DNA from: Dehalococcoidia bacterium
Lineage (GTDB): Bacteria; Chloroflexota; Dehalococcoidia; Lucifugimonadales; UBA3495
Length of the DNA: 64,000 nt
Reading direction: 5' to 3'
Assembly: GCA_963422635.1 (NCBI GenBank)
Contig: OY730415.1
Span: 1,073,231-1,137,230, forward strand
Shown here: piece by piece, positions 1 to 64,000 of the stretch
Layout: every line of letters starts with the position of its first letter
Position numbering within the stretch: the stretch's first letter is position 1
Notes under the pieces: model-generated
The model's input: the letters and a program-made list of their open reading frames with translations, nothing else
What the model was told of the DNA's origin: nothing
The model's database searches: none
Translations under genes and position numbers: made by a program

Positions 1-198
1 ATGCGGGCGGAGACCTTGAAGTTTACGCCCATGGCGATGCTCAGCCGCTCGGTGGCCGGCGCCCGAGGCAATACCCTGATAATCACCCTGCCGGGCAGCC
101 CCAAAGGCGTGGCCGAAACCCTGGAAGTAGTCAAGCCGGTATTGCCTCACGCCCTGGAACTGCTCCGCCGCAAGTCGGTGCAGGAGCATCCGGTTTAG
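1..198 (+). CDS. MogA/MoaB-family molybdenum cofactor biosynthesis protein, C-terminal fragment (5' end outside window)
   Basis: ORF is open to the window edge. NTLIITLPGSPKGVAETLE resembles the conserved LPGSPK segment of MoaB/MogA proteins. Confidence 0.6.
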   Translation: MRAETLKFTPMAMLSRSVAGARGNTLIITLPGSPKGVAETLEVVKPVLPHALELLRRKSVQEHPV

Positions 199-270
199 AC
201 TGGCCCCAGGAGTCGTCCATTATACTCCAGGCTTTGACCTACTTTCCATTTTCCAGGAGGAGCAGCCTCG

Positions 271-636
271 ATGAATCACCCCCCGGCAAACACCGATGCA
301 GTTTATTGGCCTCGGGTCAAGGAGCTCCTGGAAAACGTTATGGAACGCTGGAAGGAGCGTTGGGGCCGGGAACCCTACCCAGGCATTCACGAATACTACT
401 GGGAAACCCCCCAGGCCCTGGCCGAGGCGGTGCTGAACGGTTTCCGGGCGATTGAACCCGGCGTCCCCGGACGGGAAACCAACCTGGTGCGCTCCTTGGA
501 CCGCGCCATTGGCACCTTCGGCAAAATGCCCTTGCGCGGCCCCTTCCTTACCCGTGCCGAGGTGAACGAAATAGCTGTCTGGATTGACGCCGGTATGCCG
601 GAAGGGCCGGGAGAGGAAATAGCTAGGCTCGGTTGA
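271..636 (+). CDS. hypothetical protein (121 aa)
   Basis: ATG ORF with coding-like composition, followed by a strong hairpin. No family recognised with confidence. Confidence 0.5.
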   Translation: MNHPPANTDAVYWPRVKELLENVMERWKERWGREPYPGIHEYYWETPQALAEAVLNGFRAIEPGVPGRETNLVRSLDRAIGTFGKMPLRGPFLTRAEVNEIAVWIDAGMPEGPGEEIARLG

Positions 637-789
637 CATTTCCCGTCCTTCCAGCGCCGAAATGAATAACTGAGGAGGGTAAAAGCTCCGAACGCCAGGT
701 ATTCTCGACGGGCGGCGGCAACGCCATCGGAAGATCCCAGCGGAAGCGGGAATCACGAATTCGGATGAGTTTACCCAAGGGGATCAGGA

Positions 790-826
790 AAGGGGCGTAC
801 TTTTAGTAAGTACGCCCCTTAATTTT
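790..826. terminator. intrinsic-terminator-like hairpin between convergent genes
   Basis: 13-bp perfect stem AAGGGGCGTACTT / AAGTACGCCCCTT with a 5-nt loop, followed by AATTTTT. Confidence 0.7.
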
Positions 827-867
827 TGCCGAGCTGGGCGGGTGAATTACCGCCGAAGGGGGGTAGA

Positions 868-1872
868 TTAAACCAGCGCCGGCTCCTTAACTTTGCGGTA
901 AACCTGGATGCGGCCGCGGGTGTGGTCGAGGACGCAAATGCGGCCCTGGCCGTCAATCTTTACGGCGCAGGGATGGGCAAAGTTCTTCTCGTAGCCGGGG
1001 TTGTTGGCATAAGCCAAGGCCCGCTGCCGAATCATATCCGGGTTGGACATCAGCTTATCCTTCCCCCACTGGGACATCACGTGGTCTCCGACCAATTGGG
1101 TGAGGAAGCGTCCATCCGGGGCCAGAATCTGTACCCGGTTGTTGAGCCAGTCGGCGATGTAGATATCGCCCTCGGCGTCCACCGCCACGCCGTTAGGCCG
1201 GTTGAACTCGCCGACATCGCTGCCGGAGCGGCCAAAACTGGCCTGCCACTGGCCGTCGGCAGTAAAGGCTTGAACCCGGTCGTTTCGCCAGTCGGCCACG
1301 TAAACCAGCCCGTCCTGGCCCAAGGCGATGCCCCAAGGCAGGTCAAACTCGCCAGAGCCTTTGCCGGGCCGACCGAACTGGCCCAAATACTTGCCGTCCA
1401 AGGTGAACTTCTGCACCCGGCCGTTGCGGCTGTCGGTGATATATACGGTCTGGTCATCGCTGATGGCGATGCCGGCGGGCCGGTTCAGTTCGCCGTCGCC
1501 GGTTCCGGCGACGCCCCACTTACCCAGAAACTCGCCGTCCCGAGTAAAGATACTGACCCGGTTCAGCCATTCATCAGTGATATACAGCTGGTCGTCCTGG
1601 TCAGTGGCGATTCCCGAGGGCCAGATAAAGTTGCCGTCTTCCTCGCCATAGGCGCCGAACTCGCTGATGTATTCTTCATCGAGGGTACACGCGGTAACCC
1701 GGACCCCGTCGGGGCGGTTCTCATAAGAACGGTTAAGCACGTAGGCTACTCCGTCGGAGTCCAGGGCAAAATCCACCGGGTTACGAAACCCGGTGCCGGC
1801 GAATTCGTTACGGCCAACGGAGTGGCTGTATTCGAAAGTCCGGCTGGTAAGCCCAAAGAAATGGGTGCTCAT
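868..1872 (-). CDS. NHL-repeat beta-propeller protein (cassette copy 1)
   Basis: 334-aa ORF with about six repeats of the type G.GDGEF..P.GIA.D..G.IYVAD..N.RVQ.F. No signal peptide. Confidence 0.85.
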   Translation of the reverse strand: MSTHFFGLTSRTFEYSHSVGRNEFAGTGFRNPVDFALDSDGVAYVLNRSYENRPDGVRVTACTLDEEYISEFGAYGEEDGNFIWPSGIATDQDDQLYITDEWLNRVSIFTRDGEFLGKWGVAGTGDGELNRPAGIAISDDQTVYITDSRNGRVQKFTLDGKYLGQFGRPGKGSGEFDLPWGIALGQDGLVYVADWRNDRVQAFTADGQWQASFGRSGSDVGEFNRPNGVAVDAEGDIYIADWLNNRVQILAPDGRFLTQLVGDHVMSQWGKDKLMSNPDMIRQRALAYANNPGYEKNFAHPCAVKIDGQGRICVLDHTRGRIQVYRKVKEPALV

Positions 1873-2004
1873 GCTCTTACCTCATCATTTTACTGTTGTT
1901 TGTAAGGCTTCCGATATTTTCGGTGCTTTCGGACCGCTCCGGGGCGCTTCCCGCAAAGCGGGCCGGCCGCCGGAGCAACTCAATTTTACGAAAGCAGGGA
2001 AGGG

Positions 2005-3141
2005 TTAAAGGAACTTCACCTTCTCATAGCTGCCGCCAACGATGGCTTGGGCGTCCATCTTGAACCAGTCCTCGATGATGGTGGTGTAGATGGAGCGGAA
2101 GTCCATATTGTAGCGAAGATTGCCGCCCTCTTCCTGCTGGCTCGGCTCCAGGGAGGGGTACTCGCCGTAGATGCCGCCCTTAACGTGGTCGCCGATGGCG
2201 AAGGCGATGCCGCCGGCGCCGTGGTCGGTGCCGGAGCCGTTGTCGCCGATGCGCCGACCAAACTCGGTGAACATCAACAGCAGGACGTTATCGTTGGCGT
2301 TGTGGTCTTTCAGGTCGGCCATAAAGGTATCCACGTTGTTGGACACATCCGACCACAGGCCGGAGTGCAAGGATGCCTGGTTAGCGTGGGTATCGAAGCT
2401 GTTATAGGGCGACGTGGTATAGAGAACCCGGCTGCCGAACTCGGCCAGATGGGTCTGGGCGATATTTTTCATGTACTGGCCGACCACCGTGGCCGAATAC
2501 TCCACGTTGGAAGTATATTTGTCCGGGGCGGTCGCCAGGATGTCGGCGCCTTTGAGAGCGTTGGTGCCCGTGCTGTGGATGTAATCCAGGACGGCGCTGC
2601 GCCCGACGGCCGGCGAATACATTCGCCCGAAAACGTCCAACGCCTGGTCCCGCTGGTTCTCCCCTTCGATGCCGGTCAGCAGGCCGTAGGTCTCCAGGTT
2701 GCCCACGGAAGCGACCGGCACGCCATCCATCACCAGGGCGCGGGGCAGGCCGCGACCGAAGTTCACGCCGGTAAGCACGTTCTCCGCTTGGGGGTCCATT
2801 TCCTTGAGCGCTCGGCCCAGCCAGCCTTCGGTGCCAATTTTATCCGGCTCGCAAGTATGCCAGATGTCCATCGAGCGGAAGTGAGAATAGCTGGGGTTGT
2901 CATAGCCCACGCCCAAGAAAATAGCCAGCTTCCCCTCGTCCCAGAACCGCTTCAACGGCCCCATAGTAGGGTGAAAACCCAGCTGGTCGTTAAGGGGGAT
3001 AACCTGGCCTTCGGGAATGCCCAGGTTGGGCCGGTAGTCCCGATACAGCGGGTTGGCATAGGGAATCACGGTGTTCAGGCCGTCATTGCCGCCCGAAAGG
3101 GAAAGAACGGCCAGTACCGGGTCTTTCTGCGTAGAAACCAT
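2005..3141 (-). CDS. DUF1501 family protein (sulfatase/alkaline-phosphatase-like fold), cassette copy 1
   Basis: Motifs LSGGNDGLNT, SHFRSMDIWHT, FDTHANQ and TEFGRR..DNGSGTDHG. Start set at the internal ATG (MVSTQKDP) to avoid overlap with the upstream gene. No Tat or Sec signal. Confidence 0.85.
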   Translation of the reverse strand: MVSTQKDPVLAVLSLSGGNDGLNTVIPYANPLYRDYRPNLGIPEGQVIPLNDQLGFHPTMGPLKRFWDEGKLAIFLGVGYDNPSYSHFRSMDIWHTCEPDKIGTEGWLGRALKEMDPQAENVLTGVNFGRGLPRALVMDGVPVASVGNLETYGLLTGIEGENQRDQALDVFGRMYSPAVGRSAVLDYIHSTGTNALKGADILATAPDKYTSNVEYSATVVGQYMKNIAQTHLAEFGSRVLYTTSPYNSFDTHANQASLHSGLWSDVSNNVDTFMADLKDHNANDNVLLLMFTEFGRRIGDNGSGTDHGAGGIAFAIGDHVKGGIYGEYPSLEPSQQEEGGNLRYNMDFRSIYTTIIEDWFKMDAQAIVGGSYEKVKFL

Positions 3142-3163
3142 GTTCTCTTCTCCTGCAACTAGA

Positions 3164-4588
3164 TTACTCGAACTGGAACTCTGCCGTGGCGGCAATCATC
3201 TGGAACATTTCGCCGGTGCGGCGGGCAAATTCGGCCCGTTCCGCCGCGCTGCTGTGACTCAAGTCGCCGCCCTTTACTGCGTGGGAGCGCAACTCGTTCA
3301 GGGTGTCGTCGGTAACAGTCAGCGGGCCGGTCAAGTCCAGGCAGCCATCAACAAACTGGTCTGGCGTCAAGGTGTCGCCCCGGGCCATCAGCCGGTTAAC
3401 CAGCGACTGCACCCCCGGAAGCTCGGTGTTGCCTAGCAGGTCGGAGGCGAAGTTGATGCGCTCCACCAGCGTGCCGCTGTCAATCCATTCGCGGCCGGTA
3501 TGCCAGCCTTCCACCGTCGGGGGGTTCATCAGGTCCATACCCATATACTTGGGCTCTTGGGAAAGTTCAAACAGGCCCGGCTGGATTTCCCGATGTTCGT
3601 TCACCATCCGCAGCGTGCTAATTACCATCTCTGCCGGGTTCTTAACCTTGGCGTAACGGACTCCCTCCGCCTTGAAGAAATCGGACTTGAACAGAACCCG
3701 CAGCATGGCGCTGATCTCGTAACCGGAGTCGAAGTAGGCTTGCTCCAGCGCTTCGATGGCGGCTACATCCGCCGGCGGGGTCAGCCGCCAAGCGGGAACC
3801 TGCACGTCGTCGGCGACGAAGTAGTTATAGAGGTGGCGGGCCAGGAAGCGGGCGGTGGCCGGTTGTTTGACGATAATGTTCAGCACGTCGTCGCCATTAA
3901 AGTTGCCGGTCTCGCCCAAGAAGGTCTTTTCGCTGTCGTCGTGGTCGGCCGGGTCAAACCGGAAAGACCAGGGGCTGCGGCCATAGGGGAAGGGCGGGTA
4001 GGGCGGCGCGATGTTCCAGCCGGTGAAGGCCCGGGCGCAAGCCTTAACGTCATCCTCGGAATAGTTAAACTCCTCGTCCTTGCCCACGCCCAGGGAGAAC
4101 AGTTCCAGCAGCTCCCGGCCATAGTTCTCGTTCAGGGCCTCCTTGTGGCTCTCGCTGTTGTCCAGGTAATAAACCATCGCCGGGCTGGTAGAAAGGCGAT
4201 AAAGCAGGTTGCGGAAGTTGCCCATGCCGTGATCCCTGAACATCTGAATCATCCGGCCCATTTCCTGTCCGCTGTCAATCTTGCTGTGGCCGGCGCAGAA
4301 AATCATGTGCCAGAAGAGAGCCATCTTTTCCTGCAACTGGCGGGGATTGTTAATCATTCGATAGACCCACGCCTGAATGTTGGTCTCGATGGCCGCCGCC
4401 TCGTGATAGGCCGGCTGATAGCGCATCAGCAGGTCATCCTCAATGCCGGGGTTGTCCAGAGGGTTCAGCAATTCTTCCACTACGTTGTCATACCCTTGGG
4501 CGACTTTGGCTTCAATCTCGTCGCGGCTTGCCCCGAAGCCGGCGCGCCGCAGCAAGTGAGCCATCAATGCGACATCTTGGTCAGCCAT
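3164..4588 (-). CDS. DUF1800 family protein, cassette copy 1
   Basis: N-terminus MADQDVALMAHLLRRAGFGA and ...PPTVEGWHTG..WI.SGTL..R are typical of DUF1800. It lies immediately upstream of DUF1501, the usual pairing. Confidence 0.85.
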   Translation of the reverse strand: MADQDVALMAHLLRRAGFGASRDEIEAKVAQGYDNVVEELLNPLDNPGIEDDLLMRYQPAYHEAAAIETNIQAWVYRMINNPRQLQEKMALFWHMIFCAGHSKIDSGQEMGRMIQMFRDHGMGNFRNLLYRLSTSPAMVYYLDNSESHKEALNENYGRELLELFSLGVGKDEEFNYSEDDVKACARAFTGWNIAPPYPPFPYGRSPWSFRFDPADHDDSEKTFLGETGNFNGDDVLNIIVKQPATARFLARHLYNYFVADDVQVPAWRLTPPADVAAIEALEQAYFDSGYEISAMLRVLFKSDFFKAEGVRYAKVKNPAEMVISTLRMVNEHREIQPGLFELSQEPKYMGMDLMNPPTVEGWHTGREWIDSGTLVERINFASDLLGNTELPGVQSLVNRLMARGDTLTPDQFVDGCLDLTGPLTVTDDTLNELRSHAVKGGDLSHSSAAERAEFARRTGEMFQMIAATAEFQFE

Positions 4589-4883
4589 ACAATCCTCCCT
4601 TTACTTGCTTTTTGTTTACATTTACGACCGGCCCCGCCGGTCCGCCCCGTTTGGTTATTGATTGCCCCGCCGGCCCTAGCTGGAACAGCTCCAAAACGGC
4701 CATTGTTTGGCATCAATTATAAGGTAGGAATAAGATAACGCAAAGGGTTTGCGCTGTCAAGATTCGCCGGCCCGGCCCGCCTGCCTGGATAACGGGGCCG
4801 CCATTTGACCAGACGGGAGCCAATCGGGTATTTAAGGCCGGGCCGCCCCTTCCAATTATCCAGGCAGCTCCCCTTGGGGTCGG

Positions 4884-6169
4884 TTATTTGCCCCACACCG
4901 ACATTGAATGGTCCTGGGATATGTATTCACCGTCCTTGCCCCGAGGATAGGCGAGGCCCAAAGAGACCGCGCCCGGGGCGCAGCCGACAATAGTTACCGT
5001 ATCGCCGGGGCCGAGAAGTCGGCCCTCCTCATCGCCCCCGGGACACCGGTCAAAAGCGATATTGCCAGCATCCGAAAGCCAGGGGGCGTGGTTGACAATC
5101 ACCCGAACGCCCGGCGGGTTTGGCAGTAGGCTGTTCAACGTAAAAACCCGGGATTGTCCCACCTTCAGCGCGGACGGCGGCGGCGTCAGGCTGACTCGAA
5201 AAGGACGGGGTTCCCCCACTTCGATGCGGAAGGGTCGCACCTGTTTAGCGCCCGCGTACAGGTCGGCCCATGCCTCGCCTGGGGAACAGCGTGACTGCAT
5301 CCATCATATAAGCTCAACTCCCGTCGGCCCATGCCTCGCCTGGGGAACAGGCGGTAATGGTTACCATGTCCCCATTATGGTAAGTCCCCCCTTCCCCGAT
5401 GGCCCCGGGGCAATTACCGAGGGACAAGTTGCCCGCATCCCCCGGGCGATTGAGGCTCAAACGCGCTCCCGGCGGGTCGGGGAGGTTAGTATGTATGATA
5501 AACTCCTTCGATTGTCCAACTTCGGGGTACCATATAGGCCGCCATTTGGAGTCGCAATCGGGTGGGCAGGGCGCCGATAGGGGGACCGGCGGCCCTTCAA
5601 TGCTTGTAACCCCCTCTTGCCTAGACAACTCGCCCAACAAAGCGACGGGCGCATAGAGGCGTAAGCTGCCGGTGAGCCAATAATCCCCGGCGGGATATTC
5701 ATATATTCCCTGGGGATAAAGCTTTTTCCCTTCCAGCCATTCAACCACCTTTTCCAGGTTGCTGGTCAGGTAAACTTTGACATTTTGATGGGCCGGTTCC
5801 AGATAAGCGTCCTCAGCCAAACGAGGATAGTACCCCTGCTCCAGCGCCAACACTAGATATTCCAGGTCAGTATCCAGGCCGGGATAAGTAGGCGTAGGTT
5901 TGGGGTAATCAGTAAAACAGTCCTCTTCGAACCGAAAAGAGCCATCTTCCAGCTTCCTTACCCCCCCGATGCATGTAGTAGGAAGCGGAGTTGAAGCAAC
6001 GACCGGCGTTTCGGCCAAAGATGCGCCGCCTTTGAGGACGCCGCTGGGTTGGATGGACTGCCGGGCCGCAACTAATCGCCGCCAACAGCAGCGCGGACGG
6101 CAAGAGTAGTAAGGGAAGAAGGTAGCGTAATAGCCCGCCGTTTTCTTTTAACCTGAGGATTGAAAGCAT
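4884..6169 (-). pseudogene. lipoprotein gene with two similar Cys-containing modules, disrupted twice
   Basis: A signal peptide with lipobox (MLSILRL...LLAAISCG) is in one frame (start 6169/6184). The body (5314-6018) is in the +1 frame. The body is then cut by a 61-nt insertion at 5290-5350, leaving the tail as ORF 4884-5300. Confidence 0.6.
5262..5350 (-). repeat. repeat-insert-repeat unit S1 (28-nt direct repeat x2 around a 33-nt insert)
   Basis: Identical 28-mers at 5262-5289 and 5323-5350 (minus strand CTGTTCCCCAGGCGAGGCATGGGCCGAC). Period 61. Confidence 0.95.
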
Positions 6170-6329
6170 GCCTTCCCCCACCATGCCTTTACATTTAGAG
6201 TCTATGTTAGCTTACGCCTTGTCATAGCGTCGAGTTAGCATCGGGAGGGCTATTTTTCACCGGTACCAGCGGGGCAATTGCGTTCGGCGCCCTGCCCGCA
6301 AGGCGGAATTAAACTGCTCGCCCGGCAAA

Positions 6330-6416
6330 ACGTCGCCCATCGCCGGGGGGTTAGACTCTGGAGCTATCGCCAACTAGTCGAACTACTATACGTCGCCCAT
6401 CGCCGGGGGTTAGATC
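6330..6416 (-). repeat. repeat-insert-repeat unit S5 (imperfect: 26/25-nt repeat around a 34-nt insert)
   Basis: ACGTCGCCCATCGCCGGGGG(G)TTAGA at 6330-6355 and 6390-6414. The copies differ by one G in the G-run. Intergenic. Confidence 0.7.
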
Positions 6417-6562
6417 CTTCACTGCTTCAGGAGGGGCCGAGGCGCAGGTCAGGGCGACAGCCAGCTTTCCGGGCGGCTGTTGTTTTAGCCGCCCACTCCC
6501 CTGCCGGGACGCCTTCTGGCGCCGCATCTTCCTGTCCCGTCAACTGGGCGGCGGCCCACGCC

Positions 6563-7117
6563 CTAAATGGGCAGCGCCGCCTCGGCGCGCTCCTCGGGCA
6601 GGTCAATCAGGAAGGTGTTGGCGTTAAATGCCAGCAGCGCATAGTATCCCATCAGGGTGCAAAGCTCGGTCAGCCCTTGCGCCCCGAACTGGTCAAGGGC
6701 GGTCTGAAAAGTTTCCTGGCTGACTTTATGGGTCTGGAAAAACTCGGCGGCCAGGCGGACTACCGCCGCCTCGTCGGGAGGCAGGTCGGGCAAGGGCTGA
6801 CCATCCCGCAGGGCATCGACAAAGGCGTCGCTGATTCCCTGTTCCCGGGCCCGGGCGGCGTGGGCGTTCCAGATAAATTGGCAGTCGTGGGCGCGGGCCG
6901 TAACAATCATCGCCAGTTCCTGGATTCTCTTGGGCAGGGCGGATTCGTCCCGCAGGTAGTTGACCAGCGAATTGGCCCGGCGACGCATTTCCGGGCTGTT
7001 AATCATCGCCGAACCGGGGCCGCTGGCAACCACGCCGCCGCTATCGGAAGTTTCGGCGTCGAAGGCGGCGCGCAAATTCTCGGGAACCTGGTCGCGGGTA
7101 ACTATAGGCGTTCGCAT
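6563..7117 (-). CDS. carboxymuconolactone decarboxylase (CMD/AhpD-like) family protein
   Basis: 184-aa ORF. ...TARAHDCQFIWNAHA... matches the family pattern. A paralogue lies at 45399-45950. Confidence 0.8.
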   Translation of the reverse strand: MRTPIVTRDQVPENLRAAFDAETSDSGGVVASGPGSAMINSPEMRRRANSLVNYLRDESALPKRIQELAMIVTARAHDCQFIWNAHAARAREQGISDAFVDALRDGQPLPDLPPDEAAVVRLAAEFFQTHKVSQETFQTALDQFGAQGLTELCTLMGYYALLAFNANTFLIDLPEERAEAALPI

Positions 7118-7422
7118 AACGTTTTCTCCCGGTGAATGAATGATTTGCTGAGGGGTTAGACTGGCTGCTTATGATTCATCATAGGCTGGGGTAATCCGGG
7201 TTGGCAAGGGTTGGGCTAGGATTGGGTCGGAGGCGCGCCCTGCGACTTTTCAAGGAACATCCCGCGAAAATGAACGGCGCCCCACCGTCTTTCCATCTTT
7301 CGCCGGAAAGACGGTGGGGCGGGCAAACTAACCCGGCCTACTTCGGCCAACCCGGTTTGCTTTCCCTGAGCGGCTTTGCTACACTCTGGCTAGTTGCCCA
7401 CTTTCTTAATTGGGGGTTCCTG

Positions 7423-8220
7423 ATGACCTCCGTTTCCGCTGCCTGGAGCGAAGAAACTGTTGCGGTGGCCGGGGCTGATCTGAGCCTGGTCAAGGGCGGT
7501 TCCGGGGAGCCGCTGCTGGTTTTCCACGACGAGATAGCTCATCCGGGTCTGCTGCGTTTTCACCGGGAACTGGCCGAAAGCCACACCCTCTACCTACCGG
7601 CGCATCCCGGCTTTGGCCGCACCCCCCGACTGGACTGGGTAATGAATATGCGCGACTTGGCCGGCTGGTACTTGATGGCGTTGGAGGAGTTGGGGCTGGA
7701 ATCGGTCAACGCCATCGGCTTTTCCCTGGGCGGCTGGCTGGCCGCCGAAATCGCTACCATGTCGCCCCGTCAGTTCAAGAAACTGGCGCTGGTCGCCCCG
7801 CTGGGCATTCGGCCGCCGGAGGGCTACATCTACGATATGTTCCTGTCGGTGGCCCAGGATTGCATCACCACGGCCTTTCACGACCCGGCGAGTACGCCGG
7901 AGTTTACGGAATTGTGCCCCAATACGCCGCCGCCGGAGCAGTCGCAGGGATGGGATGTGGCCCGGGAGGAGGCTTGCCGCTTGGGGTGGAAACCCTATAT
8001 GTATTATCCGGCCCTGCCCCAACTGTTGAGACGGCTCCACCGGCTGCCCACGATGCTAGTTTGGGGGCAGCAGGACGGCATCGTTCCGGTCAGCGCGGCC
8101 CAAGTTTACCACGAGGCTATCCCCGGTTCGCGCCTGGAAATCCTGGACAATTGCGGCCACCTGCCGCAAGTAGAAAAGGCCGACTCTTTTATTGCCTTGG
8201 CCCGGGAGTTTTTCGCCTAG
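7423..8220 (+). CDS. alpha/beta hydrolase
   Basis: Nucleophile elbow GFSLGGW and a C-terminal CGH catalytic-His context. Start set at ATG 7423 (MTSVSAAW), because the upstream part of the long ORF is not coding-like. Confidence 0.8.
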   Translation: MTSVSAAWSEETVAVAGADLSLVKGGSGEPLLVFHDEIAHPGLLRFHRELAESHTLYLPAHPGFGRTPRLDWVMNMRDLAGWYLMALEELGLESVNAIGFSLGGWLAAEIATMSPRQFKKLALVAPLGIRPPEGYIYDMFLSVAQDCITTAFHDPASTPEFTELCPNTPPPEQSQGWDVAREEACRLGWKPYMYYPALPQLLRRLHRLPTMLVWGQQDGIVPVSAAQVYHEAIPGSRLEILDNCGHLPQVEKADSFIALAREFFA

Positions 8221-8282
8221 GTTTCCCCGGGCGCCAGGGGAAGCGGGCCACGGCCCGATTGCAGCGAAGGAGGGAGAACGGG

Positions 8283-9545
8283 ATGTTCGTTGGATACTTT
8301 ACGGAGCGACCCTACCAAGACCCCGGTTCCGGCTACTTCGGCGCCACCGGCAAGCCCATCATGGACTTGATGGTCAGCAACGAAATCTACGACCCCCGGC
8401 TGGGGGCGGAACTCTATAACCGTTACCTGGACGAGAAGCTGTACGCCGAGGAGATGGGGTTCGACGGCCTGATGCTCAACGAGCACCACGGCACCCCTTT
8501 CTGTATGGGCGGGGCGATGAACGTGGAGGCTTCCATCCTGGCGCGAATGACCAACCGGGCCAAGATTGTGCTGTTGGGCAACATCTTGCCCATCTGGGAC
8601 GACCCCCTGTGGCTGGTGGAGCAGCTTTCGATGATTGATATGATTTCCCGGGGCCGGCTGGTGTCCGGCTGGGTGCGCGGCACTGGCCGGGAAAGCGTGG
8701 CCCACAACTCGCCGCCGCCCTATAATTGGGAGCGGTTCCAGGAAGCCCACGAGTTTATCGTTAAAGCTTGGACTACCCCCGGCCCCTTCCGCTGGGAAGG
8801 CAAGCATTACCAGTATCGCCACGTCAACCCCTGGGTGCGCCCCTATCAGGAACCCCATCCTCCTATCTGGCTGCCGGGGGTGGTTAGCCGGGACTCCCTG
8901 CTGTGGGCCGCTGAGAAGCGGATTCCCTACATTATGCTGGCGACGGAGCTGGAACCTACCAAGCGAGCCTTCCAGCTATACCACGACACCGCCGCCGAAC
9001 TGGGCTACCAGTCCGGCTCCCAGAACATCGGCTACCTCTGGAAGGTGCATGTGGATGAGACGGAAGAACTGGCGGAGCAGACGGCCCGCAAATACGTTCA
9101 GGGGCCGAGCAACCCCTTCCTGGCCGGCAACGAAGGCACGGTGAACCCGGCCCTGGTCAACCTTCCCGGCCTGACCTCGCGCTCCCGGGTCTTGCCCACC
9201 CAGGCGGTGGCGACCCAGGCCCGGGGCGGTGGCGGCGGCGCCGCCGGCGTGTTGGGGCGCCCCTATGAGCAGCAAATTGAGGACTATACTATTATCGCCG
9301 GAACGCCCAAGACGGTTTTGCCCAAGATTCGTCACGTGCTGGAATACATCCGCCCCGGCAGCATCTTTTTCTGGGACGGCGACGGCGCTATGACCCACGA
9401 TGACGCTATGCGCAGCCTCCGGCTGATGGGCCAGGAGATACTCCCGGCGGTCAAGGAAATGGCGAAGGAACTGGAACTGCCCGGCCCCTTTGAGCTGGAC
9501 CCGGCTACCGGGAAAGAAATTCCCCAGCCAACGGAGATAAGCTAG
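8283..9545 (+). CDS. LLM-class (luciferase-like) flavin-dependent oxidoreductase
   Basis: MFVGYFTERPYQ..., GFDGLMLNEHHG and SGWVRG are typical of the LLM family. AGGAGGGAG lies upstream of ATG 8283. Confidence 0.85.
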   Translation: MFVGYFTERPYQDPGSGYFGATGKPIMDLMVSNEIYDPRLGAELYNRYLDEKLYAEEMGFDGLMLNEHHGTPFCMGGAMNVEASILARMTNRAKIVLLGNILPIWDDPLWLVEQLSMIDMISRGRLVSGWVRGTGRESVAHNSPPPYNWERFQEAHEFIVKAWTTPGPFRWEGKHYQYRHVNPWVRPYQEPHPPIWLPGVVSRDSLLWAAEKRIPYIMLATELEPTKRAFQLYHDTAAELGYQSGSQNIGYLWKVHVDETEELAEQTARKYVQGPSNPFLAGNEGTVNPALVNLPGLTSRSRVLPTQAVATQARGGGGGAAGVLGRPYEQQIEDYTIIAGTPKTVLPKIRHVLEYIRPGSIFFWDGDGAMTHDDAMRSLRLMGQEILPAVKEMAKELELPGPFELDPATGKEIPQPTEIS

Positions 9546-9640
9546 TGATAGCACCCGGCTTTTGTCGGCCTTGGGGCATTCAGCTGAACGCCTCCTCCAG
9601 CCGCTGGACGCCCTTGGTTTAAGCGAATTTCGCCCTTGGG

Positions 9641-10297
9641 GTGGACCGGCATTGGTTGTGGCGGGCTGATTGCGATTTTGTCGGCGTCATTGCCATTGGG
9701 ACCTTGATTTCGAAGTTAACCCAAAAGCCCGCGCCGACTAATGCGCAAGCTGATTGGGACGGTTCCGACGTGGTGGTAACTTGGGACCCTGTGGAAGAGG
9801 CCAACGGCTACACCGCATATCACCGCCGTTCCGCTTCTGCTCAATGCCAACTGACAGAAGGGGGGAACCCCGATTCTGCAACAAACTGGGTTCTGTAACT
9901 GACACGGAATACCGCCACGCTATCCCGAGCCTGGATGATAACTACTACTGGGTGGTGGCCTGCGCCGCCGTCGGCTACCCCTACGCCCACGCCGCCGCCG
10001 ACGGCTACGCCCACGCCGACCCCGCCGCCGTCGATGTCTGAATTTAATGCCGCCTCAGTGGCGGAACAGGAGGAAATGCTGGGCCGGGCTACTGTATGTA
10101 TTCAAGGTTTGGAGTTGCGGCAGGACGAATTTTGCGCGGTTGAATCGCAGACGACTCTGGTAGCCCATTTACTCAACGGACAAGGTTCGATAGTTGATGG
10201 CAGATCGGTTATTCAAGCTGGGAAAGGCATTTCAATGGGATGGATAACATTAGAGCGGCAAGGGGTTGTTTGGGTTATCACTCACCTTGACCCGTAG
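9641..10297 (+). pseudogene. secreted or anchored protein with an FN3-like module and a PT-rich linker; frame-broken
   Basis: The sense reading jumps frame 2 -> 1 -> 2: ...VVVTWDPVEEANGYTAYH... / ...FCNKLGSVTDTEYRHAIPSLDDNYYWVVAC / PTPTPPPTATPTPTPPPS.... The first break is next to a 6-G run at 9860-9865. Confidence 0.4.
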
Positions 10298-10418
10298 CTA
10301 TAGGTGGGGCGTTCTCGCTTAACTGGGGAGGGGGGTGGGTAGTAAGGAGTTAGGCTGGTTAGCAAGGTTGCAGCAAGAGGGTGTTGTTAGCGGCTTGTTG
10401 TTGCCAACGGAGAGGTAA

Positions 10419-11135
10419 ATGGACATCCAAATCTGCGCCTACTGCGGTGGCATAAGTCGAGAATTATCCAACTTTTGCGTCTATTGCGGCGGCTCCCTGG
10501 CCGAAGCCCCCTACCGTTTGGCGGGTTATGGGCGCCGGGCCCTTTCCTCGTTGCTGGACGCTTTGCTGGTTGGAATATGCGTGCCGCTAGGCGTTGTAGC
10601 CGGCGTTGCGTTGTTGTGGTTAGGAGTGTCAGAGTGGGGATGGCTTGACGACTCGGATTATGCGAATGGATGGTTCGTGCTGGGGCTGCTATTTGTTGTT
10701 GCTTGGATTGGCGCATTCATTGGCTCAGCTGTTGGGGCGATTGGGATAAGTTGCAACCGGCGGGGGCAGACGCCCGGCAAAAGGTTGCTGGGAATAAGAG
10801 TGATAACAAAGGCGGGAGCCGCTCCCGGGCGGTGGAGTATGTTGGCCCGCGAGGCCGGCTTAAAGTTTTTGCTAATAACGCTTTCGGGTTTTCTATTTAT
10901 CCAGCTAGCCCTAGATCTATGGCTAGGGCGGCTATGGCTAGGGCTAAGGCCAGAGCTACCGCCAGGGGTAGAACTACCGCTACGGCTAACGCTAGAGCTA
11001 ATACTATGGCTAACGCTAGAGCTAATGCTGCTGCTAACGCTAGTAGTGGATTTTTTGTGGCCGCTGTGGGACAAAAATAATCAAACGCTGCATGATAAAA
11101 TTGTTGGCACGCTGGTGGTTCAGGTCAAGAATTAG
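10419..11135 (+). CDS. RDD-family membrane protein with an N-terminal zinc ribbon
   Basis: CAYCGG...CVYCGG at the N-terminus, several TM segments, and the C-terminal ...QTLHDKIVGTLVV typical of RDD domains. Confidence 0.7.
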   Translation: MDIQICAYCGGISRELSNFCVYCGGSLAEAPYRLAGYGRRALSSLLDALLVGICVPLGVVAGVALLWLGVSEWGWLDDSDYANGWFVLGLLFVVAWIGAFIGSAVGAIGISCNRRGQTPGKRLLGIRVITKAGAAPGRWSMLAREAGLKFLLITLSGFLFIQLALDLWLGRLWLGLRPELPPGVELPLRLTLELILWLTLELMLLLTLVVDFLWPLWDKNNQTLHDKIVGTLVVQVKN

Positions 11136-11891
11136 AAGCTAAAGCGCCCTTCCCGTATCGCTTGCGCTTTATTAACCATCCGCTTCAATCACCCCCTTTT
11201 CAGTAAAGTTTGGCAATGACCGAATGCCTCGAAAATTCTGCTGGAGCGGCGCTTGATGTAGATCTGGTAGTCATCGGCCGGCGCCCAGCTGACCATGCTG
11301 CCCGCTCCTCAACCTGGGCCTCTGCTGGGAGGAGGGAAGACTGCGGTTTTACGACCTGGTTGCCGGGAATACCGGCCGAACTTCAACGTTAACCAGCCGA
11401 GGCGCGTATCCGTGAACCGGAAGCGCAGCTGCGCCGCCGCCAGGACCGGTGAGCGGTTTGCCGACCGGGGTTGACGCTCAGTATTGGGGGCGGTTCGGGA
11501 ATAATCAACCGGGTAGGCAGTCAGCGGCGGCGAGACGGGAGAAATAACTAAATAAGGTCAGTATTAGTGGCAAGCAAAGGTATAGGGCGCCCTTCGGGAT
11601 CCAGCGACAGATTGAGGACGAGTTGGATGACGGGCAGATGCTTGACCGCCCCGGCGGCAAAGGACGTTTCGGTATCGATGGGCTGAAAGGCGCCCCTCAA
11701 TGGGTGAAACCGGCTTTGAAACAAGCGATACCGGCCAGTCCGAAGAGCTGCGCCGGACGGAATGGCGAACGCCACGAACTCCCTGGTCGGGACTATTGGC
11801 AACAGACTGGGGTCAGCAAAAGTTGAACGAGTAAGTTACCCGTCCAACCTGAACCTCAATACAGAGGCTCCCGATTTGCATAACTTGCTTG

Positions 11892-11968
11892 TGGTGGGCC
11901 TGGATGGACTCGAACCAACGACCTCGGTCTTATCAGGACCGCGCTCTAACCGCCTGAGCTACAGGCCC
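11892..11968 (-). tRNA. tRNA-Ile (anticodon GAU), CCA encoded
   Basis: Hand-folded cloverleaf. Acceptor GGGCCTG/CAGGCCC, anticodon arm CGGTC-CTGATAA-GACCG, T-loop TTCGAGT. One U-U mismatch in the T stem. Confidence 0.85.
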
Positions 11969-12094
11969 ACGGGGGGGGCAACCAACCGTCAAGGCTGACT
12001 GCTTCACCTCCATTATACCAAGCTCAACCCCGGCAATCAAGGATTCCCGCCGACGGGCGTAGCGCCGATTTTTACAAACCCGCCCACCTCTTGC

Positions 12095-13363
12095 CTACCC
12101 CGTCCCTGGGACATCGAGGGTCGGGCCGTCGCCGCCCCGGTCGGGAAAATCATCGCCCCCAACAACATTTGACGCCGGCGCCTCGCGCCGGCTGGGCTGG
12201 GCGCGAGGTCGGGAACTAGAATGAGCGCGGGGCGCCGGCGTCGCCGGTCTCGCCAACCCTTCGCCCCGCAACATCGCTTCCGGCTGCCAGTTCCCGGGAA
12301 GGTTCAGCGTCCGCATAGGGTAGTTGATAACGATGTTCTCTTCCCGGAATCGCTGATGTAATCGCTGAATTAAGGCCGAGCGCAGGTCAAACCCGGCTAT
12401 CCGGTCCCGGGCTTGCACGAACAGATAAAAATCGACGTTGGAATCATCAAAGTTCTCGAAGCCGAAATAGGCCCCGTACTCCTTCACCGCCCGGGGATCC
12501 GTTGCCAGCAGATCGGCCATAACCTCCTGACACACCCGCTCCACCAGGAAAAGGTCGCTTTCGTAGCTGACGCCGCAGGTTAGGTAAAGGTTGACCGCCG
12601 GAACTGGTCCTTGATAGTTGGTGATGATGGTTTCCGCGAAGCGCGAATTGGGAATTATCACCAGGTTGTTAGTCCAGGTGCGCAGGCGAGTGCTGCGCCA
12701 ACTGACATCCTGAACATAGCCGGCAATCCCGTTATCCAGCTCAATATAATCGCCGGTATTTACCACCCCCTCGGTCATCACATAGGTTCCGGCGAAAAGA
12801 TTTGCCAGAGTGGGTTGCAAAGCCAGGGCTACCGCCAGGCCGCTCAAGCCTAGCCCGGCGATGAGGGGGCTGATGTTGATGTTCAGCAAGTCCAGGGCCA
12901 GCAGGGCGCCCAGCCCATAAATCAGAGCCAGGGTAATCCGGCGCAACATCGGGATGAGCCGGTCGTCCAGGCTGGTTTCGGTGCGCGGCGAGACTACCTC
13001 GATGTACCACTTAAACGTATTGGAAACGGCCAGGGATACGGCAGCAACGCCCAGAATAACTGCGAAAATTCCGGCAATCCGATCGGTCAGCGTTTGCAAA
13101 GTAGAGGGCAGGTCATAGGGCAGGGTGACCGACAGATAGACCCCTAATAACACGATGCTCAGGGACAGAGGCTTGTGAAAGGCTTGCGCCAAGCGGGTGT
13201 CCAGGTTGGTAGGCGTCCACCGGGTAAGCCGCAGAACGAGCGGATAGATGAGGTAGTTAGAAATCAGGGCCAGAATTACCCCAATGGCAAAGATAACCAC
13301 CGAGGACAGGCCCAGCCCCAGCGGGCCATCCAGTCCAAAGCGAGCCAATAAGGACTCAATCAA
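12095..13363 (-). CDS. mechanosensitive ion channel (MscS family)
   Basis: N-terminal TM helices followed by the ...GDYIELDNGIAGYVQDVSWRSTRLRT..N..VIIPNS beta-domain signature. Confidence 0.85.
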   Translation of the reverse strand: MIESLLARFGLDGPLGLGLSSVVIFAIGVILALISNYLIYPLVLRLTRWTPTNLDTRLAQAFHKPLSLSIVLLGVYLSVTLPYDLPSTLQTLTDRIAGIFAVILGVAAVSLAVSNTFKWYIEVVSPRTETSLDDRLIPMLRRITLALIYGLGALLALDLLNINISPLIAGLGLSGLAVALALQPTLANLFAGTYVMTEGVVNTGDYIELDNGIAGYVQDVSWRSTRLRTWTNNLVIIPNSRFAETIITNYQGPVPAVNLYLTCGVSYESDLFLVERVCQEVMADLLATDPRAVKEYGAYFGFENFDDSNVDFYLFVQARDRIAGFDLRSALIQRLHQRFREENIVINYPMRTLNLPGNWQPEAMLRGEGLARPATPAPRAHSSSRPRAQPSRREAPASNVVGGDDFPDRGGDGPTLDVPGTG

Positions 13364-13516
13364 CTGATGCCGCTCCGCCGATAGTCGGTTCCATTAATTC
13401 GAGCAGTTACAAGGGTTTTGCGCCGCCTGCCGGAGAGCCCGGCGGGGAGTTAAACCGCGCTGGGTTGAATCGTAAAGGGCAACCCCGGCGGCAGCTCCGG
13501 TAGCCACCAGGATGTT

Positions 13517-14002
13517 CTAGCCGGTTCTAGCCGGTTCAGCCCGGTTCGGTTGCCGGCATCCGGAACACCAGCCGTAAAAATCCACCCGCTGGGAGGCTAC
13601 CTGAAAGTCGGACTCTTGAGTTACCAAGTCCAAAATCTCCGACACCGTTTCATCCCCCACGTCGGCGTCCACCACCAGACTGCAACCGACGCAGACCAGG
13701 TTGGCGTGGGGCGATAGGTTGGCGTCGTAGCGGGAAAGACGCTGGAAGGGCAGCTCCCGGACGATGCCAACCTGCTCCAGCACATCCAGCGTGGAGTAGA
13801 CGGTGGCGATGGTAACGTAGGGGAAGAAGGCCCTTACGCGTTCGTAAATGTCCTTGACCGATGGATGATCCGCCGAGTTTACCACCACTTCCGCAATCGC
13901 CAACCGCTGCGGGGTCAAACGCAGACCCAACGGCCTTAACTTGGCAACCAGTTCCTCTTGGGTCGTCACTAAGTCCTCTCCGTACCGGTGGGATGAAGTC
14001 AA
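13517..14002 (-). CDS. Fur-family transcriptional regulator
   Basis: LTPQRLAIAEVV...HPSVKDIYERV wHTH region plus CVGC...CSGC metal-site cysteines. Confidence 0.85.
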   Translation of the reverse strand: MTSSHRYGEDLVTTQEELVAKLRPLGLRLTPQRLAIAEVVVNSADHPSVKDIYERVRAFFPYVTIATVYSTLDVLEQVGIVRELPFQRLSRYDANLSPHANLVCVGCSLVVDADVGDETVSEILDLVTQESDFQVASQRVDFYGWCSGCRQPNRAEPARTG

Positions 14003-14167
14003 CCCAGCCGGACGCCGTTTCAGGGCCGGGCCGGGCTGCTTGTATTATAACACGGCTTGCCAAACATCCCGACAAACGTCAAGGCGGTTGTCGGGGCGCG
14101 TCGCTGCGCCGGTTGGAATGCTTATGTAAGGACGGACTTGGTCTTGCCCCCCACCGGCAGGGGTCAG

Positions 14168-14213
14168 GGGAAGCTGTAAGGGCGGGTTTGTAAACCCGCC
14201 CTTACAGCTTCCC
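14168..14213. other. 22-bp perfect hairpin between the NHL and fur-family genes
   Basis: GGGAAGCTGTAAGGGCGGGTTT / AAACCCGCCCTTACAGCTTCCC with a 2-nt gap. No U-run on either strand. Confidence 0.8.
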
Positions 14214-14237
14214 GCCTATTCAGGAACCGCTGGCGGC

Positions 14238-15263
14238 CTACAGGCGGCCCCCGAAGAACACCGGCAGTTGGCGGCGGTAAACTTGAATCCGGGAGCGCGC
14301 CGATTCCACGACAAACACGTTGTCAGCATCGTCCACCGACACTGCGATCGGTCCCCAGAACAGCTTTTCCCGCTCCAGCCCTTGGGCAATGTCCCTTTCC
14401 TGCCACATCTCAGAATTGGCGTCTAGCTTGTCCTTGCCCCATTTGGAGATGACGCCGTCGCCATAGGTCTGGGTAACGTACTTGCCCCGGGAGCTGAACA
14501 CCTGCAACCGGTCGTTGCCCCAGTCGGCCACATAGATGTAACCGTCCCGGTCCACCGCCACCCCGGTGGGATGGTTCAATTCGCCGTCGCCGGTTCCGGC
14601 GACGCCAAGCTTCAGCAGAAACTGCCCGTCCGCGGAAAACTTCTGGATGCGGTCGTTGCGCCAGTCGGCAACGTAAATGTCGCCGTTGCGGTCAACGGCA
14701 ATACCCCAAGGCAGGTTAAATTCGCCATCGCCGCTTCCCTGCCCCCCAAACTGGGACAGGAACTTGCCGTCCCGGGTAAACTTCTGGACTCGGTGGTTCT
14801 CGCTGTCCACCAAATACAGGTTGTCCTCCCGGTCAAAGGCTAAACCGGAAGGGTTGCTGATTTCGCCGTCGGCGGAACCGGGGACGCCCCATTTGCTCAC
14901 ATAGGCGCCGTCGCCGGTGAAAATGGAAATCCGGTTCAGCCACTCGTCGGCCACATAAACGTTGCCTGCCCGGTCCAGGGCGATGGCCGTGGGCCAAATC
15001 AGCGAGCCGTCGGCGGAAGAGGCCTCACCCTCTCCCTGGGCGGTAACGCCCCGAGCAAATTCCCCAACGTAGTCCTCGCCGATGGTGCAGATGGTAACCC
15101 GTTTACCGTCGGGACGGTATTCGTAAGAGCGGTTGACGACGTACATCAGGTCGTCCTCGCCACGGGCCATAGCCACCGGATTGCGGAAGCCGGGGCCGGA
15201 GAACTCCGCCCGCCCGATGGTATGGCTGGGTTGCAGCGTAATTCCAATAATCTGGGTAGTCAT
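14238..15263 (-). CDS. NHL-repeat beta-propeller protein (cassette copy 2)
   Basis: 341-aa paralogue of 868-1872 with the same repeat pattern. Confidence 0.85.
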   Translation of the reverse strand: MTTQIIGITLQPSHTIGRAEFSGPGFRNPVAMARGEDDLMYVVNRSYEYRPDGKRVTICTIGEDYVGEFARGVTAQGEGEASSADGSLIWPTAIALDRAGNVYVADEWLNRISIFTGDGAYVSKWGVPGSADGEISNPSGLAFDREDNLYLVDSENHRVQKFTRDGKFLSQFGGQGSGDGEFNLPWGIAVDRNGDIYVADWRNDRIQKFSADGQFLLKLGVAGTGDGELNHPTGVAVDRDGYIYVADWGNDRLQVFSSRGKYVTQTYGDGVISKWGKDKLDANSEMWQERDIAQGLEREKLFWGPIAVSVDDADNVFVVESARSRIQVYRRQLPVFFGGRL

Positions 15264-15321
15264 TCTGGCCTCCCTAGTTGGCGGTTGCCGGGTTGGAGTT
15301 TGCCCGGTGTTTACCGGGTGT

Positions 15322-16452
15322 TTAGATGAAGTCGAACTGCTCGAAGCTGCCGTTAATCAGGGGCTTGGCGTCTAACCCCATCCACCTTTCCAGAAGCGTG
15401 GCGTAGATGCTGCGGAAGTCGTTGTTGAAGTGCAGGTCGCCTTCCAGCAACTTGTCCGCCGCCAAGGACGGATATTCGCCGTACAGCCCGCCCTTGACCG
15501 CATCGCCGATGACAAAGGCCATGCCGCCGGAGCCGTGGTCGGTGCCGGAGCCGTTGTCGTGAACCCGCCGGCCGAACTCGGTGAACACCAGCAGCGTTAC
15601 GTTGTCGCTGGCGTTATGCTCCTTCAGGTCGTCGTAAAAGTCGCCAACGGCTTGGGAAGTATTCGCCCACAGCTGGGCGTGGGCGGCCAGTTCCCCGGCA
15701 TGCGTATCGAAACTATTGTAGGGCGCCGTGGTATAGAGAACCCGCGCGCCGAACCCGGCCAAGTGCGTCTGGGCGATGTTTCGCATATATTGTCCTACCG
15801 TGTCCGAACCGTACTCCACGGAAGAGGAATACATCTCCGGCGCCGTGCTGAGAATGTCGGCGCCCTTCAGTGCGTCCATACCGGTCTGGGACAGGTAATC
15901 CATCACGCCGCCCCGGCCCATCGCCGGGGCGTAGATGCGAGAGAAGACATCCAAAGCTTCTACCCGCTGGTCGTCGCCGATTCCGGTCAGCACCCCGTAG
16001 GTTGCCAAGTTGCCCACCGAGGCCACCGGCACGCCGGTCAGGGCCAAGGCGCGGGGCAGGCCCCGGCCAAAGTTTACGCCGGTCAACACGTTTTCGGCCT
16101 CCGGGTCTAGCTCCTTGATAACCCGGCCCAGCCAGCCCTCCGTCCCCACCTTGTCCGGTTCGCAGGTATGCCAGATGTCCATGGAGCGGAAATGCGAGCG
16201 GTTGGGGTTGGGATAGCCCACTCCCTGGATAATCGCCAGCTTGCCCTCGTCATAGAGCTTTTTCATCGGCCCCATATTGGGGTTGAGGCCGACGTAATCG
16301 TTGATTTTGAGCGTCTGCTCCTCGGGGATGCGCACCGAAGGGCGGTTGTCGGCATACAGCGGGTCGCCATAAGGCACTACGGTGTTCAGCGCATCGTTTC
16401 CCCCGGAGAGTTGCAACACCACCAGTACCGGGTCTTTCTTGATTGAAGTCAT
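15322..16452 (-). CDS. DUF1501 family protein (cassette copy 2)
   Basis: 376-aa paralogue of 2005-3141 with the same motifs (SHFRSMDIWHT, TEFGRRVHDNGSGTDHG). Confidence 0.85.
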   Translation of the reverse strand: MTSIKKDPVLVVLQLSGGNDALNTVVPYGDPLYADNRPSVRIPEEQTLKINDYVGLNPNMGPMKKLYDEGKLAIIQGVGYPNPNRSHFRSMDIWHTCEPDKVGTEGWLGRVIKELDPEAENVLTGVNFGRGLPRALALTGVPVASVGNLATYGVLTGIGDDQRVEALDVFSRIYAPAMGRGGVMDYLSQTGMDALKGADILSTAPEMYSSSVEYGSDTVGQYMRNIAQTHLAGFGARVLYTTAPYNSFDTHAGELAAHAQLWANTSQAVGDFYDDLKEHNASDNVTLLVFTEFGRRVHDNGSGTDHGSGGMAFVIGDAVKGGLYGEYPSLAADKLLEGDLHFNNDFRSIYATLLERWMGLDAKPLINGSFEQFDFI

Positions 16453-16677
16453 AACCTTTCCTCCTCTACCTCATGAAACCGGCAGTCCCCTCGGGCCGAG
16501 CCGGTTGAACCATCAACGGAAACCCTTCGACCCGCTCTGTTTAACCGCCCTGGTTGAACGGAGCGATGGGCGCTTGAAGGTAACGGAAGGCTCCTCGCTA
16601 GCCTCTGGGGGGCGACGTTGTCCGCCAAGTACGCCGTCAACCCGCCGCAAGGCTACCCGCTAGCGGGGGCTCGACCC

Positions 16678-18126
16678 TTAAGCGAACTGGTACTCCTGGG
16701 TGGACACAATCAACTGAAGCGTCTGGCCTACCCGCTGGGAAAAGTCCGCGGCGCTGGGTCGCAGCTCGCCGCCGCGACCCAGGTGCTCCACCAGTTGGGC
16801 GCGGGTCGCCTCGGCCAGTTCATAGGCGCCCAGCAATTCCAGGCAACGATCCACCAAGTCCTCGGCGGATACGGCGGCGGAACCATTGGAACCGTTGGAA
16901 CCATTGGAACCGTTGGAACCACTATCGGAACTGACCCGTTCCACGATGTGGCGCACCCCGGGAAGCTCCAGGTTGCCCAACTGGTCGGCGGCGAAGTTGA
17001 TGCGCTCCACCAAGGTTCCGCTGTCAATCCACTCGCCGCCGGTATGCCAGCCCTCCACCGTGGGGGGATTCATCAGGTCCTGGCCCATATAGCGGATGGT
17101 CATTGCCAAGTTATGCAGGCCGGGCTTGGGGGCGGTGAAGTCCTGTACCAGCCGCATAGTTCCGACTACCGCCTCCGCCGGACTCTTGACCTTGGCAAAG
17201 CGGGCATTCTTGAAGAAGTCGGAGTTGAAGAGAAGCCGCAGCATAGAGCCGATGTTATAGCCGGAGCGGAAGTATTCCTCCTCCAGCATCCGGATGGCTT
17301 CTAGGTCTCGGGGCGGGGTGTTCTGCCAGGCGGGAACCTGCGGCTCGTCGGCCACGAAGAAGTTATACAAGTGGCGGGCGACGAATCGAGCGGTGGCTGG
17401 CCGCTTCACGATAATGTCGATTACGTCAGCGCCGTCCCAGCGGCCGGTTTCGCCCAGAAAGGTTTTGTCGGCGTCGTCATGGTCGGCCTGGTTGTAAACG
17501 AAGTTGGCTTCATAACGGCCATAGGGATAACGGGGAATGGCATTGGTGATAGTCCAGCCGGTAAAGGCTCGGGCGCATTCCTTAACGTCGTCCTCCGAAT
17601 AGTTGGCCGCGCCGTCCATCCCCACGCCCATGGAGAAGAGTTCCAGCAGTTCCCGCCCCCAGTTTTCGTTGATGGCGTCCCGGCGACTCATACAGTTGTC
17701 CAGGTAAAACACCATCGACGGGTCGGCGGCCAAACCCAGTAGCAGGTCGCGAAAGCTGCCCAATCCCTGATTGCGGAACATATCCACCTGAAGCTTTATC
17801 TGCCGTCCGTGTTCGCACTTGGAATTGCCGGTGCAGAAGATGCCGTGCCAGAAGAGGGCTATTTTCTCCTCCAGGGGCCGGCGAGTGTTAATCATCCGAT
17901 AGGTCCAGTAAGCTTGATTGACCTCCAGAGCATTCAGCTCCTTCCAGTCAATAAAGCGGCGCTCCAGAATATCGGTTTCCAGGTTGGGTTGGTTTTCCGG
18001 GTGCAGCAAATCCTCTACCGTGGCCGCATACCCTTGGGCGACCTTCTGCTCCAGTTCTTGATAGGTAGCGCCGAAACCGGCCCGGCGCATCAGGTGAGCC
18101 ATCAATGCGATGTCCTTGTTCGCCAT
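16678..18126 (-). CDS. DUF1800 family protein (cassette copy 2)
   Basis: 482-aa paralogue of 3164-4588 (MANKDIALMAHLMRRAGFGA...). Carries an extra GSNGSNGSNGSNGS insert. Confidence 0.85.
   Translation of the reverse strand: MANKDIALMAHLMRRAGFGATYQELEQKVAQGYAATVEDLLHPENQPNLETDILERRFIDWKELNALEVNQAYWTYRMINTRRPLEEKIALFWHGIFCTGNSKCEHGRQIKLQVDMFRNQGLGSFRDLLLGLAADPSMVFYLDNCMSRRDAINENWGRELLELFSMGVGMDGAANYSEDDVKECARAFTGWTITNAIPRYPYGRYEANFVYNQADHDDADKTFLGETGRWDGADVIDIIVKRPATARFVARHLYNFFVADEPQVPAWQNTPPRDLEAIRMLEEEYFRSGYNIGSMLRLLFNSDFFKNARFAKVKSPAEAVVGTMRLVQDFTAPKPGLHNLAMTIRYMGQDLMNPPTVEGWHTGGEWIDSGTLVERINFAADQLGNLELPGVRHIVERVSSDSGSNGSNGSNGSNGSAAVSAEDLVDRCLELLGAYELAEATRAQLVEHLGRGGELRPSAADFSQRVGQTLQLIVSTQEYQFA
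16879..16920. repeat. 9-bp in-frame tandem repeat (GGAACCRTT x about 4.7) encoding (GSN)n
   Basis: Read directly. Lies inside the DUF1800 copy 2 gene and is absent from copy 1. Confidence 0.9.
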
Positions 18127-18531
18127 TTTGTTCCTCCTTCCCTGGTTTTATGCTCCGCGGTTGCCATTTTTGACCAAGTTGCCGGATAATCCGGCGGCGG
18201 CTATCCGCAACTGGATTCTATCTTGGAATGATTATCGCTATACTAATCATCGGCAGTATAGGTGTCAAGGCGTCAAGTCCTTGAGGTTAACCAGCAACAT
18301 TACGCACTACCGGGCATATAAGTGTCGCTTTACGGCTAAAAATGCTATTTCAGAAACATAAATCGTATTAACTTGGGACAACCTGGTTGCCCCGCCAGGT
18401 CGTCGTCGAGTTGTCTTGGTATCCATCCCCTCCCGTCTTGTCCCCTATCAGCAAGAATGTTACCTTACTGGCAAGCAAGTTCAAGTTAAGAAGCCCAGCC
18501 CGGCCAACCATCAAACTAGGGGATGATTTTT

Positions 18532-28667: not shown

Positions 28668-30524
28668 ATGGACAACTATACCAACGAAGGTATTCGAAAC
28701 CTGGCAATCATAGCGCACGTGGACCATGGCAAGACTACCCTGGTGGACGCCTTGTTAAAACAAGGCCAAGTCTTCCGGGCCAACCAGGCGGTCGGGGAGC
28801 TGATTATGGACAGCAACCCGCTAGAACGGGAGCGCGGAATTACGATTCTCGCCAAAAATACGGCAGTGCATTATCGAGGAGTGAAGATAAACATCATTGA
28901 TACGCCGGGCCACGCCGACTTCAGCGGGGAAGTGGAACGGGTAATGAACATGGCGGATGGCTGTTTGCTGCTGGTTGACGCCGTGGATGGCCCGATGCCG
29001 CAGACTCGCTACGTACTGCAACAGGCCCTCCAACGAAACGTCACTCCGATGGTCCTAATCAACAAAATAGACCGGCCCGAATCCCGCATCCCCGAGGTGG
29101 TCGAGCTGGTGCAAGACCTCTTCCTGGAACTGGCTACCCGTCCGGAGCAACTAGACTTCCCGATACTTTACGCCTCGGCCCGCCAAGGCTACGCGACTAC
29201 CGAACCAAAACAGTCCGGCCGGGATATGCAGCCCTTGTTTGAGGCAATTCTTGAAGTTATCCCGCCACCTTCGGGAGATCCGGAAGGACCTTTACAGATG
29301 CTGGTCGCTGCGCTGGACTATGACAACTACCTGGGGCAGATAGCCATCGGCCGCTTGTTTCGGGGCAACATCCACTTCCGGGAGCCGGTAGCCTTGGTTG
29401 GTCGGGCCGAAGAACCCAGGCCGGGCAACCTGGAGAAGGTGTTCGTGTTTCGAGGACTGGAGCGGCTGGAAGCCCTGGAAGCCCAAGTAGGCGACATCGT
29501 TGCGGTGTCCGGCATTGCGGACGTGTCGATTGGCGACACCATCGCCGCGCCGGACCGCCCGGAGGCATTGCCGACTATCGAGATCGACGAACCGACGGTC
29601 AAGATGACCTTCGGCGTCAACTCCTCCCCATTTATGGGTCGGGAAGGGGCGCGCTGCACCTCCCGAATGCTGCGAGAACGGCTGTTTAGAGAACTGCGCA
29701 CCAACGTCAGCTTGCGCGTAGAGGAAACCGCCAGCGCAGATGAGTTTTTAGTGTCAGGACGAGGAGAACTGCATCTATCCATATTGGTGGAAACCATGCG
29801 GCGGGAGGAGTACGAGTTCCAGGTATCCAAACCGGAACCAGTTACCAAAGTTATTGACGGGCGGGTGTACGAACCTTACGAGCAGCTTACCATACATACC
29901 CGGGAGGAATACATCGGCGCCCTGTCGGAAACCCTGTCCAATCGTTTGGCCCAGCTTACCGATATGGATAACGACGGCGCCGGCAATGTGCGTTTGGAAT
30001 ACCTGGCGCCGACGCGCGGGCTAATCGGGTTCCGCTCTTTCTTCTTGCGAACTACCCGGGGCAATGGCGTGAACAGCAGTCGGTTCGTTGAATATCAGCC
30101 AATCCGAGGTGAGGTAAAATCGTCCTTTACCCGGGCGCTGATCGCTTCGGAAGCCGGCGTCGCCGTTACCTATGGCCTGCTTAACGCCCAAGGAAGAGGG
30201 GAAACCTTCGTCGAGGCAGGCACGTCGGTTTACGAGGGTATGATTGTGGGGATGCATCCGAAAGAGGATGACATAGTAGTTAACGTATGCAAGGAAAAAA
30301 AATTGACCAATATGCGCTCGTCAACGGCGGATGTAGCCAAACGCCTCAGCCCTCCGGTCAAGATGAGTCTGGAAGAGGCGCTGGACTTTATAGCCGACGA
30401 TGAGCTGGTTGAAGTTACTCCGCTGAACTTTCGCCTGCGCAAGAAGGAACTGTCTGCTACCGTAAGGCAGCGGCAACGGCACCGCGACCGGCGCCGGGAG
30501 ACCGCCGACCGAGCAGCCGACTAG
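28668..30524 (+). CDS. typA: translational GTPase TypA/BipA
   Basis: [28 protein letters not shown] and NKID G-motifs. Length and C-terminal domain are typical of TypA. Confidence 0.9.
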
Positions 30525-30662
30525 CCGGAACCCGGCCGCTGCTTACCGGTCCGGTCGGTTTGGTTAAGACTGGGTAGGCAAAAAGCGGGTTTGGCCGACC
30601 ATTGTCCGGAAGCGCGCTTGGGCAGAATCGAACGGGTAGAACTCTTAAGGGAAAACAAAAAT

Positions 30663-30696
30663 AAAGGCGGGCCGGAAATACTTCCGGCCCGCCTTT
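30663..30696. terminator. bidirectional intrinsic terminator
   Basis: 15-bp perfect stem AAAGGCGGGCCGGAA / TTCCGGCCCGCCTTT with a 4-nt loop. A-run upstream and T-run downstream, between convergent typA and the VOC gene. Confidence 0.85.
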
Positions 30697-30746
30697 TCGC
30701 TGAATCCGGTATGCGGGGTAGAATAAGTAGGAGCCTTCCGGCTGGT

Positions 30747-31316
30747 TTAGTCGCCCATATTGCGGACGGTGCCCCGGTGGTAGCGGTCAACGGTAGTATC
30801 CGGGTCCCAGTCGGCGGGAACTTCGGTCGCCCAGGGCGGCACCGGGTCGTCAAAGGTGAATACGAAATCCCGGTCGCCCCGGCCCCGCTTGAACAGCTCC
30901 TTGGAGGTGGGGAACTCGTAATAAATCTCCAGCCGGTTGCCTTCGGAGTCGGCAAAATACATACTGCGCTGGTTAGCGTGTTCCACCAGCCGGTCAACGG
31001 TTACGCCGTTGTTGGACAGATGGTCGTAAGCGTTCTTCATATCGTCGTGGGTATCCACCTTGATGGCGATATGGGCCACGCCCACTTGGTTCTGCTCCGG
31101 GGCGGCGGCGGCGCTGGTCGGGTCTTCTACCGGCACCAAGTCCATAACATGCCCCTCGTCCACATCATCCCGGCCCAAGCTCATAAATACGCCGCCATGT
31201 TCCGGGTCTTCTTCCTCAATGACAAAGCCCATAACTTCAGTATAAAACTTCTTGGCCCGCTCAATGTCCCGAACGCGGACGGCGGCGTGGCCGATGCGAG
31301 AGAGTTTGATTGCCAT
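30747..31316 (-). CDS. VOC (glyoxalase/extradiol dioxygenase-like) family protein
   Basis: RIGHAAVRVRDIERAKKFYTEVMGF... is a typical VOC N-terminal beta-alpha-beta module, followed by a second module. Confidence 0.75.
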   Translation of the reverse strand: MAIKLSRIGHAAVRVRDIERAKKFYTEVMGFVIEEEDPEHGGVFMSLGRDDVDEGHVMDLVPVEDPTSAAAAPEQNQVGVAHIAIKVDTHDDMKNAYDHLSNNGVTVDRLVEHANQRSMYFADSEGNRLEIYYEFPTSKELFKRGRGDRDFVFTFDDPVPPWATEVPADWDPDTTVDRYHRGTVRNMGD

Positions 31317-31489
31317 AAGAGCATCCTCCGATTTCTAGCAATAGCCCAAAAGGGTAAGTTAACTTTATCCCGAATGTTCGCCCTAGTCAACACAAGGGGA
31401 ATCAATCGACGTCCCATTGAGCCAACCGGCCCAATTGTGGTAAATTACTCCCAGTCCCAACTGTTGCCAAGTTAAAATGGGGAGGGAAA

Positions 31490-33817
31490 ATGCTCGACTA
31501 CAAACCAAACTTGGTGCTATCTACCCAGGAATATGACGTAGTGGGAACCAGGCCCATCCGCCACGATGGCCCGGACAAGGTTATGGGGCGGGCGCGCTAT
31601 GCCGCCGACATTCACTTGACCGGGATGCTGCACGGCAAAATCCTGCGTAGCCCCCATTCCCACGCCCGCATCCGAAGTATCGACGCCCGCCAGGCCCTGG
31701 CTCTACCCGGCGTGGTGGCGGTGGTTACTGCCGCCGACTTTCCGGAGGTTTCCGCCGAAGCCTCGGACTTGTCCGAGGGCGCCAATGTCAACTACGGCTT
31801 TTACAGCCGCAACGTTATGGCCCGGGAAAAGGCGCTTTACAAAGGCCATGCCGTGGCCGCCGTCGCCGCCACCAGTCCCCACTTGGCCGAGGAAGCTCTA
31901 GCTCTGATTGACGTGAACTATGAGTCGTTGCCCCCGGTATTAAACGCCGAAGATGCCCTGGCTGAAAATGCGCCCCTGCTTCACGAGCGGCTGGTTACCT
32001 TCGATTCTCCGGGAATGCGTCCTGGCGGCTGGGGCGACCAATCCGCCCCGGTTTCCAACCTGGCTAACCGCTTCGAGTTTCGCCTCGGCGATCTGGAACC
32101 GGGCTTTGCCGAAGCTGACGTGGTGGTGGAGCGAGAGTTTCATACCCGCCCGGTGCACCAAGGCTACATTGAACCCCATTCCGCCACCGCCCAGTGGAAT
32201 ACCGACGACTCGGTAACCATCTGGGCCAGCAGCCAGGGCCACTTCGCCCTGCGCGACCATACCTCCACCATTATGGGCTTGCCCGTTTCCAAAGTTAAAA
32301 TTATCCCGATGGAAATCGGCGGCGGCTTTGGCGGCAAGGGTATGGGCGGCTGCTATCTGGAGCCGGTGGTGGCTGCGCTTTCCCGAAAAAGCGGCCAGCC
32401 GGTCAAAATTGCGATGTCTCGCAACGAGGTCTTCCTGGGCACCGGCCCGGCGCCGGCAACCCACATGAAGGTAAAAGTCGGAGCTACCAACGACGGCCGG
32501 ATTACCGCCGCCGAAGCTCACCTGACTTACGAAGCCGGCGCCTTCCCCGGCTCGCCGGTAGCCTCCGCCTGCCGCACCATGTTCGCCCCCTACGACATCC
32601 CCAACGGCTGGGTTGAAGGGCTGGACGTGGTGGTCAACACCCAAAAGTCGGCGGCCTACCGGGCGCCCGGTTCCCCCACCGCCGCCTTTGCCGCCGAGTC
32701 GGTATTGGACGAGGTATGCGAGAAAATCGGGATGGACCCGGTGGAATTTCGCCGGCTCAACGCCGCCAAAGAAGGCGACCGGCAGATAACCGGCCCCACC
32801 TTCCGCAAAATCGGGATGCTGGAACTGTGCCAGGCGGCCCAACAACACCCCCACCTGGCCGCGCCTCTGGCGGGCAAAAACCGGGGCCGGGGCGTCGCCG
32901 CCGGCTGCTGGATGAACGGCACCGGCCCGGCCAGCGCCGTCGCCAGCGTCAACCCGGACGGCACCGTCAGCCTGGTGGAAGGCTCGCCGGACATCGGCGG
33001 CAGCCGAGCCGCCATGGCAATGCACATCGCTGAAGTCTTGGGCATTGCCGCCGAGGACGTGAAGCCTTCCATCGCCGACACCGATTCCATCGGCTACAGC
33101 TCCGGCGCCGGCGGCAGCGGCGTTACCTTCAAGATGGGTACGGCGGTCTATCAGGCGGCGGAGGACATCAAGCGCCAGATGGTCGAGCGCGCCGCCAAAA
33201 TCTGGGATGTGGCCGTTGCGGACGTGGAATATAACAAGGGAAAGCTCAGCCACAAGTCCGACTCGGAGTTGAGCATGACCTTTAACCAACTGGCGCGGCG
33301 GCTCAACGGCAGCGGCGGCCCCATCGTAGGGCGGGCTACGGCCAACCCGCCGGGCGTAGGCAACGCCTTTGGCCTGCACATCGTGGATGTGGAAGTTGAC
33401 CGGGACACCGGCAAGGTGGACGTGCTGCGCTATACCGCCTTGCAGGATGCGGGCAAAGCCATCCACCCCAGCTACGTGGAAGGGCAGATTCAGGGTGGCG
33501 CCGTTCAGGGCATCGGCTGGGCGCTCAACGAGGAGTATTACGTGGACGGCGAAGGGTTAATGGTCAACTCCAGCTTCCTCGACTACCGGATGCCCACCAG
33601 CCTGGACTTGCCGATGATTGACACGGTGATTGTGGAGGTTGCCAACCCCGGCCATCCGTTGGGCGTCCGGGGCGTGGGTGAGGTATCCCTGGTGCCGCCC
33701 ATGGCCGCTGTCGCCAACGCCATCTACGACGCCGTAGGTCTGCGGCTGAGCGACCTCCCCATGAACTCGGCCAATATCCTGGAAGCCAAGTGGCGGCAGG
33801 AAAGCGGAGTAGAGTAG
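31490..33817 (+). CDS. xanthine dehydrogenase/aldehyde oxidase-family molybdopterin-binding subunit
   Basis: 775 aa. N-terminal a/b-hammerhead region (GKILRSPHSHARI), GGGFGGKG and C-terminal MoCo-binding regions. No adjacent FeS or FAD subunit genes. Confidence 0.85.
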   Translation: MLDYKPNLVLSTQEYDVVGTRPIRHDGPDKVMGRARYAADIHLTGMLHGKILRSPHSHARIRSIDARQALALPGVVAVVTAADFPEVSAEASDLSEGANVNYGFYSRNVMAREKALYKGHAVAAVAATSPHLAEEALALIDVNYESLPPVLNAEDALAENAPLLHERLVTFDSPGMRPGGWGDQSAPVSNLANRFEFRLGDLEPGFAEADVVVEREFHTRPVHQGYIEPHSATAQWNTDDSVTIWASSQGHFALRDHTSTIMGLPVSKVKIIPMEIGGGFGGKGMGGCYLEPVVAALSRKSGQPVKIAMSRNEVFLGTGPAPATHMKVKVGATNDGRITAAEAHLTYEAGAFPGSPVASACRTMFAPYDIPNGWVEGLDVVVNTQKSAAYRAPGSPTAAFAAESVLDEVCEKIGMDPVEFRRLNAAKEGDRQITGPTFRKIGMLELCQAAQQHPHLAAPLAGKNRGRGVAAGCWMNGTGPASAVASVNPDGTVSLVEGSPDIGGSRAAMAMHIAEVLGIAAEDVKPSIADTDSIGYSSGAGGSGVTFKMGTAVYQAAEDIKRQMVERAAKIWDVAVADVEYNKGKLSHKSDSELSMTFNQLARRLNGSGGPIVGRATANPPGVGNAFGLHIVDVEVDRDTGKVDVLRYTALQDAGKAIHPSYVEGQIQGGAVQGIGWALNEEYYVDGEGLMVNSSFLDYRMPTSLDLPMIDTVIVEVANPGHPLGVRGVGEVSLVPPMAAVANAIYDAVGLRLSDLPMNSANILEAKWRQESGVE

Positions 33818-33946
33818 GCTAGAGTTCCCTGGGCCGCCAGTCCCAACCACTTCAACCATCGGAAACCGTTACGACCTTCGGGGCGAGTTTGCTGATCCCA
33901 AACTTGCCCCAGTCTTTGGCGGTTAGCGCCGACGAAAAGGACGCAC

Positions 33947-35411
33947 CTAAAGTCTGCCGATGAAATCCCGGTATTCCCGGTTGCCGAAATTTACCCGAAC
34001 CCATTCGGCCCATTTCGCCGCTTTGCTCTGGGTCAACTTGGCTCTCGCCTCATCTTTCATCCACTTGACGCCGGCCTTCTTATTTTCCGCCATCAGACCA
34101 ATCAAGGTGAAGTGATTTCGTTTCCTCCCGTTGCAAGGACGGCAGAGCAAGATGCGGTTGAGGATATGGTTGGCGCCCCGGCCAGACTTGGGGGTGATAT
34201 GGTCTAACTCCATAAACTCCCGCTCCAACTCCCGCCCGCAGCCGGCGCAGACTACCCCATCCGTCGCAGCTTGAGCGGCGGACAGGATGCGGGTTATATC
34301 AGCTCGGGACAGTTTCTCCCACGGTTCCGGCTCCCGCTGCGCCTTCAACTTCAAATCGGGAACTGGGGAAGTTTCAGCGTAATCAGTGCGCTCCGGCGGG
34401 TCAGTCAGCTTGACCACTTCCGGCGGGATCTCGGTTAACAACTGGCGACTATCGTTGAGCCGCTGCGCCACCAGGTCATAAGCGCCCTCCCAAACGTCGA
34501 TGCCAATCCACCGGCGGCCCAGCCGTTCCGCCGCCACCGGGGTAGTGGCGCAGCCGCAGAAGGGGTCAAGAACCATATCACCAGGGTTGCTGCTGGCCTG
34601 GATGATGCGCTCGTACAGGGCCAGCGGTTTTTGGGTGGGGTAGCCGGTACGTTCAATGTCCGTGGAGCCTATGTAAGAGATGTCCCATACATCTCTCATA
34701 TTGACCAAGTTGTAAACCCCTTCTTTGTCTTCAAAGAATTCTGCATTGCCACTGCCATAGTTGATTATGCCAGGTCTGCGGCTTTTTGACTTGGTGTACG
34801 CTTTCTCTTTCTGGAGGTTGAAGGCGTAGTGACTGTTCAATGAGTAAAACAGTATCGTATCGTGCTTTCGGGAGAAGTTACTCCTGCTTGCGCCGCCAGT
34901 CTTGTATGACCACACAACCTCATTCCGGAAGTTCTTGCGGCCAAAAATCCCGTCCAGCAGACACTTAACGTAGGCATGGGCGGTATGGTCGATGTGGAGA
35001 TAAAGGCTGCCAGTGTCCTTCAGTACTCGGTGGCACTCCAGTAGGCGGACGCCCAACCAGCAGAGGAAGGCGGCCATATCCTCGCCGGAAGCCGCCCGGG
35101 CGGCTTCGATTACCGCCCAAACTGGGGGCCAATCGTCCTGGATGGCGTCCACCCATTCCTGGTGCACATCCCGATCCCAACGCCAGCGGTCTTCGAACCG
35201 GGCGCCCTTTGCCAGGCTGTTGGGGGTGGCGTGAAAATCCCTGCTCTTGTTAAAGGGAGGGTCGGTGGCGATGAGGTCAATGGTGGCGGAGTTTATACCC
35301 CTTAAAACGGCGAGGTTGTCGCAATGGTATAAAGTTCGGTTGGCCGGTTGGCCCGGCTTTCCGGCTTTCCGCTTTCCGCTTTCCGCTTTCCGCTACGTAA
35401 TCATTCAACAT
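33947..35411 (-). CDS. N4/N6 DNA methyltransferase fused to a C-terminal HNH nuclease domain; ATG (35411) currently out of frame with the body
   Basis: The body frame (open from 35392) encodes ...IDLIATDPPFN (motif IV), DPFCGCATT (motif I) and CAGCG...DHITPK...N...LLCRPCNGRK (HNH). It has no ATG/GTG/TTG upstream of DPPF. The only ATG with an RBS-like AGG..GGA lies in the frame reached by removing one 7-nt repeat unit. Confidence 0.8.
35357..35392 (-). repeat. heptanucleotide simple-sequence repeat (coding strand CGGAAAG x4 plus one CCGGAAAG)
   Basis: Plus strand CTTTCCGG CTTTCCG x4. Lies between the ATG and the DPPF motif of the methyltransferase. Confidence 0.95.
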
Positions 35412-35683
35412 ATCAAATTTCCTGACCTATTTCAACTAACCCGGCTCGGCCGGCGCATTGTCGGGTTAGTCGAATGGCAGTTGCGTAAATCTGCCGCCGA
35501 GTTAGTTTACTGAGGAACGGAAACCGGGTCAATCGCCTTCCGTCATTCTCCTTCCGCTCTTTCCGTCATCATCTTTGAGGCAGCAATGACGGAGAAGCTG
35601 GGCATAACGCCGCGGGCCTACAACCCCGGCCCTGACATATCAGGAGAAGTGGAGTATAATGAACCGCAAGCGAGCAAAGGGAT

Positions 35684-36583
35684 ATGACCTCCATTAACGA
35701 CATTACCGATTTTGTGCGGATTATCCGCGAACAGCCCGAATGGGCGGATACGATTCGCGGCATACTACTGGGACAGGAACTCCTGTCCTTGCCTGGCCGG
35801 TTCGCCGCTTTTGTTGAACTGACCGAGCAAAACTTCCGGTTAATTCACGAACGGCTGGGCCGACTGGAAGAAGATGTGGCGGCCCTCAAGGAAGATGTAT
35901 CCGGCCTCAAAGAAGATGTGGCGGCCCTCAAGGAAGATGTATCCGGCCTCAAAGAAGATGTGGCGGCCCTCAAGGAAGATGTATCCGGCCTCAAAGAAGA
36001 TGTGGCGGCCCTCAAAGAAGATGTATCCGGCCTCAAAGAAGATGTGGCGGCCCTCAAGGAAGATGTATCTGGCCTCAAAGCTGGTTTCAGCCGGCTCGAA
36101 AACAAACTCGATACCAGCGTGAACCAAATCAACGGAAGACTGGACAATGCATTCGGTATGAACTACGAAGCCAAAGTAGAGAAGAACATTCGTAGCCTCG
36201 CCGGGCAGCAAATCAAACTGCGCCGCGTTCAAATTCAAAAGGGAAGAGCTTTCACTGACCTGAACGCCGATATGGAAGAGCAGCTGAACTTGGCAGAAGA
36301 GAGCGGACGCATCTCCCCCGAGGAATATAACGATATTCTCTTGCTGGACCTGATTATTACCGGCAGACGGCGGGGTGAAGACTCGGCCAGGTGGGTCGGG
36401 GCTGAAATATCTATCACCATTGGCGATAACGACATCAACCGGGCCGTCCGACGCTCCCGGCTGCTGGCCGTGGGCCTCGACCAGTCGGTGATACCCGCCG
36501 TAATCGGTTCTCATATTGACGAAACCCGGAGCGCGCTGGCCGAAGCCAACGACGTTGTCGTAATGCTCCTCCCCGACGAATAA
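35684..36583 (+). CDS. coiled-coil repeat protein with a C-terminal domain of unknown function (possible PD-(D/E)xK-like core)
   Basis: 299-aa ORF with five EDVAALKEDVSGLK repeats. The C-terminal LLLDLIITG...GAEISITIGDNDINRAVRRS pattern is tentatively nuclease-like. Confidence 0.7.
   Translation: MTSINDITDFVRIIREQPEWADTIRGILLGQELLSLPGRFAAFVELTEQNFRLIHERLGRLEEDVAALKEDVSGLKEDVAALKEDVSGLKEDVAALKEDVSGLKEDVAALKEDVSGLKEDVAALKEDVSGLKAGFSRLENKLDTSVNQINGRLDNAFGMNYEAKVEKNIRSLAGQQIKLRRVQIQKGRAFTDLNADMEEQLNLAEESGRISPEEYNDILLLDLIITGRRRGEDSARWVGAEISITIGDNDINRAVRRSRLLAVGLDQSVIPAVIGSHIDETRSALAEANDVVVMLLPDE
35870..36079 (+). repeat. 42-bp in-frame tandem repeat x5 (14 aa, two heptads per unit)
   Basis: Three units are identical and two differ by one synonymous base each. 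Confidence 0.95.
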
Positions 36584-36735
36584 AGAAGCGAGTTCCGTTT
36601 GCTGGCGGCGCCTTGTCCGGTTTGAGAAAAGAATTGGGCGTTTCGCTCCCTTCGTTAAAGCGGTCAACGGCCGCAATCTCTCGACGAATGCTTGCCTTCA
36701 ATGCTTTTCCGCACGTCGGATACCCGGCGCTTTTC

Positions 36736-37659
36736 CTAAATTACCGGCAACCCCGGCTGCAGCCCGTCCCTTACCCGCCCGTATTGCTTGGCCAATGCGT
36801 CCCAGGCGATGCCAACGTGGTGGGATGTGGCGTGGGCCTCCCGGTGAAAACGCTGCATTACATTGGAGTCAAAGAGGCCGTGCCCGCCGCTGGCCGCAAA
36901 CAGCCGGTCTATAGCTCTTACGCCCAGCCGGGCCACGTAGCCTGGGCTCGCCGATAGCGCTCCCGGTTATCAATTGAAGGCAGCTCGCTTCGCCGGGCGC
37001 GGGCCATAATTTCCTGGCAGATCCTGGCGCAGTATGGAGCGGGCCGCCCAGACCTCCGCCGCTGCCTCCCCTAATTGCAAGGGATAGCTGGTAACTTCAG
37101 AGATGTCCTTGCTGACGGCGCCCTTCAAACCGGAAACAAACCAGGTATCCACGATGTTATAGTCCCGCCGCGGCGGCACGGCATCCGCAACCCATCCGGT
37201 CCCTGATCGATTAACAGTACCCAGGCGGCTGCCTCAGAACCGCTGGCCCCCCCAGGGACCAGATGGTCGATAGCCCCCGGGAGCGGCTGCGGCCCGGCCC
37301 CGAGCCGGGTTGAAAGAGGTGGAAGACCGGGTATCGGGAGTATCGGCCCAATACTCATCCTGCGCCGCTTTCGGGAACCGGCCCATCAGCCAGTCATGGC
37401 GGGCCCAGATGCGGTAGCGCCAAGCCGTCGAACCGCAGCCCCGACCCAATTCGGCGGAGATGTCAAAAACCGCGTCAGAGTCCAGGTCCAACCCGCCATA
37501 GCGTTCTGGCGGGGCAACGTGGATAATCCCCGCCTCCCGCCGGGCCGCAACGTTCTCGGCCAAGGGTTGACGCCGCTCTTCAGGCGCCGGCCCCCCGGCC
37601 GGCGCCATACCGGAGGCGCGTTCTGCCAAATCCTCCCGTGTCGTCATTCCCCGTTCCAC
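36736..37659 (-). pseudogene. acyl-CoA dehydrogenase-type flavin monooxygenase relic
   Basis: N-terminal, middle (DYNIVDTWFVSGLKG) and C-terminal (RLFAASGGHGLFDSNVMQRFHREAHATSHH) pieces are all in one frame. They are separated by in-frame TGA (37231-37233) and TGA-TAA (about 36964-36969). Total length is too short for the family. Confidence 0.6.
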
Positions 37660-37740
37660 CTCAAAGCCAGGTTGAATTCCCCAGAGTCCGGGGGCTCCGG
37701 GTCCCGGCCGGGCACTGCCAGGTAGGGCGGTTAGCCAGGG

Positions 37741-38859
37741 CTACTGCCCGGCATACAGCCGGTTGAAGTTGGCGTAACGGGTCGGGTCTAAATCCCGACC
37801 TTGTAAGGCGGGATATTCCGGCCCGTACCGATGGGCGCGAAATACCGAGTTGGCCCGCTCTCCGCCCCGGGGAGCGCCAACGAATATGGGATTGATGTAT
37901 TCCCAGACGATTTCCCGACTGGGCGTTACCTCGAAGATACGGCCGGGAGCGCCTTCGCAGATAAGAGTATTGCCGTTGGGTAGTCGCTCGGCCCCGCTGA
38001 TGTGGAAGCTGTAGAAAGAAATGGGCGGGTCGCCCCGGTATTCCCAGATGATCTCGCTGCTGGCGGGGTTCACTTCCAGCGCCCGGGAGTAGGTAGGGCC
38101 GGGCCGGTGGCAGCCGTTATCGAACAGTAGAATATTGCCGTTATCTAACATATAGGGATAGTGCTGGTGGGATATTTCCCCCGGCCCCCACTTCCACTTG
38201 AAACAGCCACTGGCCCGGTCAACGATGCCCACCGTGTCGGTGCGCCGGAAACTGACTATCAAGTCGCCGTCCGGGGTGGTGCGCAAGGAGTTCTGGTGCG
38301 TCCACTCCTCCCGGTTCTCCAGATGGCAGATGACATCCTCCGCCGGATTCAGGTGTTCCCAAGAACGCCAGGAATAAACCGTTTCGCCCGCCGGGGTGAT
38401 TTCTTCTACCAGGTCGCCCAGCATCTCTTCCGGCCCTTCGCCAAGGGCAGTTCCGCCCCGAACCTGGGCCGCCAGTTCCTCGGCCAGCGGCTCAAAGAGC
38501 AGCGCCAGGGTATTTCCGTTGGGCAGCCGCTCAAAGTCGTGGTGCAGCATCGGGTTTTCGTAACGCCACACCTCAACCCCGTCCCAGTCCAGTTCGATTA
38601 AAGCGCCAGCCCGCGGCCCGGTGTCGCTGCGGCGTCCACCGGCTCGAGCGGCAACGGTGCGCAACAACAGGTTTCCGCAAGGCAGCAGGCGGCCGTAGCC
38701 CAACCGCTCCGGGGAGCGCCACTGGTGACAGACCCGACCCTCCATATCAATCAGGTTGACATAGTGGCCGCCGTTGGTGGTCAACAAGGTATAACCCCGG
38801 TAGCAGCCTTGGGGCGCATAGTGGATTAGCCCGTTCCGGTGGTGGTTTGACCAGCCCAT
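37741..38859 (-). CDS. arylsulfotransferase (ASST)-like beta-propeller protein
   Basis: 372 aa. The repeated ...NG...L..D..G.vvW.y pattern resembles the ASST family. No signal peptide. Assignment is tentative. Confidence 0.5.
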   Translation of the reverse strand: MGWSNHHRNGLIHYAPQGCYRGYTLLTTNGGHYVNLIDMEGRVCHQWRSPERLGYGRLLPCGNLLLRTVAARAGGRRSDTGPRAGALIELDWDGVEVWRYENPMLHHDFERLPNGNTLALLFEPLAEELAAQVRGGTALGEGPEEMLGDLVEEITPAGETVYSWRSWEHLNPAEDVICHLENREEWTHQNSLRTTPDGDLIVSFRRTDTVGIVDRASGCFKWKWGPGEISHQHYPYMLDNGNILLFDNGCHRPGPTYSRALEVNPASSEIIWEYRGDPPISFYSFHISGAERLPNGNTLICEGAPGRIFEVTPSREIVWEYINPIFVGAPRGGERANSVFRAHRYGPEYPALQGRDLDPTRYANFNRLYAGQ

Positions 38860-38922
38860 GAGCCCTCCCTCTACCCTTATTTTCCGGCGGCAATGCGCAG
38901 TTCAGCTTGCCGGGCGCCCCGC

Positions 38923-39771
38923 TTACGGGATTAGCTCGGCGCATTGGTCGAGGCGCGGCATCACCTCATCCCGCTCTGCTGAGGGCAGGCCGAAAATCAG
39001 GCGGTCAACGCCCGCTTCGGCCATCCGTTCCACCGTGTCTTCCCGGGGGCGGCCCATCCAATAGACGGAAACGGGCAGGTTGTCCGGGTCGCGGCCTGCC
39101 TCTTTCGCTTGGCGGCGCAGCAAGGCGATCTTTTCACCCAGGCTGCCCTCTTGCCCCGGCCGCCCGGCAATAGGCATCCAGCCGTCGCAGAACTCGATTA
39201 CCCGGTCAAAAGTTCGGGGGCCGTCGCCGCCCATAAAGATCGGGGGATGGGGCTTCTGCGCCGGCTTAGGATAGGCCCATAGCTTGTCGAAATTGACCAA
39301 CTCCCCGTGAAACTCCGCTTCCTCCTCCGTCCAGATAGCCTTCATCGCCAGCGTCCGCTCCCGTAGTAGCCGCCAGCGGCGCCGGTAGTCAGTACCGTGG
39401 TTTTCCATCTCTTCGGCGTTCCAACCCCCGCCAATGCCGAACATAAACCGCCCGTTGGAAAGCAGATCCAAGCTGGCGATCTCCTTGGCAGTGGTGATAG
39501 GGTCGCGCTCCACGATGAGGCAAATACCGGTGCCCAGCTTCAACTTCGTGGTAACCGCGGCGGCGGCGCTGAGAGCCACGAAGGGGTCGTAGCTGTGCCA
39601 GTATTCCGGCGGCAGGTCGGCGCCGCCGGGCCAAGGACTGCGCCGGCTGGCCGGAATGTGCGTATGTTCCGGCACCCACAAGGACTCAAAGCCCCGTTCT
39701 TCCAGCAGCCGAGCTAGCTCGTCGGGCCGCATCGAGTAGTCAGTTACAAACATAAAAGCCCCGATTTCCAT
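38923..39771 (-). CDS. LLM-class F420-dependent oxidoreductase
   Basis: MEIGAFMFVTDYSMRPDELARLLEERGFESLWVPEHTHIP... is typical of the F420-linked LLM subfamily. Confidence 0.8.
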   Translation of the reverse strand: MEIGAFMFVTDYSMRPDELARLLEERGFESLWVPEHTHIPASRRSPWPGGADLPPEYWHSYDPFVALSAAAAVTTKLKLGTGICLIVERDPITTAKEIASLDLLSNGRFMFGIGGGWNAEEMENHGTDYRRRWRLLRERTLAMKAIWTEEEAEFHGELVNFDKLWAYPKPAQKPHPPIFMGGDGPRTFDRVIEFCDGWMPIAGRPGQEGSLGEKIALLRRQAKEAGRDPDNLPVSVYWMGRPREDTVERMAEAGVDRLIFGLPSAERDEVMPRLDQCAELIP

Positions 39772-39868
39772 GATGCCTCCTGCGCTTTTGGGTTCGCTTT
39801 TAGGTTGAGCGTAGCGATACGAGTTTACCAGGCCCGGCTCCAGTTTAACTTATGCCAACGCCGGCGGT

Positions 39869-40417
39869 TCAGAAAAAATTGCTCACGTTTTTGGCCGACA
39901 TAACGTTCTGGTCCAGAACCACCCTCCGGTAGGCAATCTGCCAGCCGCCGGCCGATCGGCGCAGAATATCCTCCCGGCAGCCCACGTAAAAATCCTCTTC
40001 CCGCTCGCCCCGGGTGCGATACACAATAAAGTTGGAATAGACCCTTACCTCTCCGGCAGTATCAGTGGGATGCGCCTCGATGTTGGCGATAAAGCGGCGA
40101 GTGCGGGACGGCGGGTCTTCGGCCCAGGCCATGCCGCTGTCCAACCGCTCAATGCGCCGGCGCAAAGTATCCCTAGTCTCATCCATAATCGCCAGCTCAT
40201 CCGGTTCGGTCAAGTCGAGAGCTTTCTGCGGGGCCTCCTCATTCAGGGAAGCCAGCGCCTTACTGCCCGCAGCGTAACGGTTACGGCGCATTGGCATCCA
40301 GTACCGCAGGTCTGCCGCCAGCAGTTCCAGCCACTGGTGATATTGCCGATTGTCCAGCAGACGAGCTTCCCGATACAGGAACTGTTCAATTTCCCGAAGC
40401 GCGCCATCCGTCATCAT
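39869..40417 (-). CDS. aromatic ring-hydroxylating dioxygenase, beta subunit
   Basis: 182 aa. The IEQFLYREARLLDNRQYHQWLEL... NTF2-like beta-subunit signature, directly downstream of the alpha subunit. Confidence 0.8.
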   Translation of the reverse strand: MMTDGALREIEQFLYREARLLDNRQYHQWLELLAADLRYWMPMRRNRYAAGSKALASLNEEAPQKALDLTEPDELAIMDETRDTLRRRIERLDSGMAWAEDPPSRTRRFIANIEAHPTDTAGEVRVYSNFIVYRTRGEREEDFYVGCREDILRRSAGGWQIAYRRVVLDQNVMSAKNVSNFF

Positions 40418-40467
40418 CGTTTATCTCCGGGGCCAGGGGATTGCCGCCGCTTGTTCTTTAAGGCCCG

Positions 40468-41874
40468 TTAGGGTTTTTCGGGGTTCCCCGACGACTGCCC
40501 GGGCAGGTCGGCCCAGCTATCGGCAGCCATCACCTCGGCCCAGCGGCGGTAGAACTGGCGATGGTTGCTCTCGCTCAGACGGTAATCGCTGGCCCAAGCG
40601 CCCAACTCGGGCCGGTAAGCCTCGTGGCCCAAGCCCATCTGCATATTCAGGTCATAGCGGCGGGATACAACGCCCCGGCAGGTGTGGGTACATTCCTGCC
40701 AATTGTCCATATCATCCTGCTCAAAGGCGTCGGAAGGCCCGAACCCTCGCAGCCCGTTCAGCCGCAAGGCCTCCCGCACCGGCGGCGGAGCGGCTTTATC
40801 CACAAAAATCCACGCCCAGACCTCAATCTGGCCCGGCCCCTTGGGGTGCCAGACCCGGAAGGAGTGGGAAGTGGAGCGAATCATCGAAAAGTTGGGAAAT
40901 ACGGTGGCGACAATTGGGCTGACCGCTTGCAACCGTTCCCCCAGACGCCTTTCCGCTTCCGGGCGACACTCCTGCTCATAGGCCACCAGTTCCGGGTCCG
41001 GCGCCTCGGCGATGTCGTCCCCGCCCAGGGCAATGACGCAGTGCCCTTGTCCTGGAGAAAGCAGCGTCCCGCCGACGCTGGAGCGCAGCCGGAAGTCTCC
41101 GGCGAAACCGCTGCGGATGGCGGACAGGTGGCTCCAGGCCACGTGGTAGGCATCCCCGGCGAAGTTCTCCGCCGGCAGTTTCCAGTTGCAGGGAACCACC
41201 CACTTGTGGACTCCGCCCAAGACTTCCACCCCGCCTTCCCGCCGATCAAAGAAGGTGTCCAAATACCAAGCCATTTCTCCCAGGTACTCCCGCAGCGGCG
41301 GCGCCGCCGGGTCGAAGGTGGCAAAGATGAGGCCCTTATAGTTAGCCAACTGCGCCACCGAAATCAAATTCCATTGCTCCAAGTCCAGCTGCTCAAAATA
41401 GGCGTCCCGGAAATTAGGAACGGATACCAGCCGGCCGTCGTTGGCGTAAGTCCAGCCGTGATAGGCGCAGGTCAAGGTGGCGGCGTTGCCGGAATCGGCC
41501 CGGCACAACCGGTTTCCCCGGTGCCGACAGAAATTGATAAAGGCGTTGACCCGACCGCCGCTGTCCCGCATTACCAGCGCCGGGTCTTCCCCCATATAAG
41601 TGGTGAAAAAATCGCCGGAGCGCGGAATCTGGCTTTCGTGGCAGAGAAACAGCCAGCAGCGAGCAAAGATACGCTCCAACTCCTGCTCGTAAATGTCCGG
41701 CTCGATGAATATACGGCGGCTTACCAACCCCCGCTCCAGATTTACCAGGCTTTTCACTTCTGCAACCACGCTACGCCTCTTTATCGCGGAAAGGTTCAGC
41801 TTTCCGCCTCCCGCTCGCGGGGAGCCTATCGAGCCAGCCGCCCCCATCCCTGGCTCCTCGGCTTGCTCCGTCAA
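40468..41874 (-). CDS. Rieske aromatic ring-hydroxylating dioxygenase, alpha subunit (start uncertain)
   Basis: Rieske CRHRGNRLC...CAYHGW and catalytic-domain His/Asp context. Confidence 0.85.
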   Translation of the reverse strand: MTEQAEEPGMGAAGSIGSPRAGGGKLNLSAIKRRSVVAEVKSLVNLERGLVSRRIFIEPDIYEQELERIFARCWLFLCHESQIPRSGDFFTTYMGEDPALVMRDSGGRVNAFINFCRHRGNRLCRADSGNAATLTCAYHGWTYANDGRLVSVPNFRDAYFEQLDLEQWNLISVAQLANYKGLIFATFDPAAPPLREYLGEMAWYLDTFFDRREGGVEVLGGVHKWVVPCNWKLPAENFAGDAYHVAWSHLSAIRSGFAGDFRLRSSVGGTLLSPGQGHCVIALGGDDIAEAPDPELVAYEQECRPEAERRLGERLQAVSPIVATVFPNFSMIRSTSHSFRVWHPKGPGQIEVWAWIFVDKAAPPPVREALRLNGLRGFGPSDAFEQDDMDNWQECTHTCRGVVSRRYDLNMQMGLGHEAYRPELGAWASDYRLSESNHRQFYRRWAEVMAADSWADLPGQSSGNPEKP

Positions 41875-41915
41875 CTAGAGAAGCGATAGAGCGGGTAAGG
41901 GAGCGTTGCCTTGCC

Positions 41916-42668
41916 CTACTTCGCCGTAAAGCCGCCATCGATCACCAACTCGCTGCCGGTAACGAAGGATGCCTCGTCGGAGGCCAAGTACAGCGCCCCG
42001 TAGGCGATGTCCTCGGGCTGGCCGACCCGGCCCAAGGGAATGCGGGATTCGCTCTGACGCAGAATTTCCGGGTCGGACTGTCGCTCGGCGGTCATCGGAG
42101 TGGCTACCGAACCGGGATGCACCGAGTTGGCCCGGATGCCGTCCGAGGCGTACTGAATGGCGGTAGTCTTGGTCAGCAGCCGCACCGCTCCCTTGGAGGC
42201 ATTATAGGCGGCCTGCACCGTGTCCTGCCCCACCAACCCAGAGATGGAGGAGATGTTGATGATGGAACCGCCGCCGGCCCGGCGCATTTCCGGTATCGCC
42301 GCTCTCGTTCCCAGAAAGACGCCCTTGCCGTTCACCTCCATAATCCGGTCCCACTCCGCGCCGCTGGAATCCTCCAGGCGACCCCAGCTTACGATGCCGG
42401 CGTTGTTGACCAGGATGTTCAGCTTGCCGTAACGGTCAACGGCGGCTTGGACAGCGGCGGCCCAGTCGGCTTCGCTAGTAACGTCCAGGTGAACATAGGT
42501 GGCCGCGCCGCCCCCCGCGCGAATCTCGGCCTCCACCTGCGACCCCAAATCGTCGAGAATGTCTCCCAATACCACTTGGGCCCCCGCGGCGGCAAACATC
42601 CGGGCCTCGCAAGCCCCCTGGCCCCGGGCCCCGCCGCTAATCAAGGCTACTTTTCCTGCCAGTCGCAT
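41916..42668 (-). CDS. SDR-family dehydrogenase (possible cis-diol dehydrogenase of the dioxygenase cluster)
   Basis: ALISGGARGQG, NNAG and YNASKGAV motifs. Start at the ATG preceded by GGAGG. Confidence 0.8.
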   Translation of the reverse strand: MRLAGKVALISGGARGQGACEARMFAAAGAQVVLGDILDDLGSQVEAEIRAGGGAATYVHLDVTSEADWAAAVQAAVDRYGKLNILVNNAGIVSWGRLEDSSGAEWDRIMEVNGKGVFLGTRAAIPEMRRAGGGSIINISSISGLVGQDTVQAAYNASKGAVRLLTKTTAIQYASDGIRANSVHPGSVATPMTAERQSDPEILRQSESRIPLGRVGQPEDIAYGALYLASDEASFVTGSELVIDGGFTAK

Positions 42669-42730
42669 TTTGCCGCCTCCTGGTTTGTTGTTATCGCTTT
42701 GTTGACTGATACCGCTAGTCGGGATTTGGG

Positions 42731-43522
42731 TCAGGCCAGCCCCTGCCACAATCCGCCGGCGACAATGCTGGCGCCGACAATGATTACGAACCAGCCGAAA
42801 TTGACTCGATGCGCCAAGCCAACCAAAACTTTGACCGTAACAAAGCCAGTAACCGCCGCCATGGCCAAGGCTAATAACGCCTCTGGCGAGGCGTGGAAAT
42901 TGGATTTGAGGGCCGCGTACAGCCCGGCGCCCAAGCTGACCGGAACGCTCAACAGGAAACTGAGGGTCAGAGCCTCCCGGCGGTCAACGCCGCGTCCCAG
43001 CAAGGCCGACACCGTTAGCCCGGAGCGGCTTAGCCCGGGCAGCGCGGCAAGTCCTTGGGCTACGCCGGTAAGTATCCCGTCATGCCAGGTTACGTTATCG
43101 CGGATGCGCGTCCCTCTCTCCGGTCGGCGCAGTAACGTCGCGCCGGTAACCAGCATCAGGCCGCCCACCGCCGCCATTGCCAAAGCGCCGATACGGTCGG
43201 AAAACTGGGGCAACCCGGTTAGCAGCAAAAACCCCAAGGGCGCGCTGACGCCGGTGGCAATAATCAGGAACACCAGCATCGGCGTAGGCTGCAACGGGTT
43301 GCGTGCCGCTGCGCCGATTACTTCGACCACCTCGCGCCGAAAGGCGACCAATGCCGATATTCCCGTCCCCAAGTGCAGCCATAACGAGAAGACGACCGCC
43401 TCTTGCAACGAGCTGCCGAACACCAGAGAATGAACCGTCGCCACCACGCCCTCGGAGCTGACCGGAAGCCACTCGACCAACCCCTGCGCTATGCCCAGCA
43501 GCGCGGCTTCGACAAAGCTCAT
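42731..43522 (-). CDS. uppP: undecaprenyl-diphosphate phosphatase
   Basis: GIAQGLVEWLPVSSEG near the N-terminus and the SRSG motif. Polytopic membrane protein of the right size. Confidence 0.85.
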   Translation of the reverse strand: MSFVEAALLGIAQGLVEWLPVSSEGVVATVHSLVFGSSLQEAVVFSLWLHLGTGISALVAFRREVVEVIGAAARNPLQPTPMLVFLIIATGVSAPLGFLLLTGLPQFSDRIGALAMAAVGGLMLVTGATLLRRPERGTRIRDNVTWHDGILTGVAQGLAALPGLSRSGLTVSALLGRGVDRREALTLSFLLSVPVSLGAGLYAALKSNFHASPEALLALAMAAVTGFVTVKVLVGLAHRVNFGWFVIIVGASIVAGGLWQGLA

Positions 43523-43534
43523 ACTAGCGCTGGC

Positions 43535-45243
43535 CTAACGCGCCGGGTAACGGGACAGGGTATTTTCCTCTTTGGTCATAAACTCCAGCAAAGCCGGACG
43601 CCCGGTTTCCATAACCGACTGGGCGCGCCGAATGGCCGGCCCTATCTCCGACGGATCTGTTATCCGCTCCCCGTATCCGCCCAACGCCTCGGCCAGCTTG
43701 GCGTAATCGCCATACAAGTTGGTGAAGCCGAACCGCTCGGCCGCCACCGGGTAGTTGCGGGCATAGCCGCTGAGCACGTGGTTATTCAGAACGATGGTCA
43801 TAATAGGTATCCGATGCCGCACCGCCGTCTCGATGTCCATTCCGGCCATTCCGATGGCGGCGTCGCCCATAATGTTGACTACCAGCTTGTCCGGCGCGCC
43901 CAGCTTGGCCCCCATGGCCAAGCCCAGGCCGTAGCCCAGTTGAGAGGAGTTGCCCCAGCCCAAGTAGCCCCGGGTACGATAGCCTCATAAAAAGGGATGG
44001 TCTGGTCCCGAGGATGACCGGAATCGTGGGTTACGATGGTTTGAGCGCGGTCAACCGTGTGCATCAAGTCCCAGATGACCCGATAGGGGTTGATGGGAAC
44101 TTCAGCGGAGGTCAACAGCGGCATCCATTCCGCCAGCCATTCATCCTTGACCTGCTTCACGGCGGCGGCCACTTGCCCGTTATCCTTGCGACCGTCGGGG
44201 CCAGCTTGTCGCTGCGCCTCTTCGATGAGCTGGCGCAACACCAACCGGGCGTCGCCGATGACCGCATGATGCAACTGCTCTTCCTTGTTCAGGTCTTTTT
44301 CGTCCACGGTGCACTGCACCAATGTCTTGCCCCGGGGAATGCCGACGGAAGCCAGGTTGGTCGTAAAGCTGCACCCGATGCCGAAAACCAGGTCGGCCTG
44401 GTCCAGAAAATGTCGGGCCATCCGGGTCATCGTTCCCGCGCCCACGCCCAAGGCCAGGGGGTGGTTTTCCGGGAAGGCGCTCTTGCCCGTGTTGGTAGTC
44501 ATTACCGGAGTGTTGACCAGTTCGGCGAACTCCGCCAACTCCTCCGATGCTTCGGCCCAAAGTACGCCCTGGCCGGCGTAAATTATCGGGTGGCGCGCCG
44601 CCAGCAGCGCTTTTACCGCATCGGCAACATCCCTGGGGTCGCCGGCGCTCTGGTAGCCCTTGACCGGCCGATAATCGAAGGCCGCTTCGTCGATTTCCTC
44701 CTGGGCCACGTCGCTGGGCACTTGCAGCATTACCGGGCTGGGCCGCCCGGAGCGCAGCAAGGTAAAGGCCCGGCGCATCAGCTCCGGGATCCGGTCGGCC
44801 TGGTTTATCGGCGCAACCCATTTGGTTACGCCCCGATAGGCTTCCATCGCGTTAAAGTCGGGCGGCTGCCCCAGCCGGTTGCGCGCCGTCCCGCCGGGCA
44901 GCGCCAGAATCGGCGTGGACTCGGCGTAGGCCTGGGCGATGCCCCCAAAGGCGTTCTCAATGCCCGGGCCAGCCTGGGTTACCACCACGCCGGTGCGCCG
45001 CCCGTTGGTTACCCGGGTATAGCCGTCAGCCATATTCACCGTGGTGCGCTCAGTGCGAGACATAATGGGTTGGATTCCGGCAATGGCGCAGGCTTCAATC
45101 AGCGTATTGGCCGGATAACAGAAAAGATACTCGGTTCCCTCCATTCTGAGTACGTTGGCGATGGCAGTATTGCCTTGTATAGCGTTCTCCTTTGCCGCGG
45201 ATTTCCGTTTTTTAACCGCTTTAACCAAAAATGACGCCAACAT
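43535..45243 (-). pseudogene. thiamine-diphosphate enzyme (acetolactate synthase-like family) with a -1 frame break
   Basis: The N-terminal and central domains are in ORF 43879-45243. The TPP-binding domain (IMGDAAIGMAGMDIETAV...LNN) is in ORF 43535-43963. The junction ...FYEAIVP/RGYLGWGNSS lies at the CCCCGGG run 43968-43974. Confidence 0.7.
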
Positions 45244-45398
45244 ACACGAATAAAAGCTAAAGATTACGCCTTCTCACCGAGCGCCCGGAAACCAAAGCTG
45301 AAGGATTTATCAACTAAATGCGGATTAGCATTCGTGTAATTCGCCCTATTCGCAGTTAAGCCGGAAGTTCTCAGCGTTTATATTGGCGTCATACGCGG

Positions 45399-45950
45399 TT
45401 AAACCGGCAATATCGGTTCGGTACTTCCCTCAGGCAGTTCTACCTCAAAGGCGTTGAGGACAAAGGCGGTTTGAGCGTAATTCCCCATCAGCACGGTCAA
45501 TTCCACCAAATGCTGGGGGCCGAACTGGGCCAGCGCGGCTTGAAAGGTATCCTGGCTTACCCGATGGGTTTGATAAAACTCGGTGGCGTAGGCCACCACG
45601 GCAGCTTCGTCAGCGGCCAGCTCCGGCAGGGGATGTCCCTCTCGCAGGGCGTCAATCAGGGCGTCGCTGATTCCCTCCCGCCGAGCCGCCGGAGCATGGG
45701 CGTTCCAGACATAGGGGCAATCCATCGCCCGGGCCGTGGCGATTATCGCCAGTTCCAGGATCCGCCGAGGAAAGGTGGTTTCGTAGCGCAAGTAGCTGGT
45801 CAACTCGCCCCGGCGCCGGGCCATCTCCGGGCTGTTGAGGGTGATAGAGCCAGGGCCGCCGGTAATCGGGCCGCCGGCGGTCAATTGGTCATAGGCTTCC
45901 TGAAACTGTTCCGGAATCGCATCTCGGGTAACGTTGGGCAGTCTTGCCAT
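45399..45950 (-). CDS. carboxymuconolactone decarboxylase (CMD/AhpD-like) family protein
   Basis: Paralogue of 6563-7117 (ARAMDCPYVWNAHA). Start at the ATG preceded by GGAGG. Confidence 0.8.
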   Translation of the reverse strand: MARLPNVTRDAIPEQFQEAYDQLTAGGPITGGPGSITLNSPEMARRRGELTSYLRYETTFPRRILELAIIATARAMDCPYVWNAHAPAARREGISDALIDALREGHPLPELAADEAAVVAYATEFYQTHRVSQDTFQAALAQFGPQHLVELTVLMGNYAQTAFVLNAFEVELPEGSTEPILPV

Positions 45951-46062
45951 GATTACCTCCTGCTCCCTTTCAACTCTAGCCTGGTTACTATGGCGGTTAG
46001 TATAGCGATTTTTGCTCAACTACTAAAGACTTGGCGTAGCGGGTCGTCCTCTTCCCGGAAAA

Positions 46063-47292
46063 TCAGGCCCGCAACAGCTTGGGCGTGAATACTGCCACGA
46101 GGCCGGTAAAGGCAATTCCCGCCAGGCCGATTAGAGTGGCGGCCCAAGGCGCCCCCCACAGCCCAGCCATTGCCCCGGAGCCGGCGCCGCCAAAGGTATA
46201 GGCGTAAATTGCCAGCGCCCTCAAACTCAACACCCGTCCCCGGTATTCCGGCAACGTCGTCCGCAGCAGCACGGTCAACATCATCACCTGGGTAGAGGAG
46301 AAAGCCATCCCGGTTGCCAGCAGAAGGGCCAGGGACAGGTACAGGTTAGAAGATAAGGAAAACACCGCCATACTGCCGTGCCAAATAACTATGGACAGAA
46401 TCATCAGCTTGCCGGTGTGCCGCAAGTTGCGCACGGTGGCCCAGCCCATCGACCCGCCGAGGGCGCCGAGGCCAAAGGCGGAAATCAACAAACCGAAGCC
46501 AGCCGATCCGGTGTTTAGCACATCCCGGGCGAAAATAGGCATCAGGGCAGTGTGAAAGGGCCAACCGGTCAGGTTGATAACCACCGCCATCAGCAAAGTG
46601 GCCCACAGCGCCTGTTCCCCCTTGACGTAGCGCAATCCCTCTATCACGGAGCGCAGTACCGAGACTCGTTGCTGGGGAGTGGCGCGCTGCAACGGGCGCA
46701 CGAACATAATCGAAATGCTGCCGCTGAAATATAGTACCGCAACGGTTAAATAAGCCCCCGGCGGCCCCCAGACAGCATACAGCAGGCCGCCCAACAGCGG
46801 CCCCAGAATGGTTGAGATATTTTGTCCCATACTAGTCAGGGCGGCGCCGTTGCTTATTTTATCCTCGGACAAAGTATCGGCAACCAAAGCCTGGGCGGTA
46901 GGCATTTGGAAGATGCGCACCATCCCCCCGCCCAGAGTTATCGCAAAAAGATGCCACACCTCCAACAACCCGGTCAGTAGCAGGGTCAGCGTCAGCAGAC
47001 CCAGGCACGTCATTATCAGCTCTACGGCGGCCAGCAGCCGGTGCCGGGGCAGGCGGTCGGCGATGGCCCCGGCAAAAATAGCCAGAAAGTTCAATCCCAT
47101 CCGGGCCGAGGCAATCAGCCCTACCAGCAAGGGTGAATCGGTCAACTGGAGAACAAACCACCCGAGTACTACCGCCTCCATCTGGCTGCCAATCTGAAAC
47201 AACGCGATCGAAGACCATACCAGGGCAAAGTTTCGCTGGCCTAAAATGGCAACGGGGTAAGCCGCCTGGCGTAGCGTTGCGCTTAATCTCAT
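46063..47292 (-). CDS. MFS transporter
   Basis: 409 aa with about 12 predicted TM segments. The ADRLPRHRLL loop after TM2 is typical of MFS. Confidence 0.75.
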   Translation of the reverse strand: MRLSATLRQAAYPVAILGQRNFALVWSSIALFQIGSQMEAVVLGWFVLQLTDSPLLVGLIASARMGLNFLAIFAGAIADRLPRHRLLAAVELIMTCLGLLTLTLLLTGLLEVWHLFAITLGGGMVRIFQMPTAQALVADTLSEDKISNGAALTSMGQNISTILGPLLGGLLYAVWGPPGAYLTVAVLYFSGSISIMFVRPLQRATPQQRVSVLRSVIEGLRYVKGEQALWATLLMAVVINLTGWPFHTALMPIFARDVLNTGSAGFGLLISAFGLGALGGSMGWATVRNLRHTGKLMILSIVIWHGSMAVFSLSSNLYLSLALLLATGMAFSSTQVMMLTVLLRTTLPEYRGRVLSLRALAIYAYTFGGAGSGAMAGLWGAPWAATLIGLAGIAFTGLVAVFTPKLLRA

Positions 47293-47313
47293 TCAGCTTT
47301 CCTTTAGTAAAAT

Positions 47314-47355
47314 AAAAGCGCCGGACGGATGATTCACCATCCGTCCGGCGCTTTT
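47314..47355. terminator. intrinsic terminator after the ABC permease genes
   Basis: 18-bp perfect stem AAAAGCGCCGGACGGATG / CATCCGTCCGGCGCTTTT with a 6-nt loop and A/T runs on both sides. Confidence 0.85.
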
Positions 47356-47405
47356 ATTCCCGGGCAAATCGCTCGTGTAAAGGCTAATAACGGGTAAACC
47401 GGCGC

Positions 47406-48308
47406 CTAAACGTTCCGCAACTTGGGGTCCAACCGGTCGCGCAGCCAATCGCCCAGCAGGTTCATAGACAGCACGGTCAGCAAGATCGCCAAGCCGGGGA
47501 AGAAAGACAGCCACCAGGCATTGATGACCAGCGCCCGCCCATCGGCTACCATCAGTCCCCAGGCCGGGTTCGGCGGCGGAATGCCGGCGCCCAGAAAACT
47601 CAGCGACGCCTCCAGGATGATGACTACGCCCACTTCCAGAGTTGCCAATACAATGATGGTATTCACTACGTTGGGCAGCAGATGGCGCAGAATTATTCGG
47701 CTGGTGGAAGCTCCGGCGACCCGCGCCTTGGCTACGAAATCCTGGCTGCGCATACTCAATACCTCGCCGCGCACCAGCCGGGCGTAACGAGTCCAGAGAG
47801 TCAGCGCCACCACGATAATCACCGTAAAATAGCTCGGCCCCAACGCCGCCGCCAGAATCAAGGCCAGCAAAATCGAAGGAATAGAAATCTTTATATCGAC
47901 CAAGCGCATTATTATGTGGTCCCACAACCCTCCGAAATAGCCGGCCAGCAACCCCAAAGTGGTGCCAACCAACCCGCCGCAGACGATGGAAATCGCCGCA
48001 ATGGTCAGGGAGATACGCGCGCCGTAGATAATACGACTTAACATATCGCGGCCTAGCTTGTCGGTGCCCAAGGGGTGACTCCACGAGCCGCCTTCCAGCC
48101 AGGCGGGTGGTTGGAGCCGTTCCAGAATGTTGCCCTTGAACGGGTCGTGGGGAGCCACGTAGTCGGCGAAAACCGCCGGAGTAACCAGCACGAACAGCAA
48201 TACGGCCAGGGACAGCAGGGGAAATCGCCGCGCCCAATTCATTCCCCGCTGGATGCGTCCGCCGAGTTCCCTTGAGGATTCGGGCAAGGCTTGAGCTACG
48301 TTAGCCAT
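47406..48308 (-). CDS. ABC transporter permease (peptide/nickel, DppC/OppC type)
   Basis: 300 aa with 6 TM segments and the EAA-like loop ...ARVAGAS..RII.RHLLPN. Confidence 0.85.
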
Positions 48309-48340
48309 TAAACCGCCCCTTTGTTACTCCGGCGCCCCGG

Positions 48341-49264
48341 TCAGGATGTATAGCGAATTCGGGGGTCGAGGTACGCATAAAGTATATCCACCAACAGGTT
48401 GCTTGCGATATAGATAACGCCGAAAAACAGTACCACACTCTGCACTACCTGGAAGTCCCGGGCGCGCAGAGCGTCAATCGCCAGCAAACCCACGCCCGGC
48501 CAAGCGAACACCGTCTCTATCACCACCGAGCCGGTAAGAAAACCGCCCAGAATAAACCCGAAATAGGTCAGGGGAGCGATAGCGGCGTTGCGCAAACAGT
48601 GCTTCCAAACCACCTTCCAGTTCGGTATCCCCTTGATGCGCGCCAGCTTGACATACTCGCTGTCCAGCACCTCCAGCATAGACGAGCGAGTTAGCCGCAT
48701 TACCGCCGCCACCTGGAACCAGCCCAAAGCGAAGGCCGGCATTACCAGGCTGGCGACCCCCTCCCGCCCGGAAGCGGGCAGCCAACCCAACGTCACCGCA
48801 AAAATCCAGATGAGGATGATCCCTACCCAGAAGGAAGGCGCCGCTTGCCCCAAAAGGGCGACAACCTTGCCGGCATAGTCAATGCCCGTATCCTTCTTGA
48901 CCGCCACCATCACCCCCAGGGGCAGGGCCAACAGGGCCGCCACGACCAGGGACAAGGCCGACAATTGCAGGGTAGCGGGCAGGCGGGCGAATATCAGGTC
49001 GCGGGTAGACCGACCGGGCCACTTGATAGAAACGCCAAAGTCGCCCTTAAGCACATTGCCCAGATACACCAAGTACTGAATGTGCAACGGCTTGTCTAGC
49101 CCCCACAACTCGGCGGTCTGGATGAAATCCTGCTCCGTGGCGTCTTCGGGCAGCAACACGTCCATCGGGTTGCCCGAAATGCGCGCCAGAGAAAAAACGA
49201 TAATGCTCATGGCGAACAGGGCCAGGAGAGCGTGAAACAGGCGAACTACGATGTAACGCTGCAT
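48341..49264 (-). CDS. ABC transporter permease (peptide/nickel, DppB/OppB type)
   Basis: MQRYIVVRL... N-terminus and YVKLARIKGIP loop. Start at the ATG preceded by GGAGG. Confidence 0.85.
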   Translation of the reverse strand: MQRYIVVRLFHALLALFAMSIIVFSLARISGNPMDVLLPEDATEQDFIQTAELWGLDKPLHIQYLVYLGNVLKGDFGVSIKWPGRSTRDLIFARLPATLQLSALSLVVAALLALPLGVMVAVKKDTGIDYAGKVVALLGQAAPSFWVGIILIWIFAVTLGWLPASGREGVASLVMPAFALGWFQVAAVMRLTRSSMLEVLDSEYVKLARIKGIPNWKVVWKHCLRNAAIAPLTYFGFILGGFLTGSVVIETVFAWPGVGLLAIDALRARDFQVVQSVVLFFGVIYIASNLLVDILYAYLDPRIRYTS

Positions 49265-49449
49265 TTCCCTCCTCCCGGAGACGCCGGAGACGCCTTGCCC
49301 AGGCTTGCCGCCCTCAGAGTTCCCTAATTTCCCTAATAGAGTTCCCGAAGATGGCAATATGGCGAGTGCGCCGCAACACCGGGTCTGACCGGCCCATTGG
49401 GCGCACTACCGTACCTCCCGGTTCCGCTGCTGCCGACGGGGGGCGTCGC

Positions 49450-64000: not shown

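Follow-up and report, generated by a model that had tools for sequence, protein, structure and literature searches.

Why are two adjacent open reading frames (ORFs) in the genome of an uncultivated Dehalococcoidia bacterium separated by a short segment that lies between two identical 28-mers? Here we analyse this arrangement in a stretch of 64,000 nucleotides (64 kb; hereafter the window) and propose that it arose by off-target ('non-canonical', neo-CRISPR) spacer integration by a type I-E-like Cas1-Cas2 enzyme, which thereby split a gene, an origin to which we assign a probability of roughly 0.75. The mechanism is already known, but clean natural examples are scarce, especially those that disrupt a gene and occur in a cluster. 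Four clean natural events are present in the window, and one of them disrupts a gene; events of this kind are rarely seen in a natural genome.

A repeat-flanked insert splits a gene

On the + strand, GTCGGCCCATGCCTCGCCTGGGGAACAG is present in exactly two copies in the window, at 5262-5289 and 5323-5350, with 100% identity and a period of 61 nt. None of 100 shuffles gave any match to this 28-mer, no further copy with up to 3 mismatches was found in the window, and the 28-mer was not found in JGI metagenomes. Since the bases outside the two copies differ, the duplication measures exactly 28 bp. The split gene lies on the - strand. Read in gene sense, the unit, which we call event E1, consists of an upstream copy of the 28-bp target (5323..5350; - strand sequence CTGTTCCCCAGGCGAGGCATGGGCCGAC), a spacer-like insert of 33 nt (5290..5322; - strand sequence GGGAGTTGAGCTTATATGATGGATGCAGTCACG) and a downstream copy of the target (5262..5289, - strand). 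The sequence check bears out the preliminary description, in which exact 28-mers were said to bracket a 33-nt segment, and chance is excluded.

The insert interrupts the gene at two points. It provides the TGA (5316-5314) that ends ORF 5314-6018(-) two codons into the insert, leaving an N-terminal fragment of 234 aa, and the ATG (5300-5298) that opens ORF 4884-5300(-), a C-terminal fragment of 138 aa that starts inside the insert. Both 28-bp copies translate as CSPGEAWAD in their respective ORFs, so that the earlier claim that the insert supplies both codons while the copies share one codon phase agrees with the ORF translations. Deletion of 61 nt, that is one copy plus the insert, yields a single open frame of 400 codons reading ...ITACSPGEAWADLYAGAKQVRPF..., and the frame is therefore rejoined as predicted; the reconstructed empty site reads ...ACCGCCTGTTCCCCAGGCGAGGCATGGGCCGACCTGTAC.... 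The label 'lipoprotein' that had been given to the gene is only partly borne out: a sequence with a signal peptide and Cys does exist, but it resides in ORF 5909-6184, in a frame other than that of the gene body.

The fused protein has two Cys-containing modules, the second of which is carried by the C-terminal fragment. The similarity between them, already remarked upon from the letters of the sequence, amounts to 45% identity (E=2e-17). A protein with two similar modules invites the explanation that E1 is simply the product of an ordinary tandem duplication or of replication slippage in a repetitive gene, and true tandem repeats do exist elsewhere in the window, the one at 63382 (period 60) being an example. 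However, tandem duplication is expected to leave the order R-X-R-X, whereas at E1 the identity stops at the borders of the 28-mers, and what follows the second copy bears no relation to the insert. Nor is the 28-mer shared between the modules, as it is confined to module 1, and nothing that corresponds to the insert is present elsewhere in the gene or in orthologues. An origin of E1 by duplication or slippage is hardly credible.

The split is a derived state

It is possible to read the direction of the change from related proteins. A search with the fused protein against 5.8 billion proteins recovered, beyond the window's own fragment, only three relatives, which measure 316-387 aa, share 36-40% identity with the fused protein and align over 81-88% of it. 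All three (P0002-P0004) are single proteins that are uninterrupted across the E1 junction, where ...ITIAACAVGTASVELF...KAVWKAGRDYGIKV... aligns against ...VTITACSPGEAWADLY...AKQV...RPFRIEV. Two of the relatives are encoded by continuous genes of 1,164 nt on independent ENA metagenome scaffolds. The split protein and its family were not found in searches of GTDB genomes.

Since these distant orthologues are single and uninterrupted, the split at E1 is a derived insertion. The preliminary description had favoured an insertion footprint over a natural gene boundary, and had named distant orthologues with the same two-ORF layout as the observation that would speak against it; the orthologues turned out to be continuous, in support of an insertion. 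The host itself is a SAR202-like member of the Dehalococcoidia, its closest relatives being long-read metagenome-assembled genomes (MAGs) and sponge-associated bins.

Further events in the same window

When short-range duplications were sought throughout the window (at least 22 of 28 matches, spacings 40-99), three cases had a period of 60 and three a period of 61, against two in total for the other 58 spacings; periods 60-61 are the only ones enriched. Lower match thresholds brought up nothing further at periods 60-61 in the window. Four of the events in the 64 kb are clean and exact, namely E1, A and D, with a layout of 28+33, and C, with a layout of 28+32; A and D each contain one ambiguous base.

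Event A is a 28-bp duplication on the - strand (62950..63038), with copies at 62950-62977 and 63011-63038 and a 29th base that matches by virtue of the ambiguity. Its insert of 33 nt occupies 62978-63010 (exact core 62979-63010, GC 0.38). The duplicated segment includes the stop codon of ORF 63028-63216(-), so that no ORF is broken. Event C, also on the - strand (63630..63717), has copies at 63630-63657 and 63690-63717, with the - strand sequence GGGCGCCCCGCGGAACGTGGGGGAGGAT, and an insert of 32 nt (63658-63689) that lies in frame in the last codons of a small ORF, 63547-63930(-). Event D is found on the + strand (63711..63799), with copies at 63711-63738 and 63772-63799, an ambiguous 29th base and an insert of 33 nt (63739-63771) that causes a frameshift in the same small ORF. 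This small ORF, altered by both C and D, is itself of doubtful reality and has a low GC3.

Event D overlaps the second copy of event C by 7-8 nt and has the opposite orientation. The sequence that preceded both insertions, ...ATCCTCCCCCACGTTCCGCGGGGCGCCCCCACGGGCATTCAG..., contains several anchor-like motifs (see below) and thus looks like a natural hot spot. Synteny with relatives, followed from the ABC transporter as an anchor, ends at ~61.7 kb, and the cluster of A, C and D therefore sits in lineage-specific DNA for which there are no alignable relatives.

The remaining cases with a period of 60 are of another nature or less clear. At 63382, the supposed 'insert' turned out to match the flank downstream of it, as in an ordinary coding tandem repeat, and the candidate was not counted as an integration. 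An intergenic case at 6330..6409, with a 20-nt exact core, ~26 of 28 matches and one indel, is possibly an older, decayed event; it is ambiguous, as it could equally be a diverged tandem duplication. Events of the 28+33 type were absent from 455 kb and 554 kb of related Dehalococcoidia DNA, in which only coding repeats and REP-like arrays were found.

In all four clean events the copies match exactly, with no clear sign of decay. This lack of decayed copies fits a recent burst or a fast loss, as might result if the 28-bp repeats recombined with each other, and an artefact would fit it too.

Resemblance to the type I-E repeat

The 28 bp of duplicated target and the 33 nt of insert at E1 add up to 61 nt, which equals one type I-E repeat-spacer unit, and the geometry thus fits a CRISPR integrase. 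In E. coli, two rulers determine the 28-bp size of the I-E repeat (Goren et al., 2016; PMC5039180). According to the first, the spacer is inserted 16 nt past the end of CCCCGCG in the first inverted repeat (IR1), which corresponds to repeat positions 6-12; according to the second, it is inserted 8 nt past the end of GCGGG in the second inverted repeat (IR2), at repeat positions 16-20 (PMC5039180). The positions at which anchors were sought in the window are therefore fixed by the literature (PMC5039180), while the thresholds were set by us.

Each of the four sites has such an anchor in register. Event C carries CCCCGCG on the - strand at positions 6-12 (IR1, 7/7), and event D carries CCCCACG on the + strand at the same positions (6/7). 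At E1, the - strand has the IR1-like CCCCAGG (5/7) at positions 6-12 (5345-5339), with the CCCC core at positions 6-9 intact, and over positions 2-9 (TGTTCCCC) the site shows full identity with the E. coli I-E repeat. Event A has GCGGG on the - strand at positions 16-20 (IR2, 5/5), within an 11-nt match (GCCAGCGGGGA) to positions 12-22 of the E. coli repeat. Thus, sites in a phylum far from E. coli still obey the E. coli ruler rule.

An in-register anchor in 4/4 events compares with 0.95% (strict) to 1.6% (loose) of the 28-mers of the window, in either orientation. The joint probability of the pattern is ~5e-8, and 0/2,000,000 random sets of four sites matched it, probabilities that are optimistic since the anchor thresholds were set after the sequences had been seen. 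Over the whole 28 nt, the sites agree with the E. coli I-E repeat at 14, 14, 14 and 11 positions, where 8.5±2.2 would be expected under the null (combined p ~1e-3). The I-E repeat used here was confirmed by its presence, under a CRISPR annotation, in 4,233 E. coli genomes. The I-F repeat, which also measures 28 nt, served as a control and gave no signal (p=0.53).

Given this resemblance, the units could be genuine functional mini-CRISPR arrays of two repeats and one spacer, regulatory or nascent for example, that are maintained by selection. Event C lends itself to this view, as it combines the perfect IR1 anchor with a repeat that folds into a 7-bp hairpin positioned like that of the I-E repeat, and so does the clustering of events, with C and D adjacent. 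However, the repeat differs from unit to unit and derives from local, partly coding sequence, and E1 destroys a gene that is intact in the orthologues. Only one of the four pseudo-repeats, that of event C, can form a Cas6e-type hairpin, while the other three cannot, and most units are thus unlikely to be processed into crRNA. The pseudo-repeats gave no match to the Rfam CRISPR-DR families, even at E<=10, and the core of event C had 18 matches in the GTDB representative genomes, which is about the chance number, none of them an array repeat. We regard the sites as off-target sites rather than canonical repeats. Functional mini-arrays are thus very improbable, and E1, in light of the hairpin being limited to event C, is most likely collateral damage of CRISPR adaptation and not a functional element.

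A canonical CRISPR array shares with the window events the repeat-spacer-repeat period of 60-61 nt. It differs in having at least three copies of one repeat, whereas here there are two copies per site and a different, ordinary local sequence acts as the repeat each time. The window events also lack a leader and neighbouring cas genes, and their repeats match none of the known families.

The inserts and the source of a putative enzyme

The four inserts (33, 33, 32 and 33 nt) align with each other and with their flanks only at chance level. Three of the four are below average in GC, with 0.48 (E1), 0.38 (A) and 0.47 in a third, against a window mean of 0.60. Their first bases are inconsistent (G, T, G, T), and no PAM-derived base is evident. 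No protospacers for the inserts were found in scans of IMG/VR, by BLAST in phage or plasmid collections, in JGI metagenomes or in the window itself. As prespacers the inserts would presumably be of foreign origin.

Since the inserts resemble neither each other nor the flanks, a transposon family, tandem duplication and a collapsed-haplotype artefact are all excluded as their source. The preliminary description, which proposed no mechanism, had pointed to mobile-element databases; our results lead in another direction. A transposon footprint at E1 was rejected for two reasons: a duplication of 28 bp is too long for a target-site duplication, and the inserts at the four sites are not shared. Transposons and miniature elements (MITEs) do resemble the window events in that a direct target duplication surrounds the insertion and a gene is disrupted. 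However, typical target-site duplications are short, and the 'elements' of the window measure only 32-33 nt, have no terminal inverted repeats and differ in sequence at each site.

An artefact of assembly or consensus calling, such that the 61-nt insertions do not exist in the real DNA, would be in keeping with the 100% exactness of all four events and with the source being a metagenome-assembled genome. Such an artefact should not, however, pick sites with in-register I-E ruler anchors, and the inserts match neither the flanks nor one another. The contig is 2.64 Mb long, the nearest relatives are long-read assemblies, and the other genes of the window are intact. We know of no assembler error that yields a 28-bp duplication around an unrelated sequence of 32-33 nt. 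Taken together, these points make an artefact improbable.

A search for the enzyme itself did not locate it near the events. Neither a cas gene nor a canonical array was found in the window or in the fetched loci of relatives, and tblastn with Cas1 against the window and 1.37 Mb of fetched loci gave no match. The best 120 matches to an E. coli Cas1 protein query were, among the matches listed, all from Gammaproteobacteria. CRISPR-Cas is present in sponge SAR202 genomes (PMC6306507), and type I-E is known within the class Dehalococcoidia, in D. mccartyi (PMC8516407); the D. mccartyi paper gives only 32-nt repeats, apparently of the I-C type. It would have to be supposed that the genome examined here encodes cas genes outside the window.

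Neither the search for cas genes in the window and the fetched loci nor that for protospacers in IMG/VR, phage, plasmid and JGI metagenome data gave a result, which leaves room for an integrase or repair pathway other than Cas1-Cas2 that makes staggered cuts 28 bp apart and fills in ~32 nt. Candidates would be a novel mobile oligonucleotide system or an enzyme akin to Cas1-solo proteins or casposases. However, the agreement with the two anchor positions of the E. coli I-E system, together with a similarity to the repeat of I-E that does not extend to that of I-F, is specific to Cas1-Cas2 of the I-E type. To our knowledge there is no non-Cas system that cuts 28 bp apart and inserts ~32 nt of filler. 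Casposases generate target duplications of ~14-15 bp, which argues against a casposase-like enzyme. We see only a slim chance that a pathway of this kind made the insertions.

A proposed model of off-target integration

During adaptation, Cas1-Cas2 inserts a prespacer by attacking the two strands at points that are offset by the length of a repeat, and repair leaves a second copy of the repeat. At a site outside CRISPR arrays, it is the local sequence that is copied in this way. In the off-target integration that we propose for E1, a type I-E-like Cas1-Cas2 carrying a prespacer of ~33 nt would have docked on a stretch of the gene that resembles the I-E repeat (TGTTCCCC at positions 2-9, with CCCC at 6-9). 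Two staggered strand transfers 28 bp apart, followed by gap repair, would have duplicated the 28-bp target and left a repeat-spacer-repeat unit of 28+33+28. The net gain of 61 nt would have shifted the frame and introduced the stop codon, giving rise to the ORFs of 234 aa and 138 aa, and the same enzyme would have struck at least three other repeat-like sites in the window. As the flanking copies are perfect direct repeats, a precise deletion between them should restore the gene.

Several observations count against this proposal. The density of events, four per 64 kb, is far above what laboratory off-target rates would lead one to expect. The window and the fetched relatives yielded neither a cas gene nor a canonical array, so that the Cas1-Cas2 which the model requires is presumed for this organism. 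As described above, the protospacer searches were negative for every insert, the first bases of the inserts are inconsistent, and the exactness of all four events would also suit an artefact.

Off-target integration by Cas1-Cas2, with a duplication of repeat length at repeat-like sites, is described for E. coli over-producing Cas1-Cas2 (Nivala 2018, as cited in PMC7054753, PMC11788318 and bioRxiv 148544), and the natural evidence for it is described as circumstantial and comes from two species (bioRxiv 148544). As far as the neo-CRISPR cases are portrayed in these citing sources (Nivala, Shipman & Church 2018, E. coli), they have in common with the events of the window an insert of spacer length, a 28-bp duplication, repeat-like sites outside arrays and a 'repeat' specific to each site. 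The published cases, as represented there, come from over-expressed E. coli Cas1-Cas2, whereas ours are found in the consensus genome of an uncultivated Dehalococcoidia bacterium; compared with the cases so described, the window also has a high local density (four per 64 kb) and one event that disrupts a gene.

The two-ruler model (PMC5039180) accounts for a duplication of 28 bp and for a boundary at a distance of 16 nt downstream of a CCCCGCG-like motif or 8 nt downstream of GCGGG. Its anchors were, however, defined on the canonical E. coli repeat, whereas here no site has more than one good anchor and the enzyme would come from a distant phylum. For P. furiosus Cas1-Cas2, the sites of off-target full-site integration in vitro share the size of the repeat and its positionally conserved bases (PMC6698737). 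As in the window, these are non-CRISPR sites with repeat bases conserved by position, and the preferred P. furiosus site is 43% identical to its repeat, compared with 39-50% identity to the I-E archetype for the sites described here. The P. furiosus system differs in that it is archaeal, has a repeat of 30 bp and was studied in vitro on plasmids (PMC6698737).

In the window, the density of neo-CRISPR-like units is roughly one per 16 kb. Perhaps, and we put this forward tentatively, this uncultivated Dehalococcoidia genome has an unusually promiscuous I-E adaptation module, such that neo-CRISPR units are scattered chromosome-wide and genes are knocked out. If so, the events would provide direct evidence from nature that CRISPR adaptation carries a genomic cost and that arrays can arise de novo. 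In that case, an insertion might even act as a reversible gene switch, since recombination between its two 28-bp copies could excise it precisely. The window makes it possible to test at what rate spacers integrate off target in nature, whether this damages genes and whether it seeds new arrays. For genome annotation, the events carry a warning: scars of adaptation can present themselves as split genes or as 'questionable two-repeat CRISPRs'.

Other repeats and possible integration regions

Overlapping the start of the split gene, that is, the minus-strand gene cut into ORFs 5314-6018 and 4884-5300 by a 28-bp duplication and a 33-nt insert, lies a signal-peptide/lipobox-like sequence (…LLPLLLLPSALLLAAISCG…; 5909-6184, minus strand). 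Its reading frame differs from that of the split-gene body (5314-6018), and this out-of-frame stretch suggests that the split gene has suffered a frameshift as a second lesion. If this is true, the split gene would be a decaying pseudogene.

In the intergenic region upstream of the split gene, the two copies of a decayed period-60 duplication (6312-6419) are identical over a 20-nt core (ACGTCGCCCATCGCCGGGGG) and, allowing for one indel, agree at about 26 of 28 positions. Either an older integration event or the divergence of a tandem duplication could account for it. A further period-60 repeat (63375-63496; …ISDEHGTDTS…ISDEYDREHGTDTS…) is coding and resides in the small ORF 63292-63495 on the minus strand; it shares the period of the integration events, but the 'insert' is a match to the flank, and we therefore rejected it as an integration event and regard it as an ordinary tandem repeat. 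In related Dehalococcoidia genomes, a palindromic REP-like element (…GTCATTCCCGCGTAAGCGGGAATCC…) forms arrays with spacings of 60-68 nt (at 1521-1690, 7185-7250 and 15848 in locus L083 and at 9813 in locus L081) that could be mistaken for CRISPR-like periodicity. Dehalococcoides mccartyi BAV1 is reported to carry a lone repeat-spacer unit of about 100 bp and to lack cas genes (PMC4635342); the unit may be a comparable orphan in another member of the class Dehalococcoidia.

A perfect 71-nt tandem repeat of 2.4 copies (59392-59560) fills the gap between an ABC transporter gene and its neighbour, and since the same gap measures only about 100 nt in related genomes, the repeat has expanded locally and recently. 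A 64-nt tandem repeat of 2.5 copies that are 98% identical (21498-21689) lies directly upstream of a tRNA gene (21696-21769); because its unit has TTGACA-like boxes, it resembles a promoter region that has been duplicated.

Synteny with 27 related Dehalococcoidia genomes is kept over 58.4-61.7 kb and then ends, and the DNA beyond (about 61700-64000) is lineage-specific and holds a MaoC-like gene pair together with the second cluster of integration events. A strong terminator-like hairpin is present at about 62820-62862.

A DDE transposase gene (55890-57161) and a nearby tRNA gene (55211-55285) are separated by a small ORF of low GC3 (55355-55837), and the region 55211-57161 is likely an insertion-sequence or integration hot spot. 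Elsewhere, a gene for a DNA methyltransferase fused to an HNH nuclease domain (33947-35167, minus strand) adjoins an ORF (35684-36583, plus strand) with a 21/42-nt coding repeat at 35868-36080. This ORF has weak matches to the LmuB/JetC defence proteins that are probably driven by coiled coils, and the two genes may form a small defence or mobile island. The window also carries two paralogous DUF1800 gene pairs (2005-4588 and 15322-18126), in each of which a partner ORF of about 376-396 aa is overlapped or nearly abutted by the DUF1800 ORF, an assignment confirmed by Pfam for 3164-4588 only.

Follow-up and report, generated by a model that had tools for sequence, protein, structure and literature searches.

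Experimental characterisation of phase-variable methyltransferases has come mostly from small-genome pathogens, and to our knowledge the database surveys that predict such enzymes more widely do so for Type I and Type III systems only. Repeat-switched methyltransferases have precedents in Type III, Type I and Type IIG restriction-modification (PMC5909438, PMC7383803, PMC4889913). In Type III mod genes, a repeat in the 5' coding region with a unit that is not a multiple of three turns the gene ON or OFF as units are gained or lost; conserved ends surround an allelic central specificity domain, the fold is that of a beta-class amino-methyltransferase, and alleles or lineages differ in their repeat unit (PMC5909438). 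Type I hsdM and hsdS genes with simple sequence repeats, in which a component of the restriction-modification system is likewise repeat-controlled, are widespread, non-pathogens included (PMC7383803), and in cj0031 of Campylobacter jejuni, a Type IIG enzyme, nuclease and methyltransferase share a single polypeptide and an intragenic repeat switches the whole enzyme (PMC4889913). Each of these systems shares features with a minus-strand gene of the window, as we call the whole stretch of DNA that was analysed (64,000 nucleotides from a Dehalococcoidia bacterium). In the literature searches, all precedents were of Type I, Type III or Type IIG, and no phase-variable methyltransferase turned up for sponge-associated or Dehalococcoidia bacteria, which agrees with the initial annotation, where such switching was thought undescribed for organisms of this kind and for methyltransferase-HNH fusions.

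We propose, with a probability of roughly 0.8, that this gene (ATG 35411, stop codon at 33947) specifies a single-chain enzyme whose expression depends on a hypermutable repeat lying between the start codon and the first conserved residues. Its features are the following.

35504..35532 (-): promoter-like site, TTGACC, 17-nt spacer, TAAACT, about 93 nt before the start codon; a 9-of-12 match in a consensus scan only, which is not evidence of function
35418..35437 (-): conserved leader element AGTTGAAATAGGTCAGGAAA; its Shine-Dalgarno-like AGGA stands 6 nt ahead of the ATG; in orthologous loci the aligned element before the ATG is AAAAAGTTGAAAAAGGGAGGAAA
35393..35411 (-): start codon ATG (35411-35409) and leader codons MLNDYV; after the ATG comes TTGAATGATTACGTAG, then the tract; a body-frame stop, TAG 35395-35393, lies inside this stretch, just upstream of the tract
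35365..35392 (-): perfect heptanucleotide tract (CGGAAAG)x4, predicted to be a slippage-prone switch; CGGAAAG also occurs x6 in relative L086 and x3 in relative L087
35357..35364 (-): CCGGAAAG, that is an extra C (35364) and a fifth CGGAAAG (35363-35357); alternatively an overlapping octamer, CGGAAAGC x2.4, with copies from 35371 within the fourth heptamer
35337..35353 (-): second short octamer repeat, (GGCCAACC)x2.1, found by TRF; codes part of the GQPAN linker
35277..35411 (-): out-of-frame reading from the predicted true start; 44 codons, then TGA
33947..35392 (-): intact methyltransferase-HNH body frame; 481 codons and stop; homologues 56-69% identical; AlphaFold mean pLDDT 83.9
34469..35281 (-): beta-class amino-methyltransferase domain, Pfam N6_N4_Mtase; DPPF at 35252-35263, FxGxG (DPFCGCATT) at 34541-34567
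34649..34909 (-): central variable region, presumed target-recognition domain, from the pairwise identity of 16 leader-clade proteins
34115..34249 (-): C-terminal HNH nuclease domain (CAGC ... DH ... N ... CRPC N), Pfam HNH

Read from ATG 35411, the gene yields MLNDYVAESGKRKAESRKAGPTGQPNFIPLRQPRRFKGYKLRHH and then a stop (ORF 35411-35277, 44 aa). The body lies in the +1 frame relative to that of the ATG and is open from 35392 to the stop at 33947-33949, with zero internal stops in its 481 codons, encoding ...NRTLYHCDNLAVLRGINSATIDLIATDPPFN.... Within the body frame, no ATG, GTG or TTG precedes GTG 35167 (codon 76), which lies beyond DPPF (codons 44-47), and it is at this GTG that the public gene call P0001 begins; gene callers cut such genes short (to 406 aa here) or start them at spurious sites further upstream, and OFF alleles are systematically mis-annotated as a result. 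ATG 35411 and the D codon of DPPF stand 148 nt apart (148 mod 3 = 1), and the frame is restored by the loss of one heptamer (141 nt), the gain of two (162 nt) or the gain of one octamer (156 nt). The initial annotation, according to which the heptamer repeat sets the methyltransferase-HNH gene out of frame, with a body open from 35392, no start codon ahead of DPPF and these three routes back into frame, was correct on each of these points.

TRF finds the repeat with period 7, 5.4 copies and 96% matches at 35356-35394, and no other tract in the 64-kb window has more than four copies of a unit with a length not divisible by three. A three-unit pattern with up to two mismatches had no match in any of 100 dinucleotide-preserving shuffles, and the heptamer tract is not due to chance. 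A tandem repeat of non-triplet unit inside the reading frame, here between ATG 35411 and the conserved body, is the layout of a contingency gene, and the sequenced allele, (CGGAAAG)x4 + CCGGAAAG, is predicted to be OFF. The perfect tract is short, with four units broken by the extra C. Given this interruption, the OFF state can equally be read as a 1-nt insertion into a five-unit in-frame array, the distance to DPPF without the C at 35364 being 147 nt. Slow switching is expected of short tracts.

Profile, motif order and modelled fold all place the window protein among the putative beta-class N6-adenine/N4-cytosine DNA methyltransferases: Pfam N6_N4_Mtase (PF01555) matches with E=2.7e-47 (162 bits vs a cut-off of 26.7), DPPF precedes DPFCGCATT (codons 276-284), the PDB sequence matches are M.RsrI, M.MboIIA and M.BceJIV, and a Foldseek search with the model retrieves M.BceJIV (E=1e-17), M.MboIIA and M.RsrI (E=1e-17 to 1e-14) as well as the EcoP15I, Mbo45V and 6k0w Mod subunits. 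The C-terminal domain is a predicted HNH (beta-beta-alpha-metal) nuclease, with a PF01844 match of E=2.1e-8 (34.6 bits vs a curated cut-off of 21.4) and a pLDDT of 94-98 over most of its length in the AlphaFold model; residues C382, C385, D397, N412, C417 and C420 are invariant in 59 homologues, in which H398 and N421 are at least 90% conserved. From its sequence, the enzyme would be expected to have both nuclease and methylase activity. The presence of methyltransferase and nuclease in one open frame corresponds, at the domain level only, to the single-chain organisation of Type IIG/IIC enzymes. The usual members of that class (MmeI, BpuSI type) have an N-terminal PD-(D/E)XK nuclease, a gamma-class methyltransferase and a C-terminal recognition domain, and cj0031, which is switched by a poly-G tract, has the same Type IIG architecture of N-terminal PD-(D/E)XK nuclease and gamma-class methyltransferase; here, in contrast, a beta-class methyltransferase occupies the N-terminal part, with the recognition region inserted in it, and an HNH nuclease the C-terminal part. 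Searches with PADLOC and NCBIfam yielded either generic Type II/III methyltransferase matches or matches that fell short of the cut-off.

Mean pairwise identity among the 16 leader-clade proteins is 88% for the N-terminal part, 25% (range 6-98%) for the central part and 79% for the C-terminal part, with at least nine types of central specificity region at one syntenic locus. The proteins are evidently mosaic, like Mod alleles, and the conserved ends around an allelic, variable central target-recognition domain are those of a phasevarion gene. On one side of the window gene is a convergent frame of 775 aa (31490-33817) with the look of a molybdenum hydroxylase, as judged by reading its sequence, and on the other a divergent gene for a coiled-coil protein; the relatives have proB, proA, small reading frames and transketolase next to theirs. 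Among the neighbours listed for the window and for the relatives' loci, none is of helicase type (Res), and the Type III arrangement of mod with an adjacent res does not apply. The coiled-coil protein, for which Pfam found no domain in the N- or C-terminal parts, was considered as a part of the system and rejected, since the relatives' loci lack its gene.

The comparison drew on twelve distinct related loci (thirteen fetched contigs), most of them orthologues that share one syntenic site. Common to the twelve are a ribosome-binding site or upstream element (AGTTGAAA.AGG..AGGAAA), the ATG and a leader M-[LV]-N-D-[FY], which is kept in the proteins P0003, P0004, P0006, P0010, P0121 and P0242. 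At exactly the same site the relatives carry 7- or 8-nt repeats that vary in unit sequence and copy number, and each allele was scored by the ATG-to-DPPF distance in nucleotides, modulo 3.

GCAAGCGC x1: 120 nt, ON (L083)
GCAAGCGC x3: 136 nt, OFF (L089)
GCAAGCGC x4: ON (P0121; from protein only)
GCAAGCGC x5: 152 nt, OFF (L091)
GCAAGCGC x7: 168 nt, ON (L004)
CGGAAAG x3: 176 nt, OFF (L087)
CGGAAAG x4 and extra unit: 148 nt, OFF (window)
CGGAAAG x6: 152 nt, OFF (L086)
ACGGAAA x5: 145 nt, OFF (L092)
ACGGAAA x7: 219 nt, ON (L090)
ACGGAAT x6: 159 nt, ON (L001)
GCAAGCTC x7: 168 nt, ON (L002); the GCAAGCTC tract of another relative has at least 8 units
GTTACGG x3: 155 nt, OFF (L084 and L085, identical)

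For GCAAGCGC, alleles of 1, 4 and 7 units are in frame and those of 3 and 5 are out of frame, the frame tracking unit number exactly, and a single cluster at 90% identity holds P0006 with one unit (in frame), P0242 with seven (in frame) and P0241 with three (out of frame). Tract lengths thus differ between relatives by whole units, and these changes toggle a reading frame that is otherwise intact, as in contingency genes: the window and all six distinct OFF relatives have open frames of 468-590 codons that include the HNH motif. Both ON and OFF alleles, with known types of specificity region, are present among the 'PANK22-1' samples. Bodies 98% identical can carry different tracts, a heptamer in P0027 and an octamer in P0033, where the tract is interrupted by a scaffold gap that fits a long or heterogeneous repeat; a 100-N scaffold gap within the tract of L414 is only suggestive of high-frequency switching. 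More distant members of the family, which comprises thousands of proteins, have other repeats at the same place, namely (AAGTC)x16 in L093, (GA)x15 in L011 and (GA)x10 in L079. Together, the comparison across relatives indicates a putative slippage-driven on/off switch with ATG 35411 as its conserved start. Both proposals of the initial annotation are strengthened by it: that this ATG is the only plausible start, through the upstream element, ATG and leader conserved in the twelve loci, and that the gene is a candidate for phase variation, through unit-number polymorphism, matching frames, intact OFF bodies and an allelic specificity region in the relatives.

The window gene is about 65% identical overall to its syntenic relatives, its genomic context differs from theirs, and its protein is a singleton in the database. 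A strict leader DNA pattern had no match in genome contigs; a relaxed pattern matched one other, already known genome among these contigs and nothing in JGI metagenomes, and no second strain of the window's species was found with it. A scan of genomes and metagenomes for (CGGAAWR)x3 returned more than 240 unrelated loci from many phyla, none of which adjoins a homologue of the window gene (tblastn), and the heptamer alone is therefore not diagnostic. A second protein search, with the conserved N-terminal 158 aa, gave mainly short fragments, P0121 and P0195 being the only informative new alleles.

We suggest that slipped-strand mispairing in replication would add or remove whole 7-nt units (8-nt units at the junction) and, because neither 7 nor 8 is a multiple of three, that each change would bring the body into the reading frame set by the fixed start codon or take it out. 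Translation of the four-unit allele from its sole usable start would end after 44 codons; after the loss of one unit or the gain of two it would yield MLNDYVAESGKRKAGKPGQPANRTLYHCDNL... and the full enzyme. A population would then be a reversible mixture of cells with and without this methylation/restriction specificity, which could serve as bet-hedging against phage and foreign DNA and possibly also as epigenetic switching of gene expression. What we infer from the locus is that the mutations arise by slippage, that switching within a clone is frequent and reversible, and that it brings a biological pay-off. A broader reading, to which we would give even odds, is that of a clade-wide contingency locus of pathogen type in uncultivated, probably sponge-associated Dehalococcoidia and, by convergence, in some Acidimicrobiales and Anaerolineae relatives. 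It would encode a previously uncharacterised single-chain methyltransferase-HNH restriction-modification enzyme whose specificity domain is exchanged between strains and whose 5' repeat has been re-invented (7-, 8-, 5- and 2-nt units) under selection for switchability itself. The rapid turnover of repeat type at one fixed site points to such selection for mutability and, as nuclease and methylase share one chain, a single slippage event would switch defence and self-marking together.

An out-of-frame allele whose perfect tract has only four units and is interrupted by an extra C could also be a recently inactivated pseudogene that is in decay and does not switch, the repeat having caused a frameshift or gone along with one; many paralogues of the family are fragments of 150-275 aa on megabase contigs, so that gene loss is common in it. 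We consider decay unlikely at this locus, however, given a 481-codon body without a stop or second frameshift, the same condition in six of six distinct OFF relatives, the conservation of catalytic and zinc-binding residues, and the alternation of ON and OFF with unit number within one unit type and one 90%-identity cluster.

Two further explanations were considered. The A-rich repeat CGGAAAG could in principle let RNA polymerase or the ribosome slip, and ATA, ATT and ATC stand in the body frame at codons 33, 38 and 41, as would suit programmed ribosomal frameshifting, transcriptional slippage on the repeat or non-canonical initiation. Against this, a +1 (or -2) shift is required, and neither a recognised +1 signal nor an X XXY YYZ slippery site in the right phase is present; the near-cognate codons lie inside a conserved N-terminal segment (N26, G32 and N34 invariant) with no Shine-Dalgarno upstream, and TAG 35395-35393 closes the body frame immediately before the tract. 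ON homologues read straight through the repeat, and the OFF relatives, with unrelated unit sequences, fall at both +1 and +2 offsets, so that no single recoding event accounts for them; expression in spite of the frameshift is accordingly very improbable. The other explanation, that an assembly or consensus error conceals an in-frame tract in the real genome, draws on the error-prone assembly of tandem repeats and on the gap in L414, and most relatives are short-read metagenome scaffolds in which miscounts are possible in principle. Yet the window tract spans only 36 nt of a 2.64-Mb contig, the relatives' tracts are of at most 60 nt, ON and OFF counts alike occur, whole units apart, in relatives assembled independently from different samples, and L084 (ENA assembly) and L085 (Logan assembly, different run) agree base for base, all of which leaves such an error with very little probability.

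A single-chain enzyme gated by its repeat remains our preferred reading, and as such the locus departs from each described system. Unlike Type III mod genes, it has no adjacent Res partner and carries an HNH nuclease fused in the same chain; its units are of 7-8 nt, as opposed to mostly 1-5 nt, and its host is an uncultivated member of the Dehalococcoidia and not a host-adapted pathogen. It differs from cj0031 in its beta-class methyltransferase, C-terminal HNH and 7-8 nt units, and from Type I systems in that these are multi-subunit (HsdR, HsdM, HsdS), with a gamma-class methyltransferase and no fused nuclease. The best sequence and fold matches for residues ~20-310 are the beta-class Type II enzymes M.RsrI, M.MboIIA, M.BceJIV and CcrM, which likewise have DPP[FY] before FxGxG but are stand-alone proteins without HNH, the variable insert being much larger in the window protein; these four are absent among the phase-variable methyltransferases in the literature covered. 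The idea is directly testable in existing long-read metagenomes, where single-molecule reads yield both unit count and methylation kinetics. The mechanism is, to judge from the alleles, probably that of classical repeat-mediated phase variation. What appears new is the architecture (beta-class methyltransferase with C-terminal HNH), together with the taxon and the turnover among units of 7 and 8 bases. The comparative evidence from natural populations suggests that an uncultivated Chloroflexota lineage, environmental or symbiotic, uses this strategy with a different enzyme architecture.

The minus-strand methyltransferase-HNH gene opens in the window with ATG (35411) TTG AAT GAT TAC GTA G, which precedes a short repeat tract:

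35392-35365, minus strand, perfect heptamer run (CGGAAAG)x4
35363-35357, minus strand, a fifth CGGAAAG, preceded by an extra C and followed by CCGGGCCAACCGGCCAACCGAAC...

Tandem Repeats Finder reports a period-7 array at 35356-35394 (5.4 copies, 96% matches), adjoined by an 8-nt repeat of 2.1 copies at 35337-35353, and a pattern of three units, allowing two mismatches, had no match in any of 100 dinucleotide-preserving shuffles. The product of the ATG 35411 frame has 44 codons (35411-35277), while the conserved methyltransferase-HNH body lies in the +1 frame, open for 481 codons from 35392 to 33947 with no internal stop, and shut directly upstream of the tract by TAG 35395-35393. Sequence, repeat finder and frame reading thus agree with the initial annotation that the tract puts the gene out of frame and that the leader frame ends after 44 codons. 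It had also stated that the body frame holds no ATG, GTG or TTG ahead of the catalytic DPPF motif (codons 44-47), and the earliest is indeed GTG 35167 at codon 76, downstream of the motif; the public gene call P0001 begins there and yields 406 aa without DPPF. Before this GTG the body frame offers only ATA, ATT and ATC (codons 33, 38 and 41), which sit among invariant N-terminal residues and have no upstream Shine-Dalgarno sequence. The DPPF aspartate codon lies 148 nt from the ATG; loss of one heptamer, gain of two heptamers or gain of one octamer would give the in-frame distances 141, 162 and 156 nt, bearing out the arithmetic of the annotation. Because the perfect run comprises four units with an extra C before the fifth, the OFF state could alternatively be read as one extra nucleotide in a five-unit in-frame array, and a return to ON through the four-unit run would still be possible, probably at a modest rate.

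The closest homologues carry peptide repeats with a period of 7 or 8 aa at the exact site of the window tract, with protein N-termini such as MVNDFV(TEYGIRN)x2 (P0003) and MLNDF(ASSQARKL)x2 (P0004 and P0010). These are 7- or 8-nt DNA repeats read through three phases, for example (ACGGAAT)x6 at locus L001 and (GCAAGCTC)x7 at L002. Thirteen contigs were compared at the DNA level, representing twelve distinct loci (the identical L084 and L085 were counted once). At least ten of the twelve are at one syntenic site, with proB, proA and a 101-aa reading frame on the upstream side and, in most of them, small reading frames and transketolase genes downstream. Upstream element AAAAAGTTGAAAAAGGGAGGAAA, ATG and leader M-[LV]-N-D-F are common to all twelve; the counterparts in the window, a homologous AGTTGAAATAGGTCAGGAAA and MLNDY, stand in a different genomic context.

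Alleles at the conserved site: unit and copy number; locus; distance from ATG to the D codon of DPPF; state (ON, body in frame with the leader ATG; OFF, out of frame).
CGGAAAG x3; L087; 176 nt; OFF
CGGAAAG x4 (+1); window; 148 nt; OFF
CGGAAAG x6; L086; 152 nt; OFF
ACGGAAA x5; L092; 145 nt; OFF
ACGGAAA x7; L090; 219 nt; ON
ACGGAAT x6; L001; 159 nt; ON
GTTACGG x3; L084 = L085; 155 nt; OFF
GCAAGCGC x1; L083; 120 nt; ON
GCAAGCGC x3; L089; 136 nt; OFF
GCAAGCGC x4; P0121 (from protein only); no distance; ON
GCAAGCGC x5; L091; 152 nt; OFF
GCAAGCGC x7; L004; 168 nt; ON
GCAAGCTC x7; L002; 168 nt; ON
GCAAGCTC x at least 8, interrupted by a 100-N scaffold gap; L414 (1272-1455); no distance; no ON/OFF assignment

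The GCAAGCGC alleles differ in this segment solely by unit number, and the frame tracks that number exactly; a single 90%-identity cluster holds P0006 with one unit (ON), P0242 with seven (ON) and P0241 with three (OFF), the gene call of the last beginning at an internal Met. The bodies of L414 and L092 share 98% identity, the tracts being (GCAAGCTC) in at least eight copies and (ACGGAAA)x5, respectively, and therefore one gene body carries different repeat types; at the protein level, P0033 (the octamer tract with the gap) and P0027 (a heptamer tract) are 98% identical over 441 residues. The gap in L414 fits a long or heterogeneous tract left unclosed by the assembler. In all six distinct OFF relatives the body frame is open through the HNH motif (468-590 codons), and both +1 and +2 offsets are found among OFF alleles. 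At L084 and L091 a chance body-frame ATG upstream of the ribosome-binding site gives over-long gene calls (P0009, 521 aa; P0015, 584 aa) that cross the repeat out of phase. The over-long and the truncated calls together conceal the switch in annotations.

Mean pairwise identity among the 16 leader-clade proteins is 88% in the N-terminal catalytic part and 79% in the C-terminal part including the HNH domain, with 25% (range 6-98%) in the central region from FRNE.VW to TGYPTQKP, where at least nine unrelated types of differing length occur. The same pattern of conserved ends and variable centre has been described for phase-variable mod alleles (PMC5909438). The window has a central region similar to the one in P0005, which belongs to the repeat-less MAEPNF clade of paralogues; this suggests exchange of specificity domains among paralogues.

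We favor classical repeat-mediated phase variation, with the sequenced allele OFF (probability about 0.8): slipped-strand mispairing at the 5' repeat would switch the methyltransferase-HNH gene ON and OFF. The proposal of a candidate phase-variable gene is strengthened by the relatives, whose unit number sets the frame, by their intact OFF bodies and by the mosaic specificity regions. A pseudogene would also be out of frame, and is an unlikely reading given a body preserved in every OFF allele and the alternation of ON and OFF inside a single unit type. Translation of the body despite its frame, through recoding or an alternative start, is very improbable: there is no signal for either, the TAG stands directly upstream in the body frame, OFF alleles have both offsets, and ON alleles translate straight across the repeat. 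We give as little weight to an assembly error, as the tract is short, independent assemblies differ by whole units, and two of them (L084 and L085) agree.

On the 481-residue read, Pfam N6_N4_Mtase (E=2.7e-47, residues 38-308) and HNH (E=2.1e-8, residues 382-426) both score above their curated cut-offs. The nearest solved structures by sequence are the beta-class M.BceJIV, M.RsrI, M.MboIIA and CcrM, with Type III Mod subunits next, and a Foldseek search with an AlphaFold model (59 homologues; mean pLDDT 83.9, pTM 0.67) returned the same beta-class enzymes (E=1e-17 to 1e-14). The predicted HNH region has pLDDT 94-98; C382, C385, D397, N412, C417 and C420 are invariant in the 59 homologues and H398 and N421 conserved in at least 90%, including both CxxC pairs and the predicted catalytic residues D-H...N...N. 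Of 8,000 candidates scored, 7,999 were significant, so the family is large, and nearly all of the best 120 homologues among these share the two-domain architecture.

Most paralogues (77 of the best 80 genomic loci) have a short N-terminus, MAEPNF.NRTLYHGDNL, without a repeat. Elsewhere in the family, repeats lie between the start codon and NRTL(F/Y)H:

L093, 3010-3089, (AAGTC)x16, read as (SSQVK)x5
L011 (Acidimicrobiales genome), 2943-2972, (GA)x15
L079, 2961-2980, (GA)x10

Neither (GA) allele is in frame with its own ATG. Unrelated repeats thus occupy the same site in distant members, and therefore arose repeatedly at the 5' end of this family. Among the loci listed, a single genome may have as many as four or five full-length paralogues, at most one with a repeat. 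Split or decayed paralogues are common, to judge from the many N-terminal fragments of 150-275 aa called on megabase-size contigs. Genome and metagenome scans also listed (CGGAAWR) arrays of 3-13 copies at more than 240 unrelated loci, in Acidobacteriota, Bacteroidota, Planctomycetota and other phyla; none of the matches listed adjoins a homologue of the methyltransferase-HNH gene.

The best 80 relatives are all from metagenome-assembled genomes, almost all Chloroflexota (Dehalococcoidia, SAR202, Anaerolineae, Phototrophicaceae, Aggregatilineales), with one Acidimicrobiales and two titled merely 'bacterium'; several genomes have three to five paralogues. The window BipA/TypA (28668-30524) shares 89-90% identity with its counterparts in two Dehalococcoidia metagenome-assembled genomes and 71-82% with many others, SAR202 bins among them. 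Some isolate names (RHO, COS, CAR and APA bins) correspond to species in the sponge sampling of Robbins et al. (PMC8163846), who found restriction-modification genes enriched in sponge symbionts; a sponge-associated origin of the window is therefore plausible.

Further repeats occur in the window, one of them within the divergent neighbour:

35684-36583, plus strand, 299-aa coiled-coil protein

This gene, missing from the relatives' loci, contains a 42-nt in-frame tandem repeat (5.1 copies, 98% matches, 35868-36080) read as (EDVAALKEDVSGLK)n; Pfam returned coiled-coil look-alikes only, the N- and C-terminal parts having no match. A 10-nt x3.4 repeat (13514-13547) precedes an MscS-like channel gene (12095-13363, minus strand) by about 150 nt, and (GCAAC)x4 (61861-61880) precedes an ABC-transporter gene (59717-61705, minus strand) by about 155 nt; these could be further repeat-controlled promoters, or chance. 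A 64-nt x2.5 repeat (98%, 21498-21655) adjoins a tRNA gene (21696-21769), a DDE transposase gene (55890-57161) adjoins another (55211-55285), and a perfect 71-nt x2.4 repeat is found at 59392-59560.

The initial annotation knew of no such switching in this kind of organism or in a methyltransferase-HNH fusion; our literature search, of partial coverage and hence weak evidence, likewise yielded nothing on phase variation in sponge-associated bacteria, in Dehalococcoidia or in such a fusion. Repeats are present in 17.4% of REBASE Type III mod genes, including some environmental species (PMC5909438). The proposed mechanism is like that of repeat-switched Type III (PMC5909438) and Type I (PMC7383803) methyltransferases and of the Type IIG cj0031 (PMC4889913). 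A Type III system is ruled out for the window gene because an adjacent res gene is absent. Nor is it a typical Type IIG enzyme, which combines a PD-(D/E)XK nuclease with a gamma-class methyltransferase, whereas the window gene joins a beta-class methyltransferase to a C-terminal HNH domain.
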